A DNA stretch of 64,000 nt from a plasmid. The notes beneath the pieces were generated by a model. It saw only the letters and a program-made list of their open reading frames with translations, did not search any database and was not told the DNA's origin. This document shows, in pieces, positions 1-64,000 of this stretch (its first letter is position 1; each line of letters opens with the position of its first letter). The DNA lies in the sequence record NZ_CP145916.1, one strand, 5' to 3'. The translations under genes and the position numbers were made by a program.

Positions 1-243
1 GATGGGTAAGCTGGGAAGACAAGGGATATGCGCACTGAGCTGGCGAAGATGTCTGAAATTATCAGGGAGGCATTTTCAGAGCGATACATTTCAAATGAAA
101 AGTAATTGTTCAAAAAGCGCTCAGCGGTAAAAACCAAAAGGTTTCATACTGTTGAAAGGATTAGCATTATCTTATCCCCTGATTTTGTGGATAAGATAAT
201 GCAGTATAGGAAACTAACGCGAACAATACTGCCAATACCACAC

Positions 244-558
244 TTACGAGATCTCACCGCTCTCCAAAAGCAAAATGTCACCCACTACACAGTCAGAGGC
301 ATCCAGCCACTTGCCTATCAGCAAAGAGCAGGCCATCTGGTTAGGCGCATACTCTTTTCTCTTTCCGTCTTCGTCACAAAGGAAGTGAACATACTCTTTA
401 CCATCAAGGATGAGCGCTGGGCTGAGCCCGACGTGCTGGAGATAACCCCCAACCAAGTCATTCATTGTTTCCAAAGAGAGCTCGCCATTCCCCTCGCCCC
501 TGATAATCTTCGTTGTACCATCAGCTTTCACTAACAAAGCCATAACATACCCCCACAA
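244..558 (-). CDS. DUF3846-like plasmid protein (true start probably the ATG at 543, which has a GGGGG SD)
   Basis: ORF translation MALLVKADGTT...LVGGYLQHV...DEDGK matches the DUF3846 pattern seen on plasmids; good SD 7 nt before the internal ATG. Confidence 0.55.
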   Translation of the reverse strand: MWGYVMALLVKADGTTKIIRGEGNGELSLETMNDLVGGYLQHVGLSPALILDGKEYVHFLCDEDGKRKEYAPNQMACSLLIGKWLDASDCVVGDILLLESGEIS

Positions 559-704
559 CCACGTTTAAAGTTGCGCCCATTTTATCAGCCACCCCGAGCA
601 TCTCGAATGGCTGAAAAATAATTTTTTCACAAAAAAGAGACAACGTTGCCCCTCTCTTAAAGTTACAGTGTCACGTTTAATCGCATTCACAAAACCGCTG
701 TTTT

Positions 705-1184
705 ATGCTAAAAATACAGGGTCAACCATGCACCATGCTGGAGAGTAAATTGTTTCGAAAGCTTATTTCTGCCATGCTAGTTTTAGCATATAAATACCCA
801 ATAGCGACAAAGCTTATTGCTATATTATTTACCACCCTATTTATCATCAGTAGCGTTAAATTCATTGAGTCTGGTTTCAATAGTTTAATGGATGGCGTGT
901 TGACAATATTGTTGGCTATAGCAATGATTAAGAGTCTTTTGTTTGCGCTGGATAAAACCACAATCGCGAATCATCACTTAACACATTACTTTATTGAAAA
1001 TCAGGATGCCATTGCATCAGATGAAGAAATCGCGTTCTTTTTGAGAGAGGCGGAAGCAGAAGGTTTTAAAACGGAGCTCATGGATTACATTAATAAGCTT
1101 GGCAGAAAACCTTTAATAAAAGAATGCCTATCTAAATGCCTTGATTTAAAACACGATAAAAACGATGGGAATATCGACGCATGA
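705..1184 (+). CDS. hypothetical membrane protein
   Basis: ORF with 3 hydrophobic helices in the N-terminal half; no recognisable family. Confidence 0.4.
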   Translation: MLKIQGQPCTMLESKLFRKLISAMLVLAYKYPIATKLIAILFTTLFIISSVKFIESGFNSLMDGVLTILLAIAMIKSLLFALDKTTIANHHLTHYFIENQDAIASDEEIAFFLREAEAEGFKTELMDYINKLGRKPLIKECLSKCLDLKHDKNDGNIDA

Positions 1185-1251
1185 AAAAGATAAAACATTC
1201 ATTATTTTATTGGTATGGCGTTAAAATCCTGCTCTCAATAAAACCATTACA

Positions 1252-1255
1252 GCTA
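1252..1255. repeat. CTAA target-site duplication (left) of IS5-family element
   Basis: CTAA immediately flanks both IS ends; IS5 duplicates a 4-bp YTAR target. Confidence 0.75.
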
Positions 1256-2453
1256 AGGAAGGTGCGAATAAGTCCGAGATGTGAGATCATCGTGTTGTAA
1301 CCTGAACCCAGAATGAGTAACCGGATGAGCCAGCAACTGACTTTTGCCGACAGTGAGTTTTCCAGTAAACGCCGCCAGACCCGCAAAGAAGTTTTCCTTG
1401 GCAGAATGGATGACTTGCTTCCCTGGGACAAATTACTTGGCGTTATCGAGCCTGTGTATCCCAAGGCCGGTAATGGTCGCAGGCCCTATCCGCTGGAAAC
1501 CATGCTGCGTATTCACTGCATGCAGCAATGGTACAACCTGAGCGATGAGGCCATGGAAGATGCCCTCTATGAAATCGCCTCCATGCGCCAATTTGCTCGC
1601 CTGTCACTGGATAAAGCCATTCCAGACCGCACTACCATCATGAATTTCCGGCATTTGCTGGAGCAGCATGAACTGGCCCGCAAAATCTTCAGTACCGTTA
1701 ATCACTGGCTAGCAGAGTGTGGCGTTCTAATGACCCAGGGCACCTTGGTGGATGCCACCATCATTCAAGCCCCCAGCTCTACCAAAAACAAACACAACAG
1801 CCGTGATGAAGACATGCACCAGACCAAGAAAGGTAACCAGTGGTACTTCGGCATGAAAGCGCACATTGGCGTGGACGCCAAAAGTGGCCTGACCCACAGT
1901 CTGGTGACCACGGCGGCTAACGAGCACGACCTCAATCAGGTTGGCAAGTTACTGCATGGCGATGAGGAATTTATCTCAGCCGATGCTGGTTATCAGGGGG
2001 CCGAAAAGCGCGATGAGCTCAGCGATGTCAGCGCAGACTGGCTTATCGCCAAGCGTCCCGGCAAAGTGAATGCATTGAAGCAACACCCGCGCAAGAACAA
2101 GCTGGCCATCCGTTACGAATACCTGAAAGCGAGTATCCGAGCGAAGGTTGAGCATCCATTTCGGATAGTAAAATGTCAGTTTGGTTTCGTCAAAGCCAGG
2201 TACAAGGGGCTGGCTAAAAATGACAGTCAACTGGCGATGTTATTCACCCTGGCGAACCTGGTTCGAGTTGACCAATTGATACGGGCACAGGCGAGATCTA
2301 CCTGAAATGAGGAAATTGGCCTGAAACAGGGCCAAAATCAGCCACGAAGAGACGATTTTGGGCTGAAAATTGGAAAATTGAGCCACAGGACGTCGATAAA
2401 GGACGGTTTGGGGCGTCATATCGGGAGCTGCGGACCACTTAATCGCAACTTCC
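1256..2453 (+). mobile_element. IS5-family insertion sequence (ISKpn26/IS5-like), ~1198 bp, intact
   Basis: Left end GGAAGGTGCGAATAAG at 1256-1271; right end CTTAATCGCAACTTCC at 2438-2453 (14/16 inverted match); single transposase ORF; CTAA TSD. Confidence 0.85.
1313..2305 (+). CDS. insH-like: IS5-family transposase (InsH-like, DDE)
   Basis: Protein [26 protein letters not shown]...[32 protein letters not shown]... is near-identical in pattern to IS5 InsH. Confidence 0.9.
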
Positions 2454-2457
2454 CTAA
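2454..2457. repeat. CTAA target-site duplication (right) of IS5-family element
   Basis: see left TSD. Confidence 0.75.
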
Positions 2458-2477
2458 AACGTCAGGGATGATAGTCG

Positions 2478-2738
2478 ATGAAAAACAAGAGTTTTGGAAT
2501 CGTCCTGAAAAAATGTCTTGCAGATGCAGCTGGGTACGCTGTAGAAATCATTTTTATTATGTCAATTTTCTTCCTTCTCGCTTATAGCGCCTCGCTTTTT
2601 GGCGAACCCTCTATTTGGGCCGTCATTGGCGTTACCGCTGTCATCTACATTTTTGGTTCAAAATCCCTCAAGGTGAACGTCGCTTCTGCTAAAGCGCATA
2701 ATGCTGTCCTCCGCTATCTTGATGATCGGTTCCCTTAA
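2478..2738 (+). CDS. small membrane protein (IS inserted 21 nt upstream of its start)
   Basis: ORF with two TM helices; GGGATGATAG RBS-like region preserved after the IS. Confidence 0.45.
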   Translation: MKNKSFGIVLKKCLADAAGYAVEIIFIMSIFFLLAYSASLFGEPSIWAVIGVTAVIYIFGSKSLKVNVASAKAHNAVLRYLDDRFP

Positions 2739-2755
2739 TCATTCTCACAAGTGGA

Positions 2756-2965
2756 TTGAGTATGTATAGAAAATCAGCAAAACAGAAGCAGCTTGAGTAC
2801 CTCGGTAAGTACCTGTCAAACGGCTACCAGTTCGCGCTTGTTGATGAGCTCGGCGAAGTTAAATCAGCGTACCTCTACCAGTACGAGACAAAGCACACCA
2901 GAGTGTTGAAGGGCCAGAAGATCGTTAAACTGAAAGAGTTGTTTGATTCCGTTCTGTCTCAGTGA
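2756..2965 (+). CDS. hypothetical small protein
   Basis: ORF, GGATTGAG SD-like upstream; no family recognised. Confidence 0.35.
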   Translation: MSMYRKSAKQKQLEYLGKYLSNGYQFALVDELGEVKSAYLYQYETKHTRVLKGQKIVKLKELFDSVLSQ

Positions 2966-3118
2966 AAAACTATTTTTTCCTTTTCCCCTGTTTTTGTACC
3001 CTTTTAAGTTTCAGAGAGGGGAAAACTGTCAGATATACTTCGCCTTGTGAGTCCCGTACTGACTGAAAATCGTAATAATCAGCACGGATAGTAACCACAA
3101 CGTCACTCAGGTGGACAT

Positions 3119-3295
3119 ATGCTGCAACTCGATAAAACTGATTTCATCTTGATTGGAATCGCCCTACTGGCCTTCATGGTACATATCGTCTATTCACGCT
3201 ACAAAAAAATGCGTGAAGATGATGAGAACCGACGCATTGAGAAAAACCCGCCTCAAGTCTGGTCGGCTCAATCTGATGAAGAAAGTGAAAAATAA
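3119..3295 (+). CDS. 58-aa single-pass membrane protein (below the ORF-track cutoff)
   Basis: AGGTGG SD 6 nt before ATG; MLQLDKTDFILIGIALLAFMVHIVY... TM helix then charged tail; followed by terminator. Confidence 0.4.
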   Translation: MLQLDKTDFILIGIALLAFMVHIVYSRYKKMREDDENRRIEKNPPQVWSAQSDEESEK

Positions 3296-3312
3296 GGAAC
3301 AATGATCTACAG

Positions 3313-3345
3313 GTAAAAAAAAGCCCCGAATCTGGGGCTTTTCTT
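3313..3345. terminator. bidirectional rho-independent terminator
   Basis: AAAAAAAAGCCCCGAATCTGGGGCTTTTCTTC hairpin flanked by A- and T-runs between convergent genes. Confidence 0.7.
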
Positions 3346-3355
3346 CATTATGCCT

Positions 3356-4369
3356 TTATTGCACGAGCGAACTATCCCGCATTCTTTCTTCTTCCCGGAT
3401 AACATTTTTAGCACGTTGTACGTTCCTGTACGACGTAACCAAAATGAACAGCAGGACGATGGCTATGCCCGTCAGTACGGCCATCCAATTTGATATAAGC
3501 TGGTGGCGTGACTTGCTCGACTCAATTTGTGCATTTATCTCATCGGCATACGGGTTAGGTTTGTCGAAGCCCGGCAGTTTATTGGCTTCTGCAAAGATGG
3601 CGTATCCCGTGCGCTCATCAATGACGGTGTGATCAGTAATACCACCAGCAGCCTCAATCACATAAGCAGCAAGAGCGGCGGAAACTGGCAGGCCCATAGA
3701 TGTTTTCCCTGTTAGCTGACCTTCAATAGCCATCGCTTGTGACAGCCCAACGCTTATCCGCTGAGCATCGGCCTTTGAGAAAACATCAATCAGATTGCTG
3801 GCATCGTCCTGATTAGCCACGTTGCTCTCTAATACACTGTTGATAATAAATTCACCACGAGTTGAAATAGATAACGCTTCAAGATATCCCTTAGAGTTGC
3901 CTTTTTTTATGTATTCTTCAAAATCAATCTTGTCATTTTTATTTGTTTCCCAATGACTGGAATCATCCCCTATCATGGTACTCAATATAATTGGCGTGGA
4001 TGCGATAATAACTCCGACAAAGATAGACCAAACGCCTATCATTAGGTTCCCTCTCAATACCCCATTGATGAAACCAAACATCACTAATAACGCGGCAAAT
4101 ATTTTGAAAATGAAGCTATTTTCAAACACACTCGTAATTGAAGTAAATGCCCCCGCAAATCTTCCCGGTGCTTCCAAAGTTATAGATTGTGGATCCACGG
4201 ATAATAGTGTGGGCAATTCCGATACGGGAATTACTGATGCAATAAATAAAACCGCAATCAATAGCATCGCAAACAAAAAGCAATACAAAAGTCTATTTGT
4301 TTTCTTTTGTAACTTTTCAACGGTCACGCTTGACTGTTCAAAATCATTTTTCATTATTCCCGCCTTCAT
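3356..4369 (-). CDS. klaC: KlaC/TelB-like integral membrane protein
   Basis: Last gene of a 3-gene minus-strand operon after a TelA homologue; multiple TM segments; size matches RK2 KlaC. Confidence 0.5.
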   Translation of the reverse strand: MKAGIMKNDFEQSSVTVEKLQKKTNRLLYCFLFAMLLIAVLFIASVIPVSELPTLLSVDPQSITLEAPGRFAGAFTSITSVFENSFIFKIFAALLVMFGFINGVLRGNLMIGVWSIFVGVIIASTPIILSTMIGDDSSHWETNKNDKIDFEEYIKKGNSKGYLEALSISTRGEFIINSVLESNVANQDDASNLIDVFSKADAQRISVGLSQAMAIEGQLTGKTSMGLPVSAALAAYVIEAAGGITDHTVIDERTGYAIFAEANKLPGFDKPNPYADEINAQIESSKSRHQLISNWMAVLTGIAIVLLFILVTSYRNVQRAKNVIREEERMRDSSLVQ

Positions 4370-4417
4370 AAATACTCACTGTTCAAAATTAACATGGCGT
4401 CTCGCGTTATATGGCAA

Positions 4418-5548
4418 TCAATGGTTGGATAGTTTATTTTTACCCATTCCATTAATTAGTCTTTGACGACGTTCTTCCTGCCACTCAATAGCTCGTTTTT
4501 CAAGAGCAAGATGCCCGTCTGAATTACTTTTGTGGATAGCATGAGCCTCTGCTATCGCTTCATTCATCAATGTAGATATGCGATCCAGCGTTTTAGCGTC
4601 ATAAACGGAACGGTGAGACTGTTTTGCTATACGGATGGTGTTATCTTTCACGAGTTCGGCCTGACGCAGTGCCAAAGCATTAGTCGCATCATCAATCGCC
4701 TCAATGAGCTTAACCCCCGCGTTCTGCTTCTCCAGTGCATCAACGATCAGGTGCCCACGCTTCGCCGCTGGCAACGTCAGTTCTTCAACGGAGCGGAATT
4801 TATCCACCAGCGCGAGGTTGTTTTGCTGCATCATGCGAAGCATAGTTAAATCATCAAATGATTTTTGCTGCATGGAAATCATGTCTTTACGGCGTTTTTT
4901 CAGCGTATCAAGCTGATACTGAATATCATTGATCTCTATAGAAAGAAGTGTATTGGTTTTATTTTTTTTAAACTCTTCCTGACGCGTTTGCAGTTCACCT
5001 TCAATGCTGTCAATAACCAGCTTTGAAGCCACGATGTTGATCCCCTGAGCCCGGATATCGGCCAGAACATCGTTATACATGGCATCAAGTTTCACGTTCT
5101 GCTCAAGGTATCCTGTGGATATCGATGAGATGCCATCCGCCAGAATATCCATTTGCCCTTTTACTGAATCAAAACGGTTCAGCGCTCTTCGTTGCATAAA
5201 GGTAAGGCGTGAAATCACAAACCCTATGATGGGAATACGGCTGATGACCCGCTGTAGATCTGATGGCTGAACAGAGTCGCTTATCTGTCGTGAGAGAAAC
5301 GCAATTTCATTGAGCTGCTTCCCGCTTTCTTTCTGGTCAATAACTTTGACATCTTCCAGCATGGTGTCGAGATAGCTGGCATCTGTCGCGGAACGGCCAA
5401 AGTCATGAACAGACATGACATCACCCAGACGGATACTTGATGCTGCCTGTAATATCTCATCCCGGTTAGCCGCAGTAATGGCAAAGGCTTGTTGCTGGTC
5501 GAGGTTTGCATTGTTGATATCAAGAACCAGAGCTGTAGAAGTTGTCAT
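4418..5548 (-). CDS. telA: TelA/KlaB family toxic-anion-resistance protein
   Basis: 376 aa, coiled-coil rich; size, composition and operon context (between klaA-like and klaC-like) match the kilA locus. Confidence 0.65.
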   Translation of the reverse strand: MTTSTALVLDINNANLDQQQAFAITAANRDEILQAASSIRLGDVMSVHDFGRSATDASYLDTMLEDVKVIDQKESGKQLNEIAFLSRQISDSVQPSDLQRVISRIPIIGFVISRLTFMQRRALNRFDSVKGQMDILADGISSISTGYLEQNVKLDAMYNDVLADIRAQGINIVASKLVIDSIEGELQTRQEEFKKNKTNTLLSIEINDIQYQLDTLKKRRKDMISMQQKSFDDLTMLRMMQQNNLALVDKFRSVEELTLPAAKRGHLIVDALEKQNAGVKLIEAIDDATNALALRQAELVKDNTIRIAKQSHRSVYDAKTLDRISTLMNEAIAEAHAIHKSNSDGHLALEKRAIEWQEERRQRLINGMGKNKLSNH

Positions 5549-6342
5549 TAGTGCTTTCCTTTCGTTACGTTCATTCGTTTTACCAGCGCTTCAAAACGCT
5601 TTTGCGCTTCGGTGTCGTTCTCGATGTCATAAACACCGGCATTAAACATTCGTACCTGCGTGCGCCACATAGGCAGCACATCGTTTAGGCATTCCTTCAC
5701 CCTGTCCACATGCCCCACTGATGCGTCAAGAACTAACCCGACTGACGAGAGGTGCATTTCTAACGTGGCCTGAGTGACTTTCATATTCACAATTTTTCGC
5801 CGTAAGCGATCTAGACCAAAAGAGATCTGACTCGTTAATGACTTATCGCCATCAAAGCCCGTAATGAAGATTTCAGCGGTTTCTATGTACTGCTCAAGCA
5901 GAGAGATATCTCGCTGATAAAGTGAGAAAAGAGCCTCTAACAGTGGGATCACACTTTCCGCCTGTTTCAATATGACAGGGGCTGATTCGGCTATCGCCTC
6001 AACCTTCCGGCAGTAGAGTTTAAACTCTATTTTCTGTGTCTCTCCTGCGCCTGTCAGGCCATTCCATACCTTCGCCAGAAACCCAGCGTTTTGATAGCGA
6101 TACAACTTATGAGGGCTGGCTTTGCCGATGTACTCCACCAGCTGAGCAATCATGCCCTTAATGTTTTTATCCTCACTGCAACGCTGCATCAGGTCATCAA
6201 CGTGATATTCATTATCACCAATCACCACAACATCGTTCGACTGCGTTTTTAGGGTTGGCCCGAAAGGGACGTTACCCAAGGTGTCATTGATGAAGGCGGG
6301 TAGCTGCTTTTTCATCAGGTTTTCTTTTAAGACTTCGTTCAT
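5548..6342 (-). CDS. klaA: KlaA-like protein (first gene of kilA-type operon)
   Basis: 264 aa ORF whose stop/start overlaps telA (ATGA); synteny with klaABC. Confidence 0.45.
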   Translation of the reverse strand: MNEVLKENLMKKQLPAFINDTLGNVPFGPTLKTQSNDVVVIGDNEYHVDDLMQRCSEDKNIKGMIAQLVEYIGKASPHKLYRYQNAGFLAKVWNGLTGAGETQKIEFKLYCRKVEAIAESAPVILKQAESVIPLLEALFSLYQRDISLLEQYIETAEIFITGFDGDKSLTSQISFGLDRLRRKIVNMKVTQATLEMHLSSVGLVLDASVGHVDRVKECLNDVLPMWRTQVRMFNAGVYDIENDTEAQKRFEALVKRMNVTKGKH

Positions 6343-6459
6343 AGCGTGTCTCTTTTTCTTGCTGTTGTAACCACGCTAACACGGGATATAAGGAGGCCGA
6401 ATAGCAAACTCGCAATTTATTTCGAAAAAAAATGAAGATTTTTGACCACAAAACGAGGG

Positions 6460-6480
6460 GGAAAAAAACAGGGTTTTTGG
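6460..6480 (-). promoter_or_regulatory. regulon box GGAAAAAAACAGGGTTTTTGG (minus-strand reading CAAAAACCCTGTTTTTTTCC) ~120 nt upstream of klaA
   Basis: member of the CAAAAYGTCCYGTTTTT motif family recurring upstream of operons in this window. Confidence 0.4.
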
Positions 6481-6526
6481 GCTCGGCTATGTATCCTGTG
6501 AATCATCTAATTCAGGGGATGATTTT

Positions 6527-6961
6527 ATGCTCAGATTTTTACCCATTATGTTTGCCTCTGGTCGTGTGTCCTTTAATCGGATTCTTGTTACGCTGGTTGA
6601 CTTCCTTGTCATCTATACGTTTCTCCTTGCCTATGATGGCGTCTTGCACTGGTCAATTGGGGTTTTGTTCATGTACCTCACTGTGGTGTTCTATACGTGC
6701 ATAGGCTATTTCCGTTACTTCGCGATCATAAAAAAACACCCACTCATTAAGGCCAACTTCCAGCTGGATGATGGAATTATTAAGGTCACGCTCACCGTCA
6801 AGTTAAACACGGATAGCAGTGAATCTTTCTTCATCGAGGCTCTCGTAAAGCAAGTAACCGGTAAATCGTACCCTTCTTATGCTCTGTTTATCGGCATGAG
6901 CCTTTGCAACTCTCTGATACTGTATGCACGTCTTTTAAAATCTAAAGGAGTAACACAATGA
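6527..6961 (+). CDS. polytopic membrane protein
   Basis: ORF with 4 predicted TM helices; ATGA overlap with next gene. Confidence 0.5.
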   Translation: MLRFLPIMFASGRVSFNRILVTLVDFLVIYTFLLAYDGVLHWSIGVLFMYLTVVFYTCIGYFRYFAIIKKHPLIKANFQLDDGIIKVTLTVKLNTDSSESFFIEALVKQVTGKSYPSYALFIGMSLCNSLILYARLLKSKGVTQ

Positions 6962-7683
6962 CCGCCGTTCTCGTTGTATTGGTTCTGCTCATCATTTTGC
7001 TGGTCAAAAATGTTTGGCAGAAAAAGAAGCCCGCCAGATGGGTATATGTCGGGATCGCGGTATGTGTCATCTATACCCTGTCCATGCGTTTTATTGGTGG
7101 GATTTACACAGTCCCTTCCGCCTCTATGGAGCCCACTCTCAATGTAGGCGACTACACAGTAAATGTCCGGGTTGGTGGCCTGCTTGATAGCGGCGATATC
7201 ATGCGTGGAGATGTTATCGCCTTCAAAGCCCCTTCGGTTCCCCGGACGCTCTACATCAAGCGCGTACTGGGTATGCCGGGCGATGTCGTTCAGTACCTAC
7301 CAAGCAAAACATTTACGGTAAACGGTAAGCCTGTGGGCTCCCTCGTTTCTGAAACAGACACCTTAATGGTATTCAGGGACACCGAAGAGCGTTCTGGGCT
7401 GGACTATGAGTTTGTCATTGATAAAAGTACCCCGTACCTGAAATCACGCGATGAATGGGTCATTCCTGCTGATTACTATTTCATGATCGGAGATAACCGC
7501 GATCACTCATGGGATGGCCGCTACTGGGAGAATCCTCCCGGAACACCCAAGCACCTGCGCGGGTTAGTGAAGAAAGACCAGATTGATTCCCGCTACGTTA
7601 AAACCTTATTTAATTTCAAGCTGTTCGATAGCTATGATCCCCTAGAAGCCGAATTAAGGATTATCAGAAACAATGGTCATTGA
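6958..7683 (+). CDS. signal peptidase I (S26 family; TrhP/TraF-like paralogue)
   Basis: Box B SASMEPTL, box D YIKRVLGMPGD, box E GDNRDHSWDGRYW all present. Confidence 0.8.
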   Translation: MTAVLVVLVLLIILLVKNVWQKKKPARWVYVGIAVCVIYTLSMRFIGGIYTVPSASMEPTLNVGDYTVNVRVGGLLDSGDIMRGDVIAFKAPSVPRTLYIKRVLGMPGDVVQYLPSKTFTVNGKPVGSLVSETDTLMVFRDTEERSGLDYEFVIDKSTPYLKSRDEWVIPADYYFMIGDNRDHSWDGRYWENPPGTPKHLRGLVKKDQIDSRYVKTLFNFKLFDSYDPLEAELRIIRNNGH

Positions 7684-8317
7684 GTTATTTTTCAAAACAC
7701 GAGACAAAAAAGCGCTACATACCTTCGCGCTGGTTGTTAAAACGCATGAAAAGTGGCGCAAAGAGTTACTCAATATCTGCAAGCAGTATGGGTTCACAGA
7801 GTTTTTGGGCCCTGACTTCTGTACACCAGATTTGTTTCTGCAAGACAGATACTCAACAAAGGTTCGTGGGCGGGGGTTTAACCCGGTGAATGATAAATCC
7901 GTTTACCTGTCACCTGACTATGAGCCTTTCACGCTTAGAAGAGATTACCCGGTCAGTGCGGCGATATTCCGCCAGATAGATGATATGTCAAGGGGGGCGC
8001 TGGCTTCCCTCAATCTGACTCAGGAGGCATATGGCCGACCTGATCACGTTGGCTATCAGCACGCAGCTTGCCTTCTGCTGGGTATAAGCCATCCCTATAT
8101 AAAAGGTGATGTCACAGCGTTTTCTCAGGTTTGGCGTTTGGTTGATGAGCAGGGATTGCCTCTGCTGGTGGCCTCAGTACCTGTGCCAATGAGAGATGCT
8201 GATATGCAGTATCAAATCCCAGACATCCCTGATGTATGGCAGGACGTTTCCGCGCATGAAGTCGTCTCCGCCTTCAATTATCACAATGCAAAAGTCAATG
8301 AAATGAGTGTCAAATGA
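7673..8317 (+). CDS. hypothetical protein, translationally coupled to the S26 peptidase gene
   Basis: ORF overlaps upstream gene by 11 nt; no family recognised. Confidence 0.5.
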   Translation: MVIELFFKTRDKKALHTFALVVKTHEKWRKELLNICKQYGFTEFLGPDFCTPDLFLQDRYSTKVRGRGFNPVNDKSVYLSPDYEPFTLRRDYPVSAAIFRQIDDMSRGALASLNLTQEAYGRPDHVGYQHAACLLLGISHPYIKGDVTAFSQVWRLVDEQGLPLLVASVPVPMRDADMQYQIPDIPDVWQDVSAHEVVSAFNYHNAKVNEMSVK

Positions 8318-8357
8318 CACTTGTTTTAATGTCGATTGAATATCAAACGGAGGCCAG

Positions 8358-8705
8358 ATGATGCCCATTAAGATGTCATTTATTACATGTGCTTTTCTCC
8401 TTATTGGAGGGTGTGCGGCACAACCAGAACAGAGTGATACCACTGATAACGTGGCTTTGAATGATAAAACAAGACAGGTGAATGCGGTTGAAACCCCGAC
8501 AAAATCGCCTACCGCAATGCAAATACTAAAGAGCTCTGGCCTGATGCCGGATGACAACTATGTGTCTGCCGATTTCATTCCTAACAGTGACAATACGATG
8601 ATCGTCGCGGATATCCGTGATGTGCCCTGCAAGATGATTTTTCGCTACATAACCACAACGAACGGTGACTACTGGATGCCGAATCAGATTGGATGTTCAC
8701 CATAA
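8358..8705 (+). CDS. lipoprotein
   Basis: Signal peptide with lipobox LLIGGC; GGAGG SD. Confidence 0.5.
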   Translation: MMPIKMSFITCAFLLIGGCAAQPEQSDTTDNVALNDKTRQVNAVETPTKSPTAMQILKSSGLMPDDNYVSADFIPNSDNTMIVADIRDVPCKMIFRYITTTNGDYWMPNQIGCSP

Positions 8706-8718
8706 GAAATTTTCGGCT

Positions 8719-8774
8719 ACGTTTTGCGGCCAAAAAACTTGGCTTTTTCGGCATAAAACAGGACATGATATAAT
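8719..8774 (+). promoter_or_regulatory. operator/promoter composite: ACGTTTTGCGGCCAAAAAAC ... AAAACAGGAC immediately followed by an extended -10 TGATATAAT
   Basis: ACGTTTTGCGG half-site also at 37121 and 38131; AAAACAGGAC also at 14931, 15056 and 38123; extended -10 at 8766-8774. Confidence 0.45.
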
Positions 8775-8822
8775 CAACTCTCAGATAAAACGTTTGGCGG
8801 TAACGCCATTAGGGAGAGTGGA

Positions 8823-9200
8823 ATGTTTCTTTATTACTTGGTTTACCTTGCGGGGATGGTGTTGCTGTATGCCTCAGTCCCCTTGCTGCCGATGCTGGAT
8901 GGCGTGGTTTGGCCGATAACCAACATCATTAAATTTTATGCCGGGCTGAATGTGATTTTCCTTTTCACAGTGGTCTGGTGGAACGCAAGAAAACACTTTT
9001 ACTTCGTGTGGGCCGGATACCTCATCTTGATGGTGGGTTACTTCGGTTTCATCTATCCGAACGCATCTGATCTACTACAGGCGATTGTGTTCGTGGTTGC
9101 GGGTGTGAATGTGGGCGTCACTTTCTATGACGTTGTGATCTGCCGCTGTAAAGGTATCTATAAGCGAACTGGACGGAGGTACGCCGTGCCGGTTAAATAA
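8823..9200 (+). CDS. membrane protein
   Basis: 4 hydrophobic helices; GGGAGAG SD. Confidence 0.5.
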   Translation: MFLYYLVYLAGMVLLYASVPLLPMLDGVVWPITNIIKFYAGLNVIFLFTVVWWNARKHFYFVWAGYLILMVGYFGFIYPNASDLLQAIVFVVAGVNVGVTFYDVVICRCKGIYKRTGRRYAVPVK

Positions 9201-9209
9201 TTATGAAAG

Positions 9210-10289
9210 GTGAATATGAGCAGGAAAAATCAGGTTGCAGCAAAGCCAGTTTCAGCCGAAAAGGCGATGAAGCAACGTTTCTTCGGGATGTCAGGGTTGA
9301 TCATCGTTCTCAATATTGTCTTTGCTGACAATATACGAGTCCAGTTATTAACGCTTGGCCTGATGATTATAATCCAGCTCCTTTTCACTCCTGCCGGACG
9401 CGTTTTGGTTGGTACATGGGCCAAGAAAGAAAAATGGCGCACGTTGAATGTCCCTCAAAAAACCACTTTCTTTAAATTCTACGTAGCTATTCCAGTTATC
9501 GCTCTCGCCCTTCTGATCCACACTGCAACCTTCGCCCGTGACCTTGCAGATGTGGTCATGGGTTTCGTCTTTCCTCCGAGTGAAGACATATCCGACAGCG
9601 CCATGCTGACAAAACTAAACAGCAAAATGGACGCCGCCCTACCCAATGTCATAGCTTCCCTAGCCTTGTACTTCGCTTACCTCTTTGGTGTCGGCTCTGT
9701 TGTGAAAAACATGCAAATAGGCATGTCGGGCAAGATGATTAAGCGAATCAAAAACAGTGCAGATGCCAAACGAGTTTTAGAGCAAATGACGTGGGATCAG
9801 TTTGAAAAAATTCTCCGAAAATTTTTTGAGACTAAAGGTTACGTTGCGACTTTAACTAACACTGGTGCAGATGGTGGCGTTGATATTGCTCTGAGCAAAA
9901 ATGGTCGCCGCGAAATGGTGCAGGCGAAGCACTGGAAAGTGAACCGTGTGGGTGTTGCCGTGGTTCGTGAAATTTACGGTGTGGTGCAGGCCGAAGGTAT
10001 GCACAAAGGTTTTATCGTTACATCTGGATTGTTCTCTGAGGATGCTCGCGAGTTCGCTGACAAAGTGGGAGGCAAAATTGTCCTGATAGACGGAAACCTA
10101 CTGATAGAAATTATTAAGGGTGACTCCAATTTTGAGAAACAGACCAGTGACGGCATTAGCAGTGCAGTCCCTCTCGATAGTAACAGTTGTTCGATTTGTG
10201 GTGGAACCATGTTGCTGAGAACTGGAAATAAAAAAACCTTCTGGGGCTGTTCTAACTTCCCTGAGTGCAGGAATACCCGTGAAGTTTGA
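9210..10289 (+). CDS. membrane-anchored Mrr-type restriction-endonuclease-domain protein with C-terminal topoisomerase-type C4 zinc ribbon
   Basis: N-terminal TM helices; Mrr_cat-like core (GADGGVDIALS...VQAKHW...GFIVTSGLFSEDAREFA); C-terminal CSICGG...WGCSNFPEC. Confidence 0.65.
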   Translation: MNMSRKNQVAAKPVSAEKAMKQRFFGMSGLIIVLNIVFADNIRVQLLTLGLMIIIQLLFTPAGRVLVGTWAKKEKWRTLNVPQKTTFFKFYVAIPVIALALLIHTATFARDLADVVMGFVFPPSEDISDSAMLTKLNSKMDAALPNVIASLALYFAYLFGVGSVVKNMQIGMSGKMIKRIKNSADAKRVLEQMTWDQFEKILRKFFETKGYVATLTNTGADGGVDIALSKNGRREMVQAKHWKVNRVGVAVVREIYGVVQAEGMHKGFIVTSGLFSEDAREFADKVGGKIVLIDGNLLIEIIKGDSNFEKQTSDGISSAVPLDSNSCSICGGTMLLRTGNKKTFWGCSNFPECRNTREV

Positions 10290-10325
10290 TGTTAATCGCC
10301 GCGCCAGCTATGGCGCTTTTGTCTT

Positions 10326-11330
10326 TTGGTTACTCTCTCTGAAAAGGATCGCCTCATGATTGAATACGAATTTCATGAAACAGCAAATGCGTTCCCGTAT
10401 ATCAGTGGTGATTCTTTCGAGTCCCTGAAAGAAGACATTCGCATCAACGGGATTCTTGAACCAATTTTCCTGTATGAAGGGAAAATTATCGACGGAAGAA
10501 ACCGGTATCGTATTGCGAAAGAATTGAACCTTGAAGATGTCCCTTTCCAGAACTATGAAGGTGATAACCCTGTAGGCTTCGTTCAGAGCATGAACCTCCA
10601 TCGTCGTCAGTTGAGTCCCAGTCAGAAGGCTGCTGCTGCCGCTTTCCTCGCTGATTTCCGCCAAGGTAAGCACGATGATGAAGAAGAGTACCAGACTCAA
10701 GACGCTATAGCGAAAATGCTTGGCATTTCTAAGCGGATGGTTGTTGAGGCCACCAGCCTTAAAAAGAATGGTGATACCGACTTGATTGAACGTGTACGCA
10801 CGGGAGAGATAAGCCTACATAACGCCACTGCTATCGCCCGGCTCAACCCGGAAGACCAAAAATCTATTGTGGGTGAAGGAAGCCAGCGGGCTAAAGAAGT
10901 CGCTAAAAAAATTAAAGCGATGACGAAAGGAAAAGGCCGGAAGAAAAAAGACGACCCGGAACGGATTATTGATATCGCTGATGTCGATGCCTTCTCCTTA
11001 CCGGAAAAAAACATATCAACGAGTGCATTCGAGCCGGAATCTATCGAAATGGAAATAGACGATCCCGCGCCTGAATCTGCCCCTGTAAAAGTGAGGAAGC
11101 CTAGAGGAAAGAAAATTGCCATAGAAGAGGCCAGCGATTTCGGCCACTCGTTGATAGACGCTATAATCGTGCTCGGGGCAACCGCTGAGGATGCCGATGG
11201 GGGGAACAACGTAATACAGGCCGCATTATCTGATGAGCAACTTTCATTGTTTGCTGATTCTTATAATGCTGTTGAGTTACGGGCATTGCTAACTGCCGGG
11301 CTCCGAGAGTTAGAAAAGCTAGTTAAGTAA
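10326..11330 (+). CDS. ParB/sulfiredoxin-like nuclease-domain protein
   Basis: N-terminal ParB-N motif IIDGRNRYRIAKEL; basic/acidic C-terminal half. Confidence 0.6.
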   Translation: MVTLSEKDRLMIEYEFHETANAFPYISGDSFESLKEDIRINGILEPIFLYEGKIIDGRNRYRIAKELNLEDVPFQNYEGDNPVGFVQSMNLHRRQLSPSQKAAAAAFLADFRQGKHDDEEEYQTQDAIAKMLGISKRMVVEATSLKKNGDTDLIERVRTGEISLHNATAIARLNPEDQKSIVGEGSQRAKEVAKKIKAMTKGKGRKKKDDPERIIDIADVDAFSLPEKNISTSAFEPESIEMEIDDPAPESAPVKVRKPRGKKIAIEEASDFGHSLIDAIIVLGATAEDADGGNNVIQAALSDEQLSLFADSYNAVELRALLTAGLRELEKLVK

Positions 11331-11367
11331 AAACATATTTTTTTAAAGATCCAAAGGGGGATTTTTT

Positions 11368-12600
11368 ATGACTGAGAAGCGCGGAACCGGAACAGAGTAT
11401 GGTCAGGATAAGCTGAAAGAAAGAGCAGAAGCCTCTGAGGTGACTGAGGAAAAAAAGCCTAAGTCAAAGCTCAAAATTATTAGCATCGTGGTCATAGCCG
11501 CTATTGGGGTGGGGGCATTGTATCCGGTAGTCTTCGACAGTAAAAAAACACCGGCTGAAAAAAACGAAGAGGTTGTGGCTCTTAATTCAGACGGTACTGC
11601 GATAGGCCCAGTGGTCACTAATGCTGATGATAAAGAGAGCCTGAGTGACTCAAATAAGTCCGTCACCACCGACACGGCCATTGCAGATAAACCTGCTGCC
11701 TCTGAACACAGCGATGCTGATAAACCTGCTGACCCTGAAAATAGCGATGCTGATAAGGCTGCTACTGATAAGGCCGATGCAGGCAACGCTGAACAGCCCG
11801 TTGATCATACCGACCCTGAGCAGATGCTGATGGATATGGCCGCACCTACCAATCCGTCAGTTGAAATTGTCCCTGCCGAGAAGATAGTTTCGGATGCCCA
11901 CAAAGGCAGTCCCGTACCGCAACCTATCGCTCAGAATGTCAGTGACGGATCAGCTGGTATCTCTGACAAACTGGCCCCGGAAGACGTTCAGGGCATTAAG
12001 AATGCCGTTAACCATGACCCGACCGTAAACAACGCCAATCAGCCTGCAAATGAGGCTAATGCTGCTGAGGCCAATGCTGCGCCTAAGTTCAGAACCTTTG
12101 AGCCGTCTAAATTTGGTATTGATAACGTCGCTGCACCGCAACACGTCATTGCTCAACCTTCAGCGCAACCTGCTACTCTTCCGCAGTATGCAGCTACCAA
12201 CAACGCGCCATCTGATAGCCAGAACAGTGACGACGTAATCAAAAACTATACTGGGCAATCAGAAGAAGTTACCTATCAGGTTCAGTCCCAGAATACCGTT
12301 TATGTGTACGGTTCATTTGCTGCAAAAGTTTATCTGTTACCCGTTGGCAAAAATGAAAAGGTCAACGCATATCTTTCTGACTCTAAAGGGTGGCAAATCA
12401 GCCAGCTGCCGGGCGATATTCTTCGTATTCAACGTTCAGCAAACAAGTCGGATTGGAGTGACGCTACTGACCTTTTCCTTGTGGCCGGGAAGCGCACTTA
12501 CACCTTAATCCTGCAAGCAGTTGATCAGCCGAAATTGCGTACTGACAGCCTCCGTTATATGGAGCCTAAAACGCAACCAGCACATACCGGAAAAAAATAA
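11368..12600 (+). CDS. membrane-anchored acidic repeat protein (SDADKPA-type tandem repeats) with a folded C-terminal domain
   Basis: one TM helix at aa 35-55; imperfect ~30-nt tandem repeats at 11690-11790; no family recognised. Confidence 0.5.
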   Translation: MTEKRGTGTEYGQDKLKERAEASEVTEEKKPKSKLKIISIVVIAAIGVGALYPVVFDSKKTPAEKNEEVVALNSDGTAIGPVVTNADDKESLSDSNKSVTTDTAIADKPAASEHSDADKPADPENSDADKAATDKADAGNAEQPVDHTDPEQMLMDMAAPTNPSVEIVPAEKIVSDAHKGSPVPQPIAQNVSDGSAGISDKLAPEDVQGIKNAVNHDPTVNNANQPANEANAAEANAAPKFRTFEPSKFGIDNVAAPQHVIAQPSAQPATLPQYAATNNAPSDSQNSDDVIKNYTGQSEEVTYQVQSQNTVYVYGSFAAKVYLLPVGKNEKVNAYLSDSKGWQISQLPGDILRIQRSANKSDWSDATDLFLVAGKRTYTLILQAVDQPKLRTDSLRYMEPKTQPAHTGKK

Positions 12601-12616
12601 CACTTTTGCATATAAA

Positions 12617-12641
12617 TGGCGCATCTCGGTGCGCCTTTTTT
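12617..12641 (+). terminator. rho-independent terminator
   Basis: GGCGCATCTCGGTGCGCC + TTTTTT. Confidence 0.65.
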
Positions 12642-12656
12642 ATTCTGGAGAAAAAA

Positions 12657-13322
12657 ATGAACCCGGAAATTGTAGATGGTATACGCGCCGACTCAGTTGC
12701 AAATTACATCGACATCCCGCTTTCCAGCTGGACACCTAAGCAGTCTTACCTTGTGTGTCGCGGGCTGGTGGATAATGGTATTGTGCCCGGAAAAGTTGTG
12801 ATCGGTGCTTTCAGAGAGAGAGTTTTTGAATCATTTTATGAGGATCATGATGATGGCTATGCAGTTGTGCATTTTAACTACGCATGGATAGATGCCGGGG
12901 AAAATGGTGTGATTGACCCCTGCCGCTCTGACCTGAATCACGCGGATCAACGGCTTTTTCATTCTCCACTGACGCAGGAATACCACGCACCAATTGACCC
13001 GCTGGAGATGAAGAGTGCAGACCTTCCGCCGCATTACGCCATAGATGAGCTATTCCCACTGAAAAGAGGCTTGCACAAAGAAGTCGTGAATCGGCTATTA
13101 GGTTATAAGGTTGAAGTGGCCGGGTTAACAATGATTGAAGCTGCATACCTAGCTACGCTTCCGGTGTTGACCCTTGGGGATAATGCTAAAATGATTTATC
13201 TGTTTTTGATGCAGAACAACCTCAATAAGCTGATACCGATAGATAACGTGGAAAAATTTTTCCCACGATTGGCAAGAGTTTCACCTCAGCTTTTTCAGCC
13301 ACCAGCCTTTGTAACCCTGTAA
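12657..13322 (+). CDS. hypothetical protein
   Basis: GGAG SD 9 nt upstream of ATG at 12657; the longer ORF from 12606 lacks an RBS. Confidence 0.5.
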   Translation: MNPEIVDGIRADSVANYIDIPLSSWTPKQSYLVCRGLVDNGIVPGKVVIGAFRERVFESFYEDHDDGYAVVHFNYAWIDAGENGVIDPCRSDLNHADQRLFHSPLTQEYHAPIDPLEMKSADLPPHYAIDELFPLKRGLHKEVVNRLLGYKVEVAGLTMIEAAYLATLPVLTLGDNAKMIYLFLMQNNLNKLIPIDNVEKFFPRLARVSPQLFQPPAFVTL

Positions 13323-13324
13323 TA

Positions 13325-13352
13325 GAAAGGGGCGCTTAGCGCCCCTTTCTAT
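13325..13352. terminator. bidirectional terminator
   Basis: AAAGGGGCGCTTAGCGCCCCTTTCT between convergent genes. Confidence 0.7.
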
Positions 13353-13354
13353 TT

Positions 13355-14830
13355 TCAGATAATCACTATACTTTTCCCGTTCTCCTGCCGCACACTGAAC
13401 TCTCTCATCAATTCGATGATCGTAGAGTTAATACTGAGATAGTCTTTAGCCCGCGTAATAGCAACATAAATCAGGTTCATTTCATCAATGATGGAGGCTT
13501 TCGGTTTTTTCATGTCTATGGCTTCAAGGACGGAACCAAAGTCGTCATTCAGTACCACATTGTTCCATTCAAGCCCTTTACTGGTATGGGCCGTGGTGAC
13601 AATCAGATCTGCCTCAGCTTCACTTTTAGCCTCATTGTTACGCATGGTAGAAATCATGCCCGGTATGTCAATGTACTCGTCCATGATCCGAATGGCGCGG
13701 TTCATGTTGGTGTCTTTGGTCTTTTCCGCAATGTCTTCGTAGTTGGCCCAGCTGCCATAGTCTTTCAATATTTTCTTGTTTTTTATCTGGTCATATTTCA
13801 TCAGTTTTAGTGAGTGAATATCCAGAAGTTCATCAAGGTTATACTTTGCTATCCCGCCATTCCACATCACGCGTTTACCCATCATTATCGCTTCATGAGC
13901 CGACTGCACAACGCCCATAAACGTGCGGCTGATGATCGCATGGAAGCCCTGCGCCATCACTTCCTGTGGGGAACTAATATAATCCAGCTGACCCAGCCCT
14001 ATAAGCGGGTGTGTTTCACCTTTCATGCTCAGGATGAGGTTAGCAAGCCCGGCAATCATAGGCCCGAAACGGAAAGACTTCGTTAGGCGGAGAATTACCG
14101 CGCCCTGCTCTTCGACCACTGCTAAGGCGTTCTCTGCCCCACGCCAGCGGTTTATCATTTGGTGATCATCCCCAACAACGACTTTGCGGCAGTTATTATT
14201 CAGAACAATATCGAGTGTGACAGGGTTGGCATCCTGCCCCTCATCAAAGAGGATGATGTCATAGAGAGTATGCAGCGAAGGATTGGATAGCTGGAACAAC
14301 TTTAGCAGCGTATTGCCGGTGCATGGTACGTCTGAATTTATATCGATCATACCCTCCCATAGCCGTTTTGCTGCCCGTAACGCGGTATCAAAACGTGTGG
14401 ACGAAATTTTATCCTCGTCCTGAACATCCTTTTTGATGTGCTCCATAGTGATAACTCGATCAGCTGAGTTCATGAAGTTATTCACGCCCCCCACCGCCAA
14501 CTTGACCACCTGCCAGTTATCTTCCCCCAGAATATCCCGGTACTCTTTGACGCTGATATTCATGCGTGTTTTATCGGCATACTCTTTGAATCGGGAAAAG
14601 GCCATCGCGTGAGACGTGGCACAATGCACATTTTTAGGGAATTTTGTTTCTGCTTCTTCACGGATAGCTTTGTTAAAAACAATGTACAAAATTCTTTTGT
14701 CTGCGTTCCTGATAGAGAACTGAATGAGGGTAAACGTCTTACCCGTACCAGCGTAGGCTTTGCCACAAAGTAACTGGCCCGTAAAACTTGCCAGTTTTTC
14801 CTGCTCATCAGTTAATGCCACTAACAGCAC
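13355..14830 (-). CDS. UvrD/Rep-like superfamily-1 DNA helicase (stand-alone)
   Basis: Walker A GKAYAGTGKT; motif VI-like IYVAITRAKDYL near the C-terminus; DEGQD motif. Confidence 0.7.
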   Translation of the reverse strand: MLLVALTDEQEKLASFTGQLLCGKAYAGTGKTFTLIQFSIRNADKRILYIVFNKAIREEAETKFPKNVHCATSHAMAFSRFKEYADKTRMNISVKEYRDILGEDNWQVVKLAVGGVNNFMNSADRVITMEHIKKDVQDEDKISSTRFDTALRAAKRLWEGMIDINSDVPCTGNTLLKLFQLSNPSLHTLYDIILFDEGQDANPVTLDIVLNNNCRKVVVGDDHQMINRWRGAENALAVVEEQGAVILRLTKSFRFGPMIAGLANLILSMKGETHPLIGLGQLDYISSPQEVMAQGFHAIISRTFMGVVQSAHEAIMMGKRVMWNGGIAKYNLDELLDIHSLKLMKYDQIKNKKILKDYGSWANYEDIAEKTKDTNMNRAIRIMDEYIDIPGMISTMRNNEAKSEAEADLIVTTAHTSKGLEWNNVVLNDDFGSVLEAIDMKKPKASIIDEMNLIYVAITRAKDYLSINSTIIELMREFSVRQENGKSIVII

Positions 14831-14928
14831 TCCTTCTCGTTCGTTGAGATGAAATCAGCTTTCATCAGCGGATTTATTCCGTCTTTCACATCATGTGTTT
14901 ATACCTTATGGCCTGTTCAATCCGGTAA

Positions 14929-14951
14929 GGAAAAACAGGACATTTTGGGGG
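14929..14951 (-). promoter_or_regulatory. regulon box (minus reading CCCCCAAAATGTCCTGTTTTTCC) ~100 nt upstream of helicase gene
   Basis: CAAAAYGTCCYGTTTTT family. Confidence 0.4.
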
Positions 14952-15053
14952 TAAATAGGCTGTTTTTTCTTTATGTTAGAGATTGACATCGAAAATATGT
15001 GGCTCTGTTTTTTTAGTCAAAAGTTCACCGCTTTATTCGACAAAAAAAATCGT

Positions 15054-15074
15054 GAAAAACAGGACAAAACGACC
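15054..15074. promoter_or_regulatory. regulon box GAAAAACAGGACAAAACGACC in divergent promoter region
   Basis: shares the 12-mer GAAAAACAGGAC with the box at 14929. Confidence 0.35.
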
Positions 15075-15167
15075 TCTTTTTCATGCGAGGAAATGAAAGC
15101 CCTTCCTGTATATTCCACCAAGCACCGAATTTAAGCCCGTCACTACACGACAAAATGAGGATTCATT

Positions 15168-15548
15168 ATGAGCGAAAATGTATTGAAGCCGTATGCAGAG
15201 ATGACCGATGAGGAAAAGCTTGAGCGCTACAATGCGCTTTCAAAAGCAGCATCTAAAGCGGTCAAAAGTTCAATCAATCTCGATGACGATGAAAGAAAGA
15301 TAAAAACAGAAGTAAAAGAAGCCAGTGAAAAGGTTAACGAGCTTTCAAAAAAACTGGGCTCCGGTGAGAGTCATGATCGTGAAGCCTACGATGTAGCTAT
15401 GAAAGAACTGAACTCCGCCAACAAAAGGCTGGGTAAATTCCTCGACAATTACGAAGATAAGCGCGATGGAACCGGTGCTCACCTCAAGGCGTTGCAAGAT
15501 TTTATTGGCGAGATGATTGGTGAGATCTACGATGAGCAGCCGCTTTAA
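15168..15548 (+). CDS. hypothetical coiled-coil protein
   Basis: GAGG SD; charged helical composition. Confidence 0.5.
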   Translation: MSENVLKPYAEMTDEEKLERYNALSKAASKAVKSSINLDDDERKIKTEVKEASEKVNELSKKLGSGESHDREAYDVAMKELNSANKRLGKFLDNYEDKRDGTGAHLKALQDFIGEMIGEIYDEQPL

Positions 15549-15596
15549 CTCCCCTGTACATTTATATGGAAGCCCTGAAAAGGGCTTCATCTGACT

Positions 15597-15896
15597 TTGG
15601 GGGGCGCAATGTTTTATCTCTACACCGTTCTTTGGATGTCCGCTTGGAGTGTGATAGCCATCTTTGTCTACAGAAAGGATAAACGTCAGGCAGAATCACG
15701 GGGGCTTCGCGTTGAAGAGCTCACGCTTGATGCCCTTGCTATTCTGGGTGGATGGCCCGGTTGCATCTATGCGCAGCACAAGTTCAGACACAAAACCCGT
15801 AGCGCATACCAGCGTCGTTTCCGTGCCCTCGTTACCGCGTGGATCTTAGGGTTTAGCGCCCTGTGGTATTTTTTGTGGGTCGGGCAGTATATTTAA
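15597..15896 (+). CDS. DUF1294-family membrane protein
   Basis: LGGWPGCIYAQHKFRHKTRSAYQRRF pattern typical of DUF1294. Confidence 0.55.
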   Translation: MGGAMFYLYTVLWMSAWSVIAIFVYRKDKRQAESRGLRVEELTLDALAILGGWPGCIYAQHKFRHKTRSAYQRRFRALVTAWILGFSALWYFLWVGQYI

Positions 15897-15920
15897 TTTT
15901 TTCTCTTTTCCTATAGGCAC

Positions 15921-15949
15921 AAAAAAACCCGCACATGGCGGGTTTTTTT
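15921..15949. terminator. bidirectional terminator
   Basis: AAAAAAACCCGCACATGGCGGGTTTTTTT. Confidence 0.75.
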
Positions 15950-15962
15950 GTGGTCGGGGGGC

Positions 15963-16310
15963 TTAGATACCAGCCGCAGGCAGTACAGTGGTCACGCCTT
16001 CGGTAGAAGCCATCATGCCATCGATGATGTCTGGAGAGTAGTACAGACCGATTGCTGCGCCAACTGCCACTGCGAACACCATCAGTGACTGACGAACAAC
16101 CGCTGCCGCAACACCAACGATAACGATCAGGCCAACCAACACGCGGCCCAGAGAACCCTGCATGTAGTCAGTGATGGTTTTCCACACGTCGCTGAAACCA
16201 GTTTGTTCGGTGCCGTTTGCATATGCAGCAGTTACGCCCAGAGCAATAACAGCAGAAGCGGCCAGAACAGATTTTAAGTTAGAACGATTCAGAGTTTTCA
16301 TAGTGTACAT
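15963..16310 (-). CDS. traA: conjugative propilin (TraA/TrhA-like), located away from the pilus-assembly operon
   Basis: 115 aa: long basic leader, cleavage-type AAYANG site, two hydrophobic segments and a Gly/Ala-rich core typical of F/H pilins; strong terminator downstream. Confidence 0.6.
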   Translation of the reverse strand: MYTMKTLNRSNLKSVLAASAVIALGVTAAYANGTEQTGFSDVWKTITDYMQGSLGRVLVGLIVIVGVAAAVVRQSLMVFAVAVGAAIGLYYSPDIIDGMMASTEGVTTVLPAAGI

Positions 16311-16633
16311 TCCTAAGTCAGTTTCAGTTTTTACGATTTTGGAATGTCCCGCGACTATTTAACGGTTTTGAGCCGGGAACGGGATAAACTATAAAATGAA
16401 TGCCCCTCAAATCCACTTTTAAAAGGGTACAAAAAAGGCACTAAGTAACAGAAAAACCTCTGCTTTTATGGCAAACACCAGAATAGCGATAATTATGCCA
16501 AAATATGACCTTTTCCACTCCCCTCGCCCCCCCTATTATGGCCTTCATCCTTCGGTTTTCCTGATTGCATGTTTTAATGAATAGAGTGAACCGAAAGATA
16601 CTTTTGGTGTGGGGTTATATTTTAGGGGGAATT

Positions 16634-17269
16634 ATGTTCAAGAAAAAAACAGTTTTATGGGTTGCCCTTTTTGCAACCTTGAGCGTCTCATCAGCACATG
16701 CTTTCAGTCTCGGGGATATTGTTGATTCTGCACGTCAGGCCATTGGCAATGATAGCGACTCAACAGAAACGAGCGTCACGCAGTCTAACCCGGCAAAAGC
16801 TGGGGAAAGCAGAATAGCAATTGGATTTTCACCGGAAGGGTCAGCTCAGGCCGCGATCCTAGAGTTCATTAACTCGGCGCAAAAAGAAATATTGGTGTCT
16901 GCATACTCCTTTACTTCACCTGAAATTGTCCGAGCCTTAACTCAGGCCAAGCGTCGTGGCGTGGATGTGAAAATCGTTGTGGACTATAAAGGGAACACTG
17001 CAAAGAGCTCTGTTGCAGCGATGAATCTGGTTGTCAATGCAGGCATACAGATAAGAACTATTCAGAAGTACGCTATTCACCACGATAAATTCATTATCGT
17101 TGACCGGGAAAGTGTGGAAACCGGCTCATTCAACTATTCAAAATCAGCCAATACACGCAACAGCGAAAACGTGATAATTCTCTACAACATGCCGCAGGTA
17201 GCCACGCAGTATTACTCGCACTGGCTGTCACGATGGAACGATGCCCAACCGTGGAGTTCAAGCTACTAA
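16634..17269 (+). CDS. nuc: periplasmic phospholipase-D-family endonuclease (Nuc-like)
   Basis: signal peptide; HxK(x4)D motif IHHDKFIIVD; AGGGGG SD before ATG at 16634. Confidence 0.7.
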   Translation: MFKKKTVLWVALFATLSVSSAHAFSLGDIVDSARQAIGNDSDSTETSVTQSNPAKAGESRIAIGFSPEGSAQAAILEFINSAQKEILVSAYSFTSPEIVRALTQAKRRGVDVKIVVDYKGNTAKSSVAAMNLVVNAGIQIRTIQKYAIHHDKFIIVDRESVETGSFNYSKSANTRNSENVIILYNMPQVATQYYSHWLSRWNDAQPWSSSY

Positions 17270-17280
17270 CAGGCAATAAA

Positions 17281-17308
17281 AAAGGCTCTCTAAAAAGGAG
17301 CCTTTTTC
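17281..17308. terminator. bidirectional terminator
   Basis: AAAGGCTCTCTAAAAAGGAGCCTTTTTC. Confidence 0.7.
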
Positions 17309-17322
17309 TTCTACAGCGTTAT

Positions 17323-17685
17323 TCAGCTGCATTTCCCAAAATAAGTTTTTATCTTATTCTTATATTCAAAGCTTTTCGGGTAAGTAGGATCTGACTCCAC
17401 TTTATCCTCCAGCTCTTTGAATACGGCGTCTTTTGAGGATATTAGTTTGATATCCTTAAACCCCAGAGCCAGATCGCAACGTTCACGCTTAATATCCACA
17501 ACATCGCTCATCACGACGCTTAGCGCGGCATTTTCATTGGCAATTGAGCTCAGGTACTCATCGACCTCACTCCCTTCTACCGGGGCCACGTTTTCCGCTA
17601 CAGGCTCATCTAGTACGAAATCATCCTCAGACCATGCCGAAACGGAAGTTAAAGATAACACCAACAAAATCAGTATTTTTTTCAT
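17323..17685 (-). CDS. secreted hypothetical protein
   Basis: signal peptide MKKILILLVLSLTSVSAWS from the internal ATG at 17685. Confidence 0.45.
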   Translation of the reverse strand: MKKILILLVLSLTSVSAWSEDDFVLDEPVAENVAPVEGSEVDEYLSSIANENAALSVVMSDVVDIKRERCDLALGFKDIKLISSKDAVFKELEDKVESDPTYPKSFEYKNKIKTYFGKCS

Positions 17686-17746
17686 AACGGTATATTCCTT
17701 CGCAAAAAAAAGCACCTCAATCAAGGTGCCTTATATAGCCTGTGAA

Positions 17747-18655
17747 CTACTTCTGAGCCGGAGGCGCGGTTTCTTGAGCCTGAGCTCGCTCTGGGTGTGC
17801 CATACCCTCAATCACTTGCACGAATTTAGCGAAAGGCTGAGCACCAACAATTGTCTCAGTTTTACCCGTCTCATTATCAATGACGATAGTAGCAGGTGTA
17901 CCTGTTACCCCTGCAACGTTCCCGGCCTGCATATCATCTTTGATTTTTTTGATAATCACCGGGTCGGTCAGGCAGGATTCGTATTGTTCCTTATTCAGTC
18001 CGAACAATTCAGGGATCTTGTCTGACCCTGCAAAGCCTTGGCCGTTACCTGCCGAGTTAGTGAACCAGTATTCGGTGAAGGCCCAGAAACCTTTGCTACC
18101 CTTCTGCTGAGCTACACACTCCCCCATCATTGCGGCTTTAGAGGCCATCGGCTCATGGAATGACAGAGGGAAATGACGCCATACCCAGTTCACCATGCCG
18201 TTTTTGGCACTATCAACCAAATACTTAGGCGTTTCGTGGAATCGTTTGCAGAATGGGCATTCGAGATCGGAGTAGTTAATCAGGGTAAAGCGAGCGCTTG
18301 GGTTTCCGTACATATGATGGCCGTCTTTACTTTCACCAGACGCATCCCAGTTTTTGTATAGATTAGCCTGTGCTTCTGCAACTTTATCATTTTCAATATT
18401 TTTCAGTGCTTCGGCAACTGAGCCCTGTAAATCCGCTCCACCTCCCTTTTTCAGAAGCGAAGTATGGTAAGTGATGTCGGCCTGAATACTTTTCAGCATA
18501 TTGCTGTTTTCAATAACAAGCCCTTTGACTTGGTTTATGTTTTTTTCGTTATCGTGCGCTTGATATCCTGCATAAACTGACGCGCCAGCGGCAACAATCA
18601 CTAAACATCCGATCACCAATGGCCCCACGACGGATGGTTTTTTTAACTGACTCAT
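17747..18655 (-). CDS. DsbA-like thiol:disulfide oxidoreductase (thioredoxin fold, CPFC)
   Basis: N-terminal anchor/signal; CPFCKRFH active site; C-terminal cis-Pro region GVTGTPATIVID. Confidence 0.65.
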   Translation of the reverse strand: MSQLKKPSVVGPLVIGCLVIVAAGASVYAGYQAHDNEKNINQVKGLVIENSNMLKSIQADITYHTSLLKKGGGADLQGSVAEALKNIENDKVAEAQANLYKNWDASGESKDGHHMYGNPSARFTLINYSDLECPFCKRFHETPKYLVDSAKNGMVNWVWRHFPLSFHEPMASKAAMMGECVAQQKGSKGFWAFTEYWFTNSAGNGQGFAGSDKIPELFGLNKEQYESCLTDPVIIKKIKDDMQAGNVAGVTGTPATIVIDNETGKTETIVGAQPFAKFVQVIEGMAHPERAQAQETAPPAQK

Positions 18656-18683
18656 TTAAATCCCCCTAGAAAAACTGTTTTAG

Positions 18684-19265
18684 TTACTTCGGTAACTGGT
18701 TATCGATGTACATATTGATACGGTAATCACGTAACTCTTGAGGTTCTCCACCATTAAGAACATCAATTTCATGTTGCGTGAGGCGATAGCCCGGCGTAGA
18801 GCAGTAACGCTGTTTTATCTGCAAATACTCAGAGCGTGTGGCTTTCTGACTTGCGCCACTCAGCATCCGGGAGTTTTCACCACAAAAACTCGGTGTCTGA
18901 GTAAAGGTGCCACGCGGGCCTTTTGCATAAGCAGAGTTAGCCACACTTGTCAGAAGTAAATCGGTGTATTTATCACGTTCGTCACCATAGCGCTTGCCTG
19001 TCGGATCATAAATCGCATATGGACTAACTAACGCATGTTCATACGCTGGTGGTGTCAGTGCTGCTCCACCACGGATAGTTCCATGCCATGTTTCTGTGTA
19101 CGTATAGCCACCGGGAATGTACATTTTCGGCGGGATGATCTGCGTGTAATTCACGTACTCATATTGCTGCCTTTCTTTCTCTTTACTGTCCGAACAACCC
19201 GACAGAAAGACTCCAGCCGCTACGATAGTCACTATCGACAGCTTTAGCCGATGACAATTTTTCAT
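18684..19265 (-). CDS. lipoprotein
   Basis: lipobox FLSGCSD. Confidence 0.5.
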   Translation of the reverse strand: MKNCHRLKLSIVTIVAAGVFLSGCSDSKEKERQQYEYVNYTQIIPPKMYIPGGYTYTETWHGTIRGGAALTPPAYEHALVSPYAIYDPTGKRYGDERDKYTDLLLTSVANSAYAKGPRGTFTQTPSFCGENSRMLSGASQKATRSEYLQIKQRYCSTPGYRLTQHEIDVLNGGEPQELRDYRINMYIDNQLPK

Positions 19266-19410
19266 TTAAGGTTCTCCCGTAAAAAAGCCGTTTCATTATC
19301 TAGTATTTGCTTATCAGGAAAAAACTTTTTCCCCGACAGATTGCGGCCTTTTTCCTTTAATAATTCGTACTCTTCTATTGTAAGGTGTCTCCATCAAACG
19401 GAGGCACCAC

Positions 19411-22089
19411 ATGTTCAATAGATTAAAGACGTTGTTTTCAGGTAAGAGAACACCGAAACCAACTGTTAACCAGATTATCATGCCCGCAGAGGTGGTCGAA
19501 GCGCTTACCGGAAGTGGTGACATCCTTCGCTACCCACCAGCTGAATTGGGTTTTCCGGCTCAAGTTCCGGGCTTTGCATTGCTGTCTTTGCAGGAAGAAA
19601 TCATTTCCAAAATAAAACGTGAATTGATGATCCGTGACGCAGAATATGATGAATACATTCAGCCGATGCTGACGAACTTCGCCAACTTTGTTCACCTGTT
19701 ACCTGCGTCTGAATTTCACCATCATCGTGCTCAAGGCGGGCTACTACGTCATACGCTTGAGGTGGTGCTTTATTCAATAAAAATCGCGAAAAGCTTCGAG
19801 TTTGATGCAAACGAGTCACCTGTTATCAAATCTGACAGGGCTTTAGCATGGCGTATTGCTGTTGTCGTGGGCGCGGTCATGCACGACATCGGCAAACCTA
19901 TCTCTGATGTCGATGTATGGGATAAATCCGGGGAAAAACACTGGATGCCTGCGGTTCATTGCCTCCATGAATGGGCCGAAACTGAAAAGATTGAGCGGTA
20001 CTTTATTTTCTGGAGATCGGATAGGCATGAGCGTCATCACAATACCAGCCTAACCAAAATGACTGACATTGTACCTAAATCGCTTTTGGCGTTCTTAATG
20101 CAGGAAGGGAACGACATTTATAACGAGCTCACCGAAGCACTCGCAGGCAGTAACTCGTTTCGCGCCGTAACTTCTCGCAATGAAACTGGGACAGTCTTCA
20201 AAAATAAAATCCATAAAATTGTTGCTCACGCAGACAGCCGCTCGGTTAAGCAAGACCTCCAGCGTTATTCCGGGGATGCCGTGCGTGCGTCTCAAACTGG
20301 TGTGCCGGTCATTGCCCGTATTGTCGATGCCATGCGTCTTCTGATCAAAAAGGAAGAGTGGAAACCCAATCAGGCAGGATCACCTCTCTGGGTGACTACG
20401 GAAGGGGTATTTATCGTCTGGGGAACTGCTGTTACTCCTATCATCAGTATAGTGAAAGAGTCTGGTATTAACGTACCACACTCAGCCGATAGCCTTGCCG
20501 ATATCATGCTGAACTATGGCCTCTGCGTGCTCAATTCCAATGACTCTGTTTACTGGCGTTTAGCGCCCCATATCCTTAACGATAAGATATCTCGCCAAAA
20601 CAAAGAACCGAAAAACGCCCTCAGCTGCATAAAGCTGGTTGACCCGGTTGTACTCTTTACTGATGACGTTATGCCTAACCCGACATCCTGCCGGATAAAA
20701 CTTGCGGATGGTTGGAAAGAATTTACCGGTGCGGGCTTAACCAAACAAAAGTCACAGCCAAGTCGCCCTTATGTTGGCGAAAAGCCTCCTGAGCGCGTGC
20801 TGAATGTTGACCCTGACATATTGAAGGGTGGTTCCCTGCCCCCTACTGATGACCTACCTCCTGATGGAACCGTTGTTAAACGCGGGACAGTGATTGAGCA
20901 AAAAAATATCGTCGATCATATGCTGCGTATGAACCTCCTTTCGCCAGAAAATGCAGCTGCAATCAAGTCCCGGAATGAAAACGAGGCAAAGGCTAAGGCC
21001 GAGTCTCAGGACGTTGAGGCAAGCCCAAAACCAGCAGAAACATCGGTTCCGGCTCCAGCCAAAGGAAAAGCAGAAGCAGAACTTTCAGATAAAAAGTCTC
21101 GCTCTCAAAATAAAAAGTCTGAAAAAGCAGCCTCTCCCGTCGCTGAAAAAGCTGTTCCTGAACAAACTGAGGATCAGGGTGAACTCTTCGGAATTGACAA
21201 CAGATACAACGACTACCCTCACGTCGATACTGATGAAGAGAATGATACCTATGACCTTATGGAACAGTACAACAACCAGACTCAGGAAGAACCACCTCTG
21301 ACCCTGCAAGAGAGAATGGCGCGTGCGGCCATCCAGAAACAATACGAGCAGGATGAAAGGAACATTAATCAGGATGGTGCCCCAAAAGAAAGTAGCTGGG
21401 AAAAAGCACGCGCCAAAATCCGGCAAGCTCAGGACATTACAGACGGTCATGCAGTTACGTCAGACACGTATCCACATACAGAATCAGCCGATGTTTCAGC
21501 CTTTATTGACGATGACCATCACTTCTCTGCCATGTTTAACGATGGCCCAGATGAAGCAAAACAGATCCTCAAAAGGCTGGTGAAAGAGCGAGCGGGTGAA
21601 CTCTTTGCTGATAATTATCATTTATTTGTTCACAAACAAAATGAACAAGACGAGCACGATTATACCGTTTTGGTTAATGCTGGTTGGGTATGGAAACCGT
21701 TTCTTGAGCCAATGGATAATTTCCAACTCTATAAATCAAAGCCGGGGTTTCTACTGAGACGCGGACTAAATGAGGACATTGATTATTTATCAGGCGGTAC
21801 ATACCTGAAAAGTATCTACCCTGTAGATCCAAATAAAAGTTATTGCACTGATAGCGCCTTATATCGCGCCATCGCTTCCTACGGTCTGCTTAAACAAACC
21901 TTTGATAATAAAGATGTGATTGCAATTAGCGGTTCAGCTATCAGAAACATGGCAAAGTCCCTGCGGATAGACACAGTAACTGTTCGCTTCCTGATTTGTT
22001 ACAACTTTGATTCAGTGAGCAAGCGTGGATCAGAGCATGTATTAGTGGATGAAAATATTAAACCTTACATGGTGGATTCTCATGAGTGA
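19411..22089 (+). CDS. traI: MOB-H family conjugative relaxase (TraI-like, HD-hydrolase domain)
   Basis: HHHRAQGGLLRHTLEV and MHDIGK (HD) motifs characteristic of R27/SXT-type relaxases; low-complexity acidic C-terminal region; immediately followed by the coupling protein gene. Confidence 0.8.
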   Translation: MFNRLKTLFSGKRTPKPTVNQIIMPAEVVEALTGSGDILRYPPAELGFPAQVPGFALLSLQEEIISKIKRELMIRDAEYDEYIQPMLTNFANFVHLLPASEFHHHRAQGGLLRHTLEVVLYSIKIAKSFEFDANESPVIKSDRALAWRIAVVVGAVMHDIGKPISDVDVWDKSGEKHWMPAVHCLHEWAETEKIERYFIFWRSDRHERHHNTSLTKMTDIVPKSLLAFLMQEGNDIYNELTEALAGSNSFRAVTSRNETGTVFKNKIHKIVAHADSRSVKQDLQRYSGDAVRASQTGVPVIARIVDAMRLLIKKEEWKPNQAGSPLWVTTEGVFIVWGTAVTPIISIVKESGINVPHSADSLADIMLNYGLCVLNSNDSVYWRLAPHILNDKISRQNKEPKNALSCIKLVDPVVLFTDDVMPNPTSCRIKLADGWKEFTGAGLTKQKSQPSRPYVGEKPPERVLNVDPDILKGGSLPPTDDLPPDGTVVKRGTVIEQKNIVDHMLRMNLLSPENAAAIKSRNENEAKAKAESQDVEASPKPAETSVPAPAKGKAEAELSDKKSRSQNKKSEKAASPVAEKAVPEQTEDQGELFGIDNRYNDYPHVDTDEENDTYDLMEQYNNQTQEEPPLTLQERMARAAIQKQYEQDERNINQDGAPKESSWEKARAKIRQAQDITDGHAVTSDTYPHTESADVSAFIDDDHHFSAMFNDGPDEAKQILKRLVKERAGELFADNYHLFVHKQNEQDEHDYTVLVNAGWVWKPFLEPMDNFQLYKSKPGFLLRRGLNEDIDYLSGGTYLKSIYPVDPNKSYCTDSALYRAIASYGLLKQTFDNKDVIAISGSAIRNMAKSLRIDTVTVRFLICYNFDSVSKRGSEHVLVDENIKPYMVDSHE

Positions 22090-24049
22090 GTGGAAATACA
22101 ACATGCCTTGGCGTCCTAACTACGAGGCATTTGAAGTCGCCGGTTGGTCTGCTGGTATAGCAAGTTCCTTGGCGGTAAATGCCTTTTTTGATATGCCATC
22201 TCTCCCCTGCTATATGGCCGTTGCAGTCCAAGCCGCTTATGGTATTCGTGCTTTGCCGGATGCCTATTACGTGTATAAGCACAAACGTCGCTTAGCGAAG
22301 AAGCCAGATGTATTAATCATGAGAATTGAGCAAATCATTGATGCAATGATTAAGTATCCAGATTGCTATATTTTCGGTAAGGGTTTTCAGTGGGGGCAGA
22401 ATGAAGGGCAATCTGCATTTGAACTATTAAAGCGTGATATCAAGAAACTGACAGCCAAGACCGATGATGACTTTATGGGCCTGGGCTGGATTCATCAAGT
22501 CGGCTCTGACAATGATTATGTCCGTACCGTTGAAAACTTATTATCACTGCACACACTGATAACCGGAACAACGGGTTCAGGTAAAACAACGTATTATAAA
22601 CTCATCATTCTCCAAGCTGCATTGAAGAGACAGCCACTCGTTATGGTTGACCCAAAAAATGATGAAGCCTTAGCTCAATGGATGGAAATGTGTTTGTCGT
22701 TCGTTAACCGTGCGGAAAAGCTAAACTATTTTTCACTGGCCCATCCTGAGAAATCAGTGCGCATCTCACCTATCACCAACTTCACTCGATCCGGCGAGGT
22801 CGCGAACCGTATCATCTCCGTTATTCAACGCGGTGACTCGACCAGTGACCCATTTATTTCATTCGCCACCATGTCTTTAACCAGCATTCTCGAAATGATG
22901 AAGATGTGCGAAATCAAGCCAACGCTAAAAAGCCTCAAAACACAATTAGGCTCAAACATTACGGCGCTGGCGGAGCTCGTTACTCAGGCCATCACAAAGG
23001 TAGGCCGCGAAGTTCTTCCTCATGGCATGTTTGATAGCGTGCTGGCCGGAAAGAAAAGCCGTATGAGCGGGAAGGTTGTTGACTCCGTTTCTATTGCAAA
23101 ACTGTGTGCTGAAATCTACATGGATGATATCCGGCACAACAAAGCGTTCCCGGACATTGAAGCGGGTATTGATACCCTGAGTCATAACCGCGAACACTTC
23201 CAGAAGATGATCCTGAACGTCATGCCCATCCTGTCCCAGTTAACAACTGGTTTTATGGGCGATTTACTGTCTCCTGATACCTTCGACCCTGATCAGATGG
23301 AAGATGACCGACCTATCGCCAATGTGCGCGAAATTATCAGCACCAACGGCATGTTATATCTTGGCCTTGACGCCCTTGCTGACGGTGACACTGCTGCGGC
23401 GGTGGGCTCAATTTTCCTGTCAGATATCACCAGCGTGGCATCCGAAATATATAACTTTATGCAGCCACGAGGCGAAGATATTGCTAACGTCATCATCCTG
23501 ATCGATGAGGCCGCTGAGGTCATTAATGATCAGGTCATCAAGATGCTGAACAAATCGCGTGGCGCTGGGTTCTGTATGTTCATCGCTTCACAGGGTACGT
23601 CTGACTTTGAGGCCCGTTTAGGCTCTGAGGCAAAGATGGAACAAATCATCGTCAATACCAACCACTTTACTGCATTGCGAACTCCAGCCCCCAAAGCACA
23701 AAAGGCAATCATGGAGCGCGTCCCACTGACTAAATTCAAATACATCATGCGCGGCCACGGCTCTAGTTCAGGTACTGACCCTGAGCAAATCACGGGCAGT
23801 ATCGGTGAGCGCCTGATGGAAGAAGAAAGCGAAATGTTCCCCGCCCCGCTTTTAGGATGGCTTCCAAACCTCGAGTTTTTCGCTCTCAATCAGGCGAAAG
23901 TGATTATTAAGGGAAAAGTACCGATTTTAACCAAGCCAAAAGATGAGAACGAAATAAAAAGAATAAAGGCTAAAGCAGCGAAATTTCAGGCTGTTTACGA
24001 GAAAAAAGTCCGTGGCGAAAAAGTTCGCTCAAAATTAGCAAACGCGTAA
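22082..24049 (+). CDS. traD: type IV coupling protein (TraD/TraG family ATPase)
   Basis: two N-terminal TM helices; Walker A GTTGSGKTT; Walker B ILIDEA; ATGA overlap with relaxase stop. Confidence 0.8.
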   Translation: MSEWKYNMPWRPNYEAFEVAGWSAGIASSLAVNAFFDMPSLPCYMAVAVQAAYGIRALPDAYYVYKHKRRLAKKPDVLIMRIEQIIDAMIKYPDCYIFGKGFQWGQNEGQSAFELLKRDIKKLTAKTDDDFMGLGWIHQVGSDNDYVRTVENLLSLHTLITGTTGSGKTTYYKLIILQAALKRQPLVMVDPKNDEALAQWMEMCLSFVNRAEKLNYFSLAHPEKSVRISPITNFTRSGEVANRIISVIQRGDSTSDPFISFATMSLTSILEMMKMCEIKPTLKSLKTQLGSNITALAELVTQAITKVGREVLPHGMFDSVLAGKKSRMSGKVVDSVSIAKLCAEIYMDDIRHNKAFPDIEAGIDTLSHNREHFQKMILNVMPILSQLTTGFMGDLLSPDTFDPDQMEDDRPIANVREIISTNGMLYLGLDALADGDTAAAVGSIFLSDITSVASEIYNFMQPRGEDIANVIILIDEAAEVINDQVIKMLNKSRGAGFCMFIASQGTSDFEARLGSEAKMEQIIVNTNHFTALRTPAPKAQKAIMERVPLTKFKYIMRGHGSSSGTDPEQITGSIGERLMEEESEMFPAPLLGWLPNLEFFALNQAKVIIKGKVPILTKPKDENEIKRIKAKAAKFQAVYEKKVRGEKVRSKLANA

Positions 24050-24061
24050 GGCGCAGATAAA

Positions 24062-24439
24062 ATGATCAAACTAAAAACACTTTTTCGCTCTAAAGACGAC
24101 GTTGCAGCTTATGAGGGGCTTGTGCTCATTTGGCCTTGCGCAGACAAAATATCTTCTCAATTAGCATCATTGCTAACGGAGAGCAAACATCAAGAAGGAT
24201 TACTCCACGTTGTTCAGAATGCAATTTCCGCGTACCACCAGCCATACCCATTCTATATGACCGATTGGGAGCGCCTTGCTGTTTACCTTATTGTGACAAT
24301 CAATTTCGTCACCGAATGTTTTGCAGGGAAAAAGTCGTTTCATGACATCGTTGAATCATGCTCAATGCCTCGAAGAATGACCTCTGCATTTATTGAGGAT
24401 ACCGCATTAAAACTGTCGATGGAGTTGGAACATGCTTGA
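24062..24439 (+). CDS. hypothetical protein
   Basis: ORF directly downstream of T4CP, overlaps next gene by 8 nt. Confidence 0.45.
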   Translation: MIKLKTLFRSKDDVAAYEGLVLIWPCADKISSQLASLLTESKHQEGLLHVVQNAISAYHQPYPFYMTDWERLAVYLIVTINFVTECFAGKKSFHDIVESCSMPRRMTSAFIEDTALKLSMELEHA

Positions 24440-25091
24440 TCAGTTAAAAGATGATAAGTGGCCTATATCCTTTAAGGGACTAATGATGTGGGCTACGGGG
24501 ATATGGCTTGTCGTTATGTTTTTTGTCCCTGCGTCTTTTGTCTACCAAAATATGACAAAGGAAATCGAGTGGGGCCAGAAGATGATTGGCACCACTGAAT
24601 TTCCTGATGTTATGAGAACGACCAATGCCCGGTACAAATATTTTTTCATTGATACTGGTATCGACTCAGCGTTGAAAAATTACTACAAGCCCATCAAAGC
24701 CAAAACCAATACAGGGGATGCGTTAAATAAAATCGGGGATATGGCTGTGCCTTTCTTCACTAACGGGGCAAAAGTGTTTAACTATCTTTTGTACATCATG
24801 ACGTACCGGTTAAGCCTCATTATGTATTGGATCCCCTTCCTTATCGTGGTAGGTGTCCCGTCTATTTTTGCCGGAACGATGAAATGGATGTCTAAGCGCT
24901 ATACGTTTGCGTATTCGTCTCCATTTTTTAACCGTCGAAGCCTAACGATGATCGGGTGGGGTATTTTTTCCATGCTACTTTCACTGTTCATTCCGTTCCC
25001 CATCCCACCGATGATAGGGGCTGTAGTGCTGATTGTTGCGATGCCAATCGCCTTTATCCTGCTTATCAGTAACCTGCCAAAACGCATCTAA
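24432..25091 (+). CDS. polytopic membrane protein (TraJ-like position next to relaxase/T4CP)
   Basis: 4 TM helices; synteny with the traI-traG-traJ arrangement of H-type plasmids. Confidence 0.4.
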   Translation: MLDQLKDDKWPISFKGLMMWATGIWLVVMFFVPASFVYQNMTKEIEWGQKMIGTTEFPDVMRTTNARYKYFFIDTGIDSALKNYYKPIKAKTNTGDALNKIGDMAVPFFTNGAKVFNYLLYIMTYRLSLIMYWIPFLIVVGVPSIFAGTMKWMSKRYTFAYSSPFFNRRSLTMIGWGIFSMLLSLFIPFPIPPMIGAVVLIVAMPIAFILLISNLPKRI

Positions 25092-25123
25092 ACTGCATCA
25101 AAAAAACACATTTTAAAAAAACA

Positions 25124-25155
25124 GAGAAAACAGGGCAAAACGTCCTGTTTTTTCT
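25124..25155 (+). promoter_or_regulatory. regulon box GAGAAAACAGGGCAAAACGTCCTGTTTTTTCT 50-80 nt upstream of the traL-containing operon
   Basis: 21-nt GCAAAACGTCCTGTTTTTTCT identical to the minus-strand sequence at 38119-38149. Confidence 0.5.
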
Positions 25156-25203
25156 TACGGGAAAGCTTGTGTTGTTTGATAGATTACCCGCAAAGGGGGA
25201 TTT

Positions 25204-25494
25204 ATGTCTGAAACAAAAGCTTATCTGCTGTCTGCGGGTGTCAGCCTGACGTGTTCAATGCTGCTTTTTGCTGCCTTTTCATATTCAGATAATTCAAAGC
25301 AAATTCAGTCTCTGGCAGAGAAATCAAGACAACCTGTGTACTTGATAAATCAAGAAAAAATGAATAAAGAGATGGCCGTGATCATGCTTCCCATGCTGCA
25401 AAAACAGCATCAGGAAGAAGAAGCCAGAACCAAGATTAAGAAGCCTACAACGGTTTACGCGCCTGAACAGCTACAAAACTCAAGAGGCTATTAA
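25204..25494 (+). CDS. small membrane protein
   Basis: GGGGG SD; one TM helix. Confidence 0.4.
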   Translation: MSETKAYLLSAGVSLTCSMLLFAAFSYSDNSKQIQSLAEKSRQPVYLINQEKMNKEMAVIMLPMLQKQHQEEEARTKIKKPTTVYAPEQLQNSRGY

Positions 25495-26340
25495 ATGAGC
25501 AATAAAAAATCCATAAAAAATGCGGTCATTTTCGGTGTCCCGCTGGCTATTTTGATAGGGACTGCATCATATATCGCCTATAACGTCCACGAACAAGGCA
25601 AGGCGCTTAACGACGTTGCGTTTATGGTCGATAAAAATCAGTCTATTGTCACGAGCAGAGAGCAGTTGAACGAGCAGTTCCAAAACTATATTGCGGCTGG
25701 TGGCTTGAAGGTCGAGAGTGCTTCAACTCCCACCAACGGCGCATCATTAGGACGTGCGAAAAATACCTATGATTACGTTCCCTCCCCATCGGAAGAGCGT
25801 ATTTACGGCAACCCTGATGCTCAATTTTATATCATCGAATACTCAGATTATGAATGTCCTTACTGCAAAGAGCATTTCCCTCAGATGATGGATCTGGTCG
25901 ATTCATCATCCGGGAATATCGCAATGGTCTTTAAGCATGTACCCGTTCACGGACAAGCCTCTCAGGTAGAAGCACTTGCCGCTGAATGCGCAGCAGAGCA
26001 AAGCGGTAATCCGGGTTTTTACAAGTTATCCCGTGCCATTTTTGAAAGCTCTCAATCAGATGGCCGTGGTTTATCTACGCCGTTAGATATACTGGCAGAA
26101 CGCAACGGTTTCGATGCTAAACGACTTATTGAATGCGTCAATCAGGCTCGTCCAGCCAAAAAGATTGGCGCTGATATTAAAGAGGCGCAAGGGCTTAACA
26201 TTCAACAAACCCCGACCACTATCGTCGTACATGGTGATCAGTCTGCGATGGTGCAAGGCATGGTTAATGGTACTGGGCTTATGCAAATGATGGCTCAGCT
26301 CGCTGGGGGCGGTACAGCTGGGCAAGACCGTAGTAACTGA
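25495..26340 (+). CDS. thioredoxin-fold oxidoreductase, paralogue of the 17747-18655 DsbA-like protein (CPYC)
   Basis: YSDYECPYCKEHF active site; same domain order as the 302-aa DsbA-like protein. Confidence 0.6.
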   Translation: MSNKKSIKNAVIFGVPLAILIGTASYIAYNVHEQGKALNDVAFMVDKNQSIVTSREQLNEQFQNYIAAGGLKVESASTPTNGASLGRAKNTYDYVPSPSEERIYGNPDAQFYIIEYSDYECPYCKEHFPQMMDLVDSSSGNIAMVFKHVPVHGQASQVEALAAECAAEQSGNPGFYKLSRAIFESSQSDGRGLSTPLDILAERNGFDAKRLIECVNQARPAKKIGADIKEAQGLNIQQTPTTIVVHGDQSAMVQGMVNGTGLMQMMAQLAGGGTAGQDRSN

Positions 26341-26396
26341 TGTGAATGCTTTCAAGCATTGAATTATGTGGTGTTCAATTAATTTTGGAGCAGTGA

Positions 26397-26681
26397 ATGG
26401 AACCAATCAAGATTTCACATTCTGTAGATGACCCTCAGAAGATATTTTTCTGGACTATCGACGAAGCTTTGCCTTTCTTCTTTTTCCTGATGCTTGGGAT
26501 CTTCACTGGCCGAATCCTGACGTTCGTCATTATCGGCATTGTGATTACCCGGTACTACGGTAGTTTTTTGCAGCGTGCATCTGAAAATTACTTTTTACAC
26601 CTGTGCTACTGGAACCTCGGCGTTTCTTTCGGAAAAAGCACGATTGTACCTAACTCTTTTGAACGGGAATTTGTTGTATGA
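26397..26681 (+). CDS. traL: TraL-family pilus assembly protein
   Basis: 94 aa, central TM helix, YWNLG motif resembling F TraL YWYMP; first gene of LEKBV block. Confidence 0.6.
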   Translation: MEPIKISHSVDDPQKIFFWTIDEALPFFFFLMLGIFTGRILTFVIIGIVITRYYGSFLQRASENYFLHLCYWNLGVSFGKSTIVPNSFEREFVV

Positions 26682-27295
26682 AAACACAGGCATTTAAAAA
26701 AGGTCTTCTACAGATGACCGCTGAGATTTCGACCCTGAAATGGGTCGTGTTAGGCTTATTGGGTGTGGTGGTAATTCTTTCGGCAACGCTTATGTCCCGT
26801 TCTCAGGTCGTCACTATCGTACCTCCGAACCTGACACAAACTGCGTGGCTGGATGAACATGCTGCTTCCGCGCCGTATATGAGCGCGTGGGCGGTTTATG
26901 TTGCTCAGTCTCTAGGTAATGCAAACCCTTCATCGGTCAACATGGTGAAAGAGTCTATTGGGCCGTTCCTTGATGCGAAGATTTACAACGAAATGATGAA
27001 GCGTATTGATGACCAGATTGATCAGATTAAACGCGACCGTATCAGTCTGTATTTTACGCCTAATCGTGTCATCACCGACCCTGCCGCTCCCGGAACCTTT
27101 TTTGTGGAAGGTAATCAGGGACTGGAAGGTATTACAGGTCAGCCCGTAGTTAAGCTAATGACTTTTCAGATTAATGTGGATATTAAGGGGTATCGTCCGG
27201 TCATCACTTACGTGAACATCAAGCAAGGAAAGGCTGTTTTGCCTTCCGAAGCGGCGAAACGCGGTGGTAAAGGCAATACCTCGGGGGAAAAATAA
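26678..27295 (+). CDS. traE: TraE-family pilus assembly protein
   Basis: N-terminal TM anchor, size and position (after traL, ATGA overlap). Confidence 0.65.
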   Translation: MKTQAFKKGLLQMTAEISTLKWVVLGLLGVVVILSATLMSRSQVVTIVPPNLTQTAWLDEHAASAPYMSAWAVYVAQSLGNANPSSVNMVKESIGPFLDAKIYNEMMKRIDDQIDQIKRDRISLYFTPNRVITDPAAPGTFFVEGNQGLEGITGQPVVKLMTFQINVDIKGYRPVITYVNIKQGKAVLPSEAAKRGGKGNTSGEK

Positions 27296-28461
27296 TGAAA
27301 TTACCAGTTAAGTCATCACTGGCTATGATCGTGTCTTTGGTCATTGCAGGCTCAGCCATAGCCGAAGATTTAAACGGTTTTGGCTTGCCTTTTGCTGATA
27401 ATTCTGTGGGGGAACAGCAAAGTGGTTCTGAGAAAACAACGCTCTCCATTGATGAGGGCATTGTTTTAGGTAACGCTCAACCAAGCAATAAGCCGGTTGT
27501 TGTGCCTGCCGGTAAACCTGTTGTTAGCAACGCTAATACCAATGCTGGCCGTGGCAATCATACTGCTACGGCTGGCGCGTCTCGTAACTCTAATCGCAGA
27601 GACAATCCGGCTGTTGATGGGGTTAATATTCAGGCTGTTCAAAACAAAATTGTTGAACCTATCAAACTCACCGATGATGTTATCCCGTCGCGTCAGGACA
27701 TCATTGTAGAGCCGGGAGTGAATACGTTAATCCCTATCTCAATGGGTCAAATTAACCGTATCGTTACTCCGTTTGAGCGCCCTACCATCCAGCGGTTGCA
27801 GCTCGATGATGTGAAGGTCAATGTCGAAGGCAACGCGGTTTATGTTTATACGCCAAACTCTCGTCCAGTCGCGCTGTACATCAGTGAGAAAGGCGATGAA
27901 AGCGTGTCTATCTCTGTCTCTCTTGTGCCTCAGCGTATCGCCCCGGTGCAAGCCACGCTGATGCTCTCTCGCAAATTAAACAATGCGGCTGTAGCTGGTG
28001 GCGGAGTGTCACCCATAATGTATGGCGGAAGCGAAGCGAAAGCTAAAAAATGGGAACAGAAGGATAGCTATGTAGAGACGGTCAGAAACATTCTCCGTAC
28101 CGTGGCGTTAGGTGACATCCCCCCCGGTTATGCACTGGGGAATCTCACCTCTTCCGTAAGTATCCCTAACTGTAATTTCAATACCGGCACTGTGCAGGAC
28201 TACATCCGCTACAACTTTAACGGCGGGCAGTACATTAATGGCAGTCAGTTCAGTGTCATTGTTGGTATTGCACAAAACACGGGCCCAACGACTGTTACCG
28301 TTGATGAATCACTCTGTACTCACCCACAAATGGCCGCTCGTGCATTGTGGAGCCGTAATACGCTTGCTCCGGGTCAAAAGACAGAAGCCTATTTTGTCCT
28401 GCGAAATGGTCAACAACAAGTACGTGTTGATGACGGTGCTCGTCCTAAGTTAGCGGAGTGA
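27295..28461 (+). CDS. traK: TraK-family secretin-like protein
   Basis: signal peptide, size, synteny. Confidence 0.6.
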   Translation: MKLPVKSSLAMIVSLVIAGSAIAEDLNGFGLPFADNSVGEQQSGSEKTTLSIDEGIVLGNAQPSNKPVVVPAGKPVVSNANTNAGRGNHTATAGASRNSNRRDNPAVDGVNIQAVQNKIVEPIKLTDDVIPSRQDIIVEPGVNTLIPISMGQINRIVTPFERPTIQRLQLDDVKVNVEGNAVYVYTPNSRPVALYISEKGDESVSISVSLVPQRIAPVQATLMLSRKLNNAAVAGGGVSPIMYGGSEAKAKKWEQKDSYVETVRNILRTVALGDIPPGYALGNLTSSVSIPNCNFNTGTVQDYIRYNFNGGQYINGSQFSVIVGIAQNTGPTTVTVDESLCTHPQMAARALWSRNTLAPGQKTEAYFVLRNGQQQVRVDDGARPKLAE

Positions 28462-29816
28462 TATTCATGGAAAAATTAAAAGATCTTTGGGCTAATCTCG
28501 ACGCTAAAAAGAAACGCTATGCGCTTTGGGCTGGACTTGCAATCGTAATTATCCCGCTTCTACTTGTCATCATGCCTGAGAACAGCTCACCTCGTTCCAA
28601 GGCAACAAAGGAAAAGGTTATTCAGAACGTTTTGACTGACTCTGATACTACAGGGGTTAGCCAGAACGCAATTGCGGCACGACTTCGCTCTCTTGATGAG
28701 ACAATTAAGAGCACAAAGACAGCCGTCGATACGCTGAATAAAACGCTTGATCCCGACGCACTGAACAAGCGCCTTACCAATATTGAGAACGTACAAAAAA
28801 ATGAGGCAGCGGCAAGACAAACCCTCAATAATCGCATTGATACGCTGATTAAGAACCCGCCTGCCAGTTCGACTGGTGGCGCACTTAATCCAAAAAATGT
28901 TTTTGCTGCACCTCAAGATGGGCAATCAGGCGAAGCAGCTGAAAATCAACCTCAGAATGCAAGGGCTACAGCAAGCGGAACACTGCAAAGTGTTTATGAA
29001 AACGATATTGCGCCTGATCCGTCTGATTTTGACCATTCAGCTGATGCGTCTAAATCCAAGAATGAAGCTCCTGCGTCTGTGCCGAACATTGTCACCGTTC
29101 AGCAAGACATCAAAGAAGAGCATGATTCAGATGAAGATACTGGCCCTGAAACCTATCTCCCTGCCACCAGCATAATCTCTGGTGTATTTATCTCGGGGAT
29201 GGACGCACCAACAGCTCAGAATGCACGTAATGACCCGTACCCTGCCCTGATCCGTATTAAGAAAGATGCCATCCTGCCAAACCGTTTCCGTGTGGATATC
29301 AGAGAGTGCGGGATGCTGGCAGCAGGTTTTGGTGATCTGTCCTCTGAACGAGCTTACTTCCGCTCAGAAGTCATTACTTGTATCCGTGAAGACGGTGCCG
29401 TATTTGAGGCGTCTATTGATGCTTACGCAGTCGGAGAAGATGGTAAAGCTGGTGTACGTGGTCGTCTGGTGACGAAACAAGGCCAGTATTTAGCAAAAGC
29501 TTTAACAGCAGGATTCCTGCAAGCCGCCTCTCAGTTGTTTAGCGTGCAGTCTATACCAACGATTAACGTGAACCGTGACGGTAATTCGAGAGGTGGTAGT
29601 CCTTATGAGCAAGTAATGAGCAGTCAAGCCATGCAGGGTGCAGCCATTTCCGGCGTAGGTGGTGCGCTGAATCGTTTAGCAGATTTTTATATGAAAATGG
29701 CTACCGATCTGTTCCCTGTTATTGAAATCGACCCGGCCCGTAGCGTGGATTTTGTTGTGCAAAAAGGCGTGTCGTTGAAGTTTAATAAAGTTACAAGTGT
29801 TGGGGGTAATAAATGA
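28458..29816 (+). CDS. traB: TraB-family (VirB10-like) protein
   Basis: N-terminal TM, Pro/acidic linker, conserved C-terminal domain; synteny. Confidence 0.65.
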   Translation: MIFMEKLKDLWANLDAKKKRYALWAGLAIVIIPLLLVIMPENSSPRSKATKEKVIQNVLTDSDTTGVSQNAIAARLRSLDETIKSTKTAVDTLNKTLDPDALNKRLTNIENVQKNEAAARQTLNNRIDTLIKNPPASSTGGALNPKNVFAAPQDGQSGEAAENQPQNARATASGTLQSVYENDIAPDPSDFDHSADASKSKNEAPASVPNIVTVQQDIKEEHDSDEDTGPETYLPATSIISGVFISGMDAPTAQNARNDPYPALIRIKKDAILPNRFRVDIRECGMLAAGFGDLSSERAYFRSEVITCIREDGAVFEASIDAYAVGEDGKAGVRGRLVTKQGQYLAKALTAGFLQAASQLFSVQSIPTINVNRDGNSRGGSPYEQVMSSQAMQGAAISGVGGALNRLADFYMKMATDLFPVIEIDPARSVDFVVQKGVSLKFNKVTSVGGNK

Positions 29817-30403
29817 GCACTAAACGTATCATGTTAGCGCTACTGGGTGTCGCAAGTGCGGTGGCCCTTACGGGGTGTTCTTCGCTGGTGGGCGGGGAAT
29901 CTGAATATGGCTGTAAAGGTATGCCTGACGCTGTGACTTGTATGAGTATGGGCGAAGTCTACGAACTAACTGATGGCAGTAATTATAAAGAGCGTGTCAG
30001 TGAAGTTTCTCAGCAACAGCTGTCCGGGAAACAAGTAAACGTAAAGCAAGTAACTGCCGGTGGTAATGGTGCAGGCCCATCGGTAAGTGCTGGTGCGGCG
30101 TATGTGCCTGTTCCTGTTCCAGTGTCAAACCCACAACCTATTCGTACACCTTCACAAGTCATGCGTGTTTTGGTTGACTCGTATGAATCAGCTGATGGTG
30201 ACTTAAATGTACCGGGCTATGTCTATACTGAAATTGAACCTCGCCGCTGGGAAATTGGTGCAAGTCGAGGATCTACTGTACAACCTGTAATCAGGCCAAT
30301 GCAGGTTCCGGTTAGCGCCGAGCCTCTTCCTGAGACTGGAAAAGGCAATTCAAATGCGAATGCGTCTCGTACTCAAAGCACAAACAAACGCACTATGATG
30401 TAA
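29813..30403 (+). CDS. traV: TraV lipoprotein
   Basis: lipobox LTGCSS, Cys-containing N-terminal region, synteny. Confidence 0.6.
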   Translation: MSTKRIMLALLGVASAVALTGCSSLVGGESEYGCKGMPDAVTCMSMGEVYELTDGSNYKERVSEVSQQQLSGKQVNVKQVTAGGNGAGPSVSAGAAYVPVPVPVSNPQPIRTPSQVMRVLVDSYESADGDLNVPGYVYTEIEPRRWEIGASRGSTVQPVIRPMQVPVSAEPLPETGKGNSNANASRTQSTNKRTMM

Positions 30404-30437
30404 AAGTGTAAATCTTTCTGAAATAAAGTAAAAATAA

Positions 30438-30462
30438 AGGGATTGTCACAACAATCCCTTTG
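30438..30462 (+). terminator. intrinsic terminator after traV
   Basis: AAGGGATTGTCACAACAATCCCTTT. Confidence 0.6.
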
Positions 30463-30603
30463 CTATTTCTGCGGCTTATACCCTATGATTGTTAATGCAG
30501 TGATCGCCACACCACATTATTTGCATTCAGTCGCAATATCTCCCCCCAGATATTGCATCCCCCCACCAAGCTGAAAAAAAAATGCAAATAGGAGTTCGCT
30601 GTA

Positions 30604-30631
30604 AAACCCGCCTGTTTTTCAGGCGGGTTTT
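30604..30631 (+). terminator. second intrinsic terminator
   Basis: AACCCGCCTGTTTTTCAGGCGGGTTTTT. Confidence 0.7.
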
Positions 30632-30637
30632 TCTACC

Positions 30638-30656
30638 CCAAAACGTCCCCTTTTTC
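30638..30656 (+). promoter_or_regulatory. regulon box CCAAAACGTCCCCTTTTTC ~65 nt upstream of dsbC-traC operon
   Basis: CAAAACGTCC 10-mer shared with the boxes at 25136 and 38119 (minus strand). Confidence 0.45.
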
Positions 30657-30717
30657 ATTACTACTTTATTGAAAACATGTGAAACAATGCGCTTTCTACC
30701 AACTGAGAGAAAGCACT

Positions 30718-31464
30718 ATGTCACTAAAAAAATGTTTTTTTGCAGCCTCCTTACTCGCTGTTCTGACAGCTACAGCTTTTGCTGGTACGGGCTCACCAAC
30801 CGATACAGTATTTACTGAAAACGCCTTAAAAGCGGCCCCTAAAAACTCAGCTACACCTAAACGTTTTGTCCTCCCGACAAATGGAATGATCGCGCTTGAT
30901 ATTGACGGGAAACTCAACGTCATGACGTCTAACGGTCGCTTTATCATGAAAGGCTACCTTTATGATACATGGGCAAAGAAACCACTGGATACCTATGCAG
31001 AGCTCACCAAATACGCGAGCATCATTCCGTTAAAAGAATTAAACCTCAATATCGCTGACCTGCAACCGGCTGTCTGGGGAAGTGGCCCTGAAAAAGTGAT
31101 GATTTTCACTGATCCAAACTGCCCGTATTGCCATCAGGTTCTCAAAGAACTGGCAGACCTTGACCCGAAAAAATACACAGTGAGTGTTATTTCGCTGGGT
31201 GCTCTCGGTGAAGAAAGTAAGAAGCGTAATCAGGAGCTGTATTGCGCCAGTGACCGCTACCGGGCAGACCGCGCCATCATTTCTGGTGACAAAACGACTC
31301 AGTTTGATCAAGTCAAAGACTGTGACCAGACGGCAATGATCCGCCGCAATATTACCGCGCAAGTGCTCGGTGTAAGTTTGATACCTTTCATCATTCGTGA
31401 TGACGGAAATTTCAGCATCGGCAAGCCAGCGCAGGGTTTGAAAGACTATCTCGAAGCTAAATAA
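30718..31464 (+). CDS. dsbC: DsbC-like periplasmic disulfide isomerase
   Basis: signal peptide; DPNCPYCHQV thioredoxin motif; N-terminal dimerisation-like region; position between traV and traC as in SXT/IncA/C-type systems. Confidence 0.7.
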   Translation: MSLKKCFFAASLLAVLTATAFAGTGSPTDTVFTENALKAAPKNSATPKRFVLPTNGMIALDIDGKLNVMTSNGRFIMKGYLYDTWAKKPLDTYAELTKYASIIPLKELNLNIADLQPAVWGSGPEKVMIFTDPNCPYCHQVLKELADLDPKKYTVSVISLGALGEESKKRNQELYCASDRYRADRAIISGDKTTQFDQVKDCDQTAMIRRNITAQVLGVSLIPFIIRDDGNFSIGKPAQGLKDYLEAK

Positions 31465-31484
31465 ATTCTGTCTGGGGGGAAAGA

Positions 31485-33971
31485 ATGAGTGAATCATTAA
31501 TTGTTCGTAAATTAAAAGGGATTAAACGTTTTTCCGATGTGTGTCCGGTGAACGCATATGATGAGAAAAATCGTCTCTTTACGCTGGAAAACAAATACAT
31601 CGCATTCGGCTTCGTCTGTCGCCCTTTGGCCGGGAGTACCGGAAAGGAAACTGATCAGCTGAAAACGTTGCTGTCATCAAATTTTCCGCCAAAAACTATC
31701 GTGCAATGGGATCTCATTGCCAGCCCAAATATCGTGAAGAAAATAAATCAGATGGATTTCCTTCGTATCAATTGCGAAGACCCCATTCTGAAAAATGCAA
31801 TTTATAACCGTTCTAAATTTCTTTTACATAGTACCGATTACCCTATGAAGGGGGTTGGTACTCGCGTGCGTGACTGCCTGCTTGTCTGCACCGTAAAAAT
31901 TCCTATAAAAGCCAATTACGAACCCAAAGATGAGGAAATGAACTTATTTAATGAGTTCAGAACTAGCTTTGATACATCGCTCGGCATACTTGGCCTTGCT
32001 CCTTCTCCGTTGACTCGTGAATCCTATATTGACATCCTTGCCTCTGTACTTAATCAGGGCGAAAACGCCAGCTGGCGTGACCGCTCTCCTGTTCAGGTTC
32101 AGGATGACTTGCTGGTTTCAGAGCAATTGGTTGACCCTGATCGCTCTTTCTTCATCCGCTCAAAATATGTCGCCTTTGGTAATCCCGAAGATGAAAAGCA
32201 GCGCGGGGAACGGCAGACAGAAACCACATTTATCAGGACACTGAGCGCAAAAAAACTCCCTACCCGCTTTTGGCCCGGACAGGCACAATATTATCTTGGC
32301 GACTTAATGAGTGGCGCTACTGGTATTAAAAGCTCCTGTATCATTTCCATGAGCCTCATTTTTAATGACCAGCAAAGTGCCAAATCAACATTTACACGAA
32401 AAAGGGCATGGGTTGTTCAGCAAAGTGATGGCCCTATGGCGAAATTGATCCCGTCTTACAAAACTTCCCGCGAAGGCTTTGATATCTTGGCTGACAAACT
32501 CGATAACGGTGAACCAGTCTGTCGCGCAAAGTTTACTGTGAGCATTTTCTCTAACTCAAAAGATGGCGTATTCCGGGCATCTCAGGAAGCTGCAAGCTAT
32601 CTCAACACGTATCAGTTTAAAATGGTTCCTGATACAAACTTTGTTGCCCCGATTTTCCTTTCTGCCCTCCCGATGTTTAATGAGGCAAGTGCAGAAAAAG
32701 TCATTGGCCGTTATCGCACCCTTGCCCTGAGTGAAGCCCTTGTTCTCACACCTCTATATGCTGACTGGCAGGGTACAAAAAACCCGGCGTTAATGTTGAC
32801 ATCGCGCTCTGGTCAGATACAGATGATTGACTTGTTCGACTCAGACACCAACTACAACGCCTGTATTGCTGCGGAATCCGGTTCTGGTAAATCCTTCCTG
32901 ACGAACTACATCATTACCGCTTACAGAAGCCTTGGTGCAAAAGTTTGGTGTATCGATGTCGGTGATTCGTACAAAAATATCTGCGAGACATATGGGGGGG
33001 ATTACCTCGATTTCCACCCGGATAAAAAGCCATGTCTTAACTTCTTTGAACTGATTGAAGACTACTTTGGTGAAGATCCAACAAACACAGATGGTAACGG
33101 TGAAGAAGACCTGATTATCGGCCTTCTGACGGTTATGGCCGCACCACAAAAAGGGCTGGATGATTTCCAGACTGCACGCCTTAAAGAACATGTTGCGCTA
33201 CTTATCCGTGAACACGGGAAACAAACAACAGTCGATATGGTGGCGGAATCCTGTTTAAAAGATGCTGATCGGCGTGTAAGCGACATTGGCTCTCAGCTTT
33301 ATCCTTTCACAAGCAGGGGCCAGTACGGCAGATACTTTGTTGGTAAAAATAATATCGACTTTAGAAATCCGTTTACCGTCCTTGAACTTTCACGTCTTGA
33401 AAGCTCTGAGCACTTGAAACAAGTCGTTCTCTTGCAGCTGATTTACCAGATTCAGCAAGACATGTTCTTGGGTGATCGTTCACAAATGAAAATCGTTGTT
33501 ATCGATGAAGCGTGGGCGCTTCTCAAAGGCAATATTGGTGACTTCATTGAGAAAGGCTATCGTCGCTTCCGTAAGTACAAAGGTGCGGCCATTACCATTA
33601 CCCAGTCTATCAACGACATCTACAAGGACAGTGTGGGTAAAGCCATTGCTGATAACTCCGCGTTTATGCTTCTGCTCGGACAGGGTGAGTCTGCAATTAA
33701 CGAGGCTCAGGCCAGTAAGCGCCTTGCTCTTGATGATGCCGGTTATCGCTTCCTCAAAACAGTCAGATCAAGTAGCGGCGTTTACTCTGAGGTATTCGTT
33801 ATCTCTAAAGCCGGGCAAGGTATTAGTCGTCTGATTGTCGATCCATTCTCCCTACTGCTCTACTCCACACATCCTGATGACGTATCCGAAATCAGGCGTA
33901 AGAAGGATGGCGGGTTAACGACAGAGCAAGCTATCTATGAAATTCTTAGGGATAGAGGAGTTGCCGCATGA
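31485..33971 (+). CDS. traC: TraC/VirB4-family T4SS ATPase
   Basis: 828 aa, Walker A AESGSGKS, Walker B VVIDEAW. Confidence 0.9.
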   Translation: MSESLIVRKLKGIKRFSDVCPVNAYDEKNRLFTLENKYIAFGFVCRPLAGSTGKETDQLKTLLSSNFPPKTIVQWDLIASPNIVKKINQMDFLRINCEDPILKNAIYNRSKFLLHSTDYPMKGVGTRVRDCLLVCTVKIPIKANYEPKDEEMNLFNEFRTSFDTSLGILGLAPSPLTRESYIDILASVLNQGENASWRDRSPVQVQDDLLVSEQLVDPDRSFFIRSKYVAFGNPEDEKQRGERQTETTFIRTLSAKKLPTRFWPGQAQYYLGDLMSGATGIKSSCIISMSLIFNDQQSAKSTFTRKRAWVVQQSDGPMAKLIPSYKTSREGFDILADKLDNGEPVCRAKFTVSIFSNSKDGVFRASQEAASYLNTYQFKMVPDTNFVAPIFLSALPMFNEASAEKVIGRYRTLALSEALVLTPLYADWQGTKNPALMLTSRSGQIQMIDLFDSDTNYNACIAAESGSGKSFLTNYIITAYRSLGAKVWCIDVGDSYKNICETYGGDYLDFHPDKKPCLNFFELIEDYFGEDPTNTDGNGEEDLIIGLLTVMAAPQKGLDDFQTARLKEHVALLIREHGKQTTVDMVAESCLKDADRRVSDIGSQLYPFTSRGQYGRYFVGKNNIDFRNPFTVLELSRLESSEHLKQVVLLQLIYQIQQDMFLGDRSQMKIVVIDEAWALLKGNIGDFIEKGYRRFRKYKGAAITITQSINDIYKDSVGKAIADNSAFMLLLGQGESAINEAQASKRLALDDAGYRFLKTVRSSSGVYSEVFVISKAGQGISRLIVDPFSLLLYSTHPDDVSEIRRKKDGGLTTEQAIYEILRDRGVAA

Positions 33972-34243
33972 TAAAAACAGCAGCTATAGCCTTAGTCTGC
34001 GGGTTTATAGGAGCCGCTCTTTATGGGCGCTTCTTCCCTGCTCAATCGCCTTATGACTATATTGCCGTTGCAAACTATACGGACAGTGAAGGAAAAATGC
34101 TTCCATCTGCACAAATAGAGCTTGTGGCTCGCCGGGCAGAACAGATGCAAAAATCAGGCTTTATCATCTTCAATGGATCAGCCATGTACTCATACCCGGC
34201 TGAACTGGCTATACCTCACAATCTGGTGAGTCGCGACAAATAA
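33968..34243 (+). CDS. small membrane protein (TrbI-like position)
   Basis: ATGA overlap with traC; N-terminal TM helix. Confidence 0.4.
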   Translation: MIKTAAIALVCGFIGAALYGRFFPAQSPYDYIAVANYTDSEGKMLPSAQIELVARRAEQMQKSGFIIFNGSAMYSYPAELAIPHNLVSRDK

Positions 34244-34254
34244 CGGGGGTTGAT

Positions 34255-34785
34255 GTGGCGAACGAATTATTGCAAACGGTGTGGCGAAAGATTTACAAAA
34301 AGAAACGGTCATGGAAGAAACAGGCCGTCCTGATGACGCTGGTGGCGGTGTTTGCCGCACCAGCAAGTTATTACTTGATGAACAGATACCAGATAGCAAT
34401 TGATCCGCAGAATAACCAGTGTCTGCCCCCTTACAGAATTTATCTTGTCGATAAGTTTGATAAGACACCCGTCCGGGGCGAACCCTTTGCTTTCACCTCC
34501 CAATATATTCGGGTTTATGGTAAAGGCATTAAAATGGTGGATGCCGTTGCTGGTGACGTTGTTTCTGTTACGCCAGAAGAAACGACGGTTAACGGTTCAA
34601 TGGTCGGTGAAGAATTACGGCTCGCAAAAGAGTCCGGCCACAGTGATAAAGAACTGACCCGCACAGGGATTATACCAGAAGACCGGGTTTGGCTGATGGG
34701 CCGCACGAAACTGAGTTTCGACTCTCGCTACTGGGGATCAGTCCCTACAGAACATATATTAGGACGAGCTTACCCTCTATGGTGA
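34255..34785 (+). CDS. trhF: TraF/TrhF-type S26-family peptidase-like protein (pilin maturation)
   Basis: C-terminal SFDSRYWG box E; N-terminal anchor; position before traW. Confidence 0.55.
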   Translation: MANELLQTVWRKIYKKKRSWKKQAVLMTLVAVFAAPASYYLMNRYQIAIDPQNNQCLPPYRIYLVDKFDKTPVRGEPFAFTSQYIRVYGKGIKMVDAVAGDVVSVTPEETTVNGSMVGEELRLAKESGHSDKELTRTGIIPEDRVWLMGRTKLSFDSRYWGSVPTEHILGRAYPLW

Positions 34786-36029
34786 CAAAACAGTTTTTCA
34801 AAGTAAGTGTTATTGCTGCCGTGGTGCTATCAAGCGCCACGGCTTTTTCAACTGAAACCACATTGCCATCCCGGCCAGATATTCCAGCTACAGCCGTTCC
34901 TGAGCGTCCTGTCTCGCTGTCTGAGAAAGACCAGTCAGACCTCAATGAACTGCTAAAAATAGCCAAACAGAAGCAGGCAGAGTACGAAAAGCTATCCCGT
35001 GATACCGTAGCCTCCAGTCACAAAAGACTCGGAGAAATGCCGGTGCCTAAAACTGAACATGACATCATTACTGATGCAGTAACAGGCGCTATTGCTGATT
35101 CTGATATGGCCGATGGAAAACAGAATAAAGTAACTGGTGATTTCTATTATGTCCTCCTGTCATCTTCACTTTCCGATGATGAGATACGTAACATCTTTTC
35201 GCAGTACAAGGACAGAACGGACGTTGCTTTTGTTATTCGTGGCGTTAACGATAAAGACAAAATCCTGCAAGAACTCACGCACTGGCAGCAGTTGGTGCTC
35301 GATGCTGGTGGTGGTGCTACCGTAAACCTCGATCCAACCATATTTAAAAGTTACAACGTCACGTCTATTCCAACCATTATCCATGAAAAAGACGGTGAGC
35401 TGGTGGCCCGTGTCTCAGGCATTTCAAATACCGGATACCTGAAAGATAAAAAAGGTGATTTGGGTGTGGCTGGCCCGACAAAAGATATCAGCGAAATTAG
35501 TCTGTTAGATATCATTGAGCAGAAAATTAAAACGCTCGACTTTGATAAAATGAAAACCGATGCTCTGGATAACTACTGGAAGAAACAGGAATTTACTGAC
35601 TTCCCTCCTGCATTGAAGCACAACCAGAAGTTTATCAATCCTTCCGTGGTCATCCCGCAAGACATCCTAGCACCAGATGGGCAAGTGGTGGCGAAGCAAG
35701 GCCGGATCAATCCGCTCGATGTCATCCCTTTCCGGCTAAAACTCATTTTCTTTGATGCGCGTATTGACTGGCAGAGAAAAATCGCCCGCCGTGAATACCA
35801 GAACGCCGAGCCCGGCATTGAACCAATCCTGATAACAACTAACGTTTACGGGGATGGCTGGAAAACGTTTCAGGACGCGCACGAAATGTATGGCGAGAAA
35901 AGCCGCCTCTACATGATTCAACCCGGCATGGCTGACCGCTTCGGTATCACCTCAGTGCCCAGCATTGTGACGGCTACCGATAAGCAATATGTGATCAATG
36001 AATACCCCGAAGATGAGGCTAATAAATAA
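34779..36029 (+). CDS. traW: TraW/TrbC-type pilus assembly protein
   Basis: ATG overlapping trhF stop (ATGGTGA); signal peptide; size as in H-type TrhW. Confidence 0.6.
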   Translation: MVTKQFFKVSVIAAVVLSSATAFSTETTLPSRPDIPATAVPERPVSLSEKDQSDLNELLKIAKQKQAEYEKLSRDTVASSHKRLGEMPVPKTEHDIITDAVTGAIADSDMADGKQNKVTGDFYYVLLSSSLSDDEIRNIFSQYKDRTDVAFVIRGVNDKDKILQELTHWQQLVLDAGGGATVNLDPTIFKSYNVTSIPTIIHEKDGELVARVSGISNTGYLKDKKGDLGVAGPTKDISEISLLDIIEQKIKTLDFDKMKTDALDNYWKKQEFTDFPPALKHNQKFINPSVVIPQDILAPDGQVVAKQGRINPLDVIPFRLKLIFFDARIDWQRKIARREYQNAEPGIEPILITTNVYGDGWKTFQDAHEMYGEKSRLYMIQPGMADRFGITSVPSIVTATDKQYVINEYPEDEANK

Positions 36030-37105
36030 TGAGAGCAAAAGTATCGATTTTAAAATCAACATTAGTCTCTGCTATTGCTGCTGCCTGCCTCACTTTTTCA
36101 GCTGGCATCATGGCTGCTGACAGCCCTACTGAAACACAAGCAGAGAATGAGTCATGCAGGGATAACAAAGTCCTGTCTGCAAAACTGTTCACTGATGTGT
36201 GCTGGTCTTGCATCTTCCCCATAAAAGTCGCTGGCGCAACAATAGGCCCGTCTGGGAGTGTACCGAACGATGCAGCTACCGGATCAGTATGCGCTTGTGC
36301 TGATGGGCTTGGCGTTTATCATCCCGGAATTATGTCAGCACTGTGGGAGCCTCGGCGCTTCATTGAGCTGACCAGAACGCCCGGCTGTATGTCCTCTCTC
36401 GGTGGCGCAAAACTGAATCTGGGCAGCGAACTGCAATACGGAACACAAACGGACAGTGCGAAGGATGAGCGCCAGCGTGCGGCTATCAGCTTCTATAATG
36501 CGCATATGTACGCCATGCCTTTACTGAGAATGCTGGATTTGTACCTTCCGGGCAGCTGTAATGCTGATCCATACTCCGATTTCGATATCATTAGTTTCAC
36601 GGAAATAGATCCGACTTGGAATAACTCTGCCTTAGCATTTTTCCAAAACCCTGAATCTGCCGCTGTGGCTAACATTGTTGCTCAGCAAGCCTGTACCGTT
36701 GAAGCCGCTGCACAATTTGCCGGGGCACAGCCCCAGTCTGCCCTTTGGTGGTGTGCCGGGTCATGGGGAGGTCAATACCCTCTAACGGGCTCAGTCAGGA
36801 CTATGGATACTCCACGAACCACTAGCCTCGCGGCGACTCGACAACTGGCCGTGGAGCATCGCCGTGGGCTTGCCTATCGCTCTGTGGGGAACGATGTAGC
36901 TTGCCGTGCAAAGATATACCCAACCATTCCAAAGCAACAATACAAAATGAATATGTTTTACCCTACACCAGAGACAAAAAAGGGCCACAATATCGGTGAG
37001 TCACCATATAAATGGCAAGGGGGATCATTCCGCTATCCGACCGGTATGGGACAGGATTCTGTGTATATGATTTTCCAGTGGACAGATTGCTGCCGAACTC
37101 TTTAA
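36029..37105 (+). CDS. traU: TraU-family protein
   Basis: signal peptide, conserved Cys-rich TraU pattern (CWSCIFPIKVAG, GCMS), synteny. Confidence 0.8.
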   Translation: MRAKVSILKSTLVSAIAAACLTFSAGIMAADSPTETQAENESCRDNKVLSAKLFTDVCWSCIFPIKVAGATIGPSGSVPNDAATGSVCACADGLGVYHPGIMSALWEPRRFIELTRTPGCMSSLGGAKLNLGSELQYGTQTDSAKDERQRAAISFYNAHMYAMPLLRMLDLYLPGSCNADPYSDFDIISFTEIDPTWNNSALAFFQNPESAAVANIVAQQACTVEAAAQFAGAQPQSALWWCAGSWGGQYPLTGSVRTMDTPRTTSLAATRQLAVEHRRGLAYRSVGNDVACRAKIYPTIPKQQYKMNMFYPTPETKKGHNIGESPYKWQGGSFRYPTGMGQDSVYMIFQWTDCCRTL

Positions 37106-37120
37106 CAGATGCCTGCGGCC

Positions 37121-37165
37121 AACGTTTTGCGGCTCAGAAAACAAGTTTCAGAACCGCAAAACGTT
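37121..37165. terminator. long perfect hairpin AACGTTTTGCGG-21 nt-CCGCAAAACGTT after traU (terminator and/or operator)
   Basis: 12-bp perfect inverted repeat; half-site ACGTTTTGCGG recurs at 8719 and 38131. Confidence 0.5.
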
Positions 37166-37197
37166 CCCAGTGAAAAGCGTAGGATGTAAAAAAAGCC

Positions 37198-37226
37198 CCG
37201 ATAATTGGGGCTTTTTCATGTCTATA
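37198..37226. terminator. bidirectional terminator
   Basis: AAAAAAAGCCCCGATAATTGGGGCTTTTT (near-copy of terminators at 3313 and 57846). Confidence 0.7.
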
Positions 37227-37235
37227 ACGCTGCTG

Positions 37236-38051
37236 TTATTCTGGCTTGTCTTGCTGTTCAGCTTCTAAAACGACTGTCGGATTAGACTGAATTTCTAATT
37301 CCACATCCGTAGTTTCGGCATCGCTAACGGTTTGAACTACAGCAGGAATACCGCTTCCTTCTCGGGAAATAGAAAGACCTTTTTCCTCAAGCTGGGCTAT
37401 AGCATTTTTGGAAAGTTGTTGGATGGTCGCGCTCAGATTTTGGATGCTGCTAGTCAGACGGAACTTAGTGTCTTCAACCTCATCCGCTGGTGCCATCGCA
37501 TTCAAATAGCCTTTATCCAGCAGTGTAATGGCTTTGTCATAACTACTGAACATGCGTAGGACTTTAGTCGCTTCTGGCGTGCGTGTTTTTGTTTCAAATT
37601 CACGCGGGTTCGTATATTTAACCTCGGCAACCTCAATCTCATTTTCTTCTTCCAACATTTTAGTGAGCATTTCAATACAGATATTGATCTCTCTCACCGG
37701 GACATCAATTACCTTATCTATCGCTTTTTTTGCCTCAGCAGCCGCACCACGGATACCCATACGCTCAATGCGTGTGGTGTTGATCATGATATTAAAAAGG
37801 GCTTGAGACACGGGATTAAAATGCCGGGTAAACAGCCGGATGCCTTCTTGTGTCTCTAAGGTTATCTTTAAATCAATTTCCGGGTTAGAGAACGGGGTTT
37901 TTTCCTCACGCCTCCGCCCTCGCCTGACTGGTGGTCGGTCAATACGGTTGTCATTAGCTCCGCCGTTTGGCCTTGTGTTAGAACGGGAATTACCCCTTCT
38001 GTTTGATCTCTGCTTTGGGGTTGCGTTGCCTTGGTTGCTAACATCAGCCAT
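37236..38051 (-). CDS. hypothetical protein with Arg-rich disordered N-terminus (possible DNA-binding/transfer accessory protein)
   Basis: GAGGAAG SD; N-terminal 60 aa rich in R/N/G; acidic C-terminus; adjacent to repeat-rich non-coding region. Confidence 0.5.
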   Translation of the reverse strand: MADVSNQGNATPKQRSNRRGNSRSNTRPNGGANDNRIDRPPVRRGRRREEKTPFSNPEIDLKITLETQEGIRLFTRHFNPVSQALFNIMINTTRIERMGIRGAAAEAKKAIDKVIDVPVREINICIEMLTKMLEEENEIEVAEVKYTNPREFETKTRTPEATKVLRMFSSYDKAITLLDKGYLNAMAPADEVEDTKFRLTSSIQNLSATIQQLSKNAIAQLEEKGLSISREGSGIPAVVQTVSDAETTDVELEIQSNPTVVLEAEQQDKPE

Positions 38052-38118
38052 GTATTCTTCCTCACGTTAAGATTCGTTAAAACATAAGTATTTAGGCACG
38101 CTGAATAGTAAAAGTCAC

Positions 38119-38149
38119 AGAAAAAACAGGACGTTTTGCGGTCGAAAAC
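38119..38149 (-). promoter_or_regulatory. regulon box (minus reading GTTTTCGACCGCAAAACGTCCTGTTTTTTCT) ~75 nt upstream of the 37236-38051 gene
   Basis: 21-nt identity with the box at 25124-25155; the plus-strand ACGTTTTGCGG half-site (38131-38141) lies inside this span. Confidence 0.5.
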
Positions 38150-38159
38150 TTCTTTTTTG

Positions 38160-38590
38160 TTGCAGCCATTAACTAACTGGATTAATCTGTTCAGACCTAG
38201 CTGATGGTACTCAGCACAACTTCCAGATATCTATTTGAATATCCTGATAAACTTAGCGTGACCATACCGCACCCACAAAAAGACTCTCTTTTTGATCAGG
38301 ATGTCCTACGCCTGTAAAACGGCAATCCGAGCACTTCCGACATGCTTCCTAGTCCTTTGACTAAGCTTGTCACTTTGCTACCCTTGCGAGGGTATTTTTG
38401 GTTCTCAATCCAAACCAATAAATTGAAACTTCCCATAACTTCCTGTGCGCTACCCGCTACTGTGGCCGGACTTCGTTCTACACGACTCCTTCCTTCTATC
38501 TAAACATACCCCATAACTATGCTTCCTCACGTTGCATGGTGTTTTGGCGTGTTTTTAGTTCTGTGGCCGGACTTCGTACACTTTAACTGT
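38160..38590. repeat. repeat-rich non-coding region (short direct repeats TGTGGCCGGACTTCGT x2, CCCATAACT x2, GCTTCCTCACGTT x2)
   Basis: exact 16-mer at 38461 and 38562; 12-mer at 38054 and 38522; no ORF with RBS. Confidence 0.5.
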
Positions 38591-38607
38591 CTATTAAATA
38601 TATAAGG
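38591..38607 (+). promoter_or_regulatory. island promoter cassette copy 1 (CTATTAAATATATAAGG)
   Basis: member of 11-copy conserved motif upstream of island genes. Confidence 0.4.
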
Positions 38608-38615
38608 TATTAATT

Positions 38616-39293
38616 ATGTTCACTGAAACAATGGCCCTGATCTCTATTGCTATGTTTGCAATGCTGTTATATCGCGTTGAGTACATCCGGTTTTTAGCTC
38701 CACTCTGGATTGTTCTGTTTGTCGTGCTCAGTGGCAGAGCTGTCACCACATATGGTTTCTTTACTATTGTGGTGTTTGCGCTGCTGTTAATAGTATTTGT
38801 CCTCGACGCTATTCGAGTAAGCCGTAAAAAAGCTGAAAAAAATCGCGGAAAAAATGAAGATGATGATTCTGTCTCCATTTTTGACGAAGACGAAGATGAA
38901 AATGAGGATGAAAACTTATCCTCCCTGCCTCGCTTATCTGCCTCTGACGATGAAGAAACACCTAAGCAAAAAACTAAGCCAAAAAGAACCCGAATCACTG
39001 AGTATCAAGGTACTCTGCTGAGTCATGGTTTTGCTCCGTACAACAACATCATCGGTAATGACAAGTCTTACTTTGTTAATTGCGATGGTAAAACTGTTTG
39101 GGGTATCGGCTTAAAAGATGCGATTAAGAACTGTGGCGCTGAAAATGGTGACACTATTCGCTTTTATAAAGAAGGTGAAGTTCGCACCAAAAAAGCCACC
39201 ATTTATGATGATAAGGGAAACAAAACCGGCACACGCAATTTGTCTCAGGACAAACGTCGTGGTGTATGGATTATGGAAGTTGTTTCAGACTAA
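38616..39293 (+). CDS. membrane-anchored protein with acidic DEDEDENEDEN linker
   Basis: 2 TM helices, acidic spacer, C-terminal folded domain. Confidence 0.5.
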   Translation: MFTETMALISIAMFAMLLYRVEYIRFLAPLWIVLFVVLSGRAVTTYGFFTIVVFALLLIVFVLDAIRVSRKKAEKNRGKNEDDDSVSIFDEDEDENEDENLSSLPRLSASDDEETPKQKTKPKRTRITEYQGTLLSHGFAPYNNIIGNDKSYFVNCDGKTVWGIGLKDAIKNCGAENGDTIRFYKEGEVRTKKATIYDDKGNKTGTRNLSQDKRRGVWIMEVVSD

Positions 39294-39420
39294 TTCCTGC
39301 CTAACTCTATTAAATGTACAACATTCTGCCCAGACATTACGTTGGGCACTTAACTTACAAGTGATTGTCTCTGTTCGTTTTTTTTAATGAACAGGCATGA
39401 TCACAACAACCTCCTAAAAA

Positions 39421-39719
39421 CCCGGCCACTGGCTGGGTTTTTTTTTGCCTTGACCAAAGCCACCCTCTCCTTTAATCTTGCTGATGCGGTTAAACCGCCT
39501 AACTTCCGGCTAACGCCCTTAAAGCACCTTTGCAAGCAACTTCGGCCACCAGCCAACCCGAACAAAAAACAGTTTTGTTCTCACGGCTTACTCACGTCTA
39601 TACATACAGATTTCGATAGCCCGATGCCATTCATGGCTTCGGGTTTTTTTGTGCGTCGAGCAAGGTGTTTTTCCTCTTCTGAGGACATCGATGTGTTCAG
39701 GCATCTTCTCCTGAATGTT
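39421..39719 (+). repeat. hairpin-rich non-coding element, copy A (terminator + TTGACC-16-TTAATC promoter + ~190-nt structured segment + second terminator + conserved palindrome)
   Basis: ~85% identical to 44085-44397; reading frame not conserved between copies; compensatory changes in hairpins. Confidence 0.6.
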
Positions 39720-39794
39720 GTTCTTTATTATTTATTAATAAACAACTCCTAATAACCTCTATCAAATTTATTAACTCTATTAAATCTATTAACT

Positions 39795-39820
39795 CTATTA
39801 AATATATCAAATATATAAGG
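39795..39820 (+). promoter_or_regulatory. island promoter cassette copy 2, preceded by TATTAACTC/TATTAAATC tandem units
   Basis: CTATTAAATATATCAAATATATAAGG. Confidence 0.4.
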
Positions 39821-39828
39821 ATACTATC

Positions 39829-40362
39829 ATGTATTACGGAACCCTCGTTTCAGAAGGTGTCATTGATCTCGATGGCTTCACCATACACAACGCTGGCGAA
39901 TGCCCGTCCTGTAATGTTCTTGTCGACCACCGGCTTTATGAAAGCTGCTCGTATGGCTGCTTGAACCAGTGTCGCTCTATCGATTGTCCGGCTTGTGGTT
40001 ATCATTCCTGTGATGATGATTGCTGCTCAGCTTGCCATGCTCGCTCAGTAAAAGAAGAGTCTGAGGAATTGGCTATTTCTTATGGAATAACCAGTAACTC
40101 ACATGCGCTCTTGTTTTTAGCTGATATTGAAACTGAATTAATGATTTTATTTGCAAAGGCTAGAATTGATTTTCCAGACGCTTCTGCTGCTAACGCTGCA
40201 CCCAGAAGTTATATGGAACCAATAACTGACGTAGCCATCCGCTTACACGATTTCCACAAAATGCCCTACTCAGCATTACCTTCTTCAAAAGAAATTGTTT
40301 CCGTTTCATCCAGCCTCTTGAATGACATTTATATTCATCTTGGCTGGCCTGATGGTTTTTAA
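39829..40362 (+). CDS. Cys-rich (putative zinc-binding) hypothetical protein
   Basis: 13 Cys in residues 25-70 (CPSC...CSYGC...CRSIDCPACGYHSCDDDCCSAC). Confidence 0.5.
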   Translation: MYYGTLVSEGVIDLDGFTIHNAGECPSCNVLVDHRLYESCSYGCLNQCRSIDCPACGYHSCDDDCCSACHARSVKEESEELAISYGITSNSHALLFLADIETELMILFAKARIDFPDASAANAAPRSYMEPITDVAIRLHDFHKMPYSALPSSKEIVSVSSSLLNDIYIHLGWPDGF

Positions 40363-40380
40363 CTCATCCTTATTATCTTC

Positions 40381-40407
40381 CATAAATATATAAACTTATC
40401 GCGAGGT
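40381..40407 (+). promoter_or_regulatory. island promoter cassette copy 3
   Basis: CATAAATATATAAACTTATCGCGAGGT. Confidence 0.4.
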
Positions 40408-40414
40408 ACATATT

Positions 40415-41242
40415 ATGTTCTCTAAAGCCACTTTAATTGGTGTTGTCGGTCTTGAACCAAAATACAAACGCGCTGCTAATGGCAAAAAATCTGTAATTGC
40501 TTTTCGCATCGGTTGTGACGTATTAACAACATCCAAAAAAATAACTGAATGGTATTCAGTTAAGGCTTTTGGCTCTGTTGCTGATGATTTAATTAAGCAT
40601 ATAAAGGAAGGTTCAAATGTGTACCTCGAAGCCTCCATACGTTCAAGACGTTGGATCGCTGGTGGTGTTGAACGACATGGCATGGAATTTCATGCTTTTG
40701 TCGCACGCGTTATGCCTGAGCCTGTTGTCACTCATCATTCTCAAGCTGAAACGCTCTCTGCACCTCACTCTGATGCAAGTCTTACCTTAGCCTTACCCTT
40801 CCCAGAAGATGAGGCTATTGTTAATGCTCCTGTACCAGCTCAGTCCATCCAGCCAGCTCATTCTGAAAAGCCCAAACAGCCGTCTTCTCCGAAACCAAAG
40901 GAGTTAACTGCTGATGAAGCTCGTCAGGCTGGTTCACGTTTTCGTCAAATATTTGAAAGTCATAAACAACGTATCGCTGATTTAGCTACAGCTGCGCCTG
41001 CAACGGATGATCCTGCCCCTTTAAATCAAAGTAAGGCAATCGGTTTATCTGTTCAGCCTCCAGCTCCAGCTAATACACGTAAACTGCTCATTAAACATTG
41101 TAAATCTCCATCCTCTACGGAATTCCTCAGCACTGGAAATCCACACACGGATGCTCTGTTAAATGCTCGTAACGCATTAATCAGACCAGTAGATAACAAT
41201 GTAAATGAAATGGCAGGTTACGCGCATATTCGCGGAGATTAG
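40415..41242 (+). CDS. ssb: single-stranded DNA-binding protein (OB fold) with long low-complexity tail
   Basis: N-terminal ~110 aa align to SSB core (KITEWYSVKAFG...GSNVYLEASIRSRRW...FHAFVARVM); no canonical DDDIPF tail. Confidence 0.65.
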   Translation: MFSKATLIGVVGLEPKYKRAANGKKSVIAFRIGCDVLTTSKKITEWYSVKAFGSVADDLIKHIKEGSNVYLEASIRSRRWIAGGVERHGMEFHAFVARVMPEPVVTHHSQAETLSAPHSDASLTLALPFPEDEAIVNAPVPAQSIQPAHSEKPKQPSSPKPKELTADEARQAGSRFRQIFESHKQRIADLATAAPATDDPAPLNQSKAIGLSVQPPAPANTRKLLIKHCKSPSSTEFLSTGNPHTDALLNARNALIRPVDNNVNEMAGYAHIRGD

Positions 41243-41269
41243 TGAATGTTATTCACTTTAATCCGAAGC

Positions 41270-41302
41270 CAATGAAGCCACTCCCTGAGTGGCTTCGGCT
41301 TT
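41270..41302 (+). terminator. intrinsic terminator
   Basis: GAAGCCACTCCCTGAGTGGCTTCGGCTTTT. Confidence 0.65.
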
Positions 41303-41320
41303 TATATGTCAGTGTTAAAT

Positions 41321-41342
41321 TTATTAAATATATTAAATAAGG
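41321..41342 (+). promoter_or_regulatory. island promoter cassette copy 4
   Basis: TTATTAAATATATTAAATAAGG. Confidence 0.4.
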
Positions 41343-41350
41343 AATCTATC

Positions 41351-42883
41351 ATGGCTTACAACAATCAAAGTCGCAGCTCATACGATAATAAAAGTAACAG
41401 TAAAAAAGACACCAAAGCTAACCCGATGGTATTGCTTGATACTGCTACTCGACATCTCGTTACACTCGAAAAAGAGTTTACTGTTGCAGCATCGTGGAAC
41501 CCCTCTCTTTCCTTTGCGAAAGAAAGTGTTTTTGCGAAAAATGTAATAAACAACAATTCGTACCTCACTGAATTGGCTGTACAGAACCCGCAGTCATTTG
41601 GAACTGCTTTCCTCCAACTGGCTACAAGCGGCCTCTCACTTGATCCAGCCCTTAAACTGGCTTATCTAGTGCCTAGAATGGGTCGTGTTTTTCTCGATGT
41701 GTCTTACATTGGTCTAAGTCGTCTGGCTACCGATGAAGGGCTCTGTCAGGATATTGTTGTAGAGTTAGTCTTTACTGATGATTCCTTTAAATCTAATGGT
41801 CGTCGTCAAAGCCCTGAACACAGTTTCGATCCCTTCGCTGATAAAGGCCCGCTCCTTCTGACTTCAGAAGAAGAGAAGGCTTATACCGGTGAACGTCCAA
41901 GAGGTGTTTTTCGTGGCGTATATGTCGATTATCAAATGAAGGATGGCCGTAATCTCGTTTACTTCCTTACGAGACAAGAATTAGCAGCCGCTCGTTCTGT
42001 CTCAGATTCATGGAAAAAAACAGAAAAACGCGCACAATCTCCGTGGACAACATTTCCGTGGCAAATGGTAAGAAAGTCGGCTATTAAGCAGACTATCCAC
42101 CAGATCCCCGGTAATCGCACGCGTGTTGCTACCATTATCGATTATCTTAACAAAGATGGCGGTGAAGGTTTCCGTGACACAAATGCTACTCCACTCCAGT
42201 CTGCCCAATATGAAATGTCTGCTCGTCAAGCAGCTGCAAATCATGATGTTCAGCCTGAAAACTCAGAACAACAACCTGTCTCATCTGGAAATGTTTACGA
42301 GGGACAAGTTGTTACCCCTGAACCTCAGCAGACACAAACTGATGTACAGCACAAACCCGCGTCACAGGCATCAGAAGAACCTCAGCCACCCCATGCAGCT
42401 CAAAATTCTGAGTCTACAGATGGTGCTCAGGCAATGTCTGATATTCCCGGTGTCCGTGTTTATGCACAAAGACGCATCGCAAAAATCATTAAACGCGCCA
42501 GCATTCAAATGGCTTTTGAAACGTCAATATCTGTTATCAAAACTGAATTTGAATTTAATGAAACTGAAATTGCGTATGGTCTTCGCTTAATAGAGGAATC
42601 GCGCCGTAATATTCTTCAAGCAAAGTTAATACTTGGCATAGAGAATAATGACTATAGCGAACTTGATAAATTTCTTGGAAAACTTGCCGTTTGTGAATTC
42701 AAGACTAAATCTCTTGAGTTTACTCAGGAAATCAGAGCAATAGCTGATGACCTGCACGCTCTTTATGAAGCGGCTAAAGAAACCAACAACTTCACTGCAT
42801 TTTACTCCACGCTAGAAACCGTCACTTTCAATCCACTGCGAAAGTATTGGGATGGAATTATTGCGTCGGAAAAAGCAGCTTAA
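41351..42883 (+). CDS. recT: RecT/Bet-family single-strand annealing protein
   Basis: RecT core pattern FLQLATSGLSLDP...AYLVPRMG...YIGLSRL; long acidic/Q-rich C-terminal extension. Confidence 0.7.
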   Translation: MAYNNQSRSSYDNKSNSKKDTKANPMVLLDTATRHLVTLEKEFTVAASWNPSLSFAKESVFAKNVINNNSYLTELAVQNPQSFGTAFLQLATSGLSLDPALKLAYLVPRMGRVFLDVSYIGLSRLATDEGLCQDIVVELVFTDDSFKSNGRRQSPEHSFDPFADKGPLLLTSEEEKAYTGERPRGVFRGVYVDYQMKDGRNLVYFLTRQELAAARSVSDSWKKTEKRAQSPWTTFPWQMVRKSAIKQTIHQIPGNRTRVATIIDYLNKDGGEGFRDTNATPLQSAQYEMSARQAAANHDVQPENSEQQPVSSGNVYEGQVVTPEPQQTQTDVQHKPASQASEEPQPPHAAQNSESTDGAQAMSDIPGVRVYAQRRIAKIIKRASIQMAFETSISVIKTEFEFNETEIAYGLRLIEESRRNILQAKLILGIENNDYSELDKFLGKLAVCEFKTKSLEFTQEIRAIADDLHALYEAAKETNNFTAFYSTLETVTFNPLRKYWDGIIASEKAA

Positions 42884-42887
42884 ACAT

Positions 42888-42910
42888 AACCGGCTAATTT
42901 AGCCGGTTTT
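42888..42910 (+). terminator. intrinsic terminator
   Basis: AACCGGCTAATTTAGCCGGTTTT. Confidence 0.65.
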
Positions 42911-42938
42911 CTATTAAATATATAAACTTATCGAAGGT
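42911..42938 (+). promoter_or_regulatory. island promoter cassette copy 5
   Basis: CTATTAAATATATAAACTTATCGAAGGT. Confidence 0.4.
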
Positions 42939-42945
42939 AAATATC

Positions 42946-44073
42946 ATGGATTCAGTAATGGTTGTAGTTGATTGTGAACAAGGTACTCCCGAATGGCTTG
43001 AATGGCGTAAAAGTGGTGTTACCGCGACCTGCTCACCTATCTTGATGGGATCAGAAAGCGCACTAAAAACGCCGTATCAGTTATACCTACAGTATGTTGG
43101 CCTGCTTGCACCAGAAGACCTTTCCGCTATCAAACAAGTTCGTGCTGGGAATCTTAATGAACCCCTTGCTCGCGCTTGGGCCGAAAGAAAATATGGGCAA
43201 ATTAGCCTGCCTCTGTGTGTTAGTCATCGTGATTATCCCTACATGATCGCCTCACTGGACGGTCAGTTTGATGACGGGTATTTACTGGAGATAAAAAATC
43301 TTTCTGCACAAAAGCATTTGGATATTCTGAAACTTAAAAATAATTCGCCAGACTTTAAATACTATTACTGGCAAGTTCAGCACCAGCTCTTCGTTACTGG
43401 AGCGCCCGGTGCTTATCTTCTGTTTTGGTCAGCTAAAGATGAGCCAGTCGTGTTTAAGCTCCTTCCAAATCCCAAGGCCCATGACGAATTACTTCGTCGT
43501 GGAACTGATTTTTGGAACGGTGTTCAAAACAAGGTTGCCCCACCTTTTGACAAGACAAAAGATGTTTTGCTTATTTCAGATGCTGAGATCGTAAAACAAA
43601 CTCCCGGCTTTACTGTTCCCGATGACCTCGCTGTTCGTGTTGCTAACCTTAGCAATCACTCTAAGGCATTGGAAAAAGCTAAAGCAGAAGTTGAACGTCT
43701 CGACAAGTTAACAAAGGCGCACCTTTCTGGCCTTGCTGACGCGTTGGGCTTTCTTCCTGATGACCTTATCCGTCTCGACGGTTTCGGTGTCAGGTATGTT
43801 GAAAGTATCTCCAAAGGTGCGACCAATTGGAAAAGCCTTGCGTACAAGCTTGATCCTAATCTTGTCCCTGAGCAACATCCCGATTGCGTCAATAACGAAA
43901 AAAGAACCTCTCGGTTGACTAATTACGAGTACGTGCCCACATCATCGGACACAATACCTGTGATTGTCCCTGATAGTGTACAGAACGCTTCTTCTGCTGT
44001 TATTCAACAAGCACAAGACGCCTCTAGTGATACTGATAGCCTCAGTGTCTCAGGCGGTGTAACGCTGTTCTAA
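42946..44073 (+). CDS. exo: YqaJ-type (lambda-Exo-like) recombination exonuclease
   Basis: N-terminal QGTPEWLEWRKSGVTATCSPILMGSESALKTPYQLY pattern of YqaJ domain; partner of recT. Confidence 0.65.
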   Translation: MDSVMVVVDCEQGTPEWLEWRKSGVTATCSPILMGSESALKTPYQLYLQYVGLLAPEDLSAIKQVRAGNLNEPLARAWAERKYGQISLPLCVSHRDYPYMIASLDGQFDDGYLLEIKNLSAQKHLDILKLKNNSPDFKYYYWQVQHQLFVTGAPGAYLLFWSAKDEPVVFKLLPNPKAHDELLRRGTDFWNGVQNKVAPPFDKTKDVLLISDAEIVKQTPGFTVPDDLAVRVANLSNHSKALEKAKAEVERLDKLTKAHLSGLADALGFLPDDLIRLDGFGVRYVESISKGATNWKSLAYKLDPNLVPEQHPDCVNNEKRTSRLTNYEYVPTSSDTIPVIVPDSVQNASSAVIQQAQDASSDTDSLSVSGGVTLF

Positions 44074-44084
44074 CCCCACATTAA

Positions 44085-44397
44085 CCCTGCTTCGGCAGGG
44101 TTTTTTTTTGCCTTGACCAATTACTGCATCTCAATTAATCTAGTGCTTGCGGTTAATCCGCCTGCGGTTAAACCGCCTAACTTCCGGCTAACGCCCTTAA
44201 AGCACCTTGATAAGCAACTTCGGCCACCAAGCCAACCCGAACAAAAACAGTTTTTGTTCTCACGGCTTCTTCACGTCTATACATACAGAATTCGATAGCC
44301 CGGTGCCTTTAAGGCTTCGGGTTTTTTTGTGCGTCGAACAAGGTGTTTTTCCTCTACTGAGGATACAAGTGTGTTCAGGCACTTTCTCCTGAATGTT
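44085..44397 (+). repeat. hairpin-rich non-coding element, copy B
   Basis: see copy A; promoter geometry TTGACC-16-TTAATC conserved although spacer sequence differs. Confidence 0.6.
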
Positions 44398-44402
44398 TTA
44401 TC

Positions 44403-44420
44403 CATTAAATATATTAAATC
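44403..44420 (+). promoter_or_regulatory. island promoter cassette copy 6
   Basis: CATTAAATATATTAAATC. Confidence 0.35.
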
Positions 44421-44454
44421 ATATTAAATCATATCAAATCTATCTGGAGTCAAC

Positions 44455-44835
44455 ATGGCTAAGTACATCAACCTAACAACCTATCGCGCAAGCCCTTCTC
44501 AGCGTGAATTAGGTGTTATTGATATCAATGGGAATATTGCATCTGCTCTGTCAGAGTTGCTTTCTTTTCATTTTGCGCCACAAAAAGGTGAAATGTTGGT
44601 AAAGGCAAATTCTATTGCTGATATCGCTTATAACCTGAGTGTCGAAAACGAAACGCCTAACGTTTTAATTAACGCTAAAGCCTTTTTCATTCCCACTCTC
44701 GTTGCAGCCTTGCAGTCCCGAGGTCTTGTACCTTTTTATACATTTGCTCAACGTTCCACAACCGTCAAAGACGGCACTGTTTTAGAAAAGACGTATATTC
44801 ACAAGAATATTGTTGAATGTTCGCCTGAAATTTAA
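44455..44835 (+). CDS. hypothetical protein
   Basis: GGAG SD; no family recognised. Confidence 0.5.
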   Translation: MAKYINLTTYRASPSQRELGVIDINGNIASALSELLSFHFAPQKGEMLVKANSIADIAYNLSVENETPNVLINAKAFFIPTLVAALQSRGLVPFYTFAQRSTTVKDGTVLEKTYIHKNIVECSPEI

Positions 44836-44878
44836 CAGTTAGACTCCATAATTTATTAACTCTATTAACTCTATCAAA

Positions 44879-44904
44879 TCTATTAAATATATAAACTTAT
44901 AAGG
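44879..44904 (+). promoter_or_regulatory. island promoter cassette copy 7, preceded by TATTAACTC tandem units
   Basis: CTATTAAATATATAAACTTATAAGGT. Confidence 0.4.
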
Positions 44905-44912
44905 TAAATCTC

Positions 44913-45944
44913 ATGACAAACGTAAATACTATCGCTGCTGATGCTCTGGTTCGTAACGCTGTTGTTTCACCTGCATTGTTTGGAATCACTATCCCAGCCA
45001 ACACAAAAGTCAACGGGTTCCCTAGCTTCCCTGTCGGTCATGTTTTTCAGGATTATGTCCCTAATCATGATGCTGACTATGTTTTTGAAGCTGAGGTTCG
45101 TCAGGCGACTCTTATGTGGTTCAACTATCCATTGGATACTGCTCTTTGGTTATCTGGCCCTACTGGTTGTGGTAAAAGTAGCATCGTCGAACAGATTGCT
45201 AACCGTTTCAACTGGCCCGTGATGAAAGTCACTGCCTTCCCTGAAATGGACATCAGCACTCAGATCGGCAGTCTTCGGATTACTTCTGATCCATTGACCG
45301 GTGATACAAAAACGGTATTCGTTCATGGCCCTCTGGCTTTGGCGTATAAATATGGCATGGTTTACCTGCTGGACGAATATGACCAGCTTGAAAGTTCATG
45401 TGCTAATGCTTTTAACACTGTCCTTGAAGGCGGTAATTTAATTATCGCTGAAACTGGTGAAGTTATTAAAAAGCATGAAAATTTCCGTTTTGTTGCAACT
45501 GCCAACTCGATTGGTCAGGGTGATATGACTGGAATGTATGGTGGCGTTAAAATGCAGAACACGGCCAACCTTGACCGTTATATGTTTGTTAACACTACTT
45601 ACATGGCTCCAGATGTTGAAAAGAATATCGTGATGAAATATATCCCTGATGAAACCATTGCCAGCAAGTTTGTTTCGATTGCTAATCAGATTCGTAAACT
45701 GCATGTTGGTACTGAATTATCATCTGATGATGTGTTATCGCAAAATTCACCTCGACTATCTGTAACGTGCTCCACCCGTTCGCTCAAACGTTGGGTTTCT
45801 CGTTTCGCTATGATGAAACAAAACAAAATGCCCGGTGCCCTGATGAAATCTTTTGATCTTCATATTGGAAATCGCGCACCAACTGATGAGAAAAAGGCTC
45901 TCCATGCAATTATTGAGTCTACGTTCGGTAGTTTAGCTTCTTAA
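44913..45944 (+). CDS. CobS/MoxR-like AAA+ ATPase
   Basis: Walker A GPTGCGKSS, Walker B YLLDEYD; size ~340 aa as in CobS-like plasmid/phage proteins. Confidence 0.7.
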   Translation: MTNVNTIAADALVRNAVVSPALFGITIPANTKVNGFPSFPVGHVFQDYVPNHDADYVFEAEVRQATLMWFNYPLDTALWLSGPTGCGKSSIVEQIANRFNWPVMKVTAFPEMDISTQIGSLRITSDPLTGDTKTVFVHGPLALAYKYGMVYLLDEYDQLESSCANAFNTVLEGGNLIIAETGEVIKKHENFRFVATANSIGQGDMTGMYGGVKMQNTANLDRYMFVNTTYMAPDVEKNIVMKYIPDETIASKFVSIANQIRKLHVGTELSSDDVLSQNSPRLSVTCSTRSLKRWVSRFAMMKQNKMPGALMKSFDLHIGNRAPTDEKKALHAIIESTFGSLAS

Positions 45945-46016
45945 TCCCTGCCTTATCCGCTTCACCCCCTTCTGCACAAAACCTATGAGCGCATTTATTT
46001 GCGCTCCATAAACTTT

Positions 46017-46043
46017 CTATTAAATATATAAATATATCGAGGT
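46017..46043 (+). promoter_or_regulatory. island promoter cassette copy 8
   Basis: CTATTAAATATATAAATATATCGAGGT. Confidence 0.4.
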
Positions 46044-46048
46044 CTAAA

Positions 46049-47482
46049 ATGACTAACTCAACTACAAATGTAAACAACGTTCTTGAATCCCTTATCCTTG
46101 TGTCTTTATCTGAAATCCACGGTATTAGTGGACGTAAGAAATTAACGCGCTCTGATTTTGGGGTCGGTGTCGATTTGCCACCAGATGTTATTGTGTCACT
46201 CGGCTCTAAAAAGATAATTGATCCTCAACTCCTGAATCCGTTCAACCAATATAAGTCAAGAGCTCACGCTCTTTGTTCTGCTGTTGGTGTCCGGTTCCTT
46301 GGCGGTTATGCTGTTCCTGCTGATCGAGTTAATGATTTAATTTCCGAACTGAACGATGTTAAAACAGAGTTCTACATCTATAAGAATACATTCCTGCAAT
46401 CCAATTTCACTCGCTGGATAGATAACTGCGATGAGAAATATCGGGATATTATTCGTGATGGTGCCAAACTTGACATAAAGTACATGGACGAGCAAATCCA
46501 GTTTGGATTCACTGCTATCCATATTACACCGTATGGCAACTCTGTAATTCAAGACGGTATTGCTGCACAGGTTAAAAGTCTTAGCGATGAAGTTTTTGAA
46601 GATGTATCTCGTATGATTGAAAAGTTCTTGGGCAACTTAAACAAAGAAGCTTTCACTCAACATACGATTAAGCCTCTCCGCAGAACAGCGGAAAAGCTTG
46701 CATCTTTGGGCTTTATTTCAGACAGCGTTAATAATCTTTCAGTCTATATGAATGAAGTGCTTAGCGACGTTCCTGTTTCTGGCAAAGTAACTGGCCGTAA
46801 ATATTCAGATATCTTGTCTCTGTTAAACAATCTTCGTGATCCAGAACGAGCTCAATCATTTATTGATTTGCTCAATAAGGATTCAACGGCTAATCCAGCT
46901 GACGATAATTCTTTTATCGATTTGTCTGGTACTTCTGTAACTGCTCCTGATCCTGTTGTTCCTGCTCATCAGAATGAACCTGTTGTTACCCCTGTCCCGT
47001 CACCAGCTCCTGTAGCTGTTGATAAAAACTTGGTTGATACCAGCTCATATGTTCCTGATGACTTCTATGCAGATAGCGTTTCTGTTGTAGAAGAGTTTGC
47101 GACTCCTGTAGTTGCGCCTGTAGTTGCTCCAGAAAAATCAGTTGTAGTTCAACCTTCTGAGTCTGTTTCTCGTGCTGATGACGGTTTTGCCACTGACTTA
47201 CCTTTTGGTGATGAAGTGACTGTTGAAACTGTTTTAGAGACGTCACCTGCTCCAGTCGCTTCTGCTTCTGCTGCTGTTGATGTCCCGGTTGTTTCAGCCC
47301 CTGCGGTTGAGACTCCGGCTCCGGTTGCTCCTGCTGCCGTAGTATCTGACGCGCCTGCTGCTGTTGAAGGTTTTGTCGATGTTGTCGTTGTTGATGCCGA
47401 TCTCGAAGCCAGCATTAACCCTGTCGCTCATGCGCCAGACGTTAATCTGACTGTTGAAGATGATGGGATTTTCCTGTTCTAA
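46049..47482 (+). CDS. hypothetical protein with Pro/Val/Ala-rich repetitive C-terminal third
   Basis: ORF between ATPase and vWA genes; C-terminal PVVAPV-type repeats. Confidence 0.5.
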   Translation: MTNSTTNVNNVLESLILVSLSEIHGISGRKKLTRSDFGVGVDLPPDVIVSLGSKKIIDPQLLNPFNQYKSRAHALCSAVGVRFLGGYAVPADRVNDLISELNDVKTEFYIYKNTFLQSNFTRWIDNCDEKYRDIIRDGAKLDIKYMDEQIQFGFTAIHITPYGNSVIQDGIAAQVKSLSDEVFEDVSRMIEKFLGNLNKEAFTQHTIKPLRRTAEKLASLGFISDSVNNLSVYMNEVLSDVPVSGKVTGRKYSDILSLLNNLRDPERAQSFIDLLNKDSTANPADDNSFIDLSGTSVTAPDPVVPAHQNEPVVTPVPSPAPVAVDKNLVDTSSYVPDDFYADSVSVVEEFATPVVAPVVAPEKSVVVQPSESVSRADDGFATDLPFGDEVTVETVLETSPAPVASASAAVDVPVVSAPAVETPAPVAPAAVVSDAPAAVEGFVDVVVVDADLEASINPVAHAPDVNLTVEDDGIFLF

Positions 47483-47485
47483 ATA

Positions 47486-47515
47486 AAAAGGCCCAATTTA
47501 TGGGCCATTTTTTTA
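47486..47515 (+). terminator. intrinsic terminator
   Basis: AAAAAGGCCCAATTTATGGGCCATTTTTTT. Confidence 0.7.
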
Positions 47516-47517
47516 AT

Positions 47518-47548
47518 CATTTAAATATATAAATTTATCTATCGAGGT
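47518..47548 (+). promoter_or_regulatory. island promoter cassette copy 9
   Basis: CATTTAAATATATAAATTTATCTATCGAGGT. Confidence 0.4.
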
Positions 47549-47554
47549 TTACTA

Positions 47555-49381
47555 ATGGGTATATACAATTCACTCCCGATTGTGGCGCGTGCTCTTGGTG
47601 ATCAACTTAACATTGATGTTACTGTTGGTGGCTCTGATGCGTATGCTTCTGTTTCAAATGGTAAGGCTCTTATCAACATTCCGTATTATAAGAATGCTGA
47701 TGATTTGTCTGATGCTTTACTGGGTTTTACTGTGCATGAAGCCGCTCACATTCGATTTACTGAGTTTGATTTGTTCCAGCCTGCTCTTAATGGGTTAGCT
47801 GGTCAGTCAGTCGAAGTTAAGGATGAGTTTGGCTCTCTGGTCGCTTCTGGTCGCTATAACAAGAAGGTGCTCCACTCTCTCTGGAATATCGCTGAGGATT
47901 TACGCATTGAACGTTCAATGGTGCGTATTTATCCCGGCACTATCCGTTTTCTTCAAGCTGTACGCAGTTTTGTTTTTGACGGTAAGTATGACGCGAGTGA
48001 TGTACCTGCTGTGATTTATCTGGATACTATGCTTCTTTGTGGTCGCCAGCGTTATCACGGCTTTGATACTCACGCTGATGTACGTCGCAATGAGTTCATA
48101 TCTGTGTTTGGTCAGGAATTACTGGAAAAGTCTCTTGATATTCTGGGTTTAGCTGTCTTCGCGGATACTACTCTCGGATGTCTTGATGTCGCCCGGCAGT
48201 TATATGACCTCGCTATAGATGCTTTTGAAAAGAAAGATGATGATGAGGATAATACCCCGTCCCCGTCCAATTCTGATCAAAACGATAACTCATCTGGTGA
48301 TTCTGATAGTTCTAACGATTCTGCTGATGGTTCTGATGATTCTAATAGCCCTAATGGCTCTGACGATTCTGATAGTTCTAATGCTGGTTCTGATGACTCT
48401 GCTGATGATGCTGATAATGATGCCTCCGGTTCATCTGGAAGCTCTGACGGTAAACCTGATAGCACAGATTCACCATCATCCTGTTCAATAAACTCTGACC
48501 CGTTCGCTGATGCTGACGATGCTGATATAGATCGCGCCGCAAAAGATATTTCGGACAAGTTTAATGACATGATGAAAGACAAATTAACGCCTTCGCAACG
48601 TAAGGATCGTGTTGAACCTTTCTCTGTAACTCCCGGCAAGACTTTCTCCACTGGAAATGCCAGTGTCACTCGTGGCATAGCTGGTTCCGCTGGTTTACGT
48701 CAGTCTCTTAATGGATTGTTACAAGGGATGCAACACACTCGTCGAACGCATAAAGAGTACGGTCATAAAATTGATGGGCGATTACTGGGTACTGTCTTAA
48801 CTGGCAATACCAAGATTTTCAAACACAAGTCTAAAACTGTTGCTCTGAACTCTGCATTTACCATCCTGCTAGATTCCAGTAGCTCTATGAGTGGAAGCAT
48901 TACTGAGGCCGAAGCTGCGGTTGTTTCATTGCTATATGCACTTGATAACCTGCCCGGCGTAACAACCTCTGCTTATCACTTTCCTCATACCACTAGAAAC
49001 TCAGTTGGTAAATTAAAAGACCGCAAGCAAACTCTGCGTCAAGCCATTGCTGCTAACCATTTCGGTATCCACACGACAGGCTCTACGCCTCTCAGTGGTG
49101 CTTTATGGCCCGCAATAGTTGACTTGGCCGTAGAGAAAGCTGACCAACGTATCTTGATTGTTTGTACTGATGGCGAACCTGATTCTAAGGAAGACGTTAT
49201 TCAAATGATTAATGATGCAAAATCTGACGGTATGGTTGTTATAGGTATTGGTTTCGGTTCTGTGAGCCAATCCTCAATGACCCGCATTTTCGGTAGTACA
49301 GGCATTTGCATTGGCAGTCTTGTTCATTTACGTACAAAACTGTTTGATGTGACCCGCGCCATATTAACGAATCGCAAATAA
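47555..49381 (+). CDS. von Willebrand factor A domain protein (CobT-like partner of the AAA ATPase)
   Basis: MIDAS motif TILLDSSSSMSG; acidic Ser/Asp-rich linker; C-terminal VCTDGEPD. Confidence 0.65.
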   Translation: MGIYNSLPIVARALGDQLNIDVTVGGSDAYASVSNGKALINIPYYKNADDLSDALLGFTVHEAAHIRFTEFDLFQPALNGLAGQSVEVKDEFGSLVASGRYNKKVLHSLWNIAEDLRIERSMVRIYPGTIRFLQAVRSFVFDGKYDASDVPAVIYLDTMLLCGRQRYHGFDTHADVRRNEFISVFGQELLEKSLDILGLAVFADTTLGCLDVARQLYDLAIDAFEKKDDDEDNTPSPSNSDQNDNSSGDSDSSNDSADGSDDSNSPNGSDDSDSSNAGSDDSADDADNDASGSSGSSDGKPDSTDSPSSCSINSDPFADADDADIDRAAKDISDKFNDMMKDKLTPSQRKDRVEPFSVTPGKTFSTGNASVTRGIAGSAGLRQSLNGLLQGMQHTRRTHKEYGHKIDGRLLGTVLTGNTKIFKHKSKTVALNSAFTILLDSSSSMSGSITEAEAAVVSLLYALDNLPGVTTSAYHFPHTTRNSVGKLKDRKQTLRQAIAANHFGIHTTGSTPLSGALWPAIVDLAVEKADQRILIVCTDGEPDSKEDVIQMINDAKSDGMVVIGIGFGSVSQSSMTRIFGSTGICIGSLVHLRTKLFDVTRAILTNRK

Positions 49382-49393
49382 ATACCTAACTAT

Positions 49394-49420
49394 CTATTAA
49401 ATATATTAAATATATCAAGG
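49394..49420 (+). promoter_or_regulatory. island promoter cassette copy 10
   Basis: CTATTAAATATATTAAATATATCAAGG. Confidence 0.4.
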
Positions 49421-49428
49421 ACTATTAA

Positions 49429-49908
49429 ATGGCTCCTAAAACTAAGCATGTTGATAAATCGCAGTTGTCCTTTATGCACATTCTTGAAGCTGACGAAATA
49501 ACGTATGTTGCTCAATACGAAGAGTCTTATGACTTTAGATATAGCAGCAAAGTGGCTTACGAAATGATCCGTGACTCACTATATTTAATGACGTTTTTCC
49601 GAAGTAATTTACAGCAACGTATTGATGAAATCTCATGGTTATTCTCTGATGTTAATCAGGATGACATTTGCTCTTTCCATACGTGCTGCAAAATGAATGG
49701 CTTAGACCCTCATGAGGTACACATGAGTGTATTGCATGGCTGGAAAAGGGATCTTGACGAAAAGCAATCCGTCCTCAAGTGCCCTAATCACCCTCGTTAT
49801 AATGTTGTAAAAAACTATATCGATTGTGAGCTGGCTGGTTATGAAAAGTATGTGAAGGCTTTCTACATCACATATCCCTATGAGTCTGCGAAACGTAAAA
49901 CCAAATAA
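49429..49908 (+). CDS. hypothetical protein (Cys/His-containing)
   Basis: AAGGA SD; no family recognised. Confidence 0.5.
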   Translation: MAPKTKHVDKSQLSFMHILEADEITYVAQYEESYDFRYSSKVAYEMIRDSLYLMTFFRSNLQQRIDEISWLFSDVNQDDICSFHTCCKMNGLDPHEVHMSVLHGWKRDLDEKQSVLKCPNHPRYNVVKNYIDCELAGYEKYVKAFYITYPYESAKRKTK

Positions 49909-49915
49909 CAAATAT

Positions 49916-49940
49916 AAACGCTGACTTCTGTCAGCGTTTT
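49916..49940 (+). terminator. intrinsic terminator
   Basis: AAACGCTGACTTCTGTCAGCGTTTT. Confidence 0.7.
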
Positions 49941-50084
49941 AATTTGGAATCTATCGACATGAAAATATATCAACTTCATTTTTAATGAGGGTGTTGGTCA
50001 GTCTCGCCATGAGCCTGATTTTTCACACTCAATGACCTTATCGTTATTGTGTAATACAACCAACAATTCAATAGGATCTTAGCC

Positions 50085-50465
50085 ATGAAAACCCTCATTA
50101 AATTTATCAAATCTATTTTTTGCAACACACCAACCTCTACCTCTCCTGATGATAATCCGTATTGCAATGACCCTATTGTAATAGCTGATTTAGGCCGTCG
50201 CATTGAGCATAAGGAAGCTTTCTTTAATCTTTATGTTCGTTGTTCTTCTGACAGCGGTTCTCACTTCCCGGTCTATCTTGCTCAGATGATAAGGAGCTGC
50301 CGTCTTCACATGTTTTCATTACCTGTGAATGAGCGTCAGTCATTCTTTGATTTTTGCTTGGTTCATAAGGTTGATATTTCTATTCAATCGTTAGAAGTAG
50401 CGAATGAACAAGAAAAGGCATGTCTTGCAAAAAATAACAATCAGGTTTCTTTTAAAGAGGCTTGA
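50085..50465 (+). CDS. hypothetical protein
   Basis: ORF; weak RBS. Confidence 0.4.
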   Translation: MKTLIKFIKSIFCNTPTSTSPDDNPYCNDPIVIADLGRRIEHKEAFFNLYVRCSSDSGSHFPVYLAQMIRSCRLHMFSLPVNERQSFFDFCLVHKVDISIQSLEVANEQEKACLAKNNNQVSFKEA

Positions 50466-50483
50466 TTCTTCGCGAGGTTTTGT

Positions 50484-50714
50484 ATGAAGGAAATAAAGTA
50501 TCTTTCATTTACCCAAAATGAAAAGCACTACCTTGTTCCTGAAACTGAGGTCATCGACAGGTGGCTTTCAATTTCAAAAAGTAGTGTTGAAAACCTTATT
50601 TTAAAAAATGGTTTTCAGTATCGCGCAGAAAATATAAAGGAAGTCATTCTTCTGGATCTATCTTCTTGCCCAGAACGTTCAGTGGTCATTTCAACTGAGC
50701 CGTTTGACTTCTAA
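50484..50714 (+). CDS. hypothetical small protein
   Basis: GAGG SD. Confidence 0.35.
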   Translation: MKEIKYLSFTQNEKHYLVPETEVIDRWLSISKSSVENLILKNGFQYRAENIKEVILLDLSSCPERSVVISTEPFDF

Positions 50715-50716
50715 AA

Positions 50717-50741
50717 CAATTTAAATATATAAATATATGGG
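50717..50741 (+). promoter_or_regulatory. island promoter cassette copy 11
   Basis: CAATTTAAATATATAAATATATGGG. Confidence 0.4.
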
Positions 50742-50749
50742 AATCAACT

Positions 50750-51133
50750 ATGTGTGATGAAAACTCAATATATGGTTTTGTGTCCGGCCAGATGGATATT
50801 TGGCCTTCCTCCAGTTCAAATGATTTAAGTGATTTATTGCTTATTTCTCATGATATGGAAACCATAAAGATACTCGAATCAAAAGGCATTGGTACGCACC
50901 ATACCAGTTTTGGTGTTACGCTCAATCAGTCTAAAGCAATAATGCTCGCTACACGGCTTGCTTACTGCTGTTCTTGTGGTCGGTTTTCTGATCGCAAACT
51001 TGATGATCTCAAAAGTGAAATTGTTGAAAACGGTGTGAGTATTTGCCCCGGATTCTTCAATCAAGCAATGTCAGAGGCCATGCGATTTGTCGCTAGTGAA
51101 CCTGACTTCATGAGACAACAGAAACGCTGGTAA
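50750..51133 (+). CDS. hypothetical protein
   Basis: ORF directly after the cassette. Confidence 0.45.
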   Translation: MCDENSIYGFVSGQMDIWPSSSSNDLSDLLLISHDMETIKILESKGIGTHHTSFGVTLNQSKAIMLATRLAYCCSCGRFSDRKLDDLKSEIVENGVSICPGFFNQAMSEAMRFVASEPDFMRQQKRW

Positions 51134-51201
51134 AACAGTTTTTCTGATATCCCATAAACTTCCCCCCGGCGTTATTCCATTAACGCTAACATCCCTCGAA
51201 A

Positions 51202-51393
51202 GTGAGCTTTAACATGACTACTAACAACCTTCGTTTTGCCTCCCTGCTGTTCATCTTCATCATTGCGATGATTGTGATTTTCCGTGGTGAGTCTATCGGG
51301 ATAAAGATTACTGAGGAATTGCTGTTTAAATTCCTATTCTTTATCTCCCTACCTCTTTCCTTTGTGAAAGCAAAGAAAAAGAAGAAAAAATGA
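51202..51393 (+). CDS. small hydrophobic protein (start may be the ATG at 51214)
   Basis: two TM helices, poly-Lys tail; followed by strong terminator. Confidence 0.35.
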   Translation: MSFNMTTNNLRFASLLFIFIIAMIVIFRGESIGIKITEELLFKFLFFISLPLSFVKAKKKKKK

Positions 51394-51415
51394 AAGTGTG
51401 TTAGATAACGAACCT

Positions 51416-51449
51416 TAAAAAACCCCGTCTTTTAGATGGGGTTTTTTTT
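51416..51449 (+). terminator. intrinsic terminator closing the island
   Basis: AAAAACCCCGTCTTTTAGATGGGGTTTTTTTTG. Confidence 0.75.
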
Positions 51450-51586
51450 GCTTTCTTTTTCCACGAATGAGAACTCCCTTCAAAATACGCCCCCAATACA
51501 ACCACAAAATCAATCACTTAAAAACACAAACCACTTCTATCATGCTGTTAAAAAAAATCCCTCTGAGAAAACATTTTTTCGCCCCT

Positions 51587-51600
51587 GTTTTGTCCCCTTT
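51587..51600 (+). promoter_or_regulatory. regulon box GTTTTGTCCCCTTT upstream of the regulator-traF-traH-traG operon
   Basis: 14-mer identical to 58157-58170 upstream of traN. Confidence 0.45.
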
Positions 51601-51704
51601 TATCCGTGCCTTGCCTGTTGCTTTCATGTAAAAATCCTGATTCTGATGATAAATACGAGGCAAACGAGGTGAAACCATACTTAACGGAACCCCCCTGCGC
51701 ATTG

Positions 51705-51995
51705 ATGATGCCTGCATACAAAATACCCCCTCTGTTAAATGACGGCTCTCTGAAAGCTACAGTGCGAATTGAGCTAGAACGTAAGTATGGCACTCGTATG
51801 TCGCTTGATGCTGTCTGTGCAGAATTGGGCATGATGAAAAACGCCATCGTCCACAAGATCGGGAATAGCAAATTTCAGCACCATTTAATTTTCCGTAACT
51901 TGCTGGACGCTCGTGTGTTTCCCGGTAAAAACACCGCTTTTTGGACAGAGAAAATTTCCGCGATTTTGATAGAGGGAAACACCAATGGCCTATAG
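51705..51995 (+). CDS. putative small DNA-binding regulator (HTH-like)
   Basis: 97 aa from ATG at 51705; RMSLDAVCAELGMMKNAIVHKIG resembles a helix-turn-helix; overlaps traF start. Confidence 0.35.
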   Translation: MMPAYKIPPLLNDGSLKATVRIELERKYGTRMSLDAVCAELGMMKNAIVHKIGNSKFQHHLIFRNLLDARVFPGKNTAFWTEKISAILIEGNTNGL

Positions 51996-53076
51996 ACGTT
52001 TTATTAAAACATCCCTCGCCGTTCTTGTTGGATGTACCGTTTATTCTCACTCCTTCCTCGCTGTGGCCGCTTATGGACAAGAACAGGAGATAAAGACCAG
52101 TGGTGATGTTTACGCTGGTGGTAAAGAGTTTCAGAAAGAAAAGGATCAGGGCTGGTTTTGGAAGAAAGACCCGCCAATGCCGGTTAAAGAAGAGCCTGTT
52201 CCAGCACCGGAACCAGAGAAAAAGCCGGATGACGAAAAAGAGCAAGACAAGCAAATGCCAGTTGCTCCACCATCTCCACCATCTGCTCAGGAAGAGAAGA
52301 AAGGCCCAGCCCCCTTCTCAGTAGTCTGGTTCAGAGAGAACATCCAAGACATTCGTGATAGAGCGATTGACGACCCGACACCTGAGAACGTCAGAGCATA
52401 TTTACTGGCCCAGAGAATTATGTTGGATAAAGCCAGTCGGTACAAAGATATGGCTCAGCTGATATCGATTACTGACCCCATTATTGACGAAACAGGGCGA
52501 CGCTCCACTTCCTCATTTGGCTCGCTGTCTCAATCAGTTTCAGCAGAAGAAAATGAGAAACAGGTTGCTCGTGAAATTGGTAAAAAAGCGGGCCTGTTTT
52601 TCTTCTTCAAAGGTGAAGGCTGCAAATTGTGCTCTCAACAGGCATCTGTTATGCAGACGTTCAGCTACCTTACCAATATCCCTGTCATCCCCATATCGAT
52701 TGACGGGCATAACCTTCCGGGTAATCCATTCCCGAATGTTCGTGTTGATGATGGGCAGGCAAAAAAATTACAGATACGAAATGTGCCCGCCATTGCACTT
52801 GCTATCCCACCAGATCAAACCCGAATTGTATCGTTTGGCCCTATCAGTGCCGACCAACTGATGAAACGAACAGTGCTAATTGCGCATGATGCGGGCCTTG
52901 TCTCTGATGACAGTTACAAAAGTACGCTTCCGTTTAATGACAACGGGTACATCGACTCAGACATCCTGAAAGACATGCCGGAAGAGTACATGCAGAACCC
53001 AGACCAGTTTATTAAGTATATCCAGACGAAAGCCGGATATACCCCTACCGATCAGAGCCCACCGGCTAAAAAATAA
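51985..53076 (+). CDS. traF: TraF-family thioredoxin-fold pilus assembly protein (with CxxC, TrbB-like)
   Basis: C-terminal region aligns to F TraF (FFFKGEGCKLCSQQ...IPVIPISIDG...VPAIALAIPPDQTRIVSFGPISADQL); signal peptide. Confidence 0.7.
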   Translation: MAYRRFIKTSLAVLVGCTVYSHSFLAVAAYGQEQEIKTSGDVYAGGKEFQKEKDQGWFWKKDPPMPVKEEPVPAPEPEKKPDDEKEQDKQMPVAPPSPPSAQEEKKGPAPFSVVWFRENIQDIRDRAIDDPTPENVRAYLLAQRIMLDKASRYKDMAQLISITDPIIDETGRRSTSSFGSLSQSVSAEENEKQVAREIGKKAGLFFFFKGEGCKLCSQQASVMQTFSYLTNIPVIPISIDGHNLPGNPFPNVRVDDGQAKKLQIRNVPAIALAIPPDQTRIVSFGPISADQLMKRTVLIAHDAGLVSDDSYKSTLPFNDNGYIDSDILKDMPEEYMQNPDQFIKYIQTKAGYTPTDQSPPAKK

Positions 53077-53089
53077 GGGAACAGTAAAG

Positions 53090-54541
53090 ATGAAAATAGA
53101 TACACAGAAGTGCAAGTCTTCAAAAAGCATGAAGAGATCAATCCTGTCTTCGCTTGTCCTCATGGCCGGACTTTTATCGTTTACATCAAATGCAAACGCA
53201 GACAGCATCAATGACCAGCTTAATAACATGTTTGGCTCGATGTCTAACACGACAAGGCCCGGTGACTATCACAGTGTCACCCGCGATGGATACACGGGGG
53301 GAGGATTCACCCTACGTAATAAGCTCCGCTCCCTGACACCAGTCAATATTCAGCTGCCCAGCGCGGCTGGTGGATGTGGTGGTATCGATCTGTTTGGTGG
53401 CTCCTTCTCATTTATCAATGCCGATGAGTTCGTTCAAATGCTGCGTAATATCGCGGCCAATGCCTCCGGCCTTGCTTTCCAGCTCGCCCTTAATGCGATG
53501 GACGCTGTTTTAGATAACGCCATCTCCCGTATGCAAGCTGTCATCCAACAGATGAACGACCTTACAGCTAACTCTTGCCAACTTGCCAAAGGTCTTTTGG
53601 TGGATACCGCTGCGGCCTTTGGGTCAGAAGCGAAAGCATCAGTTTCAGCTCAATTATCATCAGATGGTTTAAGCGATCAGTTCGACGCATTCATGGGCGG
53701 TATGAACGGCAGTAAATCATCCCCTGCTAAAAAAGAAGATGCGGGTAAGCGAGTAGCTTGTAAGGACTATGGAAACTTAATGTGGTGCTTGCTGAATAAC
53801 GGGCAATTCACTAACCAGTTCCTCGGCTCTACGGATCAGCAAAAAGAGTTCATCATGTCGATTACCGGTACGTACATCGTGCCAAAAAATATTTCGACGG
53901 ATGACACCGGTAATCTCATTGGTGGTGCGCCAATTCTAATCGCTCCGCTTGATACCTCTGATGCGCTTGAAGCATTGGTAAACGGTAATACAGCATTTGA
54001 TATTTACAAATGCACTGATACTGAAAGCTGCGCAAATCCACAAACTACTACACTGGCTATCACTGGGCTCGCGCAAAAGATAATCCAATTCTTTGATGCA
54101 GAGGGTTATCTTTCTGATGTTGTTGCCGGAACCCCACTAACAACGTCTCAGCTACAAAAAGCACTTTTCTTTAACTCTATTGGCGCTTCATCCAATGCCT
54201 CAAGCATGGCTAAGTACGACATAAACTTAGCAACAGCTTACGTCAAAGAAATTGCCCCTATCCTTGCCTACTCCGCTGCTAACCAGTATCTGAGAGATAT
54301 GCTGACCGCTGCGGCAACCAGTGCAAAGTATGAAATTGATAACAATAATCCGGCTGCTGAATCCTACGCAAAAACAATTGTCCTGATTTCTGAAGCCCGC
54401 CAAAGGTTGGCCGATTCATACCTTGCTTATACCAGTAAATACGGCGGTGAAAGCAAAATCATTGAGTTGAGGGATACATTTATGAAAGGGATTCCTGTGC
54501 AAAAATTTGAAGAAAGCCAGAAACCACTCAGCGCACAGTAA
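53090..54541 (+). CDS. traH: TraH-family protein
   Basis: signal peptide, size, position between traF and traG. Confidence 0.6.
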   Translation: MKIDTQKCKSSKSMKRSILSSLVLMAGLLSFTSNANADSINDQLNNMFGSMSNTTRPGDYHSVTRDGYTGGGFTLRNKLRSLTPVNIQLPSAAGGCGGIDLFGGSFSFINADEFVQMLRNIAANASGLAFQLALNAMDAVLDNAISRMQAVIQQMNDLTANSCQLAKGLLVDTAAAFGSEAKASVSAQLSSDGLSDQFDAFMGGMNGSKSSPAKKEDAGKRVACKDYGNLMWCLLNNGQFTNQFLGSTDQQKEFIMSITGTYIVPKNISTDDTGNLIGGAPILIAPLDTSDALEALVNGNTAFDIYKCTDTESCANPQTTTLAITGLAQKIIQFFDAEGYLSDVVAGTPLTTSQLQKALFFNSIGASSNASSMAKYDINLATAYVKEIAPILAYSAANQYLRDMLTAAATSAKYEIDNNNPAAESYAKTIVLISEARQRLADSYLAYTSKYGGESKIIELRDTFMKGIPVQKFEESQKPLSAQ

Positions 54542-54550
54542 GGGGTATTT

Positions 54551-57500
54551 ATGAGCGAATGGAATATTTATACCGTTGGGAGCGTTGATTTTCTTTACAA
54601 CGTTTTAAACGCGATAGCCATGATGATGAACAGTGGTCTATTTTCTGACATCTTTCGTATAGCTGCCCTGCTGGGCGTTATCGGTATCGTCATCGCGTCT
54701 GCTATCTCTGGGGGGAAAACATTATCCCTTGGGCAAATGGCTGTGTGTGTTGTTATGTATATGTGCTTCTTTCAGGTATCTACAAGGGTTAACCTCGAAG
54801 ATGTGACCACGGGTGAGTTTAAAGCGGTGGATAACGTGCCTTTCGGCCTTGCTGCACCTGCCTCCCTGATTTCACTGATTGGTTATTCAATCACTGAGAA
54901 TATGGAACAGGCTTTCTCTACCCCTGCCATGACTCAGTACGGCGCATTAGACCCATTATTTACGATGGCATCTCTTTACGACACGATGACGACGCCTATG
55001 CGCTGGAGGATGGGATCAACCACTGATAAAAACCTCACGAAATCTATCGAAAACTATGTCAGAGATTGCGTTATCAGTGATATTGCGAGAGGCGCTAATA
55101 CCTATTCAAATATCTGGAGAAACAGCAGTGGCATAAACTCTTTAACTTCTAGTGATTTTGCTACCTATGCTGTCATTGAAGACGGTAAAAACTCAAATGG
55201 CCCCTTCAATAACCCACGCCGAGCTTCTCAATATCGGTGTGGAGATGCACTTACTAAGGTGAAAGATCAGCTTAGTGAGCAGGCCACAGAAGTTGATACG
55301 AATATGGCGAATACCTTGAAGGCAATTGGCCGTTGTACAAATTGTTCAGCCTCTGAAAAATCACTTGCTATGATGAGTTTCTACAACCAAAACTCTACCT
55401 CTGTCCGTGATTTTCAGCTTCAAATGATGATGATGCCGCTCATTTTAAATGTGCCGGTTGATGCTCAATTTGCAGCATTCAAAGGTAATGCAGCAATAGC
55501 CCGTGCTCAAACACAAACACAGCAGTCTTTCCAGTGGTCATCGAGTGGCTCTTCATTCTTGTACTGGATGTCGTCATTCATGCCCATATTCCAAGGGATC
55601 ATCTACGCCCTTGCCCCGTTCATGGCCTTCTTAATTGGTTTAGGTGTTATGGGGTTAAGGATGATTTTAAAATACTTTTTAATCATCATATGGACTCAAA
55701 CATGGCTACCCCTTGCAGCAGTCGTTAACCTGTATATTTTGACAAAACTACAGTCTTCTACCGCTGCGATAATGATTGTAGGCTTAAATAATGCGACAGG
55801 TTCTACAACAGACATCTCTTTCAACCAGATGTACGATATTTTAGTCGCCACACAAAAACATATTGCCTTGGCAGGTAACTTGTTTGCATTAATCCCTGCC
55901 CTCGGCGGTTTCATTGTTTGGGGTAGCTCCGTTGCCTTTAACTCACTGGCAAACTCAGCAGCAGCACCTGCACCAGCAGATACCAAAACGCTTGCACCTG
56001 ATGTGACTAATGCCCCTGCGTTAAACAGCAGACATGCTGAATTCTCCAGCTCTCCGATGTCGGGCACAACAATGACAGGTGCCTCTGGTGTTGTCGGTTC
56101 AATTTCAATGCAATCAATTGCATCAGAAAACCTAAGCAGTGCTAATGCCAGAAGAGAAATGGCATCAGCTCAAGAATCAGCTGCACGTAACACCATGATA
56201 AGCAAGCTGGCATCTAACCAAGAGTCGGGATCCCATTCCTCTGCTCAGAATGCAGCTATTTCCTCTGCAATAAGACAAAATTTCGGAAGCTCTGCCGATC
56301 AGATATTTAATTACATGGAAGCTCACGGAAAAACGGCTACTGATGCTATTTCTGATTTAAACACTGTTTCTATGGGAGCATCCGCTGGTCTTGGTACTGG
56401 AAGTGGCCCCGGCGTTAGTGCCGGTGTTTCTGGGGGGGCAACAAGCGCTTCAACTGATCAGCATGGTAACACCATTCAAGGAAGTAAAAACGCTTCAAAC
56501 AGTGATGCGGCTCGCCTTGCCTCATCTTTGGGGGCTAGTTTTGAAAAAAATCTCCAAGGTGCTCTTAACGATGTATCAACAAAAACAAGCCAGTTTGGTA
56601 TGTCTGCATCTGATGGGTCAACGTATTCAAACGCATACACTAATAATCAATCAGCTGAAAAAGCCTATACAGAAGCACAAATTTTCAGTCAATCCACATC
56701 CAGTAATCAATCTATGACCTTTGATGTCCTTGGAAATAAAGCTGCAACTACTCCAGGTCTTCCTGAAAAAATGCAGCAGCTGATAAATTCTGAACCGGGC
56801 GCGGCTCAAAGGCGTGATCAGTATGCAAATCAAATGCAAACTAACGGATTGGAAGGGGCTAATGCTTTAGCGGCTGCATCTGTGCTCGCATTAAAAGATG
56901 CTGGTCGGTTGAATGAGATTGCTCCAGAACTTGGGTTTACTTCCTCTGGTAGCCCTGAGATAACTTCAACTGCCGCAACGCAGAACTCATCCGTTGGTGC
57001 TGATGCTGCACAAGTAAGCAGAAACATCAAAAACATTGGAGGCCAAACTAAGGCTGGGGCCTCTTCTACTGAGTCGCAAGCACGCGGATTCGTGGACGAA
57101 CAAAAATCCTATACAGCTCCAAAAGCTACTTCTGCTCGCGTAGGTGAACGTTTTGATAATTACATTTCATCTGATGGCCCGGTGCAACATGACCATAACT
57201 CCAATAAGGCTAATATAGAAGCCCAACAGCATAACAGTGCATACAACATTGTTGCTGACACGCCTACTTCTAGGAGTATCGCGCGTGAGGGGCTCAGTTT
57301 AACTAATAATCTTGTATCCCGTTTAAATGACAATCCTGTTATACAAGAAACTCGCAGGCAAGCTCAGGAAGTTAACAACGCACAAGGTAATGGCTCACAA
57401 GCTAGTAATGCTATTGCTGAATATTATGCGCTTGGTAAAGCTGGTGTCGTTGGTGAGACTCTTCAACAGGCTCGTGACTTAGCTTTGGCACATGTCGCGC

Positions 57501-57847
57501 TGGATACTGGTGGGACTCTATCATCTAATGGGCAAGTGATCGGTGGTAATCGCGAATGGGGTGAGAGGGCATTATCTATGATTGACAACACTTTTGAAGA
57601 TCAAGGTAGAAATGACACAAATACCCTTTCAACAGTAACGCTTGGGCTCCATGCGGCAAGTGGTCGTACTTTACCTTCTAATACTAATAGCCACACTCAA
57701 GGAGACTCTCTGACTGGTGCGAGGTCTAACTCTCAGAGTAGTGAACAAGAATCTGGCACTGGAGGCTCGCCGGGTGTTAACTCTGAAATTCGTATAGAAA
57801 TAACCGAAGGAGTAAACGGCCCAAACCCTAATAAACGTAAAATCTAA
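54551..57847 (+). CDS. traG: TraG-family mating-pair stabilisation/pilus assembly protein
   Basis: N-terminal polytopic region with VDNVPFGLAAPASLISLIGYS matching F TraG VDNVPVGLAMPLSLTTRIGHA; long S/T/N/Q-rich periplasmic C-terminus. Confidence 0.75.
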   Translation: MSEWNIYTVGSVDFLYNVLNAIAMMMNSGLFSDIFRIAALLGVIGIVIASAISGGKTLSLGQMAVCVVMYMCFFQVSTRVNLEDVTTGEFKAVDNVPFGLAAPASLISLIGYSITENMEQAFSTPAMTQYGALDPLFTMASLYDTMTTPMRWRMGSTTDKNLTKSIENYVRDCVISDIARGANTYSNIWRNSSGINSLTSSDFATYAVIEDGKNSNGPFNNPRRASQYRCGDALTKVKDQLSEQATEVDTNMANTLKAIGRCTNCSASEKSLAMMSFYNQNSTSVRDFQLQMMMMPLILNVPVDAQFAAFKGNAAIARAQTQTQQSFQWSSSGSSFLYWMSSFMPIFQGIIYALAPFMAFLIGLGVMGLRMILKYFLIIIWTQTWLPLAAVVNLYILTKLQSSTAAIMIVGLNNATGSTTDISFNQMYDILVATQKHIALAGNLFALIPALGGFIVWGSSVAFNSLANSAAAPAPADTKTLAPDVTNAPALNSRHAEFSSSPMSGTTMTGASGVVGSISMQSIASENLSSANARREMASAQESAARNTMISKLASNQESGSHSSAQNAAISSAIRQNFGSSADQIFNYMEAHGKTATDAISDLNTVSMGASAGLGTGSGPGVSAGVSGGATSASTDQHGNTIQGSKNASNSDAARLASSLGASFEKNLQGALNDVSTKTSQFGMSASDGSTYSNAYTNNQSAEKAYTEAQIFSQSTSSNQSMTFDVLGNKAATTPGLPEKMQQLINSEPGAAQRRDQYANQMQTNGLEGANALAAASVLALKDAGRLNEIAPELGFTSSGSPEITSTAATQNSSVGADAAQVSRNIKNIGGQTKAGASSTESQARGFVDEQKSYTAPKATSARVGERFDNYISSDGPVQHDHNSNKANIEAQQHNSAYNIVADTPTSRSIAREGLSLTNNLVSRLNDNPVIQETRRQAQEVNNAQGNGSQASNAIAEYYALGKAGVVGETLQQARDLALAHVALDTGGTLSSNGQVIGGNREWGERALSMIDNTFEDQGRNDTNTLSTVTLGLHAASGRTLPSNTNSHTQGDSLTGARSNSQSSEQESGTGGSPGVNSEIRIEITEGVNGPNPNKRKI

Positions 57848-57876
57848 AAAAAGCCCCTTAATTGGGGCTTTTTTAT
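57846..57876 (+). terminator. intrinsic terminator
   Basis: AAAAAAAGCCCCTTAATTGGGGCTTTTTTAT. Confidence 0.75.
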
Positions 57877-58155
57877 AACTGGCTGATCATGAAAACCATT
57901 GGGAGTGAAGCTATCAGCAAAAATGATGTCACTATCTTTTCTTTGAAAACAGATGGTGTCAATGGAGGAACATTTTCTGTGACTTTTCTCCGACCCTGTG
58001 CCCGTCGTGGAACATAGGTATGACCGTTAATAGGTATTATGCCAAAAACGCCGAAAGCATCCATATTGTCCTGCCTCTCTGTAAAACAGTTTTGTTCATA
58101 TCGCGAGAAAAAAGCCTAGTTTTTTTAGCAGCTTAAACTATTTGCTAAAACCCCC

Positions 58156-58170
58156 GGTTTTGTCCCCTTT
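58156..58170 (+). promoter_or_regulatory. regulon box GGTTTTGTCCCCTTT ~150 nt upstream of traN
   Basis: identical 14-mer at 51587. Confidence 0.45.
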
Positions 58171-58316
58171 GTTTGTTGCCTCGCCAATCTATCACATTTA
58201 TCGTGAACGCTGACAAGTTCTAATACATATAGTCGCACGACCTATAGCAACCTCGAATAGCTAAGTTGGATTTTTTTCAATTGGCCGTTAGTTTTAGCAC
58301 AAAAGGTGAACTAACA

Positions 58317-61019
58317 ATGAATACACTTTTTCGCAAACGATGGTTCTCCGTTCCCATCTGTGCGTTATCAATCATCTCACATGTCGGATTACTTAGCTTC
58401 ACCCCGTATGCTCTGGCCGCAGAGAGCACGGCAGGAGCTGTGAGCTCAAACAAGAAGGCTCAGGACGCAGTAAACTTCTATAACACCCTACCCGGAATTT
58501 CGGCCAGCGGGCAAGGAACCGTCACTTATGGCAATGGGCAGTCGGTAGATCTCAATTCCATTTACCCTGACCAGCAAGGTTCATCAACATCCCTTGATGA
58601 TCTGAAAAAAGTATATGGCGAAGACTCAGACACAAATAAGCTGGGTACATCAACCGGCACTACGCTATCGACAGAAAACTCATTGCGTGGCGAAGCCTAC
58701 CGCACCGTGCAATCATCATCCAGAACAACTACCCAACTCAAAGATACGGACTCTATCTTTAATAAGCACAAAGACTTCCTCGAAAATCAGAAGGAGTACA
58801 TGACGCTATTGGGAGATTGTTCAACTCAAACGATACTGGATAAAAAAGATACTGTTAACCACATTCCTGACTACAGAGAATGTACCCGCACCTTAGATGT
58901 GTCAGGCCAGTATCACCTTTATCATCCTTATGTGGCGGGTATACTTTCACACAACAGCGGCCCAGCGAACATTCAAACCTGTGGCGAAGGTTGTATCACG
59001 CTATGGGTTGGTACTGTTGGCGATGACTACTGGCGCGGAAACTGCACCATCTTTGAAGAAGAGATGTCTGTTAAAGTGAAAAATGCCCAAGCTATCACGA
59101 GCGTAAAACTCACCCGCGCAAAATGGGATGACTACATGCAGGTCTATGTCGGTGGTACGTCTAAAAGCGATATAGTGTGGGCTGGCCCGGATGGCATTAA
59201 CGTGTTCCCTCCTGAAACGCCCGGAAGATGTGAAAGAAACACCAGCTGGGACAGAAATCCTAACGTCGATATAACTGAAAAGTTCAAGCAATCAAATGAT
59301 GATGGTGTGGTTCACTTCAAAACCAGAACGTCTGTAACAGGAGCAGGCGAAGGCTACGCAAAAATAGAGATTCGTTTTGACGTAAATAAAATCGTCACAA
59401 ATGATATTTGGGAACACCCGGATCAGGGTTATGACAAGTTCGTGAAAGCCGTCGAACAGGGTTACTGCCAATCGTATTCTGCTACCTGTAATGACAGTAT
59501 CGTACCTGACTCAAATGGCTGCGCAACCATTGACGGTGTGCTGGTGTGCGCCGATGACTTTGATGCCGTTCCTCCATTCGGTCTTTCTCCGTTTTGTCGA
59601 AATGCCCTTGTTACTGCAAACTGTGGTGCAGATGCCGGAACCAATAACACATGTAAAGAATTTGAGAAAGCCAGCTGTGATTTCATCCGTAGTTCATGCC
59701 TCGATGGCGCGAGTGGAGACACAAGCGGATGCTGGCAGGCTAGTGAGGTATGGGATTGCGGTATGGACGTTGTTGTCCCTTCCACTGGAAGCCATGAAGA
59801 ATATCAATGTCCCGGTGGTGTTCAGTGCATAAACGGAACCTGTCTCGCTCCTACATCTGAGCCTAGCGGTGACTTTGCTACAGCAGCTGCAATGCTGCAA
59901 GCGGCCACCTATGCCCAGAACGACCTTTCTTGTGATACCAGCACTGAAACAAACAACGATGCCGCAGCCTGTGAAGTCTTCAAGGGCGAAGCAATGGAAT
60001 GTAAATCGGCAATGGGCGGTTGGGTTGATTGCTGTAATCAGCCTGTTGATGTGAGCTGGCTTCAATACCTGCAATTAACCTATTACACGCTGAAAGTTAC
60101 TGATGCAGTGTCTGTACAGGCCGGGGTTTTTGAGCAAGGGAAAGGTATTTTCGATATGGGGTCAGAGCTTGCAAGTAATGCTTTTGATGCCATCGCTAAG
60201 CCTGCTATCTCTGCATTTGACTCCCTTACGGGTAATGCTGGTTCAGCTGTAGCTGAAAAAGTGTCAGATATGGGAATATCATCTGCTATCAATGAAGGCA
60301 TCGGCGCATTGACTAAACAAGTTGCACAGTGGACTCTTGATACCTTCGGATCAGGTGTCACCAACATGTTGTTTGAAGCTGGTGCTAGTGGTGCTGGGTC
60401 TGCCGCTGGTGGTGCGGCTGTGGATTCAACAGGACAAATGGCAGCAAATGTTCAGTTATCTTCCACCGTTATGTCTGCTGTTTCCGTTGTTGGTTATGCC
60501 TACATGGCCTACCAAATGGCAAACATACTGGTCAACATCATATGGGCCTGTACCGAAAATGAGTTCAAACTTGCTGTGAAGAAAGAGACAAAACTCGCCA
60601 TTCATATAGACAGCTGGTGTCAGACTAAAGTGCTTGGACAGTGTATAGAGAAACGTTCAAGCTATTGTGCTTTCAATTCCCAGATAGGGCGAATTATCCA
60701 AGAGCAAGGCCGTAGACAACTTGGTCTTAACTGGGGTAATAACTCTAAAAACCCTGACTGTAGGGGGCTGACTCTCGACGAGTTTGGTAAAATCGACTTC
60801 AATAAAATCGACCTGTCAGAGTGGATCGGTTCACTTTATGAAGCTGACCTGTTACCTACACCAGACGATATCAGTCTTGATAGTATCACTGGTAAGGGTA
60901 GCGTTTTGAACATTGATGGTACACGCAAAAACTCGTTAGAGCGTTTTGAAAGTGGTATTGATGGTGTGGATGTGCAAGGCACAAAGGAAACGCTTAAAGA
61001 AAAAATGAGAGTAAAATAA
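58317..61019 (+). CDS. traN: TraN-family outer-membrane mating-pair stabilisation protein
   Basis: 901 aa, signal peptide, >40 Cys in conserved C-terminal arrays; AAAGGTG SD. Confidence 0.8.
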   Translation: MNTLFRKRWFSVPICALSIISHVGLLSFTPYALAAESTAGAVSSNKKAQDAVNFYNTLPGISASGQGTVTYGNGQSVDLNSIYPDQQGSSTSLDDLKKVYGEDSDTNKLGTSTGTTLSTENSLRGEAYRTVQSSSRTTTQLKDTDSIFNKHKDFLENQKEYMTLLGDCSTQTILDKKDTVNHIPDYRECTRTLDVSGQYHLYHPYVAGILSHNSGPANIQTCGEGCITLWVGTVGDDYWRGNCTIFEEEMSVKVKNAQAITSVKLTRAKWDDYMQVYVGGTSKSDIVWAGPDGINVFPPETPGRCERNTSWDRNPNVDITEKFKQSNDDGVVHFKTRTSVTGAGEGYAKIEIRFDVNKIVTNDIWEHPDQGYDKFVKAVEQGYCQSYSATCNDSIVPDSNGCATIDGVLVCADDFDAVPPFGLSPFCRNALVTANCGADAGTNNTCKEFEKASCDFIRSSCLDGASGDTSGCWQASEVWDCGMDVVVPSTGSHEEYQCPGGVQCINGTCLAPTSEPSGDFATAAAMLQAATYAQNDLSCDTSTETNNDAAACEVFKGEAMECKSAMGGWVDCCNQPVDVSWLQYLQLTYYTLKVTDAVSVQAGVFEQGKGIFDMGSELASNAFDAIAKPAISAFDSLTGNAGSAVAEKVSDMGISSAINEGIGALTKQVAQWTLDTFGSGVTNMLFEAGASGAGSAAGGAAVDSTGQMAANVQLSSTVMSAVSVVGYAYMAYQMANILVNIIWACTENEFKLAVKKETKLAIHIDSWCQTKVLGQCIEKRSSYCAFNSQIGRIIQEQGRRQLGLNWGNNSKNPDCRGLTLDEFGKIDFNKIDLSEWIGSLYEADLLPTPDDISLDSITGKGSVLNIDGTRKNSLERFESGIDGVDVQGTKETLKEKMRVK

Positions 61020-61033
61020 ACTCTCACCCAACA

Positions 61034-61062
61034 AAAAACCCGCGTTCTGCGGGTTTTTTTTA
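61034..61062. terminator. bidirectional terminator
   Basis: AAAAAACCCGCGTTCTGCGGGTTTTTTTT. Confidence 0.75.
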
Positions 61063-61073
61063 TTCTAAGGAAA

Positions 61074-61853
61074 TCATTTTTTTTCGAAATAGAATGATTC
61101 GCCATTTCTATACACAGCAGGCTGACGTTGCGGGCTACCCGGAACGAAAATGGCCCATTGCTCACCCAATGCCTCACTGAAAGCAACAACATTCTGCTCA
61201 TTATCCTTGCGCTGAGATAATGTATTAAAGCATTCACTTACCACAAATGGCTGGATGATTGCCGGTGCGTTATATGGTGGCTTAGGTAAAGTTGCCAAAT
61301 CAATTGGGCTTAGTGTCCCATTCGCATTAACATTTCCAACTATCGGTACGGTGTAACTGATCCCACTTTTACAGAAATAGTTCTCTGAAAAACCATTAAA
61401 GAGAGGTAGTTTCTGGTTGATAACAAGACGAAACTTATTAGCATTATCCTCTGTATTTCCACCGCCCCAAGTGGCTACCCTTGCTGTCCCATCAGAGTAC
61501 GGGATGGGCGCTCTCTGCGTCAAAACGCTAAGTGCAGGTATGAAGGCGGTGTGAGTGATAAGGCCCGCCAGCACATCAGCAGATGCGTTACCCGATTGTT
61601 TCATCTCTCCTTTTTGACCAACTACAACCGGCTCCTTCAATGGCCTGATTGATTTGCCGGTGTTCTCATTGAAAATGACGTACTGACCTTTTTCATAGTC
61701 AGTGATCAAACGTAGGTTCATCGCACGAGCATACTGCAATGCGATAGAAGGATTGCTATCGATTGGCATAGGGGTGATCTCGTTTTTGTTACCCCCGGCA
61801 CAACCACTCAAGATTACAGCCATTGCTAGAACCGTCAGTTTTTTCATCGTCAT
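61074..61853 (-). CDS. lipoprotein of unknown function (entry-exclusion-type position after traN)
   Basis: lipobox ILSGCAG; convergent with traN. Confidence 0.5.
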   Translation of the reverse strand: MTMKKLTVLAMAVILSGCAGGNKNEITPMPIDSNPSIALQYARAMNLRLITDYEKGQYVIFNENTGKSIRPLKEPVVVGQKGEMKQSGNASADVLAGLITHTAFIPALSVLTQRAPIPYSDGTARVATWGGGNTEDNANKFRLVINQKLPLFNGFSENYFCKSGISYTVPIVGNVNANGTLSPIDLATLPKPPYNAPAIIQPFVVSECFNTLSQRKDNEQNVVAFSEALGEQWAIFVPGSPQRQPAVYRNGESFYFEKK

Positions 61854-61883
61854 CGTTACCTTTTTGTTTTCTATACGTCCTAC

Positions 61884-62387
61884 TTAGTTATCGCAGAACG
61901 GGCATTTATGTTTAGGTTTTTCATCATATGGTGAAATGTAGTGATTGTTACAGTGAGTACACGTCACCATCTTTATTTCCTCTGTCCTATAGTCGCGAGC
62001 CAGTATCCATGCCGCGTTCGCATCTATGATCATATCAGAGGAATTTCTAGGTCGAAATTTTTGGTGGAGGTTTTGAAAGATTTCAAAGGCAGTAATTATG
62101 TCTCTGATATCAGAAACCTTTTCCGGGTCTTTCGCTATCCGCAGGTAAATGGTCATGAAGTTTGTTGATTCAATCGTATCCTGCTTCATGCTCAAGAACG
62201 ACGTGGCAACTTTGAGCCTACCACGGCCATTGTCTTCTTGATTGCAGTTCCGTTTCAGAGTGTCAACGAGTCTCTCCGCCGCGTTTAGTGACGTAGTAAT
62301 GATCGCTTTTCTGAACCCTAAAGCCACCATACGTTTCAGTAAATAATCAACTTCATCTTTAGGTATTGGATTCATGACACTCTCCAA
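61884..62387 (-). CDS. FlhC-family transcriptional activator subunit (AcaC/SetC-like)
   Basis: C-terminal CTHC-x15-CPFC zinc site spaced as in FlhC; N-terminal L..M.ALG.R pattern similar to FlhC; overlaps upstream gene. Confidence 0.5.
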   Translation of the reverse strand: MESVMNPIPKDEVDYLLKRMVALGFRKAIITTSLNAAERLVDTLKRNCNQEDNGRGRLKVATSFLSMKQDTIESTNFMTIYLRIAKDPEKVSDIRDIITAFEIFQNLHQKFRPRNSSDMIIDANAAWILARDYRTEEIKMVTCTHCNNHYISPYDEKPKHKCPFCDN

Positions 62388-62902
62388 TGCTTATAGCGAA
62401 GCTGTAAATACTGGCTCATCGCAAGGTGTGCATTATTACGACAGATCTTCCAGTCGCCGTTTAAAATATCTGCCAGCTCAAAAACTGGGCGAATGGATAT
62501 CTCTCTTTTAAGCAAACAATCTATAACTATGTCATGATCTATATTGGCTAAAAATGAAGACGACTCTTCGGAACCAGTCCACATGAACCGCTCAGAATCC
62601 CCTTTCTCATGTATTTTAATTCTTACACTATAGATAAGAAGTGCGAGTTTTAAAATATAAGGATCCATACGAACAAAGTTAGAAACTTGATTTGAAGACT
62701 TGTAAGGATCGTGCTCAATAATAAACATCGGCAACGTTAAGGTTTCAATTGCATCAAAAAGAAGCGCTCTCTGTTCGCTATTTCTCAGGATAGCCTTGTC
62801 TTCATCAGAGAAATTGAACGGGCTAACATAGAAACGACTGTCACGCGTCTCAATGCTTCCGGCACACGATAAAAATGACAGGTTTTCTTTAATCATTTTC
62901 AA
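62372..62902 (-). CDS. putative FlhD-like partner subunit (AcaD/SetD-like), translationally coupled to the FlhC-like gene
   Basis: 16-nt overlap with FlhC-like gene; synteny only, sequence similarity to FlhD not convincing by eye. Confidence 0.3.
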   Translation of the reverse strand: MKMIKENLSFLSCAGSIETRDSRFYVSPFNFSDEDKAILRNSEQRALLFDAIETLTLPMFIIEHDPYKSSNQVSNFVRMDPYILKLALLIYSVRIKIHEKGDSERFMWTGSEESSSFLANIDHDIVIDCLLKREISIRPVFELADILNGDWKICRNNAHLAMSQYLQLRYKHWRVS

Positions 62903-63449
62903 TTAACCTCTTCCAGATTCGCAGAACATTTCGGGCATAGTTAAGTGCTTTATCCCGTAGCTTTGGATTAGGTGTGTGATAACTCCCGATAGCCAGTTCA
63001 ATATCATCAGGGTTATTTTTGATGGCTTGGCAAAGGATTTTTGCTTGTACTTTAATATTGGTTTCAACATCCAGAAGATCTTCTGGTTTTGAAACATAGT
63101 GACCGTTCCATCTGTAATTAACTTGCGTGATGCCAATATCAGTTACAGTGGTAGCCTGCATGTATTTAGCGAGGTTCTTTTTAGCATCTTCATAGCTTGT
63201 TGGGTAGTATGCACCGTAAACGGAATTGTTAAGCGCCCACGGGCTCGGGGCAACCCAACCGCCCCCGCCAGCCCTTTGCTTACTTTCCCATAACGCAATA
63301 GCATACATCAGGTAAGGGTCAAGGCCGCATTCGCCCCGCCCAAATTTTTCCCATGCAGTATTTCGCAGATCGACAATAGCCGCCTCAGCTGGACGTTCTA
63401 TTGCCGTAACCCCTGTTACCACACACAGGGCTATCAGCAACTTTTTCAT
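62889..63449 (-). CDS. soluble lytic transglycosylase-domain protein
   Basis: signal peptide; SLT-like ALWESKQ...GITQVNYRW motif. Confidence 0.6.
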   Translation of the reverse strand: MKKLLIALCVVTGVTAIERPAEAAIVDLRNTAWEKFGRGECGLDPYLMYAIALWESKQRAGGGGWVAPSPWALNNSVYGAYYPTSYEDAKKNLAKYMQATTVTDIGITQVNYRWNGHYVSKPEDLLDVETNIKVQAKILCQAIKNNPDDIELAIGSYHTPNPKLRDKALNYARNVLRIWKRLIEND

Positions 63450-63467
63450 AATTCCCCACCAATGGAG

Positions 63468-63998
63468 TTAATCTATTACGCGGCGTTTCCTTACAGGCAT
63501 TTGTTGCGCCACAACGTTTAAACCTCTGTCCCCGTCAGCATTGTTTTGCTGACCAGAGGTTGATAACTCGGAATCACTTTTTTCAGGCATCCCCATGCCA
63601 TCAGAAGTGACCGTTTTTGCTGCTAAGTTAACAGTCTGTTCGTTTCCGCTATCACGCCCCATCTCAGAAACAACTGAGCCTTCTACCGTCTGAACGGAAG
63701 GAGGTGTTGCTGACTGAGCTGCATGTGTAACGACCTCGGAAACTGTTTTTGGAGCCGTTTCATTTGTGCTGTTTTCGATACCGCTCTTTGGATGAACCTC
63801 AGATGTATCGGCGTTATTTTTGTTGCTGGCCGGAACATTGGCCTCTGTGCTCTTTTTCTTTTTATCAGAAGAATTGCGCCCCTTAGAGGGCGCAGTTTGT
63901 TCTGAATTAGCAAGTGCAACATTGCTGAGCAGGCACGCTTTGAACGCAAGGTTCGCAAGGACACGAGCCCTTTTACTTACTGGCGTAGCTTCCAGCAA
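63468..63998 (-). CDS. low-complexity Ser/Thr/Lys/Asn-rich protein (may extend beyond window)
   Basis: ORF reaches the window edge. Confidence 0.3.
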   Translation of the reverse strand: MLEATPVSKRARVLANLAFKACLLSNVALANSEQTAPSKGRNSSDKKKKSTEANVPASNKNNADTSEVHPKSGIENSTNETAPKTVSEVVTHAAQSATPPSVQTVEGSVVSEMGRDSGNEQTVNLAAKTVTSDGMGMPEKSDSELSTSGQQNNADGDRGLNVVAQQMPVRKRRVID

Positions 63999-64000
63999 TT

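What the first reader, a model, noticed from the sequence alone, without database searches (positions are those of the whole stretch)
39421..44397. Two copies of a ~300-bp hairpin-rich non-coding element with its own sigma70-like promoter and terminator (candidate sRNA or ssDNA ssi/Frpo-like priming signal)
39421-39719 and 44085-44397 are ~85% identical. Each starts with an intrinsic terminator for the upstream gene, followed by TTGACC-16 nt-TTAATC. The spacer sequence differs between copies but its length is preserved. Then comes a ~190-nt segment containing several hairpins and a second terminator-like hairpin plus T-run: GCGGTTAAACCGC, GAACAAAA(aa)CAGTTTTGTTC, CCCGATGCC...GGCTTCGGG. A conserved palindrome TTCAGGCAtcttCTCCTGAA follows. 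ORF-track frames across the element differ between copies because an indel shifts frame, so it is not protein-coding. Two hairpins show structure-preserving substitutions: AAAAAAC/GTTTT versus AAAAAC/GTTTTT, and A-T versus G-T in the terminator stem. Conserved secondary structure in a leading-region-like island fits either a trans-acting sRNA or a single-strand initiation/ssDNA promoter element used when the strand enters the recipient.
Basis: seen in the sequence. Interest (0 to 1): 0.75.

Follow-up and report, generated by a model that had tools for sequence, protein, structure and literature searches.

The report
Duplicated structured leader-RNA cassette in IncT plasmids
Two copies of a ~300-bp non-coding cassette (terminator, its own promoter, then a ~230-nt highly folded RNA that contains a second terminator) sit in front of the ssb-recT-exo operon and the MoxR/VWA operon of Rts1-type plasmids. 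The cassette is an undescribed RNA family, more conserved than the neighbouring genes, and most likely controls those operons in cis.

Summary
39416-39715 and 44083-44393 are two copies (84-87% identical) of a non-coding cassette. The window matches plasmid Rts1 (IncT), apart from an IS2 copy that the RefSeq record carries. The same two-copy arrangement occurs in about 135 related MOBH plasmids, in 7 sequence lineages that are only 57-60% identical at the extreme.

Every lineage keeps these parts:
- an upstream intrinsic terminator;
- TTGACC, a 17-nt spacer of free sequence, then TAnnnT (TAATCT, TACTCT, TATTGT or TATCTT);
- a 5' hairpin;
- a ~20-bp long-range helix enclosing a hairpin and a hairpin+U6-7 terminator;
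- a further hairpin and a pseudoknot-like pair of stems.

Fifteen of 37 modelled pairs show compensatory changes. G.U pairs place the fold on the + strand, which is the transcript sense. Substitutions show no codon periodicity. No Rfam family matches. The element is more conserved than traU, recT or exo.

Best reading: a promoter plus structured leader/attenuator RNA, inserted twice into an ancestral operon. A ~165-nt (copy 1) or ~180-nt (copy 2) terminated RNA is the default product. A purely trans-acting sRNA is the main rival. The Frpo/ssi ssDNA reading is not supported: the -35/-10 region has no complementary arm, the wobble pairs fall on the wrong strand, and the copies lie about 21-25 kb from oriT. 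The mechanism is inferred, not shown.

The parts
39416..39449 (+). Copy 1: upstream intrinsic terminator (Term0) ending transcription of orf219/220
   Evidence: Found by the terminator scan. The stem covaries among plasmids: CCCGGCC/GGCTGGG, CCCTGC/GCAGGG, CCCAGC/GCTGGG, CCCGAC/GTCGGG.
39450..39478 (+). Copy 1: sigma70-type promoter, -35 TTGACC, 17-nt spacer, -10 TAATCT
   Evidence: The -35 is invariant and the spacer length is invariant, while the spacer sequence is free across 20 unique variants. The pattern is unique to the two copies in the window. Promoter activity is inferred, not measured.
39486..39498 (+). Copy 1: P1, 5'-terminal hairpin GCGG/CCGC, starting 6-7 nt after the -10
   Evidence: The stem shows a G-C<->A-U compensation and the loop sequence is free.
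39499..39521 (+). Copy 1: conserved single-stranded CUAACUUCCGGC plus mini-hairpin GGC-N4-GCC
   Evidence: Nearly invariant in all lineages. The mini-hairpin is predicted in every lineage's minimum-energy fold.
39522..39549 (+). Copy 1: 5' strands of long-range helix L (L1a AAGCACC, L2a TTCGGCCAC)
   Evidence: Predicted by RNAalifold, by the single-sequence fold (z -4.2), by per-lineage folds and as inverted repeat I10. Supported by C-G<->U-A compensation and a co-insertion CAGC/GCUG.
39552..39587 (+). Copy 1: P2 (GCC/GGC) enclosing hairpin P3 (39560-39580)
   Evidence: Six of the 7 P3 pairs show double-sided changes.
39588..39618 (+). Copy 1: conserved single-stranded segment ending in AUUUCGAUA (AAUUCGAUA in copy 2)
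   Evidence: TTCGA is invariant in the alignment.
39619..39650 (+). Copy 1: internal intrinsic terminator T (10-pair stem with a conserved internal mismatch, then U6-7)
   Evidence: Four pairs show double-sided changes. One position alone shows A-U, G.U, G-C, U.G and C-G. The U-tract is kept in all lineages.
39651..39672 (+). Copy 1: 3' strands of long-range helix L (L2b GTGCGTCGAG, L1b GGTGTTTTT)
   Evidence: Same evidence as for the 5' strands. These segments are invariant although they lie downstream of the terminator.
39673..39684 (+). Copy 1: hairpin P5 (CCTC/GAGG)
   Evidence: Shows C-G<->U-A compensation. In one lineage it is replaced by a hairpin of unrelated sequence, GUUGUC/GACAAC, at the same position.
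39690..39715 (+). Copy 1: interleaved stems S1 (GATG/CATC) and S2 (TTCAGG/CCTGAA), a candidate H-type pseudoknot or two alternative hairpins
   Evidence: All 20 variants keep the order S1a-L1-S2a-S1b-L3-S2b with no gap between S2a and S1b. Both stems show compensatory changes.
39716..39828 (+). Copy 1: AT-rich 9-nt repeat array and Shine-Dalgarno site leading into orf221 (39829)
   Evidence: Repeat families D1 and D2. The same motif precedes nearly every gene of the array.
44083..44112 (+). Copy 2: upstream terminator (Term0) after exo
44113..44141 (+). Copy 2: promoter TTGACC-17-TAATCT
44149..44176 (+). Copy 2: two tandem P1 hairpins (15-nt unit; three units in plasmid pCHS4.1-2)
44177..44328 (+). 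Copy 2: ss1, L1a/L2a (44200-44227), P2/P3 (44231-44266), ss2, terminator T with U-run (44298-44328)
44329..44393 (+). Copy 2: L2b/L1b (44329-44350), P5 (44351-44362), S1/S2 pseudoknot candidate (44368-44393)
44394..44454 (+). Copy 2: AT-rich repeats and Shine-Dalgarno site leading into orf225 (44455)

Best explanation
Each copy is a self-contained transcription cassette that acts through RNA on the + strand. An intrinsic terminator (Term0) stops transcription coming from upstream. A sigma70-type promoter (TTGACC-17-TAATCT) restarts it. The new transcript begins with a ~230-nt structured leader made of: a 5' hairpin; a conserved single-stranded stretch; a long-range helix closing a domain that holds hairpin P3 and an intrinsic terminator T; then hairpin P5 and a pseudoknot-like element; and finally an AU-rich translation-initiation region and the first gene. 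By default much transcription should stop at T, giving a ~165-nt RNA in copy 1 and a ~180-nt RNA in copy 2. Polymerases that pass T make the full leader, and only this full leader can form the conserved long-range helix. T would therefore act as a conditional attenuator, or as a checkpoint for an antitermination or processing factor. The same cassette would place two operons under one control: orf221-ssb-recT-exo, which corresponds to the IncC 'hde' host-defence-evasion genes, and orf225-MoxR-DUF3150-VWA. Shown here: the anatomy, the conservation, the covariation, the strand of folding, the non-coding nature and the position. Inferred: promoter activity, termination at T, cis control, and the existence of a trans factor or signal, whose identity is unknown.
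For: - Conservation: the cassette is more conserved than all flanking genes. Rts1 against the Klebsiella lineage gives 84% and 82% (copy A and copy B), against 66-82% for the genes. Rts1 against the Providencia lineage gives 74% and 69%, against 52-71%.
- Distribution: it was found at the same two syntenic positions in 56 plasmids. About 81 further plasmids carry a Citrobacter/Enterobacter-type copy B, and both positions were confirmed in L056, the one plasmid of that lineage examined.
- Promoter signature: the -35 and the 17-nt spacing are invariant while the spacer sequence varies.
- Structure: 97% of cells pair, against 35-45% in the slid controls. Fifteen of 37 pairs change on both sides, and 0 of 500 shuffles reach the observed values.
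- Independent folds: minimum-energy folds of each lineage recover the same architecture, with z from -3.4 to -6.3.
- Post-terminator pairing: the long-range helix pairs sequence upstream of P3 with sequence downstream of T. It shows a C-G<->U-A swap, a matched 2-nt co-insertion, and an invariant G.U.
- Post-terminator structure: P5 and the S1/S2 stems downstream of T also covary.
- Strand: G.U wobbles lie on the + strand.
- A cassette, not a duplicated gene block: the downstream ORFs are unrelated, so only the non-coding cassette is duplicated.
- Inserted regulatory unit: more distant relatives (pPp47, IncC, pCAR1) keep the genes but lack the cassette, and their intergenic gaps are short.
- Terminator-rich array: almost every intergenic gap of this gene array has a terminator-like hairpin, 19 found against 6.6 expected. 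This fits control by terminator read-through.
- Precedent: RNA-level control of this operon is already reported in relatives, namely a translational attenuator upstream of bet in SXT (PMC4542580) and a leader structure upstream of vcrx089 in IncC (PMC7498323).
Against: - There are no expression data. Promoter activity, the transcription start site and termination at T are all inferred.
- The -10 hexamer is weak (3-4 of 6 matches) and was not picked up by the consensus scan.
- No conserved antiterminator pairing competes with T. The candidate in Rts1 (AACCCGAA with TTCGGGTT) is absent from the other lineages.
- No antitermination protein or ligand is identified.
- The long-range helix forms only after T has been transcribed, so it cannot itself decide termination, and its role is unknown.
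- The sequences are related, and the counted alignment was fitted to the model, which inflates the covariation statistics.
- Part of the post-terminator conservation could be DNA-level operator or promoter sequence.
Confidence: 0.5

Rival explanations
1. The cassette is a small-RNA gene present in two paralogous copies. A constitutive promoter makes a stable ~165-180-nt RNA, protected by a 5' hairpin and a 3' terminator hairpin. Its conserved single-stranded parts (CUAACUUCCGGC, AAYUUCGGCCAC) base-pair with plasmid or host mRNAs, or titrate an RNA-binding protein. It may do this in addition to any cis role.
For: The promoter plus an intrinsic terminator delimit a transcript of sRNA size. P1 behaves like a generic 5' stabiliser, with a conserved stem and a free loop. 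The single-stranded motifs are nearly invariant. The two copies are homogenised within the Rts1 and Klebsiella plasmids (87% and 97-99% identity), as expected if both must deliver the same RNA. GTGGCCGGACTT occurs twice in the orf219 leader region and is nearly complementary to AACTTCGGCCAC.
Against: Conservation does not stop at the terminator. The segments the sRNA would expose (L1a, L2a) have perfect, covarying partners immediately downstream of T in the same molecule. P5 and the pseudoknot lie beyond T. Inserting a stand-alone sRNA gene, flanked by two terminators, twice inside an operon would cut that operon off unless read-through is part of the design. No convincing conserved trans target was found: the searches were near chance level, and the duplex scan was uninformative.
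Confidence: 0.25
2. The cassette is a single-stranded-DNA element used during conjugation: either an Frpo-type ssDNA promoter or an ssi priming site that folds on the transferred strand in the recipient.
For: Hairpin-rich DNA lies upstream of an ssb gene in a conjugative plasmid. The downstream genes correspond to those that IncC needs on entry into a new host (PMC7498323). DNA hairpins would show the same covariation. The reverse strand also folds below shuffled controls (z -2.6).
Against: Described Frpo and ssDNA promoters are large stem-loops that rebuild the -35 and -10 boxes by intrastrand pairing, and they lie in the leading region (PMC11541004, PMC12672017). Here the -35/-10 segment has no complementary arm. 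The promoter is an ordinary contiguous duplex promoter. The fold is many short helices: 305 nt of the - strand gives -45.7 kcal/mol, against the <-75 kcal/mol screen used for such hairpins. Wobble pairs favour the + strand, whereas the template strand for the + strand genes is the - strand. A U/T-run after a hairpin, and a fixed 17-nt spacer, have no role in priming. oriT is 21-25 kb away (PMC10838148).
Confidence: 0.05
3. The copies matter as DNA repeats: homology tracts for Bet/Exo single-strand-annealing repair or gene conversion, like the intergenic rptI-IV repeats of IncC. Alternatively, they are a neutral duplication.
For: They are direct repeats flanking the recT/exo genes. IncC plasmids repair CRISPR-induced breaks by recombining conserved intergenic repeats with palindromes (PMC7498323). 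The copies are homogenised in two lineages.
Against: Recombination between these two copies would delete ssb-recT-exo itself. In the Providencia and Enterobacter lineages the two copies are only 58-65% identical, which is poor annealing substrate, yet every helix is kept by compensatory change. Conservation exceeds that of the coding genes.
Confidence: 0.04
4. The region is a protein-coding gene or a decayed gene. RefSeq annotates a 121-aa ORF at 39387-39752.
For: The ORF is open in copy 1 and RefSeq calls it a hypothetical protein. The same nominal frame has few stops in several lineages.
Against: The frame is broken in copy 2 and in the other lineages. Indels are not multiples of three. Substitutions are spread evenly over codon positions, for example 32/27/26 and 14/12/18. 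There is no Pfam hit. Annotators place ORFs on different strands in different plasmids. The ORF would run through a terminator, a promoter and a second terminator.
Confidence: 0.01

Closest known systems
Lambda late-gene switch: pR' promoter, 194-nt 6S transcript, tR' terminator, Q antitermination (from my own knowledge)
   Same: A constitutive-looking promoter is followed within ~170-190 nt by a strong intrinsic terminator, upstream of a long multi-gene array that itself contains further terminators. A short terminated RNA is the default product.
   Different: No Q-like protein or qut site has been identified. The spacer, where lambda Q binds, is not conserved here. The leader is elaborately structured, and its conserved structure continues past the terminator. 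There are two copies per replicon.
Cis-acting antitermination RNAs present in two copies per genome: HK022 putL/putR and lambda nutL/nutR (from my own knowledge)
   Same: Two similar promoter-proximal RNA elements, each placed downstream of its own promoter and upstream of terminators, at the head of two operons.
   Different: put is ~70 nt with two stem-loops, and nut is boxA plus a boxB hairpin with a conserved loop. Here the loop of P1 is free, the RNA is ~230 nt, and there is no sequence or Rfam similarity. Antitermination activity was not tested.
Terminator-type riboswitches and leader attenuators (T-box, metabolite riboswitches), some processed by RNase III (PMC7913692)
   Same: A structured 5' leader with an intrinsic terminator ahead of an operon, covarying helices, and a pseudoknot-like element.
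   Different: No conserved antiterminator alternative was found. The terminator lies inside a long-range helix rather than at the 3' end of the leader. No Rfam riboswitch matches, even at E<=10. No ligand is known.
Frpo/ssi single-stranded-DNA promoters of IncF and IncI leading regions (PMC11541004, PMC12672017)
   Same: A hairpin-rich intergenic element upstream of ssb and anti-defence-type genes in a conjugative plasmid.
   Different: There is no reconstituted duplex -35/-10, no single long stem-loop, the wobble pairs fall on the opposite strand, and the element is not next to oriT.
RNA-level control of the homologous operon in SXT/R391 and IncC: translational attenuator upstream of bet (PMC4542580) and RBS-sequestering structure upstream of vcrx089 (PMC7498323)
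   Same: The same gene neighbourhood (ssb-bet-exo), and post-transcriptional control by RNA structure.
   Different: Those are short structures within a single SetCD/AcaCD-driven operon. The covariance model finds nothing in an IncC plasmid, pCAR1 or pPp47. Here the operon is split by terminator-promoter cassettes.
IncC intergenic repeats rptI-IV used by Bet/Exo for break repair (PMC7498323)
   Same: Conserved intergenic direct repeats containing palindromes, in a plasmid of the same superfamily.
   Different: The Rts1-type copies keep their structure while diverging to 58% identity, and they carry promoter and terminator signals. No homology to IncC sequence was detected.

Membership tests
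Frpo-type ssDNA promoter | A large intrastrand stem-loop in which the -35 and -10 boxes are rebuilt as duplex by a complementary arm | tested here: not met
   No inverted partner exists for 39450-39478 or 44113-44141. The promoter segment is unpaired in the - strand DNA fold, which is a set of short hairpins at -45.7 kcal/mol for 305 nt.
Frpo-type ssDNA promoter | Folds on the transferred strand, which is the template strand of the genes it drives | tested here: not met
   Wobble-pair asymmetry (36 G.U against 9 A.C cells, including an invariant G.U in helix L2) puts the fold on the + (coding-sense) strand. Which strand Rts1 transfers is not known to me.
Frpo-type ssDNA promoter | Located in the leading region next to oriT | tested here: not met
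   oriT lies between orf251 and mobI (PMC10838148), about 21-25 kb from the copies, with traF/H/G, traN and setCD in between.
Frpo-type ssDNA promoter | Sequence similarity to known Frpo/ssi elements | not tested
The blastn hits of the element are confined to Rts1-type MOBH plasmids.
ssi priming signal (G4-type or primosome assembly site) | Primase- or PriA-dependent primer synthesis on the SSB-coated single strand | not testable with these tools
   This needs an M13 ssDNA conversion assay.
Independent sRNA gene | Own promoter and Rho-independent terminator delimiting a short non-coding transcript | tested here: met
   There is a conserved TTGACC-17-TAnnnT promoter and a covarying hairpin followed by a U-run. 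Coding is excluded. This is sequence evidence only, with no transcript data.
Independent sRNA gene | Conservation and structure confined to the transcript, ending at the terminator | tested here: not met
   Invariant, base-paired and covarying sequence continues for ~65 nt after the U-run: L2b, L1b, P5 and S1/S2.
Independent sRNA gene | An identifiable trans target with conserved complementarity | tested here: inconclusive
   Only near-chance matches were found in the window. The duplex scan was uninformative.
Transcription-attenuating leader / riboswitch-like leader | A structured RNA between a promoter and the first gene of an operon, in the same orientation, containing an intrinsic terminator | tested here: met
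   The anatomy and synteny hold in all 7 lineages.
Transcription-attenuating leader / riboswitch-like leader | A conserved alternative (antiterminator) pairing that competes with the terminator | tested here: not met
   The only candidate (AACCCGAA with TTCGGGTT) is specific to Rts1. Factor-dependent processive antitermination would not need such a pairing.
Transcription-attenuating leader / riboswitch-like leader | Membership of a described RNA family | tested here: not met
   Rfam 15 gives no hit at gathering thresholds in the window. At E<=10 there are only terminator-like chance matches.
Protein-coding gene (RefSeq hypothetical protein, 39387-39752) | A conserved open frame with codon-position-biased substitution | tested here: not met

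The most novel reading that the evidence does not exclude
The ~230-nt leader is a new class of sensing RNA. It would be either a riboswitch-like element or the loading site for a plasmid or host antitermination or processing factor. It would switch on, together, the two establishment / anti-defence operons (ssb-recT-exo and MoxR-DUF3150-VWA) of a clinically important plasmid group when the plasmid enters a new cell. The terminator embedded in a long-range helix and the downstream pseudoknot would form its decision and read-out module.
Probability: 0.2. Interest if true: 0.8.

Novelty: new variant of a known kind. Interest (0 to 1): 0.58.

Why it matters
The ssb-bet-exo genes of related IncC and SXT elements let incoming plasmids survive restriction and CRISPR cleavage (PMC7498323). 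In Rts1, deleting recT or exo lowers conjugation about 70-fold (PMC10838148). In Rts1-type, Klebsiella, Citrobacter/Enterobacter and Providencia plasmids, these genes and the neighbouring MoxR/VWA operon are each preceded by the same strongly conserved, undescribed structured RNA cassette. Among the 12 regions whose annotation was read, predicted resistance genes (floR, aph, sul2) were seen only in pM2-1.

If the cassette controls when these operons are expressed, it is a new regulatory layer of plasmid establishment. It would also be a new RNA family with an unusual layout, a terminator enclosed by a long-range helix. It can be tested directly with reporter fusions and Term-seq. It also shows that the RefSeq 'hypothetical protein' at this site is probably spurious.

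Tried and rejected
- Rfam at gathering thresholds on the whole window, and at E<=10 on the element, gave no family.
- Pfam and PHROGs on the overlapping ORF and the flanking small ORFs gave nothing useful.
- The pattern scans of 185,579 genomes and of JGI metagenomes returned only close relatives, plus GC-rich chance hits: Morganella psychrotolerans, one MAG, and two metagenome contigs. They added no new lineages. The extra lineage came instead from a tblastn search with Exo followed by the covariance model.
- The covariance model found no third copy in about 92 kb of Rts1-type sequence (the window plus the stretch reaching oriT). It found no copy in IncC, pCAR1 or pPp47.
- The search for a conserved antiterminator pairing gave only an Rts1-specific candidate.
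- The search for trans targets by complementarity gave near-chance results. The RNAduplex tiling of the window gave unrealistically long duplexes and was discarded.
- The P6 palindrome was tested as a shared DNA operator. It occurs nowhere else in that ~92 kb.
- The two downstream ORFs were tested as paralogues and show no similarity.
- An over-permissive short-word blast of the orf219 upstream region against the element gave only weak colinear 8-12-mers. I did not pursue it.
- Garriss et al. 2013 (the SXT attenuator paper) could not be read.
- pVCR94 is not in the plasmid collection.

Full report
**What the window is.** The element at 39421-39719 is 100% identical to Proteus vulgaris plasmid Rts1 (IncT, MOBH, MPF_F; NC_003905.1) and to four other IncT plasmids of Providencia/Escherichia. 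Copy 2 is identical in three of those four; pCHS4.1-2 differs. The window lacks the IS2 copy that interrupts the VWA gene in the RefSeq record, so it is an IS2-free Rts1-type sequence.

The local gene order is:
- traC-trhF-traW-traU;
- an acaB/s063-like gene on the - strand (37236-38051);
- orf219 (38616-39293);
- COPY 1;
- orf221 (39829), ssb (40415), recT (41306) and exo (42946);
- COPY 2;
- orf225 (44455), a MoxR ATPase (44913), DUF3150 (46049) and a VWA protein (47555).

Rts1 oriT lies between orf251 and mobI (PMC10838148). That is about 21-25 kb beyond the copies, past traF/H/G, traN and setCD.

The two copies align over about 300 nt at 84-87% identity. Each begins with a terminator-like hairpin plus T-run for the upstream gene. 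Copy 2 carries a 15-nt tandem duplication of the first hairpin, and plasmid pCHS4.1-2 carries three units. A covariance model built from the family finds exactly two copies in about 92 kb of Rts1-type sequence.

**Distribution.**
- blastn finds both copies, at the same two syntenic positions, in 56 PLSDB plasmids. These are Rts1-type (100%), a Klebsiella/Citrobacter/Serratia/E. coli group (~82%), and Providencia/Moellerella/Proteus/Morganella groups (~70%).
- A tblastn search with Exo, followed by the covariance model, uncovered a further and more divergent lineage in Enterobacter/Citrobacter plasmids (E = 1e-37 and 5e-30). About 81 more plasmids carry copy B of that lineage.
- Scans of genomes and metagenomes added only close relatives.
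- More distant relatives that keep the genes have short intergenic gaps and no match: pPp47, an IncC plasmid and pCAR1.

The cassette is therefore an addition within one sub-clade of the SXT/IncC/IncT superfamily. It was inserted twice into what is elsewhere a continuous operon.

**It is under strong selection and is not coding.**
- Nucleotide identity of the cassette exceeds that of every flanking gene. Rts1 against Klebsiella gives 84% and 82% for the two copies, against 66-82% for the genes. Rts1 against Providencia gives 74% and 69%, against 52-71%. The comparison includes traU.
- The 121-aa RefSeq ORF is open only in copy 1.
- Indels are not multiples of three.
- Substitutions show no third-position excess.
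- There is no Pfam hit.
- Annotators place ORFs on different strands in different plasmids.

**Anatomy shared by all 20 unique variants in 7 lineages** (copy-1 coordinates).
- Term0 (39416-39449). Its stem covaries.
- Promoter: -35 TTGACC (invariant), a spacer of exactly 17 nt whose sequence is free (seven different spacers), and a -10 of TAATCT, TACTCT, TATTGT or TATCTT, all keeping A2 and T6. This pattern, rather than the raw consensus score (the scan did not list it), is the evidence for a real duplex sigma70 promoter.
- P1 (39486-98), six to seven nt after the -10. It has a conserved, compensated stem and a free loop, as expected of a 5'-terminal protective hairpin.
- CUAACUUCCGGC and a 3-bp mini-hairpin.
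- L1a and L2a (39522-49).
- P2/P3 (39552-87).
- A conserved single strand ending in AUUUCGAUA (AAUUCGAUA in copy 2).
- T (39619-50): a 10-pair stem with a conserved internal mismatch, followed by U6-7.
- L2b and L1b (39651-72).
- P5 (39673-84).
- S1/S2 (39690-39715).
- An AU-rich repeat array and the start codon.

**The structure is real and lies on the + strand.** RNAalifold on 12 sequences predicted P1, P3 and T. It also predicted, unexpectedly, a helix pairing UUCGGCCAC (upstream of P3) with GUGCGUCGAA (downstream of the U-run). Folding the 242-nt copy-1 RNA extends this with AAAGCACCUU pairing with AAGGUGUUUU, at z = -4.2 (inverted repeats I10 and I5). Independent minimum-energy folds of nine divergent variants recover the same architecture, with z from -3.4 to -6.3.

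Support for the long-range helix:
- a C-G<->U-A swap in the Providencia B copies;
- a matched insertion (CAGC with GCUG) in the Providencia A copies;
- G.U<->A-U and U-A<->U.G changes;
- an invariant G.U pair.

On the model-based alignment of 19 distinct sequences, 97.1% of cells pair, against 35-45% when the partners are slid. Fifteen of 37 pairs have double-sided changes, and no shuffle out of 500 reaches any observed measure. Two caveats apply: the sequences are related, and the alignment is fitted to the model.

G.U pairs outnumber A.C pairs by 36 to 9 cells. The fold therefore belongs to the + strand, which is the sense of the promoter, of both terminators and of the flanking genes.

P5 keeps its position while its sequence changes completely in one lineage (CCUC/GAGG becomes GUUGUC/GACAAC). 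The 'palindrome' S2 is interleaved with a second stem S1 (AGUG/CACU, or GAUG/CAUC in copy 1, which is two compensated pairs). The order is S1a-L1-S2a-S1b-L3-S2b, with no gap between S2a and S1b in any variant. This is the topology of an H-type pseudoknot, or of two mutually exclusive hairpins. Interleaved stems are hard to explain as a protein operator, and the palindrome occurs nowhere else in ~92 kb.

**What this means for function.** The promoter and terminator T would give a ~165-nt RNA in copy 1 and a ~180-nt RNA in copy 2.

However, the conserved, covarying structure does not stop at T. The long-range helix needs sequence transcribed after T, and P5 and S1/S2 lie further downstream. A functional read-through RNA is therefore implied. 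Four further observations fit this:
- only the non-coding cassette is duplicated, since the downstream ORFs are unrelated;
- the cassette always sits directly ahead of the same two operons, in their orientation;
- it brings its own upstream terminator, which insulates it from SetCD-driven upstream transcription (in SXT and IncC the whole array is one SetCD/AcaCD-dependent operon: PMC4344509, PMC4542580, PMC7498323);
- the gene array is full of intercistronic terminator-like hairpins, 19 found against 6.6 expected.

The best-supported model is therefore a promoter-leader-attenuator cassette that puts two operons under one RNA-level control. A short terminated RNA is the default product, much as lambda pR'-6S-tR' behaves before Q acts.

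Several things remain unknown. I found no conserved antiterminator pairing, so any regulation of T would have to be factor-dependent or kinetic. The long-range helix cannot decide termination. It may instead create an RNase III site, lock the leader, or scaffold a factor. These are inferences, and nothing about expression was measured.

**Rivals.**
- A purely trans-acting sRNA remains possible and could coexist with a cis role. The homogenisation of the two copies in Rts1 (87%) and in the Klebsiella plasmids (97-99%) fits either view.
- The Frpo/ssi reading fails each feature I could test: no complementary arm for the -35/-10 boxes, no single long stem-loop, the wrong strand by wobble pairs, and a position far from oriT (features taken from PMC11541004 and PMC12672017). 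Priming activity itself cannot be tested in silico.
- A role merely as Bet/Exo annealing repeats (compare the IncC rptI-IV repeats) does not explain why structure is maintained at 58-65% identity between the copies.
- Coding is excluded.

**Novelty.** There is no Rfam family. The paper searches I ran on Rts1 and RNA terms found no description. The recent systematic deletion study of Rts1 discusses only ORFs. This is a new RNA family of a known general kind (a structured leader, attenuator or sRNA) with unusual features: a terminator enclosed by a long-range helix, a post-terminator pseudoknot, and packaging as a duplicated terminator-promoter-leader cassette.

Noticed in passing
window 38583-38620, 39747-39828, 40371-40408, 41300-41345, 42903-42940, 44394-44440, 44832-44904, 46009-46046, 47510-47551, 49395-49428: Almost every + strand gene of this array is preceded by the same AU-rich motif, (C)TATTAAATATATAA..TATCGAGGT-N7-9-ATG. 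It is often expanded into arrays of 9-nt units (TATTAAATC / TATTAACTC). The motif is strongly strand-biased (27 on + against 4 on - in the window) and is also present in the homologous plasmids. It looks like a shared translation-initiation enhancer, or a binding site for an RNA- or DNA-binding regulator.
   Followed up: partly
window 38460-38476 and 38561-38577: CTGTGGCCGGACTTCGT is repeated 101 nt apart in the divergent region between the acaB-like gene and orf219. This region is the counterpart of the SetCD-activated s063/s089 region of SXT. GTGGCCGGACTT is nearly complementary to the element's AACTTCGGCCAC. Weak colinear 8-12-mers shared with the element (TAACTTCC, TCTAAACATAC, GCTTCCTCACGT, GGTGTTTT) hint at a degenerate relative or at a trans-pairing site.
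   Followed up: partly
window 41273-41297, 42888-42908, ~45985-46010, ~47488-47515: Terminator-like GC-rich hairpins, several with T-runs, occur in most intercistronic gaps of the ssb-recT-exo-MoxR-DUF3150-VWA array (19 found against 6.6 expected in 38-46 kb). They may be read-through-controlled terminators or mRNA 3'-end stabilisers.
   Followed up: no
L002, L005, L052, L053 (Klebsiella-group plasmids) compared with window 39450-39720 / 44113-44397: Within the Klebsiella-group plasmids the two copies are 97-99% identical to each other but only ~82% identical to Rts1. In the Providencia and Enterobacter lineages the two copies are only 58-65% identical. This indicates lineage-specific gene conversion between copies that flank the recombination genes.
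   Followed up: partly
window 44149-44176; L055 10193-10260: The 15-nt unit carrying hairpin P1 (TGCGGTTAAnCCGCC) is present once in copy 1, twice in copy 2, and three times in copy 2 of pCHS4.1-2. It is a small, expandable tandem repeat at the 5' end of the predicted RNA.
   Followed up: partly
window 48224/48225 (NC_003905.1 169699-171029 region): The window lacks the 1,331-bp IS2 insertion present in the RefSeq Rts1 record. The VWA-domain gene (47555-49381, 608 aa) is therefore intact here.
   Followed up: yes
window 39387-39752: The RefSeq hypothetical protein WP_176455173.1 (121 aa) runs through a terminator, a promoter and a second terminator. It shows no coding signature and is probably a spurious annotation.
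   Followed up: yes
L004/L006/L007 ~12230-12340 (Providencia A copies): About 90 extra nt lie between the element and ssb. This stretch has two further hairpins (GCCTATTGG..CCAATTAAGGC and GGCC-TCTCTC-GGCC) that are absent from Rts1.
   Followed up: no
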